Origin: Mustelus asterias
Taxonomy: Eukaryota
DNA: 64,000 nucleotides
Reading direction: 5' to 3'
Assembly (NCBI RefSeq): GCF_964213995.1
Contig: NC_135811.1
Span: forward strand, 35,526,001-35,590,000
The position numbers were made by a program, and so were the translations under genes. This document shows positions 1 through 64,000 of this stretch, one piece after another. The notes under the pieces are model-generated. The model was given only the letters and a program-made list of their open reading frames with translations, made no database searches and was not told the origin of the DNA. Within the stretch, counting starts at the first letter, position 1. Each line of letters opens with the position of its first letter.

Positions 1-570
1 CTCAGTGGCCAAGAGCAGAGGCCAGTGATAGTCTAACTTGGAAAAAATACTACACTGTGACACTTTTTCATGGCTATCTAGCTCTCAGTATCATAATTGA
101 CTGTGTTACTAGGCCAGTATTTACTGGCATTACTTGCTATTGAAATATATTCAGCAAGTGTTACTACTTCTCTGTAACATAGTGATTGTTTTGTTTTTAC
201 ACCAATCTTCTCTTCATTTTCCCCCTTCCATCCTCTCCTGCAAACTTTGGCACCTTGGGTGCAGTTTCACAGATCCTCCCATTCCCCAATGGTTACTAAT
301 CATTTGTGTGCTTTGAATAGAGTGTTGTCTTGTTTGAACTTGTACTCACTTGAATTTCATGTATGCATACTTCAGCAGGAGTCCCTGCATAATGATTACT
401 CCCAAACTCAGAGGTCCCCAGGCTAAATTAAACCACCCATGTAATACAAACAAATGTAGATTTGTTCAAATTCTACTTCAGAATAACCTGTTTAATTTAG
501 GAGTTTCTTCAGAGCACTGTACAGTATTTCATATTCAATATGTTCAAAATTGATAATGTTGTTCCCTTAG

Positions 571-661
571 ATATCTATACAAGCTGTGTGACCTGCACAA
601 AGAGTGTGACAACTACACTGAAGCTGCCTACACATTGCTGCTTAATGCAAAACTTCTTAAG
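571..661 (+). CDS. DOCK1: DOCK1 coding exon A (DHR-2 lobe A): (R)[30 protein letters not shown]
   Basis: cccttAG acceptor and AAG|GTAATG donor; 91 bp (1+30 codons); peptide nearly identical to the vertebrate DOCK1 sequence as I recall it ([30 protein letters not shown]). Confidence 0.96.
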
Positions 662-980
662 GTAATGTTTTAACTCAAGGTATCAAATTGTTTTCTAAGC
701 TTTAAAACTGTCATCATTATGGTGAAGGTTTCACTAAATTCATGAAACGTAATTCACTGTGTAATGGGTCCAGTAGGTGAACCTCCTATTTTGCATTTCT
801 CATTGTAGTTAGTAATATAGTATTGTGGCATCACATTTCAAATTCCAACTGTGTTTCAAAGGTTTGGAAATATCACCAATATGTTGTATTATATTTTAAG
901 CACAGCATTGTTTTTATCGAAAAGGTTGCTTCACACAAGGAACCAGAAGAAGCCTGTGTAATCCCCCTCATAAAGATCTG

Positions 981-1708
981 GGGCAGAATTTATTCCAGGC
1001 GAGAGGAGTCGCTCCAGCTGGCAAGAGCACTCTTTCATCTCCATTGGGGAAGGCCTAGCCTATTATGTACCTATCAGGCACTTAAGTGGACAGCATAGGG
1101 CCTTCCCCAAGATTAAGGGCGTGGAAATCCCTTGCCCTGAGTGCTGCCAACCAGTCAGAGGCTGGCAGTTCTCCATTGCAAGCAGCACTACTGGCAGCAA
1201 TAACAGTTGCTAGCAGTGCACCCACCACAACAATGAAGGGCCCAAGGCCAAAGGTGAGTGAGGACAGGATGAGGGGGTTCACAGTGGTTGTGGGCGATGT
1301 GGTTGGAAGAAAGGGAACAGGGTAGCTCTGTCGTCATCTCCCCCAGTCAACAGCTGCCCCATCCAGATGCTGGGTCCCTGTATCAGGCACTGTGTTCCTT
1401 TTGAATGAGGGTTCTGTCCTGGGAAACTGCTAGCAAGCCCTCATCTGATTGCTTCTCAAGATTCCTGCATGGCAACTCTACTGCCTGCCTATTAGAGTTA
1501 AAGGAAGGGACCCTTAAGGTGGGCATTAATTGCCCACATGAAGGCCTCAATTAATGTCTCATTGGGAAGACCGACCACAAACCTTTCTGCCCGAACTAAA
1601 TTGAGTGGAGGTGGGAAGGTGATGAGGTCCCCACTCAGCACCTCTCATCCAATTAAATGACCTTCCATCTCCAAATCTGCTGCTGAGGAGGCATCAAATT
1701 ATGGCCAT
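981..1708. mobile_element. GC-rich non-autonomous DNA transposon relic (PIF/Harbinger-like)
   Basis: GC-rich island starting GGGCAGAATTT and ending AAATTATGGCC; shares cttaagtgg / ccaatcagag-type blocks with 56.5-58.1 kb. Confidence 0.5.
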
Positions 1709-3261
1709 AGTTTGAATGCTTTATGAGAGTACAATATCTTGTGTTTGTAAACAAATGCAAAACAGAAATGTAGAACGCTTTTCTAATTTTCACATTTCTT
1801 TTCCTTTGTCTGAAAATATTGATTCCTTCCAAGGTACCTTTCATGAACACCAGATTCTTTGAATCAGTTTATCAAGTGGTTACTTTTGATGAATGAGCCT
1901 AGATTAATGCTTCATGAGGGAATCACTAATCCTAGCCACACAAGAATTACTGGATGTCAGGATTACTGCTATCTCAACTGGAATAACTTCAGACCAGGGC
2001 CAGAGTTTTACGTGGCAGTAACGGGCATACGTCCAACCTGGAAGACCGTAAAATATTGTGAGAAAATGTTAGATGCATATCCCAACATCATCATCATGCA
2101 CTCGTGCGACAGTACAGTTGGCAGGCCCACGTAGGAGTGGGAAGGGTCCACTGACATTCAGCTACTTCAGACAATTAAAAGGGCAGTTGAAGGTGAATTT
2201 ACATTGCCTGTGCAATTTCGTGCTTGTCGCACAGGTAACATGCGCAGGGCCGTCCTGCTTTTTTCACTTTTCTCATCCCAAGGGCAGAATAAAAGGAGGC
2301 AGGAGCATTTGCTGTATGAGTTGTTTTCGTTTTTATTTGAGGACAGTTTTGTTTTATCAACTCTCTTTGAGTATTTCTGCCCATTGCAGCCTTCAATGCA
2401 CGGGGCACTGTAATCTGCATTTCAACAGATAGGGATTGTGTACTCTGCAGAGGGACCTCCTCAGAGGAGGCTAAGTGTCCACAGGAAATGTTACAATGAG
2501 AGATCTTTGGGAGGAGAGGCAGAGGGGGTGCTAGGCAGCGGGAGAGCAAGATGGAAGAGCCTGCAGAAGACGCTACTATCCTGCTGAGAGAATGTGCAGG
2601 CAGCGATCCAGCTAACCTCAGCATATCGGAGGTTCAGTGCCACAGGAGACTCTGGGGACGATTTTACTGGCTTATCCCGCCGGCCTCTCACGACATTACC
2701 TGCCCGACCTGCCATTTCAATCTCGGGCACGAGGCTAATTTTAACATTCATTAGGCTATTTAAATATTATTAGTGAGCCTGGGATGCAATCGTCTTGACG
2801 GCCTCACCGGTGGAGGTCCTCAGCAGCAAAGATCACGTATGGTCCCCAACAGCGGGGACTAGGCATGGTGGCCTCACCGGTGGGAGGCCATTGAAGCCCC
2901 CCAGTGTGGTCGGAGGCAAGGGCGGGCAGTGCCCCTTGAGCAGTGCAAGCCTGGCACTGCCAACCTCGTATCCTGGCAGTGCCACTTGGGACCCTGAGTG
3001 TAGGCCTGGCATTATCAGCCTGACACCCTGTCAGTGTCCACTGGGCATCCTGGCAGTGCCCCATGAGGCTTTCACTAGGGTCCACCTCTGGCTCTACCCC
3101 CAACGCTGTTTGGCACCTTTGCCAGGGGGCAGTGCCCAGGCCTTTTCACCTGGGGCTGTACTCACATTTGCACCCCCTGAAGGTTCCCCACGACAGGTTC
3201 ACGTCTAGGTGCCTGAGCATCGTAAATAATGGCCACCCTCCTTGACACATATGCTAGGTTC

Positions 3262-3486
3262 CAGGCCAGAGTGCAAAAGATCATTGAACCCTTTCTAGCT
3301 CTGGATCCATGTGTGACGCACCACATCATGCCTGCTCACCTGAGCAGCTACCTCCAACTAGGTCTCCTTCATCTGGCAGGGTGGCCTCCTCTTACCATCC
3401 TGCAACATGGGTATTTCATGTCGGGCAGTCACTGCCTCCACTAGAGTGTACAGGCTGTTGCCTGAGAATCATGGAGCAGAGTGCCC
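3262..3486 (-). pseudogene. Harbinger Myb/SANT-like DNA-binding protein remnant
   Basis: One minus frame reads GHSAP*FSGNSLYTLVEAVTARHEIPMLQDGKRRPPCQMKET*LEVAAQVSRHDVVRHTWIQS*KGFNDLLHSG, matching the AP.FS...L..L...W.EVA..V.....RTW.QCRK.FNDL pattern; three stop codons. Confidence 0.75.
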
Positions 3487-3804
3487 ACCAGTATTAGCCT
3501 CCTGTCTACCATGCCCACCAGGTGCTGAGGCCATCACTTACGCCAAATTTTCCAGTCTCTTGACGACAACACCATTAGGCTCCTCCCTGGGAGCAGCCTG
3601 GGCTCGCTTTACCCCCTCTGGGTCACCATTTAACCTGGCACCGGCCATGCTCCTGCCATAAGTACTGCACCAATGTCTGGGTACTTCACCCACTGGCCAA
3701 TCCTTAATTATGATGTGGAGATGCCGGTGTTGGACTGGGGTAAACACAGTAAGAGGTCTAACAACACCAGGTTAAAGTCCCACAGGTTTATTTGGTAGCA
3801 AATG

Positions 3805-3843
3805 CCACTACCTTTTGGAGCGTGCTGCTCCTTCGTCAGGTGG
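3805..3843 (-). ncRNA. Mutated hammerhead ribozyme (inverted PLE arm)
   Basis: CCAC-CTGACGA-A-GGAGCAGCACGCTCC-AAAA-GGTA-GTGG: GAAA is mutated to AAAA and the AGCT palindrome is broken; predicted inactive. Confidence 0.65.
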
Positions 3844-6138
3844 AGTGGGAGATGTGCTCACAAACAGGGCAGACAGAGACACAAACTCAATTTACAGAAT
3901 AATGATTGGAATGCTAATCAAGCTAATCAATGCTAATACAGCTAATCAAGTCTTAAAGGTACAGACAATGTGAGTGGAGACAGCACAGGTTAAAGAGATG
4001 TGTATTGTCTCCAGACAGGACAGCTAGTGAGATTTTGCAAGTCCAGGCAAGTTGTGGGAGTTACAGATAATGTGACATGAACCCAAGATCCCAGTTGAGG
4101 CCGTCCTCGTGTGTGCGGAACTTGGCTATCAGTTTCTGCGGTGTCGTGAAGGTCGCCTTGGAGAACGCTTACCCGAAGATCAGAGGCTGAATGCCCATGA
4201 CCGGTGAAGTGCTCCCCGGCCTTGAAGAGAACAGTCTTGCCTGGTGATTGTCAAGCGGTGTTTATTCATCCGTTGTCGTAGTGTCTGCATGGTTTCCCCA
4301 ATGTACCATGCCTCGGGACATCCTTTCCTGCAGCGTATCAGGTAGACAATGTTGGCCGAGTTGCAAGTGTATGTAACATGTACCTGGTGGATGGTGTTCT
4401 CACGTGAGATGATCCGGCACATCTTGCCGAGGTTGCTGTGGCAGGGTTGTGTGGTGTCGTGGTCACTGTTCTCCTGAAGGCTGGGTAGTTTGCTGCGGAC
4501 AATGGTCTGTTTGAGGTTATACGGCTGTTTGAAGGCAAGAAGTGGGGGTGTGGGGATGGCCTTGGCAAGATGTTCGTCTTCATCGATGACATGTTGAAGG
4601 CTCCGGAGGAGATGTCGTAGCTTCTCCGCTCCGGGGAAGTACTGGACGACAAAGGGTACTCTGTCCACCATGTCCCGTGTTTGTCTTCTGAGGAGATCGG
4701 TGCGGTTTTTCGCTGTGGCGCATCGGAACTGTTGATCGATGAGTCGAGAGCCATATCCTGTTGTTTCAGTGATTGTTCACCATGCACAGGTTCGAACAAG
4801 ACTTTTTCACCACACAGGACCTTCAACCGATGCTATACACTAGATACATCGATGACATTTTCTTCCTTTGGACACATGGTGAACAATCACTGAAACAACT
4901 ATATGATGACATCAACAAGTTCCATCCCACCATCAGACTCACCATGGACTACTCTCTGGAATTGGTTGCATTCTTGGACACATGCATCTCCATTAAGGAC
5001 GGTCACCTCAGCACCTCACTGTACCGCAAGCCCACGGATAACCTCACGATGCTCCACTTCTCCAGCTTCCACCCTAAACACGTTAAAGAAGCCATCCCCT
5101 ACGGACAAGCCCTCCGTATACATAGGATCTGCTCGGATGAGGAGGGTCATGACAGACACCTCCAGATGCTGAAAGATGCCCTCATAAGAACAGGATATGG
5201 CGCTCGACTCATCGATCGACAGTTCCGATGCGCCACAGCGAAAAACCGCACCGACCTCCTCAGAAGACAAACAGGGACACGGTGGACAGAGTACCCTTTG
5301 TCGTCCAGTACTTCCCCAGAGCGGAGAAGCTACGACATCTCCTCCGGAGCCTTCAACATGTTATTGATGAAGATGAACATCTCGCCAAGGCCATCCCCAC
5401 ACCCCCACTTCTTGTCTTCAAACAGCCGCACAACCTCAAACAGATCATTGTCCGCGGAAAATTACCCAGCCTTCAGGAGAACAGTGACCACGACACCACA
5501 CAACCCTGCCGCAGCAACCTCTGCAAGATGTGCCGGATCATCGACACGGATGGCATCATCTCACGTGAGAACACCATCCACCAGGTACACGGTACATACA
5601 CTTGCAACTCGGCCAACATTGTCTACCTGATACGCTGCAGGAAAAGATGTCCCAAGGCATGGTACATTGGGGAAACCGTGCAGACGCTACGACAATGGAT
5701 GAATGAACACCGCTCGACAATCAACAGGCAAAACTGTTCTCTTCATGTTGGGGAGCACTTCAACGGTCACGGGCATTCACCCTTCGGGTAAGCGTTCTCC
5801 AAGGCGACCTTCACGACACACGGCAGGGTTGCTGAGCAGAAACTGATAGCCAAGTTCCGCACACACGAGGACGGCCTCAACTGGGATCTTGGGTTCATGT
5901 CACACTATCTGTAACCCCCACAACTTGCCTGGACTTGCAAAATCTCACGAGCTGTCCTGTCTGGAGACAATACACATCTCTTTAACCTGTGCTTAATGCT
6001 CTCTCCACTCACATTGTCTGTACCTTTAAGACTTGATTAGCTGTATTAGCATTGACTCGCTTAATTAGCATTCTAATCATTGTTCTGTAAATTGAGTTTG
6101 TGTCTCTGTATGCCCTGTTTGTGAGCACATCTCCCACT

Positions 6139-6177
6139 CTGCCTGACGAAGGAGCAGCACGCTCCGAAAGCTAGTGG
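6139..6177 (+). ncRNA. Minimal type I hammerhead ribozyme in PLE terminal repeat
   Basis: CTGC-CTGACGA-A-GGAGC-AGCAC-GCTCC-GAAA-GCTA-GTGG: core boxes intact, stem II GGAGC/GCTCC, palindromic AGCT in place of stem III, stem I with two G-U pairs. Confidence 0.75.
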
Positions 6178-6556
6178 CATTTGCTACCAAATAAACCTGT
6201 TGGACTTTAACCTGGTGTTGTTAGACTTCTTACAGTCCTTAATTAGCCAGCCAGTGAAAAATTGCATCACTCTGACATTCGCTAGTGTAAGTGGACACTG
6301 AAGCTGCCTCTGGGCCCACCAATCACCGATGCTCAACAAGAACAAAATTCATGCCCTAGAGTTACATCTATAATCTTAGTGAAATCCTAGAAATTTCAGT
6401 GCAGAAGGCTTCCATTTCGCCAATCCTGATGATTTCAGTACTAGCTCAACATCAGCTCCAATCCTACTACTTTTACCAATGTTGCTGTTGATCATATTAG
6501 TTCACACACATTTCGGTCCCAATACACTATATTAATGAGTATATCATTTTTTCGTG

Positions 6557-7951
6557 TTTTTTTGTATTTATTATTGTCACATGTATCAGTATGCAGCGAA
6601 AAGTATTGTTTCTTGCACACTATACAGACAAAGCATACGTAGAGAAGAAAAGGAGAGAGTACAGAATGTAGTGTTACAGTCATAGCTAGGGTGTAGAGAA
6701 GTTTCTTAATGCGAGGTAGGTCCATTTAAAAGTCTGACGGCAGCAGGGAAGAAGCTGTTTTTGAGTCTGTTGGTGCGTCACCTGAGACTTTTGTATCTTT
6801 TTGCTGATGGAAGAAGGTGGAAGAGAGTATGTCTGGGGTGCATGGGGTCCTTGATTATGCTGGCTGCTTTTCCGAGGCACCGGGAAGCGTAGACTATGTC
6901 AATGGATGGGAGGCTGGTTTGAGTGATGGACTGGGCTTCATTCATGACCCTTTGTAGTTTGTTGCGGTCTTGGACAGAACAGGAGCCGTACCAAGCTGTG
7001 ATACAATCAGAAAGAACGCTTTCTATGTTGCATCTGTAAAAGATGATGAGAGTTGTAGCAGACATGCCAAGTTTCCTTAGTCTCTTGAGAAAGTAGAGGC
7101 ATTGTGGGCTTTCTTAACTATAGCGTCGGTGTGGAGGCACCAGGACAGGCTGTTGGTGATCTGAACACCTAAAAACTTGAAGCTCTCGACCATTGCTGGT
7201 TCATCCCCATTGATGTAGACAGTGGCACGGTAGCACAGTGGTTAGCACTGCTGCCTCGCAGCACCAGGGACCCAGGTTCGATTCCTGGCTTGAGTCACTG
7301 TCTGTGCAAAGTTTGCACATTCCCCCCGTGTCTGCATGGGTTTCCTCTGGGTGCTCCGGAGTTTCCTCCCACAGTCCAAAGATGTGCGGGTTAGGTGGAT
7401 TGGCCATGCTAAATTGCCCCTTCGTGTCAGGGAGACTAGCTAGGGTAAATGCATGAGGTTATGGGGCTAGAGCCTGGGTGGGATTGTGGTCGGTGCAGAC
7501 TCGATGGGCTGAATGGCCTCCTTCTACATTGTAGGATTCTATGATCTATGATTCTATAAGTCGATGACTATCTCCTTCGTTTTGTCGACATTGAGGGAGA
7601 GATTATTGTCGTTGTACTAGTTCACCAGATTCTCTATCTCTTTCCTGTACTCTGTCTCGTCATTGTTTGAGATCCAACCCACAATGGTGGTGTCATCAGC
7701 AAACTTGAAAATCGAGTTGGAGGGGAATTTGGCCACACAGTCATTGGTGTATAACGAGTATAGTAAGGGGCTGAGGACACAGCCTTGCGGAGCACCAGTG
7801 TAGATAATGATCGTGGAGGAGGTGTTGTTGCCTATCCTTACTGTCAGTTAGGAAGTCTAGGATCTAGTTCCAGAGGGAGGAACCGAGCCCCAGGCCACAA
7901 AGTTTGGAGATGAGTCTCATAGGAATAATGGTATTAAAGGCTGAGCTGTAG
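6557..7951 (-). mobile_element. Rex1/Babar-clade LINE, 5'-truncated, interrupted by a SINE
   Basis: RT C-terminal peptide (MSATTLIIFYRCNIESVLSDCITAWYGSC...; APQGCVLSPLLYS and FKFADD on the minus strand); 3' UTR shared with 28.5 kb, 44.5 kb and 51.2 kb. Confidence 0.88.
7223..7557 (+). mobile_element. HE1/V-SINE-like tRNA-derived SINE
   Basis: A box (tagcacagtgg), B box (ggttcgattcc), central gggtttcctc.gggtgctccgg domain, CR1-type tail ending (gattctat)n. Confidence 0.9.
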
Positions 7952-9316
7952 GTTTGCTGGGGTGAGTGTAAGGTGTAATTTTGCAGGCTCATCAATGTGA
8001 GGAATATTCAGAAAGTGGAACATTTTCTCTTTCCGAGAAGTTGTTGTGCACACAGAGGGCATCAAGTTAGACAGTGTACCAGCCATATTTCAGATTTTTT
8101 TCAGAATTGTCATTTTAATGCCAATTAATGGGCTTGCACATCCTAGAGAATAGATTGACATTGCACAATTCCCTGAGTAGATTTCATTATCTTCACCAAT
8201 CTACTACCAGAACTGTTGCCAATTGGTATCTTTCCACAAGCCGTTCTGCCAATTGGATCAGCTGACGGTCTCCTGGCAGGTGGTTCAATTGTTGGTTTTA
8301 GTGTTTGTTTTTTTCCTGATGAGATGTAGATTGGCATTCCCTCAGCACTATTCCTTAATACTACCCTCAGAAATGCAGCTTCTGTTGTGCTCGTGTGAAT
8401 TTTCTGTTTCCCACACCGGTTAACTTTGATTCTTTTGACTGTGGTTGTCAGTTTGTGTTGGATCAATAATGATATTGTTGTGTTGATATCCATATTTTTT
8501 GAAAGCTAGCTTCATGGGGTAGCCATGTTTGAATTGATCATACAATTAGAAAATTAAGGTGAGGGTCTGCCCCCCCCCCCCCTCATTTCCTACAATATTG
8601 ATTAGAAACAAGACTCAGCCCCTCCTCCTCCTTTCCCTCTCTTCGTTGAGAAACCCCTGAATTTCTAGGACATTATAAAGGAAAGAGAGATCTGTTGTAA
8701 TGGACACAATGTTGTCTACTCAGAACTGTCTCGGAGAAAGAAATTATAGTTTTGCCATTAAGTTGGATGGTGGTTAATGATTTCTTTACAATTGGTGCAG
8801 TTCTGGAGAAGTTTTGTATCAGCTCTCTTTCAAAGCATCAGGAAGTTTCCACATGCTGCATTCTTGATTTGGGGCGACACAGAAGGGTGGAGTGTTGGAG
8901 AGGGGTGAGGGGAGGTGGGCGGAGGTGGTGGACCATCAGCTTCACATTATGATTTTTTTACTCACTGCCACCCTGTGGACTTTTGGCACTCTATAGGTGG
9001 AGACAATAATTTAGGTAACATTCACCCCCATCTTTTATGGAACCGGCCTTATTTTCATTTTAGTCAACCTGTAAAAGGTGGGTGACCTGCTTTGCCCTGC
9101 CAGATTTGTGTTCAGTTGTTGAAGATGAACATTATCCCAATCAGATTTAAAGGGCAAAAGGCCAAGTACTTGCTCTAACATTGCTTGACCATTCTTTAAC
9201 ATTATAAATAGTGATCATGGTACCAGGTATAAATAGTACTGCAGGTAAATGGTGACAGCTTTTACAGAGTCTGACATGCATTGATTTTCTTTTTTTTAAA
9301 TTATATATGAATAATA

Positions 9317-9503
9317 TGGATTGGCCATGCTAAGTTGCTCCTTAGTGGCCCAAGATGTGTAGGGTAGATGGATTAACCATTCTAAATGTATGGCATTAGA
9401 GGGAAGGAGCGGGAGAGAGGGCCTAGATAAGATACTCTGCCAGAATGTCGGTGCAGATTTGATGGGCCGAATGGCCTCTGCTGTACTTTTAGGGATTCTA
9501 TGA
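9317..9503 (+). mobile_element. HE1-like SINE, 3' half
   Basis: ggattggccatgctaa...gatgggccgaatggcct...gggattctatgat. Confidence 0.8.
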
Positions 9504-10591
9504 TCGATACATATTATTTAATTAATATTAGCAGTACAGAAAGTCTTACTCCCAAGTGCATTGTTGGAATGAAACTATATTTACATCTGTTTACATATGT
9601 ATTGGGGGTCCGAATACATTTACATTGATGTTTGCAGTGGTTTTATACCCTTTAGTGTAAGTCAAGTCTATTAATATGCCTGCTGTCATCAGTTGGCTGA
9701 TATTTATGTCCCGTACGATTACTAGTCAAAAAAAATGTATTTTTTTGTTTTTTCTTGGCTTTCAGTAAATATTTTAAACAACTCCAATATTTTATATGTG
9801 TTGGGGTTAGTTTACTTAGGTTCTGGTTTTCTCTTCCATGCCTTATATTGCATGAGGCAATATGTTTCTTCTAACAAATCATGCTCTGGGTTGCATAAGC
9901 AATGAATATAATTATTATGTGACCAGGTCGTTAGCCTGACAGTAGTGGTGGGTGGACGGGTTGTGATGCCGGATCAGTTACATATGATTAGGAGGAAATA
10001 GGGGAGTGTTGTTCCTTTACTCTTGTTGGATGCAATTATATCTCAACCCAGCATTCAGAGGCTAAATTACTAGTCAGCTACTTGATAGGGTGACGATGGA
10101 GAGGCATTCCACTCCCATTGGGTTCTGGTATCCTGTTGGGTGTCAACCTAGTATTCAGAGACTGTAACTTCCCCACTGACCAGAGCTGACAGGAGTGGCG
10201 TTAGGGTTAAGGACCCATGAATGTTATAATTGAGCCAAGGCGAGACATTCAACTATTTAAAATCAATATTTTGACTGTACAGCAGGCTTGTGTTTACTGA
10301 AATAATTTATAGCAGGACATATTAGTGCTATCATGAAATAGAATCCCTCTTGATTGGCCTTTGGTCCTTAAAGTATTTCAGGCCTGAAAGGAGATATGGG
10401 TGAATCCTCCTAACTGTCACATCAAATATTTTACAATTACTTCATTATAGTATTATTTGTGATCAAGCCCTATCTAATCCTAGCCAAATGGTGAGAAGAC
10501 TACCATTTGGCTTCGAAGGAAATTTTGAGTGCAAGTTTCTGCTCTGTAAAATGGTGTTGAGGTTGTATGATTTCCTGTATATGCTGATGTG

Positions 10592-10827
10592 AGGTGATGA
10601 CACTTGGAAGGTCTACTGCAGAAGGAAAATATACAGTAAATAGTAGAGCCTTCAAAAATATTAGCATACAGAGGGATCTAAGCGTGCGGATCCTCAGTTT
10701 CCTGAAGGTGGCAACTCGGGTAGTCAAGATGGACAAGAAGGTGTATAGCATGCTGGCCTTCGTCGGTCGGGGCATTGAGCATAGGAATTGGAAAGTCATG
10801 TTGCAGCTGTATAAGACTTTGGTTAGG

Positions 10828-10859
<32 letters not shown>

Positions 10860-11351
10860 ACCACGCTACCAGAAGGATGTTGATGCATTGGAAAGAGTGC
10901 AAAAGAGATTTACCAGGATGTTGCCTGATTTGGAGGATATGGACTATGAAGAAATGTTGATCAAACTTGGATTGTTTTTACTGGAGCATCAAAGGATGAG
11001 GGGGGACCTAGAGGTTTACAAGATTATGACAAGCTTTGGTAGCGTGGATCGTCAGTCTTTTTCCCAGAGTTAAAGGGTCAATTACTCAGGGACATAGGTT
11101 GAAAGTGAGAGGGGGAAAGTTTTAAAGAGATGTAAGGGGCAGGTTTTTCACTCAGAGGGCGCTGCCGGAGGAGGTGGTGGAAGCAGATTCTATAACAACA
11201 TTCAAGAGGCACCTGAATAGATACATGAATAGGCAGGGAATAGAGGGATATGGACCACATAGAGGCAAGAACATATTAGAGAGGCATCTGTGTCGGCATA
11301 GACATGGTGGGCCGAAGGGCCTGTTCCTGTGCTGTACTATTCTTTGTTCTC
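10592..11351 (+). mobile_element. CR1 LINE 3' fragment
   Basis: LYKTLVRPHLEYCVQFWSP...LERVQKRFTRMLP peptide plus CR1 3' UTR hairpin gggccgaagggcc. Confidence 0.92.
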
Positions 11352-12987
11352 TTTGATTACTCCACTGCTTCAAACTTATTTCCAGCTGCTGGAAGGCAAG
11401 GAAGCTTTATCAGTTCAGATAATGCTTTGATCTCTTTCCTGTACTCTGAGTAAATAAATTTTCCAGATTAAATTAGAATGCCGCAGATATTTATTTCCTG
11501 GTTATTTGTTGAAATTTTATATTATTATTGGCTACATTGAGTCCCACACTCCACAACTTTGACCTGGTGGTATGTCTCTCACTTCACATTTCAAACTTGT
11601 AAAAACTTATAAAATGATTTGTCCTTGCATAATCTGGACCACTCAATCTTTTCAATTTTTAACCATATACTCCTGCATTTTATTCCTATAACGTTGCCAT
11701 TATTCTTTAGTGTTATATCCTCTATTTGTCATCAGATTTATGGATTATAATCTTCCAATCCCAATTATAAAAATCCAATACCAATTTCAAATTGATCAGG
11801 TGTGTTAAGTAGCATTCTTCCCACATTTTATGACTATTTACATGAGCAGCCCCCTAAATGTCTACTAGATTCTGTTTTCCAAATTGTGAAAGCCTATTGT
11901 ATACTTTACTGCCAGCATCTAATATGAATAATTAATTAAGATAATTATTTTTCTTCCCCCTCATCTATTCTTCTATATCGTAGCTAATAAATACCATTGA
12001 CATGTATATTCTGGCAGTACCCTTGTGCTGAAAGAAGACACACCTAAACTTTTTTCATCTTATTTTGTAGCATATGAAGTTTAAACAGGTCATATTTAAA
12101 AGTAGAATTTTCAACCAAAGAAATCAAGGGATTTGAATACTTGGTTAGCATTTAAAAAGTAGAAGTGCTCCCAGACTTTGGCTGACACTGTTCTTAGTTC
12201 AGTTCCTGAAGCAGTGTGCAGGAGTAGCACTGAATTATTCCATTTGCTTGCTCCTTTGATTCTACTTTGAAAATTCAAACACAGTGGGATATACTCAGCT
12301 TTATCTCCCGGTTGAAAGAGTTGAAGGAACAATCATCTCTATCAGAAGAAAATAACGCAACTACAGCACAAGTTTAAAAATAAAATTAAAGGCAAATGTA
12401 AGAAACCCTGATATTGCAGAAGCACAAAAGAAAAACTGAAAAAAAACCTCTTGTAGGTCAGTCAGGTACTATAGTATTGGCAATGCATTTTTGGACGGTA
12501 TGCGGAGAATCTTAGTGTTGTGCCAGTTTCAAGCTTTACTTCATGATTGCATTCATAATTTCATTGTGCAGTCTGCAAGAGAATGAACTTCATCTTCGAA
12601 GACCAAAAGCCAGTCAGTTTTGTGCTTAACCCTTGGTTTGCCAGTTGTTCACAATGGGCACTTGGTAGGTTATATTTTCTCATCTTGCTATTAATGCAAA
12701 TTATTTCCTTTATGGGCGATCATTAAATTGAAAGTGTGCTATGAATTACACTCACAGGGGAGTAGTTGTATCAGAGACCATTCGATCCTTTTAAGGGGAA
12801 AATGCAGAGCAATGGGATTGTGGTGAAACTGGTGTGGCAGAGGTACTAGCCTGGTGAGGGATTTGCATCCTTCCGTGCAGCAAATATCAGCGGTGCAGTG
12901 GTCTAGTTGATACTGATGAGTTTAGAAATGTATATATAAATATATAAAATCATAAAATATACCTGTTCTTTTGTTATTTTTGTTTAG

Positions 12988-13107
12988 TGGTCTGAACAGC
13001 CCTGTGCAGCTCACCTGAATCAGAGAGATGGATATCAAGCACAGACCCAAGGTCAACTGAAGGAACAGCTTTACCAGGAAATTATCCATTACTTTGATAA
13101 AGGAAAG
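12988..13107 (+). CDS. DOCK1: DOCK1 coding exon B: WSEQPCAAHLNQRDGYQAQTQGQLKEQLYQEIIHYFDKGK
   Basis: T-rich tract then tttAG acceptor; AAG|GTAAAA donor; 120 bp, phase 0-0. AHL.QRDGYQA.TQGQLKEQLYQEIIHYFDKGK favours DOCK1 over DOCK2/DOCK5. Confidence 0.96.
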
Positions 13108-13913
13108 GTAAAATTATTTTTCAGTGCCCTATCAGTATGAGATGTCATTACAAAATAATGTTTTCATTAGCAATATTAATAATATTGCATAGTTTATAAA
13201 TCTAACATTATACTGTTGGGTCCCCAGGCAAAACTTTTTGCAAGTACCACTAAAAGAGCTTATTTATAAAATAATGTATTGCATCATGTTTCTACAAATT
13301 ATCCACACTGAGTAATCTGTAAATTTAAGTAAGGCAGTCACGTACTTGTATGCAGCAATATTACAGGACTTCCAAATTCTTGGGACCCACTCTTTGACCC
13401 AAGCACAGCAGGATACCAATGTTCACCCTAACAGAATCTTCCTGTCAGACATGCTAGCACCTGGTCTCAGAGTTGATTTGTGCTGAACCAATAGGAACTT
13501 GTGCCCATCCAAGCACTGCATCCATAAGTTTTGAGAGAGCCTTTTCTGTGAAATAAGCTCTGTTTTGCGTTTATGGTTCAGATTTAGTAGTCTTAGGTTG
13601 CATTTGCTGCATCTGCCTTAACAGTGATAGATTTTCCGTAAACTGGTTAAATAAGTGTTAAGCCACTTCAACATTTTGAAACCAGCACTATTTTATATCA
13701 TTCAAGTTTGGCTAGATTTCCAATGTTGGCTTGCACATCGTAGTGTTGAAAGATTACTTCCAGTTTAAAACACAAGTGATTTAATGTGTTAAAATGTTAG
13801 CAGCAATAATCAGAAAGCATGAACATTCCCAGATCAAGAAGAAGAATACAACCTGTGATTATTAAAAAAAACCTTTTGCTGTATGCCATTTGAATATAAT
13901 TCAGATTATATAG

Positions 13914-14238
13914 CAGCATAGTGGCACAGTGGTTAGCACTGCTGCCTCACAATGCCAGGAGCCCGGGTTCAATTCTGGCCTTGGCTGGCTGACTGTGTGG
14001 AGTTTGCACGTTCTCCCCATGTCTACGTGGGTTTCCTTAGCGTGCTCTGGTTTCCTCCCACACTCCAAAGATATGCAGGTTAGGAGGATTGGCCATGCTA
14101 AATTGTCCCTTAGTGTCAGGGGGATTAGCAGTGTAAATCCATGGGGTTACAGGGATAGGGCCTGGGTGGGATTGTTGTCCATGCAGGCTTGATGGGCCGA
14201 GTGGCCTCCTTCTACACTGTAGGAATTATTTGATTCTA
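13914..14238 (+). mobile_element. HE1-like SINE
   Basis: Full head, body and tail similarity to the 7223 copy. Confidence 0.9.
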
Positions 14239-15526
14239 CTTCAGAGCAAGCCTAAGCCTATTCATTTCCAAATTAAGTATAGCTGAAAGACTGTGTGGCC
14301 AAGAATCATATCCTGCCCAAGAGCACCTACATTTCCTGTGCCAAACAATTTTTGTGATCTGGGATAACCTGCTGCCCACCTGTACCTTTCTAAATATTAG
14401 CCTGCCCTGTAGCAGGACATAACATTGGTAGATGAGCTTCCCAGATCTTCAACATCTGGTCTGACTAGATGTTAACATCTGGAAGGGAGAATGTTTAACT
14501 CAAAAGAATTCCGACCTTGCAGGTTTTGACCCTATCCCATATATACTGCAAACTTGAAAATTTTGGAGACATCTCACAGTGCCATGTTTCTACATGCACC
14601 TGTGCTATGATGTCCATTCAGTATTGGATGCTGAAAGTCTAGTGTAAGACTGGATATTTTCCCAGTCAACTAATTTGAATTGCCCCAATTGGCCCATACT
14701 TAATACAGTTACAAGTTCTGTCCACCCAGAATTCCCAAAATAATTTAAAGGGATGGTGACCCCAATCACCCAGGTTTCCACTTTTACCCTGACCTTTGTA
14801 TTCCGGAAACTGGGGCGTCAGGAAAATCATTCCTTATATGACAACATATTAAAAGCCTTTGTAGCTAAAACAACTGTACATTTTGTTAAACAGATTTAAT
14901 ACATGTACTAAAATGCTATATACTTTGATCATTAACGATATGTGCTAATTGTATTTTAAATTGTTATTTTTACTTAAATCTGCATTCAATAGATACGGTA
15001 TTGAATTTAAAAGCTTCTTGTTCTTGGGACATTTAACAGTCTCTGCTTCCATGGAGCTAAATTATGCTAATTAAATACTTATATTCTTCCCACGCAACTT
15101 TGAACTGGATCAGACTAGTTTCTTAACTGCCTCATTTGTTCAACTGCCAACACCGACATAATCATAATCACACAATTTTTCATTGATTGTATAATAACAT
15201 TAACAATTTAATATCTTAAAAGGTCACGTTTTCTATTTTTATGTGCACTTTACTACATAATTAATTTTTAAAAATTTTTATGTTGCATGTGAAGATAATG
15301 GTACGCTTATTAATTGTATATTGCCTAATCTATTGACTATATAAATATTGGTTTAACCCCTGAACTACTTTACTGTTTTAAGAAGTTCCTTATCAGTACA
15401 ACATTTGGAAAAATGGAACATTGTGACAAAAATTACAGATTATCCCTTTTTGTAGAGAAATTAAGGAGAAGTTAAAGTTTATTTATTAGTCACAAGTAAG
15501 GCTTACATTTACACTGCAATTAAGTT

Positions 15527-15819
15527 AGAATCATCGAATCAGAATCATAGAATCCTACAGTGCAGATGGAGGCCATTCGGCCCATCGAGTCTGCACCAAC
15601 CACAATCCCACCCAGGCCCTATCCCCATTTACCCTAGCTAGTCCTCCTGACACTAAGGGGCAATTTAGCATGGCCAATCTACCTAACTGCACATCTTTGG
15701 ATTGTGGGAGGAAACCGGAGCACCCGGAGGAAACCCATGCCGACACGGAGAGAATGTGCAGACTTCACACAGACAGTGACCCAGTCGGGATTCGAACCTG
15801 GGTCCCTGGTGTTGTGAAG
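15527..15819 (-). mobile_element. HE1-like SINE
   Basis: Reverse-complement copy with (agaatcat)n tail; 5' end clipped. Confidence 0.9.
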
Positions 15820-17512
15820 TCGAGAAAACGCCATGGATCTTTAAATATGACAGACAGGTCGAAGGGGGCTCATTAAACTAAGACAAGACTACCAAGTTGG
15901 AAAGTTTCTCAACTTGAGTTAGCTCCCTCAGGAGCAAAATTTGGACCATAGTTCAGATTGACATTATTCTTGCTCTCTTTTCCAATTCTTGGTACCTCCA
16001 TTAATAAATTCAGACCTCATCATCAGTCCCAACATCTGCCAATTGCTCCTCCCAGGATAGAATTCTGCTCCATATTGTTAATTGGAATTGTGGATCTCAG
16101 AGTCATCACAGTATCATGAATTTCTCCCCATAGCAAGTGGTAGTACTCAATCTTATTGTTTGAAGTAGGGAATTTTTATTTTGGGCTGGGTCAAAGGACA
16201 TGGGATTCTTGTGTTCTGTAATAAGAACACAATTTTTCATTGACCATCCTCATCAATTTATAGTTTACTTTTGAAAATTAGTTTTCATCTGCATGCTCCT
16301 CCGGAAAGAATCAAAAACATAAACAAATCAATAACAAAACCTTCATTGTATTTTCCTGAACTTGGTAAATATCCTGTTTGTTCAAATATACCATGTAAAG
16401 CAATGGAATAGCCTATCAGCCTATGCACATATCAACTTAATTGTAATGAAGAAGCAAAAGAAAAGGTTGGCTAACAATCAAAAAGTTAAATTGTTCACAT
16501 TTATACTTCTATACATAATAATTTGCCAGTTCTTTTAAACAGCCTGACATTGGATATATATATTCCTTTAAAATCGTTAAAGAAAATTTACATATCCATA
16601 TCCTCTTGGCATTCACTGGACTAGAAATACCTTTTTTTCACGGGCTGCACAGTCCACAAAGGTCCCAAAATGGCAGGCAGGAAGTGTGAGTACACTTCCA
16701 CTCTGAAATGTGACACCTCCCATATTGAGTAAGGGAAGACAAGAGGTGTCCATTATCTATTGTTGAAACAGGTGTTAGAACTTTTCAATATACAAGCAAA
16801 TTGTCTATTTCCGATATTTATTTTTCTTGAGGCAGCCGGCGCTATCGCAGGCTAAACTCAGGAAAACCAGTCCAATGGAAGTTTGCAACAAAGGCAAGTT
16901 ACCTACCTGATTGTGGTACCATAAGGAGCAAGGGTGTTACTCTCAACGTCACATTAAAGGAGCCTCCTGATTGCCACCACTCCACCTCAAGATGTCCAAC
17001 TCCTGATCTCTCACGCTGTAACCCCGATCTTCCAATTCACATTCCTGATTTGCCAGTGCCCCATGACATAATCTGCAAACTGCCAATCCCATCCTTCCCT
17101 GAGTCCCTCTGTTTCAGTAAAATTTATGTCTAATCTTCTGAAGGTAAACTGTGCAATGCATTCATGCTCTGCAAATCAAGAGCATAATGTAAATCCAGGA
17201 TATTTAATCAGTGTAGGATGAAAGGCAACCAAGTTCATTAATGTGTATGATAATTTCACTGCTTTTTTGGAGCGGTGAAAGAAATGGGAATGGATGTTCA
17301 GAACTTTAACATTGTTGTCATTCAGAGCAAAAATTACTGCACAATTTCTAAGGCACATATAATCAGAATCTTTGCTAGCAAAAACAATGAATTGAAGTAG
17401 AACATACTAACCTTGACATAACAGCGATGTGCATAGAGATTAGTATACAGCATTGAGTAATTAGAAAACATTAAGCGCTTCTGCTTTGTGTGTGCTGTTT
17501 TCTCTCTATCAG

Positions 17513-17602
17513 ATGTGGGAGGAGGCGATTTCTTTAGGCAAAGAACTTGCAGAACAATATGAAAATGAGCTGTTTGATTATGAACAACTGAGTGAATTGC
17601 TG
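17513..17602 (+). CDS. DOCK1: DOCK1 coding exon C: [30 protein letters not shown]
   Basis: tctctctatcAG acceptor, CTG|GTAAGA donor, 90 bp, in frame with flanking exons. Confidence 0.96.
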
Positions 17603-17701
17603 GTAAGACATTAAATGGCAGATCATGCAACATACTTTGTAATTATTTTTTCTTGCGTGAGCTGTTAATCATCCAAACTGATTTGTGAATCACTTTTGCA
17701 G

Positions 17702-17806
17702 CAAAAACAAGCCCAATTCTATGAGAATATTGTCAGAGTGATACGAGCAAAACCGGATTATTTTGCTGTAGGATACTATGGCCAAGGCTTTCCTTCATTT
17801 ATTCGG
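17702..17806 (+). CDS. DOCK1: DOCK1 coding exon D: [35 protein letters not shown]
   Basis: cttttgcAG acceptor, CGG|GTAAGA donor, 105 bp; contains the DOCK-A motif [12 protein letters not shown]. Confidence 0.96.
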
Positions 17807-18072
17807 GTAAGAGGTAGTTCATTTTTAATTTTTGAGATTGGTGTGGAAAGTATTTGAACAAAACAGGAAACTTTAATTAATTTGCTTAATATACTGGGAT
17901 ACATTTCACATAGGTGTCAATAGCTTCTTTTGTTCAGAATCAGAAATATTCCCAGAGAGTGGCAAAAGAATTGGTGGGATAGAAATGTATTATGAATAAC
18001 TGACTCCAGCATTATTCGATAAGATAATTACGGCACAGGTGAATGTTGAACAGTTATAATTTAGAATCATTT

Positions 18073-18366
18073 GGGGGTGACACGATGGCACAGTGGTTAG
18101 CACTGCTGCCTCACTGCACCAGGGACCCGGGTTCAGTTCTGGCCTCGGGTCACTGTCTGTGTGGGTTTCTTCCGGGTGCTCCAGTTTCCTCCCACAGTCC
18201 AAAGATGTGCGGGTTAGGTTGATTGGCCATGCTAAAGTGACCCACGTGTTAGGGGACTAGCAGAGTAAATATGTGGGGTTATTGGAATAGGGTCTGGGTG
18301 GGATTGTGGTTGGTGCAGACTCGATGGGCCGAACGGCCTCCTTCTGCACTGTAGGGATTCTATGAT
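18073..18366 (+). mobile_element. HE1-like SINE with internal deletion
   Basis: Head and tail present; joined tail-to-tail with the CR1 at 18367. Confidence 0.9.
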
Positions 18367-19360
18367 CATAGAATCTACGGCACGGAGACATACCCTTCAG
18401 CCCAAACTGTTCTACGCCTACCAAAATGCTCATCTAAGATAACCCCATTTGCCTGCATCTGGCCCATATCCCTCTAAACCTTTCCTAACCATGTATCTGT
18501 CCAAATGTCTTTTAAATGTTGTCAATGTCCCTGCCTCAACCACTTCCTCCAGCAGCTCATTCCACAGACGTACCACCCTATGTGTAAAAAAAAAACGTTG
18601 CTCCTCGGGTTCCCATTAATTCTTTCCCCTCTTAAACCTATGCCCTCTAGTTCTCGATTCCTGAACCCTGGGAAAAAGACTGAGTGCATTCACCCTATCC
18701 ATGCCTCTCATGATCTTATACACCTCTATAAGATCACCCCTCAGTCTCCTAGGCCCCGAGAAAAATGTTCTAGTCCGTCCAATCTCTCCCTATAACTCAG
18801 TTCCTTGAGTCCTGACAGCATAAATCTCTTCTGCACTCTCTCCAGTTTAATAACATCTTTCCTACAGCAAGGCGATCAAAACTGAACACAGTACTCCAGG
18901 TGCGGCCTCACCAATGTCCTGTACAACTGCAACATAACTTCCCAACTTCTATACTGAATGCCCTAACTGACGAAGGCCAGCATGCCAAAAGCCACCTTCA
19001 CTGCCCTATATGCCTTATACTCCATCTTTAGAGAACCGTGCACCTGAATTCCAAGATCGCTCTGTTCCACAGTACTCCCTAAGGTCCCACCATTCACCGT
19101 GAAAATCCTACCTTGATTTGACTTTCCAAAATACAACACGTCACACTTATCTGTATTGAACTCCATTTGCCATTTCTCAGCCCATTTCCCCAGCTGATCA
19201 AGCTCCTATTGCAATTTTTGATAACCTTCCTCACTGTCTACAATACTTATTTTAGTGTCATCTGCAAACTTACTGATCATGCCTTGTACCTTCTCATCCA
19301 AATCGTTGATGTAGATAACAACCAGCAATGGGCCCAGCACTGACCCCTGAGACACACCAT
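18367..19360 (-). mobile_element. CR1 LINE 3' fragment
   Basis: MEFNTDKCDVLYFGKSNQGR..., KFADD and VRPHLEYCVQF on the minus strand. Confidence 0.9.
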
Positions 19361-20344
19361 CTTACAATATAAATATCTAGGAAAAAGTTAGACAAGAGTC
19401 AAACAATATTAAAGCCTTGTGTATTCACTAACATTGATTTTTCTCTTTCCCTGTCCCTAAAAACATCTGTCAAACCTGCTGCGTTGATGCAATAGTCAAA
19501 TTGACCTCTGTGGTTCTGCTACACCATCAGTAATACCTTGACAGATTTGATGCTTATTCTCCAATATTAATATTTATAAGAATGTCTCTTTGTGAGTGCC
19601 AACATACATTAAACATAAATATTAACTTTGTTATTTCCATTTCCTAAAAATAGTCATTGCCTACTGTCTTTTGAGTAGCTCAGTGCTTTTATAGATATAC
19701 AATTCAAGGGACAGACTAGAACAGCACAGTGTTGAGATGATGAGTTCCTTCTAAATTTTTTAAAAAGAACTATAGGTAGACAAATTACATACAAACGAAG
19801 ATGGACTTATGCATTCGCATTTACTGAAGGTCACTAGTATTTTTGTATCTGAATTCAAACATCTTTATGAGCCATACACCTCAACAATGCATGTTCCATT
19901 CTGAATTTGTTTTGACTTAAAACACACTCATTTAGATCATTTAAAACTCATTATCTCAAGAATGGTGCTGGCAGTTTCTCGGATAATATTTTTAAAAGCT
20001 TTGTACAAGACTGAGCAAAGAATAATTTTCAAGAACCTAGTAAATTGGCACAGAATTATAACTTGAATTCTCGTACGTTAAATATAAGATTTTTTTGAAT
20101 GCATATATCCTCTATTGAATAGGAGCCACTTTGGTTTTCTGTATTTTTACATGTTTCTGGCCTGCTTCCAGATAATAACTTCTTTGGCCAGTAGGAAACG
20201 CACAGAGAATCTGTGCATTGGGAACTTTGCCTATGCTATCCTTGCTAAACACATTTGTATTCACATCAGAACAATTCTTTGAGAGAATGAATTAAACCCA
20301 TATTCTCTCGCTCAGTACTGCAACCATGGGTTATAACTTTGCTA

Positions 20345-21015
20345 TTCCAGAAGTAAATTACCGTGGATGCTGAAAATCTGAAATGAAAACAGAAAATCCT
20401 TAAAATATTCTATAAGTCTGGCAGCATCTGTGGGGAGAGAAACAGAGTCAGCGTTTCAGACCATGACCTTTTAGCAGGACTGGAAAAACTTAGAAGTGGC
20501 TTTTAAGTAGGTGGGGGAGGGTGGTAAAAAGCAGGAGGGCCTGTGATGGGACAAAAGGTGGAAGACATTAAGTAAGAGATTTGGCGTAGCCAAAGGGATC
20601 AGTAATGGGACAAGAAAAGAAACAAAAGATGGTCCAGAAGAAGTGTGAATGGCAGAAGAATAATAGTTGCCATGCAAAAGCAAAAACAAGAAAAATAGAA
20701 TTAGGACCAACACATTGAAAGAAAAGAAAGCAAACTGATGAGCGGGGGAGTGGGGGCAGAGATTACAGTTTGAAATTGTTTAATTCAATTTTGAATTCAG
20801 AAGGCTGTAAAGTGCCAAGTCGAAAGATGAAGTCACTTGAGCTTGTGTGAAGCTTCATTGGAGCAGTGCATGATACTGTGGCAGAGTTGTCAGTGTGCAA
20901 GGTGGAGAATTAAAATGGCAGGCCACTGAAAGTGTGGATTATGTTTGCAGACTGAACTGAAGTGTTCTGCAAAGCAGTGACCCAGTAGAGCAGACCACAT
21001 TGTTAGCAGCAGATA
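20345..21015 (-). mobile_element. Old Penelope-like element, second family (3' end)
   Basis: Minus strand reads IFRLGTLQPSEFKIELNNFK (PLE ORF C-terminus), followed by a degenerate hammerhead-like terminus (ctgctaaaaggtcatggtctgaaacgctgac). Related termini near 30232-30338, 43130-43330, 54945-55005 and 58410-58735. Confidence 0.7.
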
Positions 21016-21077
21016 CACTGTTGTCGCGCTAAATAAAGGCAGGTCATGCTCATAACTTTAAACATAAACTGCTTTCT

Positions 21078-23235
21078 TTTTTATTCATTCATGAGATGTG
21101 GACATCGCTGGCTAGGCCAGGATTTATTGTCCATTCCTAATTGCTCTCAAGAAGATGAAGGTGAACCTGCTTTTTGAACCACTGCGTTCCATGTGGTGTA
21201 GGTACACCCACAGTGCCGGTAGAAAAGGAATTCCAGGACTTCTACCCAGTGACAGTGTTATAGTTCAAAGTCAGAAACTCCAAAGTGTTCTATGGAGCCC
21301 GCCTGGATCATAAGTTTTGCATCTTGAACTTGGCTTGGATAAGCATACTATGTTTCACTTCAGGTATGATTCAAATGACCCACTAAGGGAGCTTCTATCA
21401 AACAATGTTTATTTAAGAATATAGTTAGCATGTATAATAAAATTAGCAAGAACTTTTATCAATTACAAACAAAAAACAAAGCAAAACCATGATAACCCTT
21501 AACAAATAATCTAATGTGCTCCAATCAAACTAATCCCAAGAAAACCCTTTAAACAAGTTTAACACAGCAAAGACTAAGGCTCACATGATTCTGGAATTGC
21601 GCCCTTTGGATGAAGTCTACAGTTCTCTGGATAGACTCAGAAGAATTTAAGTCAGAACAGCTTCCCAAAACACCAGGGAGAGACTCCAGGCAAGCCACCA
21701 ACAACAAAATCTTCCCTTCAGGAAGGCAAGATGCATTGCTCTCAGCTATCTAGCAGAATTTCCAAAAACTAGGGAGAGAGAGAGACGACTTTTCAGCTTG
21801 ATTTCCCCTCTAAAACTCAACCAAACTGCAGCTCAACTGAAAAAAACCTATCACCTGACCTGCCAACCAGTTTTTTCCTAACAATGCAAAACTATAAAAC
21901 AACCCAGAGTTAAAATAAACAGATCCCATTTAAGCTATTGAAGTAGCAATAAAAGGACATCTCCAGACAAGCCGGTACCATAATGATATCAGCTAAGGCT
22001 GTGAGCTGAGAAATACAGAAGCTGTGAGAGCTGCAGAGAAGAGGTACACTAATATCACAGAAGGAACAGCAATATATTTCCAAGTCACGATGGTGAGTGG
22101 CCTGGGGAGAACTTGCAGATGTGGTGTTCCCAAGCATCTGGTGCCCTTAGTGGTTGTGGCTTTGGAAGGTGCTGTTGAAGGAGCTTTGGTGAGATGCTGC
22201 CGTGCATCTTGTAGATGGCACTCATTGCTGTCACTGTGCATCTATGATAGAGGGAGTGAATGTTTGAGTGGTGGATGGGATACCAATCAAGCAGTTTGCA
22301 TTGTCCTGGATGCTGTTGAACTACTTGAGTGTTATTGGAGCTGCACTGATCCAGGCAAGTGAAGAGTATTCCATCACACTCCTGATTTGTGATTTGTAGA
22401 TGGTTGGCAGGCTTTGAGATGTCAAGAAGTGAATTTTCACCATCAACTTCCCAGCCTCTGACCTACTGTTGCAGCCACATTTTTTATTTGGTTTGTCTAG
22501 TTCAATTTCTGGTCAATCTCAACCCTCAGATAGTGGGAGGTTCAGTAATGGTAATATCATTAAATGTTATGGGAAGATGATTAGATTCTCTCTTGTTGGA
22601 GGATGGCCATTCCCTGGCACTTTCTATAGCCTGCATGTTTCCCAGGTCTTGCTGCATGGATTGCTTTTGTATCTGATGAGTTGTGAATGATACTGGACTG
22701 TGCAATCGTTAGCAACTTCCCCACATCTAATTGTATGATGGGGGCTGATCATTGATAAAACACCTGAGGGTGGTTGGGGCTAGGACACTAGTCTGAGGAA
22801 GTCCTGCAGTGATATTCTTGGACTGGAGTGATATACAAGTAAACCACAACCATCTTCATTCATGTCAGGTATGACTCCAACTAGTGGAAAGTTCTCACCA
22901 CCTGAGCACCAGTGAGCTTTCATCACTTCACTGATGATCAAGAGTAGACTAATGGGGCAGTAATTTGCTGGGCTGGATTTGTCCCCTTTTTCTGTGCTCA
23001 GGACATGCCTGGGTAATTTTCCACATTTCTAGCTGGATGCCAGTGTTGTAGCTGTACTGCAATGGCTTTCTTCGAGTCATTGCTATCTCTGGAGCACAAA
23101 CCTTCAGTACTATTGCTGGAATATTATCAGAGCCCAATGCCGTTGCAATATAGGGCATTGATATCAGGTGACATATATCAAATTGACTGAAGACTGACAT
23201 CTATGAACCTGCGGTATTCAGGAGGAGGCCCTGAT
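21078..23235 (-). mobile_element. Old CR1-group LINE, interrupted by a solo-LTR-like insert
   Basis: ATALGSDNIPAIVLKVCAPEIA...LQYSYNTGIQLEMWKITQACP RT N-terminal peptide; 3' end shared with the SINEs at 35565 and 37251. Further fragments near 53355-53430 and 54500-55280. Confidence 0.8.
21256..22059 (-). mobile_element. Probable solo LTR (~800 bp)
   Basis: TGTTATA...TATCACA termini; splits the host LINE at gacag|gaaggaac; a homologous partial copy lies at 62765-62935; no clean TSD. Confidence 0.6.
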
Positions 23236-24174
23236 TAATTATCAGTATATAATTGACCTGAACTGTCACTGCTTTTAAAAATGGGCTTTAAAATGTTGAT
23301 AAGCAGGCTACTGATGTGAATTTTTGTACAGTCCCAGAATTGCCTCAAGTCCCTGGAAAGTTCCAGACAAAACCACTAGTGGAATTCAAATCTCATATTG
23401 TTTGTGCACTTACCCAAAGTTCAAAATCTGCAGACTTCTAGACTTGCTCTGAGCTCTCTTAACAAAGGGAGATTTAGAGAAACCGGTTCATCATAAGTAG
23501 TTGTGAATAGTCACAATGTGAACCTTTGTTGTGTATCAGTAGCTTCTAACTTGATATTCATAGTGGACAATGGAAATATGGCGATCATGATCGGACTGGA
23601 AACAACATAGCAACATATAGATAACTTCTTCTGAAGTGGTTGGTCCCGGGTTACCACTCCAGAAATTCCTTTGTTTCTCCTTATAGAGATCCTGCTGTCA
23701 CTGATGAGCTTTCAGTCATGTATTCACAGCTAGGCATTAGTAAATCACTTGTCTTTTGGTCACAAATGCTCAGAGTCGTGTCTCTCTCAGGGGGTCATAT
23801 TATTCTCAGGAGCACGACACAGATGGCTCTGAGTTCAGTCACAGTCTGTTCAAAGCATTGCAACAGTCACAGTCCAATCAGCCCCTGTGCCTGCACATCC
23901 TATTCTTTGCTGATACAGAGTTAGCCTTTTAACTATCAGGCTTTGCTGGTGTCTTTTTCAATACCCGTCAGGCTGCTATCTCTCCTTTGATCAGTTGTGC
24001 ATTACGAATTGGATCATACTATACCTGTCTCACATGGATATATCCAAGTCTATGTCTTGTTACAATCTATTGTCTCACATTCACTCTTTTCCTTACAAAT
24101 AGCTCTATTTTAGCTTATTTTCAATTTCTTTAATCCAACATTTAAACATAATTAAAATATACATTGGGTAAATC

Positions 24175-24461
24175 AGGGTGGCACAGTGATTGGCGCTGCC
24201 TCACAATTTGGAGTTCACATGTTTTCCCTGTGTATGAATGGATTTCCTCCCACTGTCCAAAGATGTGCAAGTTAGGTGGATTGGCCATGCTAAATTGCCC
24301 CTTGGTGTCCCAAGATGTGTGGGTTCGGGGGTTAACGAGATAAATGAGTGGAATTACGGGGATAGGGCATAGGGTGGACCTGGGTAAAATTCTCTGTTGG
24401 AGAATCAGTGCAGACTCATTGGGCCGAATGACCTCCTTCTGCATAGTAGGAATTCTATGAT
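24175..24461 (+). mobile_element. HE1-like SINE, degenerate
   Basis: gggtggcacagtg head, V-like body, ggaattctatgat tail. Confidence 0.85.
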
Positions 24462-25280
24462 CAAAATCATTACAATAATTATGATATGAGAGAGAATTCT
24501 TATCCAAGGGTGTGTCAGAGTGTTTGTGCCCCACTAACTAGCAATATATGGAGATAAACATGGTTTATTTTTAATGTCCATTTATTTGCAGTACTTATGA
24601 TGCAAGATATTGATATTTTAGATATCCTTATGTCCAGGAATTTAAATAGTAAATTGTATTCAGCAACTCAAGTCAAGATGTATGTTAAAAGAGAATATAG
24701 ACAATCAAATATCAGTGAAAGCTATTGGACAATATATATTTCATGAAATATTAAATTGTGTAATGTGAATTTTGAACTGATTCAAGCATAATAATACAGT
24801 ACATTGCAATACCGCTTGCATGTCCTTGTTGTAAGTTAGAAAGTGCAATGTACCATTTACATCAAAATGTACCCGTCTATAAAATTAGATCCACAAATGT
24901 TAATCTATAGAAATGGATTATACCATGATCACTTGAAAAGCAGCATGTTATTATGAATACTTGGATGATGCACTGTATGACTGAGTTGGTGACAAATTGA
25001 CATTCAGAAAATACTTGAGATTCCCAACTGTACTACTCAGTTTTCAATTTGAACCAATGAATGTCTAAATTTTGAAGTGAAGAATGTGAAGACTGCATAC
25101 CCTGCATGAATTGACTGAAGGTGAGGAAATAAGGCTAGCTTTGTAAGTGATCACTTTCAAATTGTGAGATGTACTTAATACTTACATATGTCTATAATAC
25201 ATGGCTTGAAAGGAGTGACGTTTTGTAAGGTGCATTTAAAATTACAGTTAACTTTTTAATAACTTTCTGTTCAGCCAATA

Positions 25281-26050
25281 TGTTAATAGTATGTTTATTG
25301 TATTATTATGGTGAAGGATACACAGGTGAAGGGAATTGATCAAGTACCTTGAGCACAGATAAAGAAAGACTGTTAGGACATTGGGTGTTGGTTAAAGAGT
25401 AGGCAAATATTTGTAATTCTGGCCTGAAGTAAAAGATTGGCATCTGGTTTCCTACTTCACTAACTGTCTTATGAATACTTTAACATGGTAGCAGAGGATG
25501 GTTGTCAGTGAAGGTAAAAGTTGGAAATTAAGATATAAAATTAGATAGAAGATTGTAATCTTTGTTTTGTGAAGAATGGTTGAAAACAAGTGTAAATTGA
25601 CAAAGTATGATTATCCACCTCTATTTTCTGAATCTGAATTTTATGACCAATTGAAAAATAGAGAAGGAATGAGGATAAAGTCATTTTTAGCAAATCTAGC
25701 AAACACCAGGATTGGAGGAGTAATAATAGATCAACGAAACTCAAGGAAATACAAACCGTTAACAGGTGTTTCATATGTGACTCAAAATATCCCAAAGCAG
25801 AACAACAGAATTTTCGAAGCGATGCTTGACAAGGAGAATTCGCAAGTTGAAGTTGATAATGATCAGTCTGAGGGAATTAATAAATAGGTCAATGCAAGCC
25901 ACCAATTGTTGGATTGCTTTACAGAAAGAAATGTTTGCACAAATAAATTATTGAAGGCCTTAGAAGGAGAACCTCTTGTATTGTCATATAGTACATTGAA
26001 CATGCAAAATCATTTTTTCAATTTTAAAATATTGTTTGTGTGTCATAAAG
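25281..26050 (+). mobile_element. LTR retrotransposon 5' relic (LTR + tRNA-iMet PBS + gag start), Ty1/copia-like
   Basis: TGTTAA(25281)...TTAACA(25485) LTR, immediately followed by TGGTAGCAGAGGATGGTT (25486-25503), the complement of the initiator tRNA-Met 3' end; then ORF MVENKCKLTKYDYPPLFSESEFYDQLKN. Confidence 0.75.
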
Positions 26051-26254
26051 TTTTAAAGAAAAGATGAGAATCTTTTAATGGTGTGTTAATTGTGTGGTGA
26101 AGGACATTAAGTACTTGAACTCATATATGGTAATACTCGACCCTGATCTTTGGTCACGCAGTGCAGAAGAGGGGATGGAGGGAGGAGGACTTCCATGTAA
26201 GCCTACTCCTGGGTCTGGCCTTCAAAAGGCTCAGGCAGAGGATGGTCAAGGACA

Positions 26255-28658
26255 ATTAGTAAGGATAGGCAACAACTCCTCCTCCACGATCATCCTCAAC
26301 ACCAGAGCCCCACAGGGTTGTGTTCTCAGCCCTTTACTATACTCCTTATACACCTATGACTGTGTGGCCAAATTCCTCGCCAATTCGATTTTCAAGTTTG
26401 CTGACGACATCACCGTAATAGAACATAGAACATAGAACATAGAACATTACAGCGCAGAACAGGCCCTTCGGCCCACGATGTTGCACCGACCAGTTAAAAA
26501 AAAAACTGTGACCCTCCAACCTAAACCAATTTCTTTTCGTCCATGAACCTATCTACGGATCTCTTAAACGCCCCCAAACTAGGCGCATTTACTACTGATG
26601 CTGGCAGGGCATTCCAATCCCTCACCACCCTCTGGGTAAAGAACCTACCCCTGACATCGGTTCTATAACTACCCCCCCTCAATTTAAAGCCATGCCCCCT
26701 CGTGCTGGATTTCTCCATCAGAGGAAAAAGGCTATCACTATCCACCCTATCTAAACCTCTAATCATCTTATATGTTTCAATAAGATCCCCTCTTAGCCGC
26801 CGCCTTTCCAGCGAAAACAATCCCAAATCCCTCAGCCTCTCCTCATAGGATCTCCCCTCCATACCAGGCAACATCCTGGTAAACCTCCTCTGCACCCTCT
26901 CCAAAGCCTCCACATCCTTCCTGTAATGTGGGGACCAGAACTGCACACAGTACTCCAAGTGCGGCCGCACCAGAGTTGTGTACAGTTGCAACATAACGCT
27001 ATGACTCCTAAATTCAATCCCCCTACCAATAAACGCCAAGACACCATATGCCTTCTTAACAACCTTATCTACTTGATTCCCAACTTTCAGGGATCTATGC
27101 ACACATACACCTAGATCCCTCTGCTCCTCCACACTATTCAAAGTCCTCCCGTTAGCCCTATACTCAACACATCTGTTATTCCTACCAAAGTGAATTACCT
27201 CACACTTCTCCGCATTAAACTCCATCCGCCACCTCTCGGCCCAACTTTGCAACCTGTCTAAGTCTTCCTGCAAACTACGACACCCTTCCCCACTGTCTAC
27301 CACACCACCGACTTTGGTGTCATCAGCAAATTTGCTAATCCACCCAACTATACCCTCATCCAGATCATTAATAAATATTACAAACAGCAGTGGCCCCAAA
27401 ACAGATCCCTGAGGTACACCACTTGTAACCGCACTCCATGATGAATATTTACTATCAACCACCACCCTCTGTTTCCTATCCGCTAGCCAATTCCTGATCC
27501 AATTTCCTAGATCACCCCCAATCCCATACATCTGCATTTTCTGCAGAAGCCTACCATGGTGAACCTTATCAAACGCCTTACTAAAATCCATATATACCAC
27601 GTCCACTGCCTTGCCCCCATCCACCTCCTTGGTCACTTTCTCAAAAAACTCAATAAGGTTAGTAAGGCACGACCTACCTGCCACAAAACCATGCTGACTA
27701 TCACCTATCAATTCATTACTCTCCAAATAACTATAAATCCTATCCCTTATAATTTTTTCCAACATCTTGCCGACAACAGAAGTGAGACTCACCGGTCTAT
27801 AATTCCCGGGGAAGTCTCTGTTCCCCTTCTTAAACAATGGGACAACATTCGCTAACCTCCAATGGGACAGATCTCAAACAATGACGAGACAGAGTACAGG
27901 AATAAGTTAGAGAATCTGGTGAACTGGTACGACGACAATAATCTCTCCCTCAAAGTCAACAAAACGAAGGAGATTATCATCGACTTCAGGAAGCATAGAG
28001 GAGAACATCAAAGGGATGGAAATAGAAAGGGTCGAGAGCTTTCGGTTTTTAGGTGTCCAGATCACCAACAACCTGTCCTGGTCTCCCCCCGCCCATGCTG
28101 ACACGATGGATACGAAAGCCCACCAACGCGTCTCCTTTCTCAAAAGAGAGCTTTGACTACGATTCTCATCAACTTTTACAGATGCACCATTGAAAGCATT
28201 CTTTCTGGTTGTAACACAGTTTGGTAGGCTCCTACTGTGACCAAGACAGCAAGAAACTCCAAAAGGTCGTGAATGTAGCCCAATCCATCATGCAAACCAG
28301 CCTCCCATCTATTGACTCTGTCTACACTTCCCGCTGCCCCGGCAAGCAGCCAGCATAATTAAGGACCCCACGCACCTCGAACTTTCTCTCTTCCACCTTC
28401 TTCTGTCGAGAAAAAGATACAAAAGTCTGAGATCATGTACCAACCAACTCAAGAACAGCTTCTTCCCTGCTGCCGTCAGACGTTTGAATGGACCTACCTT
28501 GCATTAAGTTGACCTTTCTCTACACCCTAGCTATGACTGTAACACTACATTCTGCACTCTCTCATTTGCTTCTCTATGAGCTGTATGTTTTGTATAGCGC
28601 GCAAGAAACAATACTTTTCTCTGAATGCTAATACATATGATAATAATAAATCAAATCA
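26255..28658 (+). mobile_element. Rex1/Babar-clade LINE, interrupted by a young CR1
   Basis: VRIGNNSSSTIILNTRAPQGCVLSPLLYSLYTYDC...FKFADDITV resumes after the CR1 as MGQISNNDETEYRNKLENLVNW; (aaatc)n tail. Confidence 0.92.
26420..27860 (-). mobile_element. Young 5'-truncated CR1 LINE with uninterrupted RT frame
   Basis: ORF 26521..27837 (438 aa) with [32 protein letters not shown] and KFADD and no stops; 3' tail (TGTTCTA)x4; AAT on both flanks. Confidence 0.97.
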
Positions 28659-30896
28659 TCTGACTCATGTTCACAGCTGGGTGATCCTGGAGAGGGAGCA
28701 TGTGGTGTCCACTGGCACGCTTCAAGCCTTCCACAGCCGATGGACAGGGCGAGGGCTGGGATGCAAAATAAATGAAACTTGGTTTAGTTATTTATGTTTC
28801 CTTGGACATCTTACTTTAGTTACAGTGTCCCAACAGGAGCTGCCATTCTCTCTCATTTTTGTTTAACTTATTTGATTTTTGTTAAAGTGTACAATAATAC
28901 TCACAGGCTGATGAGATTCATTAAGGAATGTGATTGGAACCAGTTCTAACAATTTATGCCCAAGTGTTTTCCCTGTGCCCTTTCAGAATTCGTTCCATTA
29001 GTTTAAATACTCCAAAAAGTGTATAACAATACTACTGGATACAGGATATTTCCAAGGGAGGAGGCAAACATTTTTACTGTTGCACTCTGTAAATAAATTT
29101 AGTATCAGGTAAAAACTTGGTGCTTGATTTCCTACTTCAACTAGCCTCTGAATGAATTAACACAATATGCCTTAATTTAAAAATATTTTGATAAATACTA
29201 AAAACTGAAATTAACATTTTGAATTTTCTGTAATTTACATAAATTAGTACATAGACTTGCAAAGAATTTTACAGCACGAAAACAGGCCATCGAACTGAAT
29301 AGGTCTACACCAGTGATGATGCTCCACACAATCCTCTTCCAACCTTACTTAATCATCAGTACGGCCAAATATTCTGATTCAATAGTGCAGAATGCTATAC
29401 TTTTGCATTAACTTTGTAAAATTAAGTTCTGTTAAAGTTTTCAATCTGAACAGTCATTTGTCACATTGAAAACCATTTTGACTACCTTGAAATAATTTAT
29501 GATAAGTTCTATAAGTCTTATTCAAACATTGCAAAGCATGGCCTTATGCAAGCTTCCACAACCTTTTCTGACAAAGTGACCTATGAGTTAACCTGCATGC
29601 TAATTTAGAAAACTAGCAGAAGCTGATGATTCAGAAAAACAAGAGTATAAACTTATGATGTAAAAACAAGCAATTACACTAAGGATGACCACCTGAGCCA
29701 CACCGTCTTGCTGTAGGGACTCATATATAGCAGAAGGCTTGATGAAATGAAGTGGGAGAAGTCTCATGTGGAGAATAAATGCTTTCGTTGACCTGTTGGG
29801 CTGGGTGGCCATTTTCTGTGCTGTAAAATTCTATGCAATGTTATGTTCTAACTTGTGTAAATGGCTGAAAATTATGCATATGTAAGTTTAGATTTTCAGT
29901 ATTTGTTCCAGCAAAATATTTTGAAATTAAAGCATATTGGGCTGAACAAATAAAAAGCAACATCTATTACTGTTAAAATGAAAATATTTCAGTTGTGACT
30001 AAAACCCAATTATGGTCCCAATTGGGCAAGTATGATTGTTTTCCCAAGGATCTTTCATTCTATGTCAAATCTCCCAGTGACAAGGGGACTCAGAAATTCC
30101 CCCCAAAAATGCAAGGAGACATAAACTAATAACCTGAGTCTTGGATAAACTCAACATTCCATTACTCATATTGGACAGGAAAGGATCCCATGAACATGAA
30201 ACAGTCCTAAAGTACCTTTTATTGGCTTTATGCAAAAGCAAAATACTGCAGCCACTAGAAATCTGAAATAAAAACAGGTGAATTGCTGGAAATACTCAGC
30301 AAGCAGCTTCCATGGAGAGAAATAGTTAACTTTTCTGATACTCTAAAATCTTAGCTGACTGCAGAGGAGCTATTTAAATATTTTCTCTCGGAGAACTTAG
30401 TCACAGTGACATATGTATTGTCACTGTTAATTATGTTATAATGGGAAATATGCAGCCAAGAGCTTTCAGAGGAAAGCTTTGCATCTTTAGCATGTACTCA
30501 AAGTTTATTAACCACAAGGTAATCTTATTATTTCAAATTCTGAAAAATCACTAATCGTTCTTACTGGTCTCCCTTTCTTGACAAATTAACTGTGAAAAGT
30601 TTGTGCCTTGTATTTGTGCTATAAAGTAGAAAACAAATTATATACTAGTACATTTTTTGCAATTTCATGCTGCAGTATTATTAGGCATTTAAAATAAACG
30701 ATGTTAAATTCAGAAGTGCAGCTTTAAGCAGCTTGAATGCCGACTTCAGTGGAGTGACCCCTTCACTGTCAGTGAATCTTTTTCTGCTTCTAACTCCAAC
30801 CAACCTTATGATCTTTCATTGTGAGATTGACAATTTGGAGCTTGCTTTCCTGTATTCAATATTGATAGGATTTTCCTATCAATATTGAAGATATAG

Positions 30897-31557
30897 GGGT
30901 GGATTAGATTTTCTGCTCCAGTTTTCGGGTGGCGGGATCTGCAGCAGGAGCAGGAAATCCCATGGGAGTCCCAAAACGTGGTTCATGCCATCAGGATTTC
31001 CCCTTCTGATTAACCCCGCCCCCACAATAACATAAGTAAAATCCAGACGTTCAATGTCAGGATCCGCATTTGAAATTATTTACATATTTCCACTGGTGGG
31101 CAGAACCTGCTGGAGGTGCGGTGGTGCATGCATCCCCCATTGGGGAGAGGGTAAAACCTGCGCAATGCACTAGTACTGCCCAATCACTGCTCTGTTGCAT
31201 TGCCCCTGCCAATGCCCGAAGGAAGGTGGGGAATTGGGGTTGAGTTCCAAGGAGGGATGGGGGTGTTCTGTCATGGTGGGGGATTGAGGAGAGGAGTTCC
31301 GTCATGAGCTCCAGAGGGGACCGGGGTTTTGTGGGTTGGTGGGGAAGGTTCTAATTTTATTTTTAAAATTGGGGTGCCCTATTACAGACTAAGTTGCTGG
31401 TGGGGTGGGCCTGCCTGCGTGATGTTGTGGGACCCACCCCTTAACATTTCTGCCTACAAATACGGCAGTGGAAGCTGTCGTTGGGGCCAGCGGCTTCCAC
31501 GCTAATTTTCCCACCCACTATGCCACTCTGTAAAAAAAAAAGGAGAAAATTTTGCCC
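30897..31557. mobile_element. GC-rich Harbinger-like non-autonomous element
   Basis: GC-rich island with GGGGTGGATT...TTTT start and AAAATTTTGCCC end. Confidence 0.5.
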
Positions 31558-33352
31558 TCTGTTTAAAATGACAATGAGGTAAATAGTATTTGCCATTATT
31601 AATACCCAAATGGTGCAACAACTTTAAGTGAAGGGCAAATGCATGATTAAACACGTCTAAAATTGCTGCTGATTGCACATTTAGCCTTGCAAAAATGGCA
31701 TCAAAAGTGCATTGAATGGTGGCATAACAATGCTGTACCTATGTGGCAGATATAAACTAAACTCAACTGCAAAAATTTAAGCTTTGTCCATTTCAATCTA
31801 AGTACACTTTTAATGACACAATAAATGGCCCAGAACTTCCAATCTCTGGATGATTGAATCTCAGAGGAACCTCCAAAGAGCACTAGGGAACTCCTTGGAA
31901 GTGCCCACACACTGACTACATAGGAATTGTCCAGAAAGTTTATACTTACACTGTGGCTGGAACCCTCCAAAATGCAGAGTTAAAGTTCAAGACTCCAGAT
32001 AGTTCCAATTCACTTAACAGAATAGCACTCAGGGAAAAATTAGAAAGATTAAAACCAGTTCTAACTGCTTAGTAACTATTACTGACTCCCAACTCTGCCC
32101 CCATCTTCCCCCTGACCCCCCAACTACCAACCTATGTACCCCTCTGATCCTCACCACAACCCCCCAACCCAGTCTATCTCTTCACCCACTTAGCTCCCAC
32201 CCTACCCACACACCTGCCACCCTACCTCCTCACCTACTTATCTTACACCCTTATCTTCTCTCCGTAGTTTCTCAAAGTGGTTTTGGGATGTTTAAACTTG
32301 CTGAAACGTGGCAGTTCGTGCCATAACAAGAGGGCTGGTCTTTGTTCCCTTGATGCCACTGCACTATGAAGAAGGTCTCGGAACCTCCACATTTCTGAAG
32401 AGGCCTTGTTCTGAAGTCTGGGCAAGAAATGTGGAGCTTCGGTGAAGATATGTAAACAAAAGCAAAGTGCCAATCCCCCAGTGATTGTCACTCCTTGGAA
32501 AGTTCAGCCCCATTTTATTTACTGCCAGTCAACATCTCTGACCTGAAACTTAACTATAACAAGAGTGGAGGCTCATTCTTTCAAGTGTTAATTGTTGGAG
32601 ATTTTTTTTAAATACCTTTTTGCTTTTCCATTCTGACATTTTTTTCCTTTCCTTTCCCTCATTTTTCTTTTGTACCTGATTTAGTCATGCATTAATCTAA
32701 TTATTGCATTTACATTTGAATTATTTTGATGATTATTTCACAGTGCTTCAATCTGATTTGTTAAGGGAGTATTCAGTTGCTTGTCCTGTCTGCTCGGACC
32801 CCAGATGCTTTGTTTCTCCTGCTGCAATGTCATCAGCTTGCACATTCAGCAACTTAGCATGCGAAAAAATTTGAAAACCTAAATGTGCAAGGGCAAGTCA
32901 AATTAATAGCAAATGTCGTTCGTGCCCTGCTGCAGGAAAATTTGGCTGGATATCTGTTACTACGTCTTTCCTTCAAGTCCATAGATATCCTATTCTGCTT
33001 CTTTCGAATCATTATGCATGTCTCATCTTTGTACTCCTCTTTAAGTTGTGGAAATTCTCTAAACCTCTCGGTAGGTACTTTGCAAGTTGACCCTGCATTC
33101 ATATAATGAGTGACATTGTGCTATGTTTTTGCTTACCTTGCAAATCTAGGACTGTCTTTCCCTTCAAAAATTTGTACATAGCATTCCATTATAGATGTTA
33201 ACGGTTAGTGCAATGCTTGGTGAATAAATTAAGGTAATCACAACTATCGCAGATGTATTTTAGTCAAAATTTGCACCTACAACATCTGCTTTAACAAACG
33301 TTTCAATGTTCATCCTGGTTTAGTATTTCATTAAATGCTTCCAAGATGTCAA

Positions 33353-33703
33353 GGGCGGCATGGCGGCCCAGTGGTTAGCACTGCTGCCTCACAGCGCCAG
33401 GGACCCAGGTTCAATTCCGCCCTTGGCTCACTGTCTGTATGGAATTTGCACATTTTCCCCGTGTCTGCGTGGGTTTCCTCCCAGTGCTCCAGTTTCCTTC
33501 CACAGTCCAAAGCTGTGCAGGTTAGGTGGATTGGTTCTCATAACTTATCTCATAATGTCCAAAGGTGGATTAGCCATAGTAAATGCACAGGGTTGCAGGG
33601 ATAGTGTGGGCAGGAGGGCCTTAGTAAGATACTCTGTCAGAGAGTTGGTGCAAACGTGATGGGCCAAAGGCCTCCTGCATTGTAGGAATTCTGTGTATTC
33701 TAT
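33353..33703 (+). mobile_element. HE1-like SINE
   Basis: gggcggcatggcggcccagtggttagc head through ggaattctgtgtattctatg tail. Confidence 0.9.
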
Positions 33704-33849
33704 GAACTGAGTGCCATTGTAAGTGGTGCATTCTTGTTGGGAGCTTTGTATTTACTTTTATTCAATTATATTGTCAAAGCTGCTTATTTACAGAATATTG
33801 TAGCATTAAACATACAAAATTCTACTGCCCATATTCCAACAGACACAAA

Positions 33850-34198
33850 GTTTTCATTCACGCTTCACCACTTTGCTCACTGACCTATGTTGGCTCCTGG
33901 CTAAGCAGCACCACAAATTTTCAAGTCCCTTCTTGGCCTCACCACTCCCTTGTTCAGTATTGTCCACCAGCTCCAGAACCCTCCAGATATCTGCACTCCT
34001 CTAATTCTGGCCTCTTGAGCATGTCCTCTTTAATTGCACCATCACTGCTGGCCGTGCCTTTAGGTAAGGTGCTAACTCCTGGAATTTCCAAAAGATTTGA
34101 TCGTCTACCTTAATATTTCCTCGCATTCTTGGTGTCAGCTTTTTGCCTTGGGACAGTTTAGTATGTAAAATGCTATATAAACACAAGTTGTTATTGTT
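33850..34198 (+). mobile_element. L2-type LINE 3' end
   Basis: ctcactgacctatgttggctcc...ctggaatttcc...ccttgggacag...tgctatataaacacaagttgttattg; reverse homologue at 42095-42320. Confidence 0.65.
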
Positions 34199-35564
34199 TA
34201 CATTAGCACTTGTAATGAAAATGAGGCATTCCCATTTTTTTGAGAAAAATAATAAAATGTAGCCCTTGGAGTCAATTTGTGATTATTTATGTCTAATTTT
34301 CTATTAAAAGTTGGGTTGACATTGTCTAACATGTTTTAGATATGACCCATACTGCTACAGAAAACATCGGACTGCTGTGTCATCAATTTGAGTTTTATTT
34401 TAACTCAGCTTTTGGATATGAAATGACTTTGCAGCATCCTTGTACTATCAAAGTCCCTTAGCTGCCATTTAGAATTTGTTGTATAACAAAGAAATGTTAA
34501 ATGTTGCTCACATTTCTAATTTCAGGTGAATAATTTTATTCATGGCCCAAAACAGTTGACAACAGTATTGTTAACAGTATTCATGTTACAGTACTTGAAA
34601 ATAAGTTGTAATTTTCTCCTAATACAATGGTATCTGTTTTTTTGAACACACCTTTTCCTCCGAGCGATTAAAACAGCTACTTACATGTGTAATTTTACTG
34701 CACTAGCTGTATCTCCTAAATTTAATTATTTGCATTAATCTAAATCAAGTTATCATGTAGTCCAATACAAAATTACAATTATAGATTACAAGTGAATCTA
34801 AAATGTATGTTCACATTCAATTATAATTGTCTTCTGAATATCTTGTGAAAGTTTCCATTGGAACTTGTCTGAAGTCATTGCCTTCCATGGAGAGCAATAT
34901 AAATTAGCAATGCAGCTTATTGAAAACACTTCAAAAATGTCTATAATAGATGTTCCATTGTAGTTTTTGAAACTCCCAAGTTTAAAATACCTTTTTGTGT
35001 ACATTAGCAATCATTTACACTGTCAATCTATTAAATTGACCTTCACACTGACTCTTAAGTGAACTAGAGTATATCTGATCAATACAACTGCTGCAGTCCT
35101 TCAAAAGCATGAATTCTCATTCTGTGAAGGTTTAAAAGATTCAGATTTCTTCTGGACTTTTAATTGAAAACAAAAATATATATTTTTGGTCCTTAACCTA
35201 CATTTAGAAATTGTGTATGTAATCTCACTGGAAGAAGAGAATTCTTTTGTCATTGATCAATGTATGTGTTTTCCAGTTAGAATTTTTAAGCTCCTGCTTT
35301 CCTTTGCTGGACACTTAAAAGTAGAAATGTACAACTTTCTGTAAGAATGGCTAAAAATTTGCATTTGAAGATACAACCAGAAGAAAGAAAACAACTTAAA
35401 ATGTAAAACATGAAAAGGGAAGTCATGAATTTTCACTGTTACATTTTACATTTGATGCATTTGAAATGAAAAACAAGCTACTGAATGGATTTGTTTGTCC
35501 AGACTGCCACATTTTCAGTATACATTGAAAGTAAAATCAAACAGGATGCAATATAAAAGTATTA

Positions 35565-35914
35565 GGGGGGAGCAGTGGTGTCGTGGAATTGCTGTAGGGC
35601 CAGTAACCTAGAGACCAGGGATGATGCTCTAGAGTTCAATCCCACCACAGCAGATGGTGAAATTTGAACCCAATAAAATCTGGAATTGGAACTATAATGA
35701 AACCATAGTTGTTTGTCATAAAAACTCATCTGGTTCATCAGGGAAGGAAATATTCCATCCTTACCTACTCTGGCCTACACACGATTCCAGATCCACAACA
35801 ATGTGGCCGACATTTAAATGCCCTCTGAAGCCACTCCGGTCAATGGCAGTTAGGTATGGGTAACAAATGCTGGCTCAGTCAACGATGCCCACATTCCATG
35901 CATGAATAAAAAAA
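35565..35914 (+). mobile_element. tRNA-derived SINE, second family
   Basis: agagttcaatcccacc B box, gggaaggaaat body, tail caaatgctggc...gcccacattccatg..aataaaaa shared with the LINE at 21078. Confidence 0.8.
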
Positions 35915-35930
35915 ATATATGCAAAATTAG

Positions 35931-36535
35931 TGGGGCAGATCTTTTCATGCCAGAGTGGCACACATGCCATCAGCCTTATTAGCATTCCCTGCTGCTCAGT
36001 TGCATTTGGAAGTGTAGCAAATTGGCCAGCTCCCACTCTTCAGCCAGCAGAGTTTGGGGGCAGTGATTCATCATCAGGGTGGAGATCTTTGGAAGGCAGA
36101 GAAGAAGATGAATTTCCTAGACTATTTTACGAGGAGCCTGAGTTTGTGTGTGGTGTACATTAGCAATCATTTTCGCTGTCAATCTACTGAATTGACCTTT
36201 ACACTGACTCATAAGTGAACTAGAGTAAATAAAATCAATGCAAGTGCTGCAGCCCTTTGAAAAGCCAGAATTCTCATTGTGTTGATTCAAATCTGTCCTG
36301 AATTTCACCCATTTATACTTGAAAATTGGACACACTGACTCACAATGCTATGGCATGGCAATTTGCAGAATTAAGACGCCTCTCATCTGTTTCGGAAGGC
36401 CTGCTGCTGCCTTACTTCAGGCCTTCCAAGTGGGTCTTGGGCATTAATAGGTGCCTGAGATACCCACTGAATTTTTAGTTGCTGGTCATGCATTTTTCAG
36501 GTAACGGGTAAGTGGTAACAGTTACAAATTACCCC
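35931..36535. mobile_element. GC-rich Harbinger-like non-autonomous element containing a duplicated intronic segment
   Basis: GGGGCAGATCTTT start, AAATTACCCC end; 36153-36281 is similar to 34997-35125. Confidence 0.45.
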
Positions 36536-36885
36536 TAATTCTTTTAAGCCAAGGACTGCGGTTCAGATTGCACATTTTTTCTGAATGGTAAGTTAATATG
36601 TTTAGGAAAGTTAAATTGTTTTTGAAATATAAGCTGTGTGGACCCACAAAGTAAAATTCTGCAGCACTATAAAATATGTTATCTGCTTTTATTTGCACTC
36701 AATGAAAAATCAGTTGTGTTCTCCTAGAGGACTGCTAGTGACGTGCAAGACCAGTAGCATTTTGAACATATGAAAATGATGGGCAGGAAACAACCAACTG
36801 GTCTCCCAAGCCTGCCCACATCATGATGAGTAAGAGTTTTAACAACACCAGGTTAAAGTCCAACAGGTTTATTTGGTAGCAAATG

Positions 36886-36922
36886 CCATTAGCTTTCGGA
36901 GCGCTGCTCCTTCGTCAGATGG
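36886..36922 (-). ncRNA. Minimal type I hammerhead ribozyme (antisense arm)
   Basis: CCAT-CTGACGA-A-GGAGC-AGC-GCTCC-GAAA-GCTA-ATGG on the minus strand. Confidence 0.82.
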
Positions 36923-36948
36923 AGTGGAAATCAGAGCAGATTTCCACT

Positions 36949-36985
36949 CCATCTGACGAAGGAGCAGTGCTCCGAAAGCTAATGG
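36949..36985 (+). ncRNA. Minimal type I hammerhead ribozyme
   Basis: CCAT-CTGACGA-A-GGAGC-AGT-GCTCC-GAAA-GCTA-ATGG; perfect stems I and II; predicted cleavage after A36981. Confidence 0.82.
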
Positions 36986-37250
36986 CATTTGCTACCAAAT
37001 AAACCTGTTGGACTTTAACCTGGTGTTGTTAAAACTCTTACTGTGTTTACCCCAGTCCAATACCGCATCTCCACATCATCACATCATGATGGCCAGACGT
37101 AATTGTTAAAACATTTCTTCACTGCCTGTCACCACGGCACTTACTCCACCTGTCCATAAAGTCATTTTATCCATTAACTACAACTTCTGGTCTGCAGGAT
37201 TGGAGCCCATTCCGAAACTAGTCTTTCACATTTGCACTGATATTAATTCG

Positions 37251-37626
37251 GGGGGAGATGGAGCTATAGTGGTAATATCACTGGATTTCCAGAAGACCAA
37301 TGCTCTTGGGACATGGATTCAAATTTCACCACAATTGGAATTTACATTCAATTAATATATTTGGAATAAAAAGCTATTCTCAGTAATAGTGACCATGCCA
37401 ATTGTTGTAAAAACCCATCTGGCTCACTAATATCCTTTAGGGAAAGAAATCTGCCATCCTTACCTAGGTCTGGCCTACTTGTGACTCCAGATCCGCAGCA
37501 ATGTGGTTAACTCTTAACTGCCCTCTGCCATGGCCTAATAAGCCACTCAGTTCAGGGCAATTAGCGACAAGCAACAAATGCTGGCATTACTGATGGCATC
37601 CTTATTCCATGAAAGGATGAACAAAG
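37251..37626 (+). mobile_element. tRNA-derived SINE, second family
   Basis: Homologous to 35565-35914 (tagggaaagaaatctgccatccttacc, gggcaattag...caaatgctggc). Confidence 0.8.
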
Positions 37627-38125
37627 AATCCTATTTGAGAATGGTTTTCAATAGTATCTATTCCCATTGATTTCTGTGGATATAATGAAGATAGCAATGC
37701 TATATCCTGACTGATAATACCATTTTATGAAATACCTTAGCAAAGACTTTAACTTCAGATAGACAATGTCTATCAGATTTCTTTCATCCACTGTCTTAAT
37801 GACATCCTCAAAAAAATGCTAGTAAATTTGTTAAACATGAACGTCAGAAACTGTTGTGGAGTATTTTAAACCAACACTCAGAGTCTTTGGTTCAAATGTC
37901 AACCAGCCTTTATCATTTTACACAGGCTGAGAGACAGTCTTCACTTGTAAACCAGGAGACTTCTCCAATGATATAGAGTTTTAAAACAGTTCATATACTA
38001 CTCTAGTTGTATTTCAATCACGGTGATACCTACAACAGAACTGACATTATCAAAGGGACTGGAACCTAGGGCAGTGACAGGATAACCACCAACATGTAAT
38101 ATAATTAAGGAATGGAGGAGGCCAT

Positions 38126-38433
38126 TCATAGAATCATAGAACACCTACAGTGCAGAAGGAGGCCATTCAGCCCATCAGGTCTGCACCAACTCTCTGATAG
38201 AGCATCTTATCCACGCCCACACCCCGCCCTATTCCCACAACCCCACGCATTTACCCCGCCAATCCCCCTAACATCTTGGGATACTAAGGGGCAATGTAGT
38301 GTAGCCAATCTACCTAACCTGCACAACTTTGGACTGTGAAAACTCCATACAGGCAGTCACCTACGGTTGAAATGGAACTCGGGTCCCTGGCGCTTGGGGC
38401 AGCAGTTGTAACCACTGTGCCACCATGCTGCCC
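38126..38433 (-). mobile_element. HE1-like SINE
   Basis: Reverse-complement copy with (catagaat)n tail. Confidence 0.88.
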
Positions 38434-38640
38434 ATTGTCTAAACTAAATGGCCTCAGGCAACATATGTTATTCCTGTCACAGAACGAGAAATCTTTACAT
38501 AAAGATTAACTCTGGAGACAGGGACAGCTCAGGATCCATTGTTTTCAGTTGTGGAAATAACTTCAGCACTAATGTCTGTCCAAGACAGACATAGTAAGAA
38601 GTCGAACAACACCAGGTTAAAGTCCAACAGGTAGCAAAAG

Positions 38641-38679
38641 CCACTAGCTTTCAGAACAGGCTGTCCCTTCGTCAGGTAG
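38641..38679 (-). ncRNA. Minimal type I hammerhead ribozyme (antisense arm)
   Basis: CTAC-CTGACGA-A-GGGAC-AGCCT-GTTCT-GAAA-GCTA-GTGG on the minus strand. Confidence 0.7.
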
Positions 38680-38945
38680 GTGGGAGTTCTGATCACAAAC
38701 AGGGCACATGACCATCTCCCATAAACCTACTGACAGGACTTTTAACCTCTTGGACCAAAGCATGCTGGTATTGACTTTTGAACAGGTGCCAGGACCTGAA
38801 TGGGTACTTGCAAGCCTTGAACAGATTGGGCAGTGGCACACTGTGGCCTGTAGTGCGCAAAGGTAACACAGAGGTAAATCTGTAGGCACTGGAGCACTTG
38901 AAGAGAGTAACCATCATGTGCCCTGTTTGTGATCAGAACTCCCAC

Positions 38946-38984
38946 CAACCTGACGAAGGGACAGCCTGTTCCGAAAGCTAGTGG
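38946..38984 (+). ncRNA. Minimal type I hammerhead ribozyme, variant stem II
   Basis: CAAC-CTGACGA-A-GGGAC-AGCCT-GTTCC-GAAA-GCTA-GTGG; one mismatch in stem I. Confidence 0.75.
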
Positions 38985-40849
38985 CTTTTGCTACCAAATA
39001 AACCTGTTGGACTTTAACCTGGTGTTGTGAGACTTCTTACTGTGTTTACCCCAGTCCAACACTGGCATCTCCACATCAAGACAGACATGACATGCAAGCC
39101 AAAAGTGGGTGTGAAGCACCAATCATCTAGTAGGATGTCCTCAGGAGAAGTGTTTGTGATATTGTTTACTAAAACAAACCGTTTGACTCAGGTCTGCACT
39201 GTATACGCTTAGCATCCAAGAATCATTTTGACCCGATAATCGCTGTCGAAAGCCCTACTTCAGAAGCCATTTTGTGAATTCTAAAGACCCCTTTTCCCAG
39301 TGATGGTAAAAGCCTACAGTTTCCTGGCTCTGATCTGTGCCCTTTTCCAAAAGTAAGAAACACAGAAGCTAACTTCCAGTCTAAGGAAATTATGTCTGAC
39401 TCGAAGATATGGACAGGTGTCTTACAGAGCACATGTCCCATCCCGTCCATTGATCACCCTTGGATGGCTATGATACTGGAGCTTTTTCGATTTTGTTAAT
39501 CTATCTAAATAACTATCTATTTTAGTATTAATAATGCTAATTATTTCTGACTACCCCAATCTGGAGCATAAGTATCAAGTAGTGCAGGATTTTGGATCCA
39601 AGGCTGGGACTCTGCTTTTCTGGATTTTGACACCACATAGGATGTTGAACAAGCTGATCAATTAGTGGCCAGGCACCCAATTAAGGATGAAGCAGGCAGA
39701 ATCATCTGACTCTTCTGCCTGCCTAAGAGCCCCTGGCCTACATTTACTATGTGAGCAGCTGCTCTTTATTGCTACTTATCTCCATATCATAAAGCTCAGC
39801 CCCCATCTTCAACCTTGTCCTCCCTTGCTTCCAGAAGCAAGATCACAGCCACTTGGATCCTTGCTATGCACCCTGTAGGGTTACTCTCTTCAAGTGTTCC
39901 AGTGCCTACAGATTTACCTCTGTGTTACCTTTGCACACTACAGACTACAGTGTGCCACAACCCAAGCTGTTCAAGGCTTGCAAGTACCCATTCAGGTCCT
40001 GGCACCTGTTCAAAAGTCAATACCAGCATGCATTGGTCCAAGAGGTTAAAAGTCCTGTCAGTAGGTTTATGGGAGATGGTCATTTGGCAGCTTCACAATC
40101 TGAGAATCAGTTTGAATCTGCCCGACAGTATCTTCTAGTGACCTTATCGTATCCTTAATGCTCTTGACTTCTGAAGTTACTTAACAATCAATGTTACTAT
40201 TACGGCTACTGTTACACATTATCTTCTTTCTGAGATATCTCTCGGCTAATTTTATGGCTGTTTTTGTATTCCTTAATTGCAATGCAATATCCTCATGCGA
40301 ATTAAGTGCCTTAAGGATGTAGAATGCCTTCTGTCCTGGGAAAAAGTAACTTAGTAACTTGTATCAGAATGATGGGGATAAAACAGGTGATGTGAAAAGC
40401 GACAAAACCTCGGATGAAGAAAATTCTTAGACATTGATAGGATGAAGAAATTGCAGAGGTAAAAGGGTAGACAAAATCACAGAGAGACTTTTAATAGGAA
40501 AGGAGGTGACTCTTGAATGCGTAGAAGCAAGAAGATGGTGAGCACAGTATAAAAGAAGCTAGACTAGAACTTTGGAAGTATCGAGTCGTCAGGATAAATG
40601 GAGGCTGGTGTCTCTTTTTGTGTTCATTTCAACTGCAAAATTGTGAAAGAGCCAGAACAAGTAATACTCGTACCACTGCCAAATAAAAATTACTGTGAAA
40701 TGTTATTATGCCGTGACAAATTAGCTGGGGGTGACAAATTTTACTGTCTTCTCCATCCATACTGTGCAGCAGTGAGACTGCAGAAGAGCTAGCTGTCCTG
40801 ATTAGCGAAGGAGCTTCATAAAATTTTATGTTGTTATTTTTTTTTCCAG

Positions 40850-40991
40850 AACAAGATGTTCATTTACAGAGGAAAGGAGTACGAGCGACGTGAAGACTTT
40901 GAAGCAAGGCTATTCACTATATTTCCTAATGCAGAAAAAATGAAGACAACATCTCCTCCAAATGATGACATAAAAAATTCTTCTGGACAGT
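40850..40991 (+). CDS. DOCK1: DOCK1 coding exon E: [47 protein letters not shown](Y)
   Basis: poly-T ccAG acceptor; 142 bp (47 codons + 1 nt); ends at T|GTATCCTT; overlaps ORF 40856..41080. Confidence 0.96.
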
Positions 40992-42417
40992 GTATCCTTA
41001 GAATGTGCTGCAATGTGTATCTTTGGGCAGGGAAGGGTTGCTTTCCTGAGCAAAATAATTTAATAGAAATGCACAAATGAAGAAAATATGAGTGTGCATG
41101 CCAGTTGTGATTTTGGAAAATTTTTGCTAGCCTTATTTCATGTATTGGATCCAAAGCACTTCTTGTACATATTTATTTCATACGGTGAAATTATTATCGC
41201 TAGTACAACAACCAGTAATAAATTGTTGCCAACAGTATTTCACTCTAATTTGTGCGAAATTCAAAATGCGCTTTATAGCCATAGTCCAAATTTAAAAGGA
41301 CAAACTCGATAATTGTTCAGCTGGGTGGTTATTGAAGTTAAATTTTCATGTTAAGTGTGTGTTACTGAAGTCCTCATGACAACACTAGGCATTATGTTCA
41401 CGTGGCATTGCCACAAACATCAGAATATAACCACGTATTTAATGCCTTGCATTTTCTTCTAATTATAAAACTCCTTAAATTTGCTGAAATGAAAATTGTC
41501 AGGAAGGATTTTGAGGTAGATTGCCAAAAAGTAGCTTTGTTTAAAACCAAACTTTGTTTATTTCAATTTTCTTTGATATATGTCTTCAAATTTGGTTAGC
41601 ATAGCTCCTAATTAGTGGTTTTCCACCTGTAGTGTTTATAGTCTAGTAGGAGCTTTGGCAAAATGATATAATATTGTGGTCACAGTCTAATTGCCTGTAC
41701 ATAGAGAAAGATTGAAGAAATATTTATTCCTAAACAGTGTTCCATAAAGGTACCATTTTTTCCTTATGTAAATCAAGTACTTGATACATTTAGTGCAATG
41801 CACATTGACAATAATACAGGTGAACCTCTTTTTTTGACATCTTGTGAGGAATCAGCATCTATATTTGCCTGAGATTTGGGATTTAGGATTTTATTGCTAT
41901 TCTTACAGTATATAAAACGTACAATTTTTACCAATGTAAGTACCTATTTGCTGTTTAATATCATCCTTAGTTTTCAATACTGCAAATGAAATCTTCATAT
42001 ATTTTAATAAAGTAGCTGTAATGAAAAGGACAAAAACTGGATTTTCAAGAAGAATTGGATGATTGCTTTAGAATTACAAAATTTTGAAGTGAAACAGCAA
42101 CTAGCACTTGCATAAAGCTTTTAACATACAAATAAGTTATCCCAAGATGCTTCATGGAGTTGTCATCAACCAAAATGGATGGTGGGCCAAATATGGTGAG
42201 ATATTAGGAGAGGTCAGATGTAGGTCATAAGGAGGAGTGGGCGGTCAGTGAGTTTAAGGCGATAATTCCAAACAATGGCCAGATGTGTGTAATTATGGCT
42301 GCTCATGGTGGGTTGGATAAAGTTCGAGGGTGCTTAATGTGATTCAGCTATATCTGATGGTTAAACTTAGTGGTAATTGAGATACACTGAAGTAAATTCT
42401 TTAACAAACACCTGTAG
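40992..42417 (+). other. U12-type (minor spliceosome) GT-AG intron of DOCK1
   Basis: 5' splice site GTATCCTT (U12 consensus RTATCCTT); branch site TTCTTTAAC at 42397-42405 (consensus TTCCTTAAC) 12 nt before the 3' end; no polypyrimidine tract; the split codon T|AC gives the expected Tyr. Confidence 0.92.
42095..42320 (-). mobile_element. L2-type LINE 3' end inside the U12 intron
   Basis: caactagcacttgcataaagctttta...tcccaagatgcttca...gagatattaggagaggt...aattcca; complementary to the 33850-34198 type. Confidence 0.6.
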
Positions 42418-42499
42418 ACATTCAGTGTTTCACAGTACAAACCATACGTGAACTCCCACCAAAGTTGAAGAACAAGACTGTCTCGGAACAAATATTGAG
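42418..42499 (+). CDS. DOCK1: DOCK1 coding exon F: (Y)IQCFTVQTIRELPPKLKNKTVSEQIL(S)
   Basis: ctgtAG acceptor, AG|GTAATA donor, 82 bp (2+26 codons+2); YIQCFTV motif. Confidence 0.94.
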
Positions 42500-43667
42500 G
42501 TAATATCTTCTACCTACCTTGCTTTATTTATACATATATCAAGATTCATATGGACAAGAAAAGCCCTTTGTCCCATCATAATTCATCAAACGTAAACAGC
42601 CCTTTAAATCCCCTTGCTGCCACTATATTGTTCGTTAAATGCTTTCATAGTTCTTTACTCACCATCCTCCCAAAAAGTTCATTTGTGGTGTTTATCAATT
42701 TCTGTATGAAGAATTTTGTAATATTATTCCTTAAGTTACCTTTTATTCTGAACCTGTATCCTTTATCATAATATCATGATTTAATTTGATGCAGTATTTT
42801 AGATTGACCTTTTCCATATCATTTACCATCTTGCATACGCTGCCTATATGAGATCATTTTTGAGATGCATTCTCTTCAGGATGAAAAGTCTGCTTTTCTG
42901 TATTTATATTTACAATATTTCATATTTTATCAAAATTCAGACATCTTCCACTTGGGATCAACCTTGTTTGTGGCTCTTCTCAGCACTGTCTCCAGTATTT
43001 GAAATCTCCATTTGTTTCTTGGCAACTGGATCTAGGCAAAGTACTCGAGCTGCAATCTGAGCAGAGCAATGCATTGTTTGATTACGACATCTTCTGACTT
43101 GTATTCTGCTGTTAAAAAAAAAGTGGAAAAAAAAACTGCAGGATATTTGGAACTAAAGCAGAGATTTCTGGAAACCGTGAGAAGGTTAGCCGTGATCTGT
43201 GGAGAGAATAAATTAATTAACTGGTTTTAAAACAAGGAATCCACACCCAAGGGGTTAATTTATCTGTTCTATCCACCGGTATTGCCTAATTGCTGAGGAT
43301 TTCCAGCATTTTCTGTTGTTGTATTTTCTACTATTTTTTAGCTTTGTAGTTGCTGCTATATTAAATGTTGAGTCCAATAGGGTGCACAGCATTACATTAA
43401 GTATGCGTGTTGCTTTTCATATCCTTCTTACCTGCTATATTTCACACTTGTCTCCATTCGGTTTCATAATGCCATTGTCACTGCGCTGAGCTAGGAACAC
43501 TGCCCCTTCCCATCTGATCTGACCCACTCTTTCTACCCCCCCCCCTCCTTTTCTCTGGTCTGCCCGCTCCCCCCTCCAACATGTCCCTCCCCTAATCCCT
43601 CTAACCACACAGATTTACCATGGCTAATCTACCTAACCTATACATCTTGGGACTCTAAGGGGCAATT

Positions 43668-45560
43668 TAGGAACATAGGAATTAGGAGCGAGAGTAGGCA
43701 ATTCAGCCCTTCATTCTATATGATCATGGCTGATCTCCATCTCATCCTAACTCCACTTCCCTGCCTTTTCCCCATAGCCCTTTATCCCACTTTTGATCAA
43801 ATATTTATCTATCCCTTTCTTAAATCCATTCACCGTAGTGGGTCGGACCTCAAACACTGACGAGACAGAGTACAGGAATGAGATAGAGAATCTGGTGAAC
43901 TGGTGTGGCAACAATAATCTCTCCCTCAATGTCAACAAAACGAAGGAGATTGTCATTGACTTCAGGAAGCATAAAGGAGAACATGCCCCTGTCTACATCA
44001 ATGGGGACGAAGTAGAAAGGGTCAAGAGCTTCAAGTTTTTAGTTGTCCAGATCACCAACTACCTGTCCTGGTCCCCCCATGCCGACACTATAGTTAAGAA
44101 AGCCCACCAACGCCTCTACTTTCTCAGAAGACTAAGGAAATTTGGCATGTCAGCTATAACTCTCAGCAACTTTTACAGATGCACCGTAGAAAGCATTCTT
44201 TCTGGTTGTATCAAAGCTCTGCCCAAGACCGCAAGAAACTACAAAAGGTCGTGAATGTAGCCCAATCCATCACGCAAACCAGCCTCCCATCCATTGACTC
44301 TGTCTACACTTCCCGCTGCCTCGGCAAAGCAGTCAGCATAATTAAGGAGCCCACACACCCCGGACATTCTCTCTTCCACCTTCTTCCTTCGGGGAAAAGA
44401 TACAAAAGTCTGAGGTCACATAGCAACCGACTCAAGAACAGCTTCCTCCTTGCTGCTGTCAGACTTTTGAATGGACTTACCTTGTATTAAGTTGATCTTT
44501 CTCTACACCCTAGCTATGGCTGTAACACTACATTCTGCACTCTCTCGTTTACTTCTCTATAAACGGTATGTTTTGTCTGTATAGCGTGCAAGAAACAATA
44601 CTTTTCACTGTATGTTAATACATGTGACAAGTCAAATCAAAAATCATTGATTCTGCATCCACGACACTCTGGGATAGTGAGTTCCATTGATTCACAACCC
44701 TCTGAGAAGTAGCTTCTCCTTATCTCTGTCTTGAACCTTCCCCCTCTTACTCTACAACTATGATCTCTTGTCCTAGACTGTTCTAGAAGGGGGAACAATT
44801 GATTAACATTTCTTTATCAAATCCACTGAGCATTTTATATACCTCAATCAAATCCCCCCTTCATTCTTCTGTACTCCAGCGAGTACAAACCCTAGATACT
44901 CAGCTGCCCCTTCAAACCTGGAGTCAATCTAGTGAATCTCTTCTGAACCACCTCCAGTTCCACCACATCATTCCTCAAAGAAGGTGACCAGAACTGAACA
45001 CAGTTCTCCAAGTGTGATCTCACCAATGCTTTATAGAGTTGTAACAACACTTCTCTACTTTTATGCTCTAGATCCTTTGCAATAAATGCCAGCATTCTAT
45101 TTGCCTTCCTTAGAACATTCTACACCTGTATACCCACTTTTATGAGACTCATGCACAAGGACACCCAGATCCCTCTGCACCGACACCTTTAGAATCTGTT
45201 TCCCATTTAAATAGTAATTTGCCTTTTTATTTTTCCGGCCAAAATGGATAATCTCCCATTTATCCACATTAAACTCCATCTGCCAGATTCTGGCCCATTC
45301 CTCCAGCCTGTCAATATCCATTTGTAAACTTTTCATCTCCTCATTTTTGTGTCATCAGCAAATTTCGCTATGTTACACTCTGTCCCTGCTTGTAGATCAT
45401 TGATATAGATTGTAAATAGTTGTGGTCCGAGAACTGAACCTTGGGGGAATCCAAGCCAATACTCTATCCTAACCCCTTGGGATCTAACCTCCTGGATCAG
45501 TCTCTTGTGTGGCACCTTATCAAATGCCTTCTGGAAGTCCAGATAGATCACATCCATAGG
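43668..45560 (-). mobile_element. CR1 LINE (older subfamily) interrupted by Rex1
   Basis: [42 protein letters not shown] and LYKALVRSHLENCVQFWSP in broken frames; (ttccta)n-type tail. Confidence 0.92.
43831..44643 (+). mobile_element. Rex1/Babar-clade LINE 3' fragment
   Basis: TVVGRTSNTDETEYRNEIENLVNWCGNNNLSLNVNKTKEIVIDFRK...KKAHQRLYFLRRLRKFG; (aaatc)n tail. Confidence 0.92.
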
Positions 45561-45927
45561 AGTGACCATGGCCAATCAACCAAACCTGCACATCCTTGGA
45601 CTGTGGGAGGAAACCAGAGTGCCCAGAGGAAACCCATGCAGACACAGGGAGAATGTGCAAACTCCACACAGACAGTGACCCAAGCCCAGAATTAACCCCG
45701 CGTCCATGACTCTGGCACAGTGGTTAGCACTGTTGCGTCACAATGTGCCGCTGAATGGTGCAGTACAGGATACCATTCAGACTAATGAGTTTTAGCTCCT
45801 TTGAAGAAGATTCCTGGTAGTCCCTATTTCCAGCTCTTTTCCCATATCCTCGTAATTTATTTCTGCTTCTAGTATTTATTCTTGTTTTGAAACTACTATT
45901 GAATCTGTTTTACCACCATATCAGGCA

Positions 45928-46146
45928 AGTAAGCTGTAATCCATGAAGGACCATAGACGTCTCTTTCCATTAGGGAGAAACAATTGGATATGTAGCTTTA
46001 GGGGCACCACTCTCCATAAAGCATGGGGCAAGGCAAGGAGGTAGATCTCAAAGAAACTAACACAGCCATGAAAGGGATTAAACCTCTGCTGTTGGCATCA
46101 ATCTGCACCACACTCAAGCCATCAGCCGGCTAAACTAGCCCACATT
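45928..46146 (-). mobile_element. tRNA-derived SINE, third family, within an old CR1 3' relic
   Basis: 11 bp TSD CATATCAGGCA (45917-45927 and 46147-46157); minus-strand head gggctagtttagccggctg...ggtttaatccc. Confidence 0.7.
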
Positions 46147-46388
46147 CATATCAGGCAGTGCATTCCAAATGCTAACCACTCCTTACATAAAAAACTTTTT
46201 TCATGTGACTTTTGGTTTTTTCATCAATCATTTTAATTCTGCCTTCTGCTAACCAGCCTTTCTGTTGGAAACAGTTTCGCTTTATTTACTTGATCTAAAC
46301 GCTTCTTGATTTTAAACGTCTTCCCTGCTCTAAGTAGAAAAATCCCAGATTCTCCAATCTGTGTAACCAATACCTTATCCTTGTAAAC

Positions 46389-46648
46389 TGTTATGACGAC
46401 CATGAAGGCCATGGGGAATCATCAATAGATCAACGCGTGGGCTTCATTAAGTACAAGCTGCCTTGTTGAGCAGAGGCTCCCCAAAGGGAAGCTGTCAGTG
46501 GGGTTTTTAAGCCTGTAACTTTACCTGGACCAGTGCTGTAGGTGCAGAGATGAAGATTACTTGACTAAACTATGGGAGTGGCCTTTTCCTATGGTGCACA
46601 ATAAAGGGTGTCAGTGATGGGAAACTGGCATTTGGCTGAATTACTACA
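46389..46648 (+). mobile_element. Candidate solo LTR (260 bp)
   Basis: TGTTATG...ACTACA termini, internal AATAAA, flanks TAAAC / GAAAC (4 of 5 match). Confidence 0.5.
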
Positions 46649-46839
46649 GAAACTTTTCCCTCTGGAGCTGAGTGATATAGTATTAGATACACATTGGGGG
46701 TTATTTTGGCAAAAGGGTGATTGCACCAGTTAGGCACACCTGTTTGAAAATGTGGATTTAGTACACAATTCTTGGTGCAAGTTGCTGATTACCATAATCT
46801 AAATTTGACAGGAAGTACATGTGTCATGTTTCAGCATGG

Positions 46840-46945
46840 CTCAGGAAAGAGGGTGCACAAATCCTCAGATGGGAAACTAGATAGCCTTTTGGAAAGGATC
46901 CAGAGAAGGAGAAATGTACTGTACTGTCACGGGGGAAGGAGTCCG
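46840..46945 (+). pseudogene. Harbinger Myb/SANT-like N-terminal remnant
   Basis: KRVHKSSDGKLDSLLERIQRRRNVLYCHGGR resembles the R.P.FSD..L..LL..V..RR.VL pattern; GGGGTTATTTT terminus-like motif upstream near 46697. Confidence 0.45.
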
Positions 46946-47543
46946 ACTCCCCTTCATCATCCTCATGTACCTTTCTCCTGCAGAAGCTAGCGATGTTCTG
47001 CCTTGCTTCATGTCCACCTCAATGTAGAGGTCATGGCTCTTCCAACATTGTGGAGTGTGTCAGATGTCACTGTCTCTCAGACCATAACCAAATAAGATTA
47101 CAAACAATTTGTGTCTATATCACGGAAGTGATTTGAAACTGCAACGTCATTTCTGGGTTTAGATGATGTTTGGTTTGTGGCATCTTCTATCACCAGCTGC
47201 TTGCTGTCAGTGCCTTATAGATTGCTGCTGTATAGTTCTTTGCAGCTATACGTTGTATGCCTGAGCAGATTTGTTCATGAATAAAATCCACAGCAAGGAA
47301 TAAGTTATGTTTTAAAGTTTGTATTCCAGCATGTTTCAATGTCAGAGGGTTATGAATATTAAATATCTCTAAGAAAATTCAGTTGTATTCAGTCAACTGT
47401 TATCACTTTTGAACATCATTTCTTTATCATAGGAATGGTCTGAGAGCTTTTATCAAAATACTCAGTAGGTTTAGCTTTGGCCAATCCTGTTTTAACTTAT
47501 AATTGTTTTACTGTTACATTTTTTGTGATGTTTTCTTTTACAG

Positions 47544-47628
47544 TTTTTACGCAGTGAATGAGGTGCAGCGGTTCCAGTATTCAAGGCCAATCAGGAAAGG
47601 AGAGAAAGACCCAGACAATGAATTTGCT
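47544..47628 (+). CDS. DOCK1: DOCK1 coding exon G: (S)FYAVNEVQRFQYSRPIRKGEKDPDNEFA
   Basis: ttttcttttacAG acceptor, GCT|GTAATA donor, 85 bp (1+28 codons). Confidence 0.96.
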
Positions 47629-47992
47629 GTAATATATTATATTTGTATTCCATGTTTGTCGCAATTATAAATTTTATTTTTCAGTAAGTTCTTATTTGGT
47701 AGAGGTAGGCATAAATTGAATAGGCTTATAAAAATCACTTCTATTAATAATTTGCTATTTGGCAATCTAAAGCATTGGATTCCTATTTAATATTTGCATT
47801 AATTAAAGGAGAGAGCATTGTAATGGGAGAGGGCTGGAAAATACTTTTGTGGTCTATTTAGTTGGTCCCAAAGATAAAAAAAAATTCTCAGACTCTCAAT
47901 CCTTAAGCAGTCTGTTTAATTATCTTAAAGTACTAATACATCTTAGTCTATTCAACTTTCCTCTTAGATTTAAATTTGTGCTCTCATTTATA

Positions 47993-48127
47993 GGCGGGAA
48001 TCTTACCACTGTTCACACCAGCAGGATTTTTCCATCCCACTGCAATGAAAGGAGATTTGGCTGGCGGCCAAATTCTCTGACCTTGCTGCAGTGGGAGTGT
48101 GACGTGAACGGTGGTAAGATCACGTTC
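47993..48127. mobile_element. MITE (135 bp), PIF/Harbinger-like
   Basis: Inverted ends ATCTTACCACTGTTCAC / GTGAACGGTGGTAAGAT; ATA on both flanks (3 bp TSD). Confidence 0.75.
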
Positions 48128-48227
48128 ATAGAGTTTGTGTTTATATCAACTAATTTTTATAACTTACTTCATCCACACCTTTCAAAACCTTGATACTTCG
48201 ATAAAACTATGTATGCATGATTTAAAC

Positions 48228-48534
48228 CAGTGGTTCCCAAACTTTTTTCACTGGGCCGCACGTTCGGGATAAAAATTTGCCCGCGCCACACCGAACTTTT
48301 TATTGATAAGAAATACATTCAAAAACAAAAAAAACCAACTCCTAGCAGTGCTTGATTCATAACATAGAACACAACTACTTTATAATATGATCATGGGACA
48401 TCCAGAAAGTATAAAACAATGCTTGTTTAAACCATGTTTAAATGTTTCTTTGATTGTCCTTGAATCTTCCCGCCACACTTGCCATCCTCTCTCGCCGCAC
48501 CAGTGTGGCGCGCCGCACCCTTTGGGAGCCACTG
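48228..48534. mobile_element. hAT (Charlie/Buster-type) MITE, 307 bp
   Basis: TIR CAGTGGTTCCCAAA / TTTGGGAGCCACTG (13 of 14 match); perfect 8 bp TSD ATTTAAAC (48220-48227, 48535-48542); subterminal GCCGCAC/GCCACAC repeats. Confidence 0.93.
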
Positions 48535-49534
48535 ATTTAAACTATAGTTTGATCCCTGTGGCATTTCACTAATCACCAGTCATTGCTCATCAGCACCTTC
48601 CCTTCTAATGCAGCTTCATGTATCTTTTGCTTCCTCTAATTAAGCTAATTTCTGATCTGGTCAGGCAACTTGCCGCAATCCATGTGATATTTAAAAATAT
48701 GAAATATTTTAAAAGTATGAAAGATATAAAACAAAAAGGACAAAAATGTCTGGAGTTAAAAGAAAACAACTATTGTGCAAAAATGTCCTATTGCTACAGT
48801 GTAATGTAGTTAGACCACAACAATGCTAATTTTTCAATGTGTGTTCAATAACAAGGTACACTTGAAAGCTGATAGGGAAATATGTTGCAATTATTTGCTA
48901 TTTTAATTTAATTCTAATTCATCATCCAACAGAACATGATTCTCTGTGAAGTCTCAAATCGTTCTCCATAGCATTATGACCATCTGTGCGCTTCATTGTT
49001 TGACTAATCATCGGTTCATTAGTTTGTATGATCACCTAATGGCAAAAGATTTTTAATTTTAAAAACGTGGATGGATGCTAAAAGATTACAGGGCGCAGTT
49101 TATTATTGTGAATCTAATCACTCAAGCTTCTCCCATCTTCAATAATCTAAGCTCTCAGTTGGGTTGTAATACAACTTAATTTATCCATTACAATATTTGT
49201 GTAACTGTTCAGGGGTTAAGAAAAGTTGTTCACCGCAGATTTTAAATCAGATTGAACAGCAAATGCTTTGCTTACTTATAAATGACCACATTGCCTGATT
49301 TGCTACTGTTTGGAAAAAGGAGAGGATAGAATTTCAACAAACCTGACACTACAGAAACTGATATAATTATAAAGGCGCTTCAGTTCTTTCGCACCCATAC
49401 AAACAGGAGTCAAATATATTTTTTTGAACTGTGTCATAGATGAGTGTAGTTTTGTGCAGATTAAATTTAATTGTGTGATTCTTGGTGGTTTTATTTTCCA
49501 AAGCTAAGCTAATTGCTTTAAATTGTTTCCATAG

Positions 49535-49621
49535 AATATGTGGATTGAAAGGACCACTTACGTGACAGCATACAAATTGCCTGGCATTCTAAGATGGTTT
49601 GAAGTGAAATCTGTCTCGATG
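49535..49621 (+). CDS. DOCK1: DOCK1 coding exon H: [29 protein letters not shown]
   Basis: tttccatAG acceptor, ATG|GTAAGC donor, 87 bp; MWIERT...[14 protein letters not shown]-2 motif. The next exon (VEISPLENA...) was not found before the window end. Confidence 0.96.
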
Positions 49622-51147
49622 GTAAGCATGACCCAGAAAGTCCATGATCAGCCACCTACTAAATGCACCATGCAGATAAAATTAATGTAGTTCGTCTATT
49701 TAGACTTTATAAACCGTTTGGTCAATGGGTACTTGTGTTTTTGTTTGCGGCAAACTGAAACGCAATGTTGGAAACTTTTACATAAGATTGCATTATTTAT
49801 AGATTTATATGGAGCAATAGTTAGTAGTTTCGCTAAAGTGATTGTTAATATCTAAAACTAATGTAGCTGGTTCTATAGTTAGATGTAATGCAATTGTGCA
49901 GATTCCCTAAATGTTTCAAAACCAATTATGCCCATTCTGGAATATAATTTGCTGTAAGGAGTTCCAGCAGATATTTTTAAATATTGCCAACTAAGGTTTT
50001 AAAAGTTTTTTATTTAAATTATTATTTGATCTTGCATATTGCTAAGATATTTGTTTGCAAATTATTTTGACTAACTGATATATAAAGTAATTGGAGATCA
50101 ATGTAACAATTGTTTGAGTAGAGGAAGGCTGCTCACCTCTCCTCTACAAAACATTGAGGAATGTGACGGCTGGCCTCATCTTTTAGGAACACCCATTAGG
50201 GAGCTGCCTGTGACTGCAGGCTCTGCATTTCTGCAGGGACAGCCCTAGTCACTGGAACATATAGCACAGGTGAGGGGTCTGGCAGAGGGGCTGGGGAAGC
50301 AATGGACGATGAGGGTGCTGCACTTATGTTGAAACCTTTATCCTCCTCAAGAACCTGGGGTTGGCACTCAGGCAGATAAATAGGGCTGGCTGCTGGAGTA
50401 CAGTGCATATCCCTTCCCTCCACCGCTGTGCCACCTGCAAAATATCCTGTTTAGGGAATGCAACTCCTCACTTACTCCATGGAGATCAACGCTTATACAC
50501 TGACAGCCTGCTCCAGACTACTAAGTGAGACCTAAGTCCTTTGCAGAGCTTCACACTGCTTTTGAATGTACTCTGTGTGAGGCTGCATGTATCTCTCCAT
50601 GAGATTAACCAATCCCTCATAGATGGAGCTCAGACGATCAAGTCCCTGAGACATGTTTGAGCTTGTCACCTCAATGGACTTCTCCATTCAAAGTATGTGA
50701 TCTCTCATTGCCTCAGGTAACTATAACAGATATCAATACATTTGCTGCTAGTGCTTCAAGTATTGTGTCCAAAATATATATCCTGAGGCCTTACCTCAAT
50801 GCCTACTGAAACATAATTGTAACTGTTCCTGTCAGAGGGACTGTGCGTAGGATGTCTCATGATTCAGACATCTCTTTAGCCCCAGTGCTCCACCACGTGT
50901 CATTAACCCTGAGCACTTGCAGTATCCCTCCAATGGGTTAATACCTGTGTTCATGGAGTTTAGGCTGTAAAGATGTGACAGTGTTTCCTCAGACATCTCT
51001 TCATCTTCCTGATGCCCAAGGAATGAACCAGCCTATTGGGGTGGGCAAGCAGTGATGGGATCTGGATGAGACACAAAAGGAAGCAATTAGAGTAAGCCTT
51101 GAAGATTGTGAGAGCACTCACAGCTCCAGGCCAATGCCTACAACCAT

Positions 51148-51420
51148 CTTTGATTTATTATTGTCACATGTATTGGGATACAGTGAAAAGTATTGTTTTT
51201 TGCGCACTATACAGTCAAAACATACGGATCATACAGTACATAGAGGAGAAGGAAAGGAGAGGGTGCAGAATGTAGTGTTACAGTCATAGCTAGGGTGTAG
51301 AGAAAGATCAACTTAATATAAGGTTAGTCCATTCAAAAGTCGGATGGCAGCAGGGAAGAAGCTGTTCTTGAGTCAGTTGGTACGTGATCTCAAACTTTTG
51401 TATCTTTTTCCTGATGGAAG
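51148..51420 (-). mobile_element. Rex1/Babar 3' end fragment
   Basis: Same 3' UTR and tail as the 6557, 28658 and 44643 copies. Confidence 0.88.
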
Positions 51421-53984
51421 TGTAACTCTTAGCAAGCAACCCAGCCTTTGTACTCTCCCTCAGATCAACTTTCCAATCCGCTTCATGCATTATCACCATC
51501 ATTGACAGCATGTTCCAAAATGTCTCCAACAGAGTCATTGGCCCGTGCTATGGGCGATTCACCATCTCCGACATTGAGCTTGAAGGTCACTCTTGCAACC
51601 TCCATTGCTAGCTCCTCAATTGCCCTCAGCCACATTGTGGCACTATTCTCCCAGTCTAGACCACCTCTTTGGCATTGTAAGCCTGCTTCTCCTGAAAGTC
51701 CAAAACACACAGACCCGTAACTTCCCCCACGTCAGATTTGGAGAGTGCCCAAAGATGATCTGGGGAATCCTCCTTGGAAGTTTTGAGGTAAGGCTTTGTG
51801 CGACAATTGTCTAGAAACACTAACTTCCCCTGGACAATTGCACTACACTAGAAACCATTCAACAAAGCGATTTACATCGCTACCTTCGGATGTATCTGCC
51901 AATTTTACACCAATAGTCTCTGCCTCATGGAGTAGACCTGGGCCCTGGCATCCCAGGGGTGGACTCGACAACCCCCCTCAACAACCTCAGGCAGACCTGA
52001 ACCCCCACCACCACACCCAGCCAGAGTAGTTTTGGAAAGGATTATTTGGATTAAGCTGAAGAACATTAAAGAAAGCAAGCATAAAGCACAATAGCAAGCT
52101 ACATACTGCATAACTTCAAGTTGAAATGTAATACAATGAATAACCTTTAAATGTAGCCAGCATTTGTGAGATCTCGGTCTTTTTGAAGTACATTAATAAG
52201 GATTAGTAACGACAGTTATACAGTTCATTTTCTTATCCTGTTCAAATCTATTGATTGAAACCTTTGGAAACTGTGATGTTGAGAAATGTGTGCATAAATT
52301 CTTTCCACAAAAATATTCACAATTGCATTGGAAAAATATTGAAAAGGCAGGGAGATGTTTAAGATGTTTAATCTTTGAGGTTGCTCATTATATACTGGAA
52401 TCAAATCCTAGACATAGCAGTATTTCACATTGGCATCTTAACAATTTCTCCTGCTGATCTTACATGATCACAGTTTGGAGCAAAAACAAAACAGTGAATA
52501 GTTCCACGACAAAATGCCAGTAACTATTAATAGTACTGTCAGTGTGAATAAATTTGAGTACAAATTATTTAGTTCGCCTCAGCCTTTTTCTCCCCTTGTT
52601 GCTTCTGGATGTTGGTGATTGGAAGGGTGAAGTTTTGCCACCTGTGCACCATTATGTTCTAAAATTTCCTCTATGTTTGAAATGGGTAACCTGTTAATGT
52701 TGCCATTGTTTTGTTTGCTGTGTTTACCTGAAATTGCCTTTGGTGGATCTCATCAGATCATTTCACCTGCAAGAGCAGCTATTCATGGAGCAACATTTGC
52801 CATTATAAGGCCGAGTGATCCCACAGTCTATTGATCTATATTTACATTTTGAACAGGACGGGTTTGAAAAAAAGCTTTGATGTGTTTTTTTTTTAAGTAG
52901 TCAATTTCTGTTGCATTTAAGAGGAGGTGACCAAGCAATGTTCTTGAATTTAAAATTTAACATCAGTATCTCCCTTATAGGAGGTGTTCATACATTAGGA
53001 ATTACATTGACATAATTTTGCTGTTGAATCCTTTGCAAGAAGGCATCATTTTGTTTTGTCTGCTAGTTTTGCAAGCCATCTGTGAACACTTCAACTGAGT
53101 TTTGCAAGTAGGATACGAGACTTGCTATCATCGGGTTCTCAGTATTTTTGAAATTTGGCATGTGGGAATCTGACCATCTGTCCAACCATAACAAGTAACT
53201 TCTTGCATCTATAACTTAAATGATTATGTTTACCAGGCTCTTAAATATTAATGATATTGTGCTTTTATGTATATCCTATAAATTCTATGAATATTAATTT
53301 AATTGAGCTGTTACACTTTCATGTTGTAATTGGAAATCAAGAAACGGCAGATTTTTTTATTCATCCATGGGATGTGAGCATTGCTGGCAAGAGCATTCAT
53401 TGCTCATCCCTAACTGCTCATGAGAACATGCCTCCAAAAGTCTGCCCATGATGCATACTGAGTGAGTAGCTAAAGGGGAGAAATGGGCGTGGAGAGGGCA
53501 TGGGGGTTGATGTGGCATGAGGATCTGAATGCCTGGCATTCATCATTAAAACTGGGCCCATATCCCAGTAAAGAGCAGTAGGTGTTCCAGCCTGCCAGCC
53601 TTGTCATCCACCTTCCTCCATTGCTGCTTCGGGCCTACCCCTGCCTCTCTGACACAAAAATATGGTGGCAGGCGCCCTTTTAAAGGAGACTATATCATAT
53701 TCCTTTACATCTATTTGCACAATTAATTCATTCATTTTATTTCAAATGCTCTGAGCATTCAGGTGCTAAACTTTAAGGCTAGTCCTTTTAAAGTTCCTTG
53801 TCCCATTCCTACATTTTTTTTTACTGTGTCCTTATCGGATTCTGGCCCTTGATTTCTTTGCCTATCACTTTTCTTATTCTGCTTGCTGTCTTTTTCTCTT
53901 GTTCTTGATTCCCCTTGCTCTTAATCCTTATATCGGGTCCCATCTTCCCCCACCCCACCATTTTTTCAGCCACATATTCATCCC

Positions 53985-54275
53985 ATATATCTCGCTGTTT
54001 CTACTCTGAGTAGCATGTGGCACTGGTAGTAATCCTGAGGGAACCACCTTTGAGGTCCTAATTTTCAACTTGCTTCCTTGTTTCCTATATTTTGCTTTTA
54101 GGACCTCATCCTTTTTAACCTATGTCATTTGTACCAATTTGTACTTTGACAACTGACTCCCCCAACAACCCTCCCCCCTTCAGAATGTCCTACAACCGCT
54201 CTGAGACATCCTTGACTCTAGCACCAGGGAGGCAACATATCCTGGAGTATCTTTTACAGCCACAGAAACATCTAT
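53985..54275 (-). mobile_element. CR1 ORF1 (esterase-like) region remnant
   Basis: Minus-strand aggacctcaaaggtggtt..ctcaggattactaccagtgccacatgcta (RTSKVV.SGLLPVPHA-like) and HIGTND-like caaattggtacaaatgacatagg. Confidence 0.6.
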
Positions 54276-54282
54276 CTTCCCG

Positions 54283-54921
54283 CCTCTGTGTGGATTTTCT
54301 CCAGGTGCTCCGGTTCCCTCCCACGGTCCAAAGATGCGCAGGTTAGGTTGATTGGCCATGCTAAATTGCCCCCTAGTGCCCCAAGATATACAGGATAATG
54401 GTGTAAATACATGGGATTACAGGCTAAACCCTGGCTAAGAGTCGGTACAGGCCCGATGGGCTGAACGGCCTCCTTCTGCACTGTAGGGATTCTGTGACTT
54501 GAGTGTGACACCTAACAAAACTGAAGTCCATGGGAATTGGGGAAAACTCTCCATGTATTGGAGTTATACCTGACACAAATGAAGATAGTTGTGGTTGTTG
54601 GAGGTCAATCATCTCAATCTCAGGACATCTGCAGACGCTTCTCAGGGTAGTGTCCAGGGCCCAGGTATCTTCAGCTGCTTCTCCAGTGACCATTCCTCCA
54701 TCAGAAAGCCAGAACTGGGGGCGTTTGCTGCGTGGGTTTCCTCCAGATGCTCTGGTTTCCTCCCCAGTCCAAAGATATGCGGGTTAGGTTGATTGGCCAT
54801 GCTAAATTGCCCCTTAGTTCAGGGGGACTAGCAGGGTAAATACGTGGGGCTGGGTGGGATTGTGGTCGGTGCAGACTCGATGGGCCAAATGGCCTCCTTC
54901 TGCACTGTAGGGATTCTATGA
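54283..54921 (+). mobile_element. Two 5'-truncated HE1-like SINEs (54283-54497, 54726-54921) flanking a CR1-group RT fragment
   Basis: V-like body and tail in both; the intervening sequence is a decayed PQGSVLGP...FAD region. Confidence 0.8.
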
Positions 54922-55274
54922 TGCAGTACCATTCACAAATCTTCAGATACTATAATAGAAACAGAAATTTCTGGATAAACTCAGCAGTTCTGGCAGCTTC
55001 TGGAGTCCTATTTTTCTCTCCAAGGACGGACATGTGGGCATCCTCTAATACTTGTAGCAGTCCGTGCACATATGCCGCAAGACCTGACCTGGACAACACA
55101 CCATCCTGACTTGGAATTATATTGCTGTTTCTTCACCGTTACTAGATGAAAACCCTGGAAGCCCCTTCTCAATAACACTGTAGGTGTACCTAGTTCAAAT
55201 GGACTGCAGCGCTTCAAGAAGATGCCTCACCACCAGCTCTCAAGAGCAATTAGATATGGATTACAAGTGCTGGC

Positions 55275-56010
55275 TTATTTACAATATACACCAACAAGTT
55301 AGATAAAGGGACCAACTGCATTATGGCCAGATTTGCTGATGATAGAAAAATAGTTAGGAAAGTAAGTTGTGAGGGGGATACAAAGAGTCAGTAAAGTTGA
55401 CCACTTTGGCAGGAAACAAGAAAAGTAGAATGGACTTCAGGGTGCTGCAGTACAGAGGGATCTGCATATCTTTGTACATGAATCACAAAACTTTAGCATG
55501 CAGGTACAGCAAGTAATTAGGAAGGAAAATAGAATATTAGTCTTTATTACAAGGGGAATGCAGTATAAAAGCAGGAAAGTTTTGCTGCAACTGGACAGGG
55601 CATTGGCAAGACCACACCGGGAGCACTCTGTAATTTTAGTTTCCTTACTTGAGGAAGGATAAACTTGTATTGGAGGCAATTCAGAGAAGATTCACTTGGC
55701 TAACTCCTGGGATGAAAGGATTGTCTCATAGGAAATGTTGAGCTGGTTGGACTATGCTAATTGGAGTTTTGAAGAGTGATAGGTGATAGAAACATAGAAG
55801 ATTCTTTGGGGAACTAGACAGTATAGATGCTGAGAGGCCTTTCTCTCTCTTTCAAAAACTGTTGAGGCTCAGTAGAACCGGTAGATTTTTGTTAGGCAAT
55901 GGTATGTTATGGGTTACGGAATCAAAGCACATAGATGAATTAAGATAAAGATCAGATATGACTTCACTGGATGGTGGAACAAGCTTGATGGGCTACTTAA
56001 GTTCCTATGA
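55275..56010 (+). mobile_element. Old CR1 LINE 3' fragment
   Basis: agatttgctgatgat (FADD), cagagggatctg, LEAIQRRFT-like coding remnants. Confidence 0.8.
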
Positions 56011-56545
56011 TTTAACAGTTGATGAGATGACCAAAGGAATATTATAAATACTCTCCGATGAGGTTGAAGGTACTGCTGCACAGTAAAGGGCAAAAGAATT
56101 ATTTCATATCCCCAAAAATACAATCAATACTTTAATTCTTGACTTCTCTTTACTAAACAGAAAACCTTTTGAATTATTTTGCTGCTATCATTTATTCAGT
56201 CCACTGACTGCTGACATCAATCAATAAGAGATGAAGCTTAAATCAGCCATGTATTGATGTTTCAGCTCAGAGGTATATGCAAGCTTTTACAATGATAAGC
56301 ATTCTATTTACGCATTTGGTTTTCTTTGGTGAATTTCCTTTGGGCTATCGCCTGAACTAATAACTATGCAATAAAGCATCTAAAAGAATTTCCTTAAGGT
56401 GCCTTTGATCTGTTCACCTTTTAATTCATCAAAAGCTTTTCCAACCAGAGAGTTCCTCCTTTGTTGCAGTATTTTATGAGTACCAGTTAACAAGCAAAAT
56501 AATATTTACTCAGACAATTGGAAAATCTTCCATCAACCAAGCATA

Positions 56546-58139
56546 GAGCAGGGATTTACGGGTGCCAGTGTTTCCCCTCTCGCCATAAAACTCTTCCCCC
56601 TCTGTCAGGCTGAACAACAGCCATTTAAAATTAGCTTGAGATGGGCCTTGCAACACCATCTGGGGAGGAAGTCACAATACCAAGAGCTGCCAGCCAATCT
56701 GAACAAAAGCTGTCTGGTCCCAGCAGCACTATTGGGAGTGATGGCCACTGCGGGGACGACATCCACTCTTTAAAGAATAGGAAGCATGGACTGGATCTTT
56801 GTGGGGGGGGGAATTAGCGATGGGGACGGGTTAGGACGCCTCAGGGATAGGGGGTGGTCTGGAAAGCGTAATGGGGATGGTGCCAGGGTGCACAAGTGGA
56901 GGGGATACCCAGTGGGGGCAGAATTTGGGGGCAGCAGGGGAACCGATGCCTCCTGTTGGCAAAGATGGGAAGGAGGCACTTCCCCTTTTCCCACCCAAGG
57001 CCCCAGCAAGCTCTTATGACAACCACTTTCTCCCATTGGCCAAAACATTGCAACTGTGGAGGAAATGGCCCTTAAATAGCCATTAATTGGCTACTTAAGG
57101 ATCTCCATTCCCGTGAAGGCAAGCAGACCATCTGAGGCCTCACTTGCTGCCCATAAATCATGGTCAGGTCAGGTGCAGGTGGGTAAATAGTGGAAAGGCA
57201 GCCACTGAATTTTACATGCCACCCTGCCACCTCCCCCAACCCCATGCAAGCCTGCAAATCCATTTGCAGGGCAATGTAAAATTGTACCCAAGAAGTAGTT
57301 AAGGCACTTACAAGTAAATCTGTGCAAATGGTTGGACACAAAGTAGCTTACTGTCCATGGAAGCTGGTTTTATATAATGATGAAAAATGATACCATGATG
57401 ACTATATAATTTAACTCAACTGTTATAAAATCTCTAGGTTGAACTGGGTTTTTACACCAAAGCCTGAACTTTCAGGATTGGGAGGGGGGTTTGGGGAACA
57501 CATCCCCGCCAAATCCAGCAGCCCCAATGCCAAATTGTGCTCGAACAAACATCGATTGGCATAAGATGGAACGTCCACCTCTCACTCGGGAGAATGTCCT
57601 GCCTTGGAAGAGCTGCCAGCCAGTCAGATTGGTCGGCCGTTCTCTAGGGATAGTGCTGCAGTGGCCGGAAGAGGCACTGCAGGGAGCTGCCTGGCACTAC
57701 GTCTCGGCAACTGGAGGACAAGAAAAGTGGCAGTGGTCCCAGGGAGGCAAGGGATGTCTATGCTGGGGGATTGCGAGGGGTTTAATCAGGGTTTCATGGG
57801 TTCATAGGTGGGTGGGAGAGGGAAGTCCAAAGGTCACCAGGGATCAGGGCTTCGGAGAGGGCACCCCGAATCTGCAGAGAGCTTCGGAAGGGAGCTTCTC
57901 CTCCAACACCACTCTCACCCTGCTGTTGAGATCCAACTATATTTATTTATGTGTTTCCTCCCCTGAACTGTCATCCACCAGCCTAAAACTTGAGACTGGC
58001 TGGGAAACGGCCCTTAAGTGACCACTTATTGCTACCAGGTAGGGGCAGGGGGGGAACCCAGAGCGAATCCCATACATGAAATTTCATGTTTCCACCCTAC
58101 CTCAAAACCCACCAGGAGGGGAGTGTAATATTCGGGCCC
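56546..58139. mobile_element. Two adjacent GC-rich Harbinger-like elements (~56546-57289 and ~57440-58139)
   Basis: Ends GTAAAATTGTACCC and GTAATATTCGGGCCC; shared internal blocks aagagctgccagcca.tc.ga and gaaa.ggcccttaa.t... Confidence 0.55.
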
Positions 58140-58409
58140 AAATCTTTTTCGAAAGCCAACATTGTCGGCACAGAAACACATCAAAACGGAGCATCTGAAA
58201 AGTAACTGACCAATTTATGGCTAACTTTTTGTAATACATTTTTGTACTTTCTAAATGATACATAACTAATATAGGTGTACATAAATCCTATTTACACTAC
58301 TGACTCTACATGGCTTTTATAAAACCCATTAAACAGGCATGTAACAGTGATCTTGTTAAGAAAAGAATATAAAGTCAAACCTGTAAATTAGTTGTCTCTA
58401 AAACCTCTT

Positions 58410-58735
58410 GTGCAAAAGCAATATGCTGTGGATGCTTGAAATCTGAAATAAAAAGCCTAAATACTCAGCAGCTCATGTAAATCTATGGAGAGAAAAACAA
58501 AGTTAACATTTCAGATTTATGACCTTCAGTCAGAACAGCAAAAGGTCCAAGATTTAACTTTTTTAGCAAATACAGCAAAAAAAGTGGGGGCTTCGGAAAC
58601 AAAGGGTAGGTCCGTGATAGGTGAGTGTTAAATGACATAAGGGATAATGGTGCAAAGGTGGGAGGTAATGAGACAAATAAAGAAACAAAAGATGAATCTA
58701 GAGGAGGTGTGAATGACAACAACAGAACAATTACC
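58410..58735 (-). mobile_element. Old PLE family-2 terminal fragment with decayed hammerhead
   Basis: Homologous to 20345-20700; minus strand gttctgactgaaggtcataaatctgaaatgttaac. Confidence 0.65.
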
Positions 58736-58789
58736 ATAGTTACTAACTATAAGTGTGTACTAACAGCGGCTAAGGGACTTACATGATTA

Positions 58790-60555
58790 TACTACCTCAA
58801 GAAAATTAAAATCCTTTCAAGCAGAAACCAGATACAGGGCCAAGCAATCACTATACTGCCCTTTCATGTTTGCTGACATGGAAAGGGAGGTTTCCAGATG
58901 GGCACCATGCAATGCACTCAAGCTGCATCAAGCAAAAGAACCACTGTACTTACATGAAGTTCTGGACCGCCCATAGTTATCCACAGCAGCTGATATATTC
59001 AATTGGAATGGTAAGCAACATTTAGTCCTAGTTGATTTGTATTCTGGCTGGTTTGAACTCGACCATCTGCCAAACATGATGTGTAACACAGTCATCATCA
59101 AGCTCAAGAGATACATTGCCACAGACATCATCCCTCCGAGACTCATGACAGACAATGCTCACCAATTCTTAAACTTTACACACATGGGACTTTGAGCACT
59201 CAGCCAAGCATCTTCTAGAGACATGTTCCCAGGATATCTCAGGTTATTATGCTACACTCCTGAACCTGTGAAATTTGCCCCAATAGAGCCAGGCCTCGAC
59301 AGCTTAACAGCTCTATTTCAGGTGCCTAGGACCATAATCCCTACTGCTAATGCTCTGCGTAGCACAAACTTGGAACCAATGTGAATGATACTCTCATGAA
59401 ATGTCAATTGAGAAGCAATCTGCACTATGATCAAAATGCCCACAGACCCAGCCCTCTAACAGCTGATCAAATGGCCAGGATCCTGACCACATGTGACCAT
59501 GACAAGTTAGTGGTGGTACACAGCCATGGCCCACATCCGAACAATTACGTGATAACCTCAGACGATGTCCATTACGTAGACAACCGCCGTCACCTCCTAG
59601 AGGTATCAGAACCGGTACCAACTGATGCCATAGCATTCCTGTCATCCAGCCTACAACACAGGTGTACTACATGTAGACTACTCCAGAGGCCAACGCATAG
59701 AAATCATAGAAACCCTACAGTGCAGAAGGAGGCCATTCGGCCCATCGAGTCTGCACCGACCACAATCCCACCCAGGCCCTACCCCCACATATTTACCTGC
59801 TGATCCCTCTAACCTACACATCCCAGGACTCTAAGGGGCAATTTTTTTTTAACCTGGCCAATCAACCTAACCCGCACATCTTTGGACTGTGGGAGGAAAC
59901 CGGAGCACCCGGAGGAAACCCACGCAGACACGAGGAGAATGTGCAAACTCCACACAGACAGTGACCCGAGCCGGGAATCGAACCCGGGACCCTGGAGCTG
60001 TGAAGCAGCAGTGCTAACCACTGTGCTACCGTGCCGCAGCGAGCTCTTCACCCATTGAGTACATTGAGGGAATGTTCCAGGCTGTCGACACTGAGAAAAT
60101 GTCTGAGAAAATCTAGCACAACCAATTGTTATTACCACACGCTCAGGATGTGTGATCAAACCAAATACAAGGTTCCAGGACTATGTCACCACCTAGCCTG
60201 CAATTGGCCTTTAAATCTCATCTACACACAACAAAAGAGAGGGAGTGGAGTAACTGCGATGGGCCACGCATCAACTGCAGCAGTTTAATCTATGTTTCAT
60301 CATATGTAAACAGTTATGTATTGTTAGCCTTTTCAATCTACGTTATATACACAATTACTGTTCATGCATACTGTTGCATCTCAGTACCACCGATTGTCTC
60401 AATTTAAAGGAAAAGATGTAGTCCGAATGGTCATGTAATGACGCAACTAAAAAAGGGTCATGTGACAGGAGCATATGAGTTCTCCCCAGAGCGCTGGCAG
60501 AGCACAAACATGGAGTAGTTGCTCAGCTCGTGAATGGAGTCTAGTTTGTAACAAC
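58790..60555 (+). mobile_element. Ty3/Gypsy LTR retrotransposon 3' relic (integrase, PPT, start of 3' LTR)
   Basis: RAKQSLYCPFMFADMEREVSRWAPCNALKLHQAKEPLYLHEVLDRP*LSTAADIFNWNGKQHLVLVDLYSGWFE...LMTDNAHQF integrase core; PPT AAAGGAAAAGA followed by TGTAG at 60417. Confidence 0.85.
59696..60037 (-). mobile_element. Young full-length HE1-like SINE inside the Gypsy relic
   Basis: CpG-intact A and B boxes; (catagaaat)n tail. Confidence 0.92.
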
Positions 60556-60559
60556 TGTA

Positions 60560-61836
60560 GGACGAGGTGCAACAAAGAACCAATGACCTAAAGAACAAAT
60601 GGTGGGTGGAAAGAGCACAAGAGACTTAGCAACTTGTCATGAACCACAATGTGCATGGCTTCAGTGCAATTAAAACTATCTATGGCCCACTGAGACCCAA
60701 AAACAGAGAGGCTGTTAACGCCAGCTGGAGAGAGCACTGTGAGGACCTCCTCAATCAAGATGCAGCCTTTGCCACAAATGTCCTCGATACTATCCCATGA
60801 CACGGTACCCACCACCATCTCACCAACCCCAGCTCGCTATGATGTCGAAAAAGCCATCCAATGCAGATGGAACAACAAGATGAAACAACAAGCCCTCCGG
60901 CGCAGGTGGAAACCCTGCTAAACTTTAAAATGCGGCAGAGAGGCACTCTAGACTAGAATCCATAACCTCATCACCCTTGTCCGAATGGAAGAGAGCATGC
61001 CAGGAGATCTCCAAAATGCCTTCATTGTTACTATCTTTAAAAAAGTATCATTTCCCCTACCTCAGAAGCTTCCTCTCAGCACAGGCAGACTCCGAAGATG
61101 AAATCCAATATTGATTTCAATGTGCCAGTGCTTTGGTCACCTGAGAAATACCAAAACCTCAAAGCAAGCATCAGGCTCATGGTGTACAGAGCAGCTGTGA
61201 TCCCTGCCCTCCTGATGCACCAGAAACATGGACAATGTACAGCAGACACCTCAAATCCCTGGAGAGATGTAATCAATTTTGCCTTTGCAAAATCCGGCAA
61301 ATCCATTGACAGGATAGGCAAACTAATGTGAGCATCCTCTCCCAGGCCAATATCCCCAGTATCGAGGCACTGGTCATGCTCGACCAGCTGCGACGAGCAG
61401 GCCACATTGTCCACATGCCCTATACAAGACATATGAAACAAGTGCTCTACAGCGAGCTCCGCAATGGCAAACGATCACTCGGAGGGCAGAGGAAATGCTA
61501 CAAGGACACTCTGAAAGCCTCTCTAAATAAATGTAACATCCCCATCAACACATGGGAATCACTTGCTTTGGAATACACAAACTGAAGAAGAAGATCCGCA
61601 AGTGCACCAATCACCTTGAGCGTCATCAGGTAGAGCATGCAGAAGCCAAGTGTAAACAGGGGAAAGAGATCACAGAATCCAGAGCATCCCACCCACCCAC
61701 CTCATCAAACACCACCTGCCAAACCTGAGGCAGATTCTGCAGCTCCAGGATTGGACCCTGCAGCTACCATAGAAGCTACATCCCTGGAGTGGATGCAAAT
61801 CATCCTCGATCCTAAGGGACTGCCAAAGAAGAAGAA
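60560..61836 (+). mobile_element. RTE-clade LINE, internally deleted
   Basis: SILSQANIPSIEALVMLDQLRRAGHIVHMP...VLYSELRNGKRSLGGQRKCYKDTLKASL; (AAG)n tail. Confidence 0.88.
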
Positions 61837-62764
61837 TATAATTCTAAACTGAAGTTAGATCTTTGTGATTGGGTAATCTTTCTTTTATTGTTATTATTCA
61901 TTCACATGTAACTTTTTTAACAAACAAGCAGTGTACCCAAAATGAATTTCTGTATGGACAATAAAATGAATTAATTGATTGACCAGTATCCACTATCTGA
62001 TAAAATGAGAGCAGTATTTATGATCTGATAATGTAGAACTGAATATTTACTCGGGAAGTGCCTTATCAAAAATGTAGAATATGGTTATGCCAGATAAATG
62101 GCAATCTATCATCTGGCATTTATTAAGAAAACTATTATTCACTGAAGTGGGGTAAATTCCCATCATTTTTTGTGGGAAGAGAAAAGTATTTGTTATGGCT
62201 TTGTTTGTCCAAGCGTATCAACTTGTGACCATCATTCTAAAAGGATTCAAACAGATTATTTTACTAGCTTACTATCCGAAATTGATCATGGTAGCAACCA
62301 TCCATATCACTTTCATGTTTCAGTGAGTTGTGCTGTCTCCCTTCAATTACTTCAAGTTTCCTCTTCAGGTTTTCATAGAACATGACAAATGATTTTTCTA
62401 TCATCATCATCAGACTTCCTGTCAAAAACTGAATATACAAGGAACGACTTAGTACACAGCTTTGCAGAAAATTTTATTTGATTTTTGTTAACCCTGATGA
62501 GGGAGATGCTAAATAAATCTAATTGCATCTATTAATATTTACTTTTTGATGTGATTTGATCCATAATTTATATAACCTGTCCTTCATGGTTAAACGCAGC
62601 ATTAGGAAAAGCAAACAGATTTTTTTGTCATAAGAAGGCAGTAAAATATGTCAAAGACAGACAATTTTAATGTATATGCCTACTTTCTTCTTTTGGCACT
62701 TGGTTTGGATTGAATGGGAATCAACCTTTTGCAATGAGAACTATGAGTAGAATTTCAGGGGTAG

Positions 62765-62935
62765 TGCTATGGTTCAGGTTAGAAACTCTAAAATGTTTTA
62801 TGAAGCCTGCTTGAACCATAAGTTTTGCATTTTGAATTTGGCTAGGATGAACATGAGATGTTCCACTTCAGGTATAATTCAAGTGATCCACCAGGGTGCT
62901 TTTATCAAACACAGTTCGATATAGTTAAAATGTAT
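62765..62935 (-). mobile_element. Partial copy of the 21256-22059 LTR-like repeat
   Basis: tgctatggttcaggttagaaactc...cataagttttgcat...cacttcaggtat aligns with 21256-21430. Confidence 0.7.
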
Positions 62936-62972
62936 ACATCAGTTACTGATGTATACATCAGTTACATCAATC

Positions 62973-64000
62973 GGAGGGAAATTATTGGAGAGGATTCTCC
63001 GAGACAGGATTTATTCCCAATTGGAAATAAGTGGACATATTAGTGCGAGGCAACATGGTTTTGTGAAGGGGAGGTCGTGTCTCACGAACTTGATCAAGTT
63101 TTTCGAGGAAGTGACAAAGGTGATTGATGAGGGTAGGGCAGTGGATGTTGTCTACATGGACTTCAGTAAGGCCTTTGACAAGGTCCCTCATGGCAGACTG
63201 GTGCAGAAGGTGAAGTCGCATGGGATCAGAGGTGAGCTAGCAAGGTGGATACAAAACTGGCTCGGTCAAAGAGGACAGAGGGTAGCAGTGGAAGGGTGCA
63301 TTTCTGAATGGAAGGCTGTGACAAGTGGTGTTCCTCTGGGATCAGAGCTGGGACCTTTGCTGTTTGTAATATATATAAATGATTTGGAGGAAAATATAAC
63401 TGGATTGATTAGTAAGTTTGCGGACGACACAAAGGTTGGTGGATTTGCGGATAGCGATGAGGACCATCAGAGGATACAGCAGGATATAGATCAGTTGGAG
63501 ACTTGGGCGGAGAGATGGCAGATGGAGTTTAATCCAGACAATTGTGAGGTAATGCATTTTGGAAGGTCTAATACAGGTAGGAAATATACAGTAAATGGCA
63601 GAACCCTTAAGAGTATTGATAGGCAAAGGGATCTGGGTGAACAAGTACACAGGTCACTGAAAGTGGCAATGCAGGTGGAGAAGGTAGTCAAGAAGGCATA
63701 CGGCATGCTTGCTTTCATCGGCCAGGGCGTTGAGTTTAAAAATTGGCAAGTCATGTTGCAGCTTTATAGAACCTTAGTTAGGCCGCACTTGAAATATAGT
63801 GTTCAATTCTGGTCGCCACACTACCAGGAGGATGTGGAGGCTTTGGAGAGGGTACAGAAAAGATTTACCAGTATGTTGCCTGGTATGGAGGGCATTAGCT
63901 ATGAGGAGAGGTTGGAGAAACTTGGTTTGTTCTCACTGGAGCGATGGAGGTTGAGGGGAGACCTGATAGAAGTCTACAAACTTATGAGAGGCATGGACAG
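62973..64000 (+). mobile_element. CR1 LINE RT region, running off the window end
   Basis: [58 protein letters not shown]. Confidence 0.95.

Follow-up and report, generated by a model that had tools for sequence, protein, structure and literature searches.

The 64-kb stretch of the Mustelus asterias genome analysed here (64,000 nucleotides, hereafter the window) contains a 251-bp insertion made of two nearly perfect inverted arms followed, on one side only, by a short unpaired tail (Table 1). The arms, 99% complementary over 104 nt each and 6 nt apart, differ solely at a CpG-type C>T at 36968; arms and loop make up 214 bp of hairpin, the tail adds 37 bp, and the whole is enclosed by the 12-bp target-site duplication (TSD) CACATCATGATG. 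A preliminary description of this DNA had placed the arms, their one mismatch, the loop AGAGCA, the tail and the duplication correctly, but its term "pure hairpin" holds only for the 214 bp, as the other 37 bp are the tail of a Penelope-like element (PLE). The loop is no special sequence: its six bases continue the templated terminal repeat upstream beyond the right arm, and the head-to-head junction lies at 36932/36933. Each strand carries the letters of a hammerhead ribozyme core (CCAT-CTGACGA-A-GGAGC/AGT/GCTCC-GAAA-GCTA-ATGG on the plus strand and its mirror on the minus strand), whose predicted cut positions were assigned by assuming the standard hammerhead numbering. The core letters are indeed present in both polarities, as claimed before, but "intact" overstates the case, these motifs being minimal and devoid of helix III. 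A scan of the 64-kb window with Rfam at gathering thresholds yielded 0 matches. The 251-bp element contains no ORF remnant and is very short in comparison with typical described PLE copies.

Table 1. Features of the 251-bp element and of its two sister insertions in the window (window positions).
Feature	Position	Strand	Basis or remark
Sister insertion, 2.5-kb palindrome, each arm with RT/GIY-YIG pieces	3710..6236	-	One-tail layout, 10-bp TSD
TSD, left copy, 12 bp	36817..36828	+	Empty site in related species; median TSD of the blind sample 12 bp (n=44)
Left arm: PLE terminal repeat, inverted, tail-less	36829..36932	-	Outer end = internal start site; cDNA probably primed by the top target strand
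Minimal type I hammerhead, minus copy	36886..36922	-	Mirror of the plus copy; predicted cut 36890/36889
"Loop", six more templated right-arm bases	36933..36938	+	Sequence stands upstream of the arm in longer copies
Right arm: PLE terminal repeat, sense copy	36939..37042	+	Arm comparison and full-length copies
Minimal type I hammerhead, plus copy	36949..36985	+	Predicted cut 36981/36982; architecture as in the accessible text of PMC4209133
PLE tail, 37 nt	37043..37079	+	Ends at the first in-frame ATG of the ORF in full-length copies (L227)
TSD, right copy, 12 bp	37080..37091	+	Empty site in related species
Sister insertion, 490 bp, non-PLE centre	38589..39078	+	One-tail layout, 12-bp TSD

Some local details deserve mention. 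The last nine bases of the element (37071-37079) are identical to the start of the target site (36814-36828), the TSD opening with the same eight bases, and this match between element end and target-site start leaves a short stretch directly repeated where element and target meet on the right. Compared with the tail common in the family, that of the element has two CpG transitions and one deleted base, three differences as against one mismatch in the 208 arm bases. Another high-copy repeat starts downstream, at 37232-37500, where depth climbs steeply; we take it to resemble a shark SINE.

Judged by its sequence, the 251-bp element consists of the terminal repeat of an abundant PLE, present twice in head-to-head orientation, in agreement with the origin from PLEs with minimal type I hammerheads proposed earlier. 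Eight loci chosen for their long open frames (L224-L231) carry the same terminal repeat around frames of 761-944 aa. One of these frames, P0001, contains a reverse transcriptase domain (Pfam RVT_1, E 6.9e-10) and a DKG motif; its first roughly 65 residues derive from the inverted arm. Inspection by eye of the same frame revealed a CX4CxxC linker and, accompanied by two cysteines, a YIG motif. In the accessible text of PMC8557442, a CX2-5CxxC linker upstream of GIY-YIG marks the Neptune/Nematis elements and is absent in Penelope and Poseidon. By its linker motif, the parent PLE is thus a putative EN+ element of the Neptune/Nematis type; the Poseidon clade, also considered, was dropped given the CX4CxxC linker. 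An ORF fragment of the window has a weak GIY-YIG match, under the Pfam cut-off (E 8.4e-4), and two of the three window ORF fragments have no Pfam match; a 176-aa ORF piece yields 26,116 first-look candidates. Stem I of the hammerhead covaries among subfamilies of the terminal repeat (CCAT/ATGG vs CCAC/GTGG).

Both sister insertions in the window (Table 1) share their outer ends with the 251-bp element. In the longer one, at the central junction near 4790, a short snap-back at a CATG palindrome precedes a jump through microhomology; in the shorter one, ~210 bp of non-PLE DNA (38707-38917), possibly captured sequence, lie between the arms. Elsewhere, a near-intact PLE adjoins a 3-kb short-period tandem array (L224:104-3255), and beyond the PLE at least eight pieces of the terminal repeat lie tangled in either orientation (L224:6300-8150).

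In a related species, one contig (run X4, record 17) spans window positions 36450-36828 and resumes at 37100, with nine letters in between, compared with the eight expected between the flanks of an empty site at this locus. The 12-bp duplication is therefore a true TSD, as had been supposed, and the insertion postdates the split from that species, since its contig has the empty site. The flanks of the two species differ at 24 of about 705 letters (~3.4%), and the earlier wording "very recent insertion" stands only in the sense that the event is younger than this divergence. Two samples of the organism from which the window comes (X1, X3) contain the right junction, and the terminal repeat is also found in runs labelled shark metagenome; none of the 23 runs listed as carrying it is recorded as RNA, which counts neither for nor against its expression.

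Two origins had been proposed for such an element: an extreme truncation left by PLE integration, or a self-standing non-autonomous MITE-like element carrying ribozymes in both polarities, in a layout recalling viroid-like rod RNAs. The fold-back comparison suggested at the time has now been made. A DNA search returned 1,067 candidates and 40 of these were scored; among the 29 of the top 30 loci that could be parsed, the loop, the outer ends and the TSD all vary. The exact junction occurs in only 2 copies in the 3.68-Gb (3.7 Gb) genome, and the second, L008, most likely arose separately, because its ends are different and a diagnostic base differs in both arms. Junctions within 30 nt of that of the 251-bp element were found in 346 hairpins, and about 36 distinct junctions were counted by eye among the first 50 of them listed; two nearby types recur, 7 times each, one at a 4-nt palindrome and the other a 1-nt join. 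Such recurrence might be expected of an element that spreads by itself, but junctions of these two kinds can also recur by chance repair. L002 and L003 (C338), two hairpin copies 228 kb apart with identical flanks, represent a segmental or assembly duplication, not transposition.

Because similarity searches favour look-alikes, we also sampled blindly seven blocks of 200 kb plus the window (1.464 Mb in all). This sample contains 120 element ends, and 90 of these form 45 inverted pairs that face outward. One tailed and one tail-less end are combined in 44 of the 45 pairs; the pair left out of the 44 is a tail-tail one (4,870 bp, 16% PLE). Tail-less ends fall at query positions 100-112 and tailed ends at 136-141, and a TSD-like match of at least 7 bp (median 12 bp) accompanies 41 of the 44 copies. 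Palindrome sizes form a continuum from 98 to 2,527 bp, with a median of 234 bp; 33 copies are at most 300 bp long and 26 are shorter than the 251-bp element, for which "extreme" truncation is consequently a misnomer. A strict pattern recognises the hammerhead core on both arms in 9 copies, on one arm in 18 and on neither in 17, and the four copies both short and double-cored correspond to roughly 10^4 in the whole genome, a figure that derives from a count of four. Extrapolation of the 44 palindromes in 1.464 Mb gives about 1.1 x 10^5 palindromic insertions genome-wide. Figures on size, TSD and concordance of the arms come from the blind set only, owing to mis-pairing of neighbours in some of the other rows. 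The 251-bp element is a typical member of its family, and there is no propagating family with its junction.

Secondary structure prediction bears on the same question. Stem I/II pairing probability is 0.000 for the whole hairpin transcript on both strands, and also for a plus-strand prefix ending just past the motif, compared with 0.64-0.82 for the isolated right arm; whichever strand is transcribed, the perfect antisense of the hammerhead precedes the hammerhead itself. Both ribozymes are thus predicted to be buried in the duplex and the product to be inert as a ribozyme. In the accessible text of Cervera and de la Peña (PMC4209133), minimal PLE hammerheads have no activity as monomers and low activity as dimers, the authors state that there is no evidence of their cleavage in vivo, and dual motifs on opposite strands about 100-700 bp apart are regarded as probable truncated PLEs. 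The presence of a hammerhead on each strand follows from the geometry of the inversion. The core letters are nevertheless complete on both strands, and the hairpin transcript would contain the cis sites for mobilisation. A MITE-like family, however, should have many copies of one junction and one length, in place of two exact copies of apparently separate origin within a continuum of sizes, and a retrozyme should have a foldable ribozyme in each polarity, in place of the null pairing predicted here. The junction count has largely refuted the MITE-like or viroid-like reading, in which the element would propagate as a rod RNA, its ribozymes active on either strand; we consider this reading highly improbable, and the 251-bp product shows no sign of onward copying.

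The element is almost certainly a by-product of PLE integration, by one of two routes. The first, which we hold to be the probable one from the analysis of the copies, is that reverse transcription started from each of the two nicked target strands as primer and that the two truncated cDNAs were joined, leaving a short non-coding head-to-head insertion. A GIY-YIG nuclease would nick both strands about 12 nt apart, as the length of the TSD suggests. One of the resulting 3' ends likely primes at the end of the tail and the other at an internal site 37 nt upstream, both on the sense RNA; the two classes of ends are observed in the copies, and their priming would be as in the in vitro reactions of an anole PLE. 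Both cDNAs would then have stopped after about 105-145 nt, in this case just beyond the hammerhead, and since both arms read through the ribozyme, the 251-bp element came from uncut RNA. In many sister copies the cDNAs would instead stop at the predicted ribozyme cut, where arm ends accumulate (see below). Finally, the cDNA 3' ends were likely joined through microhomology or snap-back repair, consistent with the variable junctions.

In the accessible text of Frangieh 2024 (PMC11167929), the protein of a PLE nicks the two target strands and extends each of them, reverse transcription starts at two RNA sites bounding the tail, a dimer is predicted, and uncut RNA is the main substrate, with no RNA-seq reads at the cut site. 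Some observations count against the two-primer route. Thirty of the 120 blind-sampled ends have no partner within 7 kb, and microhomology of 2-5 nt at both target junctions is frequent in the sister copies, whereas the anole enzyme primes without homology.

The second route requires a single target-primed cDNA that stopped, folded back and served as its own template until close to its start, so that the tail remained single; it includes the self-priming model for Adineta PLEs. Such a snap-back agrees with the near-identical arms of one subfamily and the longer right arm in the 251-bp element, and short snap-back copies, together with microhomology pieces, occur at many junctions of sister copies. 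Head-to-head palindromes have indeed been read as the result of self-priming, under an antisense template hypothesis (Arkhipova 2013, PMC3846280, accessible text). However, either arm may be the longer one (1359 vs 569, 647 vs 25, 282 vs 74, 49 vs 93), and in copies with a longer tail-less arm both arms contain private sequence, so that neither can be a plain copy of the other. Arms of different subfamilies were moreover found inside one TSD at L080 (C2:80093658; C2:93658), at L146 (C14:40150254; C14:150254) and in the 247-bp L021. A snap-back can produce neither a tail-less arm longer than the tailed one nor mixed-subfamily arms, and its published form, as accessible to us, relies on an antisense template, in contrast with the accumulation of arm ends at a sense-strand ribozyme site. 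We consequently regard it as unlikely for the element, and favour priming from both target strands. Of three automatic flags for discordant arms, two (L021 at 1,649 bp and L190) turned out on inspection to be mis-pairings of neighbouring elements and were discarded. Among 26 scorable blind-sampled copies, 25 have arms of the same subfamily, compared with 35% expected by chance, which implies that the two cDNAs usually come from one source and that two unrelated RNAs are the exception.

Long palindromes are unstable, and a short hairpin could also result from a longer palindromic insertion that later collapsed by deletion, its arms being kept alike by gene conversion. The three differences of the tail, against one between the arms, would fit such a history. 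Conversion, invoked earlier for the near-identity of the arms, does not emerge from the comparison of sizes, as elements below 300 bp are no less diverged (4.6%, 112 of 2,461 columns) than longer ones (3.9%, 74 of 1,906) in the blind set pooled with 15 subfamily rows, which may include mis-paired rows. Moreover, junction ends track the ribozyme site, unlike those expected of DNA deletion, and one arm mismatch needs no conversion because the insertion postdates a split of ~3.4% divergence. Collapse followed by conversion therefore seems scarcely credible.

An unexpected pattern among the sister copies concerns the ribozyme itself. Genome-wide, 4,356 hairpins have their junction near the 3' side of the ribozyme. 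For one subfamily, apparent arm ends whose partner arm is no more than 30 nt away number 1,002 at the predicted cut, 203 at +1 and 194 at +2; a further 185 lie at -1, where two of three letters were probed (about 278 when scaled) and where another subfamily inflates the number. By eye, the first 100 cut-site ends listed continue with a T-run (28), C (36), G (23) or another T (13). The 28 T-run continuations are explicable by 1-nt microhomology, and without this class the excess at the cut site falls from about five-fold to about 3.5-fold; the 36 C are templated by no variant. Also by eye, the stop seems to shift along with the cut site between subfamilies having it 6 or 8 nt from the anchor. 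In the subfamily of the 251-bp element the counts are 240 vs 105, a weaker excess that is confounded by a CATG palindrome and by the omission of ends followed by T. Among the joints listed for run X1, the best-supported one is at the cut site on both arms.

The simplest reading of this pile-up is run-off of reverse transcriptase from the 5' end of a cleaved sense RNA, with addition of a C; pausing of the enzyme at a folded hammerhead core is the alternative. Pile-up and mixed-subfamily arms together likely constitute fossil evidence of cleavage in vivo and of integration from two templates. On a broader scale, we lean towards the idea that the ~10^5 palindromes record the PLE mechanism, in which a dimer would prime both strands on sense RNA, sometimes on two transcripts, and RNA cleaved in the germline would serve as template, its cDNAs ending right at the cut and often acquiring an additional C. 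We found no report of a two-primer PLE model or of cut-site truncation in a literature search covering mostly the main text of freely accessible papers.

The layout of the 251-bp element is already published; it is known in kind and ordinary, and the element, one among about 10^5 similar insertions, has little weight of its own. The new part is the statistics of the sister copies, namely the cut-site pile-up and the mixed-subfamily arms. In the accessible text of the papers cited, both the origin of inverted repeats with a one-sided tail and in vivo cleavage by minimal hammerheads are open questions, which the five-fold cut-site excess and the mixed-subfamily arms make testable. If our interpretation is right, the palindromes would provide genome-scale evidence of in vivo activity for a class of ribozymes with almost no activity in vitro, and their fossil record would explain the inverted-repeat-plus-tail structure. 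In PLE-rich genomes, pairs of hammerheads on opposite strands should not be taken for viroid-like elements.

Several known systems resemble the 251-bp element in part. In L1 twin priming, both target strands prime cDNA synthesis and generate an inversion joined at microhomology; there the second priming site is far upstream in the same RNA and the inversion lacks duplication, whereas here the two starts are 37 nt apart and produce a palindrome. Non-LTR retrozymes and hammerhead viroids share with the element its small size, the lack of coding capacity, the type I hammerhead and the predicted self-paired RNA. Retrozymes, however, as described in the accessible text of Cervera 2020 (PMC7229834), consist of direct tandem repeats with canonical hammerheads and yield circular RNAs, unlike the single perfect inverted repeat found here, with its minimal, buried hammerheads and without a shared junction. 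The minimal PLE hammerheads of Cervera and de la Peña 2014 (PMC4209133, accessible text) are alike in their 4-bp helix I, the bulged base before helix II, the absence of helix III and the palindromic 15.2-16.2; the pile-up of arm ends at the predicted cut site is the difference here. The Anolis carolinensis Poseidon element, in the accessible text of PMC11167929, likewise has both strands extended from two internal RT starts bounding the tail, together with a protein-assisted hammerhead and a predicted dimer. Its start sites, however, are about 115 nt inside the ORF, whereas here they stand just upstream of the first ATG, and its Poseidon affiliation, in contrast with the Neptune/Nematis-type linker found here, counts against the transfer of the in vitro data. 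The closest relatives are the EN+ PLEs (Arkhipova 2013, PMC3846280; Craig 2021, PMC8557442; Schostak 2008, PMC2377424), which, in the accessible text of these papers, carry an inverted 5'-truncated copy head-to-head with the terminal repeat, a 30-40-nt tail at one end, a TSD and a hammerhead in the repeat, with inverted repeats as variable in size as here. Compared with those descriptions, what distinguishes the present genome is the presence of about 10^5 palindromes in which the inverted form is the norm.

Follow-up and report, generated by a model that had tools for sequence, protein, structure and literature searches.

How does a piece of host DNA come to lie, inverted, at the centre of a retroelement hairpin? 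The question is raised by an insertion in the 64,000-nt window analysed here (the whole stretch of DNA examined; Mustelus asterias, GCF_964213995.1, contig NC_135811.1, positions 35,526,001 to 35,590,000; coordinates below count from its first letter). Two inverted arms, each the 3′ end of a Penelope-like element (PLE), enclose a 205-bp segment of non-element DNA. The predicted 12-bp target-site duplication (TSD) was found on both sides of the unit, with the sequence CAAGACAGACAT at 38581..38592 (+) on the left and at 39077..39088 (+) on the right, where its first 2 nt are also compatible with the PLE end. The left arm (38593..38708, minus strand) is the 3′ end of a 5′-truncated element, lacks a tail and has a deletion of 9 nt compared with the right arm (38917..39078, plus strand), which starts at the family base where the left arm ends and closes with a one-sided PLE tail of 33-37 nt (39042..39078, +; four bases are ambiguous in assignment). 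Between the arms lie the insert (38708..38912, −) and 4 nt (38913..38916, +) that match neither the family nor the source of the insert. An alignment of the two arms contains one 9-nt gap and, over 115 columns, 4 substitutions. Each arm holds a minimal type I hammerhead motif with the core CTGACGA...GAAA, located in the right arm at 38946..38984 (+, core start 38950, sense to the host gene) and in the left arm at 38641..38679 (−, core start 38675, antisense to it). The terminal repeats of the original prediction are inverted and carry a hammerhead core each, as described, but they are unequal, the tail being confined to the right arm.

The loop at 38708-38912 is the reverse complement of 39879..40083 (+) with 8 substitutions and no gaps, exactly as had been proposed, and a BLAST comparison within the locus agrees (E ~1e-95). 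This source lies 791-995 bp past the right TSD. A genome search with the loop, of a type that is not exhaustive, returned three matches: the loop itself, the local source (96%) and a 95-bp match at 77% on another contig. The local copy is the best source of the loop, and within the same search the loop was not high-copy and the unit was not found at unlinked loci. Downstream of the source, the segment at 40850..40991 (+) is an exon of a DOCK-family gene, matching DOCK2 (E 1.3e-18) and DOCK5 (E 1.1e-16); a Pfam search of this exon gave nothing useful. The upstream host exon, located by its motifs, ends at 17806. Since these exons flank 17807-40849, element and source lie within one 23-kb intron of a plus-strand DOCK-family gene. 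The splice donor after the downstream exon (40992-40999) reads GTATCCTT, which we take to resemble the consensus of minor (U12-type) intron donors.

The target itself may belong to a small repeat family. Contigs from runs X1 and X7 join 38432-38587 to 39089-39190 without the element, at ~88-90% identity and 5 nt short of a full TSD copy. These may represent paralogous target copies, hinting that the target lies within a low-copy older repeat; the element flanks had no match among the other sampled loci. Loose contig ends in the run data cluster at 39041-39044 and 39078. A contig from run X3 (organism B) is unbroken across the source with 40 differences in ~1,050 nt, while the loop was almost without cover; this run was not used as evidence.

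Mirror-image arms are not unusual for this family. Longer family copies contain a reverse transcriptase (RT) domain, with RVT_1 above the Pfam cut-off in two (E 2.8e-9 and 6.6e-8), and in one copy a GIY-YIG match lies downstream of the RT at E 0.0036, below the curated cut-off. The features of endonuclease-positive PLEs found are therefore an RT followed by a weak GIY-YIG match, an inverted copy plus tail, a short TSD and a hammerhead motif. Two further hairpins of the family occur in the window, each with short flanking direct repeats: one at 3710-6236 with arms of ~1 kb and a frameshifted RT-endonuclease frame, and one at 36829-37079 with a 6-nt centre. A Pfam search found nothing in the window's own frameshifted PLE copy. 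Searching the 3.7-Gb genome with a 33-nt tail pattern gave 36,896 exact matches, and 285 distinct inverted-arm hairpins were collected from 320 loci (1.96 Mb). Their centres are shorter than 20 nt in 263 cases, 20-49 nt in 13 and at least 50 nt in 9. A TSD of 8-17 bp adjoins 115 of 272 tailed elements, a more distant match was present for 31 and none was found for 126; the modal length, 12-13 bp, accounts for 66 of the 115 adjacent TSDs. The layout of an inverted 5′-truncated copy beside a tailed copy is published for PLEs (PMC8557442, PMC3846280; these and later papers are cited from partial text), as is the tail (PMC8557442, PMC11167929). A hairpin with a tail is thus the usual form in this family and has been published before.

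The hairpins also bear on how many cDNAs each insertion requires. In 185 hairpins whose arms overlap and carry a single tail between them, counts of the tailed against the tail-less arm being longer were 17:13, 20:27, 11:20 and 23:28. Neither arm is systematically longer, and two independent cDNAs are therefore needed in at least many copies. Two other loci show unusual architectures. A nearly identical unusual centre is present in two hairpins 0.8 Mb apart on contig C1 (L201:4999-5025 and L202:5002-5033), which suggests that a whole hairpin was duplicated or remobilised. At L228:3680-5534 a PLE insertion lies between direct repeats of ~330-350 bp with 86% identity, which may be a target duplication of unusual length or a tandem repeat that served as target.

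Local capture is not a one-off. As the original prediction had proposed, the loops of other inverted pairs were mapped to their sources. Five of the nine long centres (at least 50 nt) derive from local DNA: the focal one and those of L127, L128, L135 and L150. Excluding the focal event, captures were found in 4 of 284 sampled hairpins (1.4%). L127 holds 236 nt in inverted orientation together with another inverted piece, taken from a tandem repeat nearby; L128 holds 134 nt inverted, L135 has 111 nt direct joined to 129 nt inverted, and L150 has 71 nt direct. The pieces at these four loci (71-240 bp) come in both orientations, from the tail side or the other side, with sources about 55-1,000 bp away, and each capture hairpin is bounded by a TSD match of 12-16 bp. 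The direct pieces at L150 and L135 exclude a rule that patches are always inverted by fold-back on a resected strand. The rate applies to a non-random sample, which consists of the first-listed places along contigs with just 1.5 kb of flank at many loci; the four other captures all fall within the initial 6.5 Mb of contig C1, and 110 hairpins added later contained none.

Several candidate loci and searches gave no capture. The 188-nt non-PLE centre of L126 (L126:5038-5225; G000:C5:133832037-133832224), in an old asymmetric hairpin, was rejected because no source lay within ~4-5 kb and the genome search returned no close match, only one of 113 nt at 77%; the original may lie far away or no longer exist. 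The centre of L162 is PLE-related sequence, that of L185 consists of short repeated snippets, and that of L247 is a repeat present in 178 other loci and probably a later insertion. Thirty loci selected with a pattern designed to enrich for foreign loops were mainly near-perfect palindromes without capture, and 13 picked for a strand pair spaced by 130-1,230 nt had nothing but PLE sequence at the centre. No patches were seen in single-arm insertions, a comparison of low power because just 15 of these had a TSD within 30 nt.

Patches and arms show similar divergence. At the focal locus loop and source differ by 3.9% and the arms by 3.5%, in line with the similarity originally noted, and over the five pooled events patches differ from their sources at 19 of 886 positions (2.1%) and arms from each other at 10 of 418 (2.4%; p=0.84). 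Single loci vary around these values: patch differences are 6/236 at L127, 5/134 at L128 and 0/71 at L150, and arm differences are 1/98, 1/65 and 3/108, respectively. These data fit the proposal that nearby DNA was copied into a single TSD-bounded PLE insertion around the time of insertion. Gene conversion between the arms could reset the arm clock, so that equal divergence is weak evidence of timing.

The junctions show how little sequence joins patch and arms. The nearest subfamily continues differently inside the arm, which places the end of the left arm at 38708 with 1 nt in common with the source. The ATG(A) overlap proposed for this junction is mostly not PLE sequence, as the family reads differently there, and only 1 nt of it stands. 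The right arm begins at 38917 after the 4 nt of neither origin, three of which mirror the first three source-derived bases at the left junction. Both focal arms end at the identical family base, and TGTGTCTT precedes the arm in 102 family matches. Across the capture loci the computable overlaps are 1, 3, 2 and 2 nt, and two junctions have 4-nt gaps; the left junction of L128 and the right junction of L150 were read by eye. Also judged by eye, microhomology tends toward the source end farther from the break and filler toward the nearer end, a pattern that can be compatible with either direction of copying. At L128:4648-4665 (G000:C1 near 2.07 Mb) patch and arm are separated by 18 nt of filler in which part of the element's own TSD recurs, as in iterative short templated synthesis.

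For the focal locus we favour, with a probability of roughly one half, a model in which a truncated mirror-image PLE insertion acquired its centre as a bridging patch, copied from DNA 0.8 kb away while the insertion was being sealed. The order of events that we infer is as follows. The endonuclease would make a staggered cut with the nicks 12 bp apart, and each cut strand would prime reverse transcription; synthesis would begin at the tail end on one strand and 33-37 nt further in on the other. Both cDNAs would stop after ~120-160 nt at the same base. Being of the same polarity, the two cDNAs would be unable to anneal, and would therefore be bridged by a template switch to local DNA: one end would switch, through microhomology of 0-4 nt, to DNA close to the break, copy 205 nt and join the other end. 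The copying enzyme would be either the RT or a host end-joining polymerase. For the Poseidon element of the anole, the available text reports that in vitro both strands are cleaved and extended and that the boundaries of the tail correspond to two RT start sites (PMC11167929).

The strongest challenge to this model comes from the symmetry of the arms. In all five capture hairpins the two arms stop no more than 3 nt apart on the PLE sequence, while 51 of 203 non-capture hairpins have arms ending within 4 nt, and 46 of 101 when both arms are at most 200 nt. The association is nominally significant (one-sided Fisher, p=0.0012; 0.0046 without the focal locus; 0.048 without the focal locus and with both arms at most 200 nt) in a comparison that drops 77 of the 285 hairpins (26 selected with the enriching pattern, 14 from the chosen strand pairs, 15 lying at the edge of a locus and 22 whose arms do not overlap). 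As a post hoc observation from the same data it is a lead only. The frequency of near-exact symmetry suggests either that the two cDNAs frequently terminate at a shared RNA end, or that an arm is copied from its partner. Capture in symmetric hairpins is predicted at least as well by a later break at the centre, or by one cDNA folding back on itself, as by the bridging of two cDNAs.

Palindromes can break at their centre, and a near-perfect hairpin could have formed first, broken there afterwards and been mended with a patch templated nearby. We consider this unlikely, though it deserves to be weighed first. Besides the symmetry of the captures, the patch of L150 is identical to its source while its arms differ. 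Against it, many perfect or near-perfect hairpins persist unrepaired, the patches of L127 and L128 are more diverged than their arms and the pooled divergence is equal, and the asymmetric arm loss that would be expected after resection from a central break is not seen.

Schemes in which one arm is written from the other are a little less probable again. In one, which we regard as doubtful, the Penelope RT at the end of a broken RNA would hop to DNA or nascent RNA at most 1 kb off, copy towards the break, re-prime on its own cDNA and write the second arm. In the other, slightly more doubtful still, the cDNA would leave its RNA, copy local DNA, fold onto the end of its own arm and copy that arm. 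Such a snap-back would explain why the focal arms stop at the same base and why their mirror symmetry extends 3 nt into non-family sequence, and at L127 it extends 4 nt into source-derived sequence, but matches of 3-4 nt can arise by chance. It is also consistent with the abundance of near-symmetric short-armed hairpins noted above, and self-priming has been proposed for PLE palindromic junctions (PMC3846280, partial text). However, L150 and L135 fit two independent cDNAs equally well or better, and the right arm of L150, read by eye, has extra family bases that also match the source. Moreover, in this family the tail-less arm frequently exceeds the tailed one in length, which is impossible for a copy of the tailed arm.

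A jump of the RT from PLE RNA to the nascent host pre-mRNA, copying a piece of the intron, is less likely than any of these. The host gene runs on the plus strand with the source in the same intron as the element, so that the left-arm cDNA would find the template it requires in the pre-mRNA of that gene; one such case is reported for L1 in the accessible part of PMC10191854, and a single strand could have templated both pieces of L135, provided that each cDNA end jumped once. The microhomology at the left junction is just 1 nt, though, and DNA templates account for all of the events without transcription.

It had further been suggested that the ribozyme-bearing ends might release and remobilise their cargo, as a retrozyme or Pack-like unit. 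Judged from the sequence, both cores match the minimal type I hammerhead architecture described for PLEs in the available text of PMC4209133, although an Rfam search of 36000-43000 returned no hammerhead and three chance microRNA matches. The left-arm motif departs from the family majority in stem I and in the closing base of stem II, the right-arm motif by one change in stem I. The presence of a core in both arms and of a tail with RT start sites would favour such a unit, as would a report that, in a rotifer, host DNA lying between PLE terminal repeats can be mobilised by them in trans, although those repeats are in direct orientation (PMC3846280, partial text). Antiparallel hammerhead pairs 100-700 bp apart have been noted before in schistosome PLEs (PMC4209133). 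Yet the focal hammerheads lie on opposite strands, and therefore no transcript carries both, whereas minimal hammerheads are thought to need a partner in the same RNA (PMC4209133). A through-transcript of the plus strand is predicted to fold into an arm-arm duplex that includes the ribozyme (-280 kcal/mol, z ~-20). Non-LTR retrozymes, in the accessible text of 10.64898/2026.07.22.740005, are similarly small, non-coding, derived from PLE terminal repeats and equipped with type I hammerheads, but they are same-strand tandem repeats that can release monomers, and the non-exhaustive genome search found no second copy of the focal unit and no other copy of its loop. The proposal is already largely refuted and we regard it as very improbable.

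An assembly artefact is more remote still, for although no run contig spans the whole structure, the loop differs from its source at 8 sites, the TSD is perfect, the pattern recurs at four other loci, and in run X1, which may be the assembly's own sample, one contig follows the loop version over 38708-38893 (186 nt) and another the source side over 39053-39927 (875 nt), both without a difference.

Returning to the bridging-patch model, its closest parallels are published. Endonuclease-positive PLE insertions with inverted pLTRs and a tail (PMC8557442, PMC3846280, PMC11167929, each in part) share with the focal insertion an inverted truncated copy next to a tailed copy, a tail of 30-40 nt, a short TSD, a minimal hammerhead in the terminal repeat and an RT plus GIY-YIG in longer copies. 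In the available text of these accounts, however, the inverted copies are directly adjacent, whereas the focal arms are separated by a locally copied 205-bp piece. Captured host DNA in rotifer PLEs lies between direct repeats or forms spacers, with no local source named in the portion of PMC3846280 at hand. Among the titles and abstract openings returned by literature searches, none described local patches in PLE hairpins.

The patches also resemble products of L1 integration. L1 templated insertions make up 22 of ~3,600 events, are usually shorter than 250 bp and are typically copied from within 15 bp of the site (10.1101/2024.08.27.596794), and L1 foldback inversions comprise four cases of 52-220 bp, reported together with one pre-mRNA co-insertion (PMC10191854); according to the available text of these two sources, both kinds form during integration. 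In a small proportion of PLE hairpins, as of L1 events, a TSD-bounded insertion contains non-element DNA of less than ~250 bp copied from near the target. The two differ in that L1 templates typically lie within 15 bp of the site or in a foldback of the 5′ flank, while PLE patches come from 0.05-1 kb away and lie between cDNA ends of the same polarity; the greater template distance counts against the bridging model. Furthermore, twin priming of L1 yields non-overlapping halves, whereas the focal PLE hairpin has mirror arms.

Taken together, these results identify a recurrent and mechanistically useful scar of a kind known from L1, not a new element. The focal product is a dead scar, and this locus alone has no evident function. 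Its value lies in recurrence: applied to the 36,896 exact-tail copies, the rate of 1.4% would imply a few hundred events, as an extrapolation from a non-random sample. Should the doubtful scheme of an RT that hops and re-primes be true, symmetric patch-bearing hairpins, probably several hundred in the genome, would record the making of PLE inverted repeats, and patched hairpins would be a steady supply of small local duplications and inversions. How PLE integration is completed and how the inverted repeats form is described as an open question (PMC8557442, PMC11167929, partial text). As the patches record the copied strand, its side and its distance, and as the family runs to tens of thousands of copies, they make this integration question testable genome-wide.
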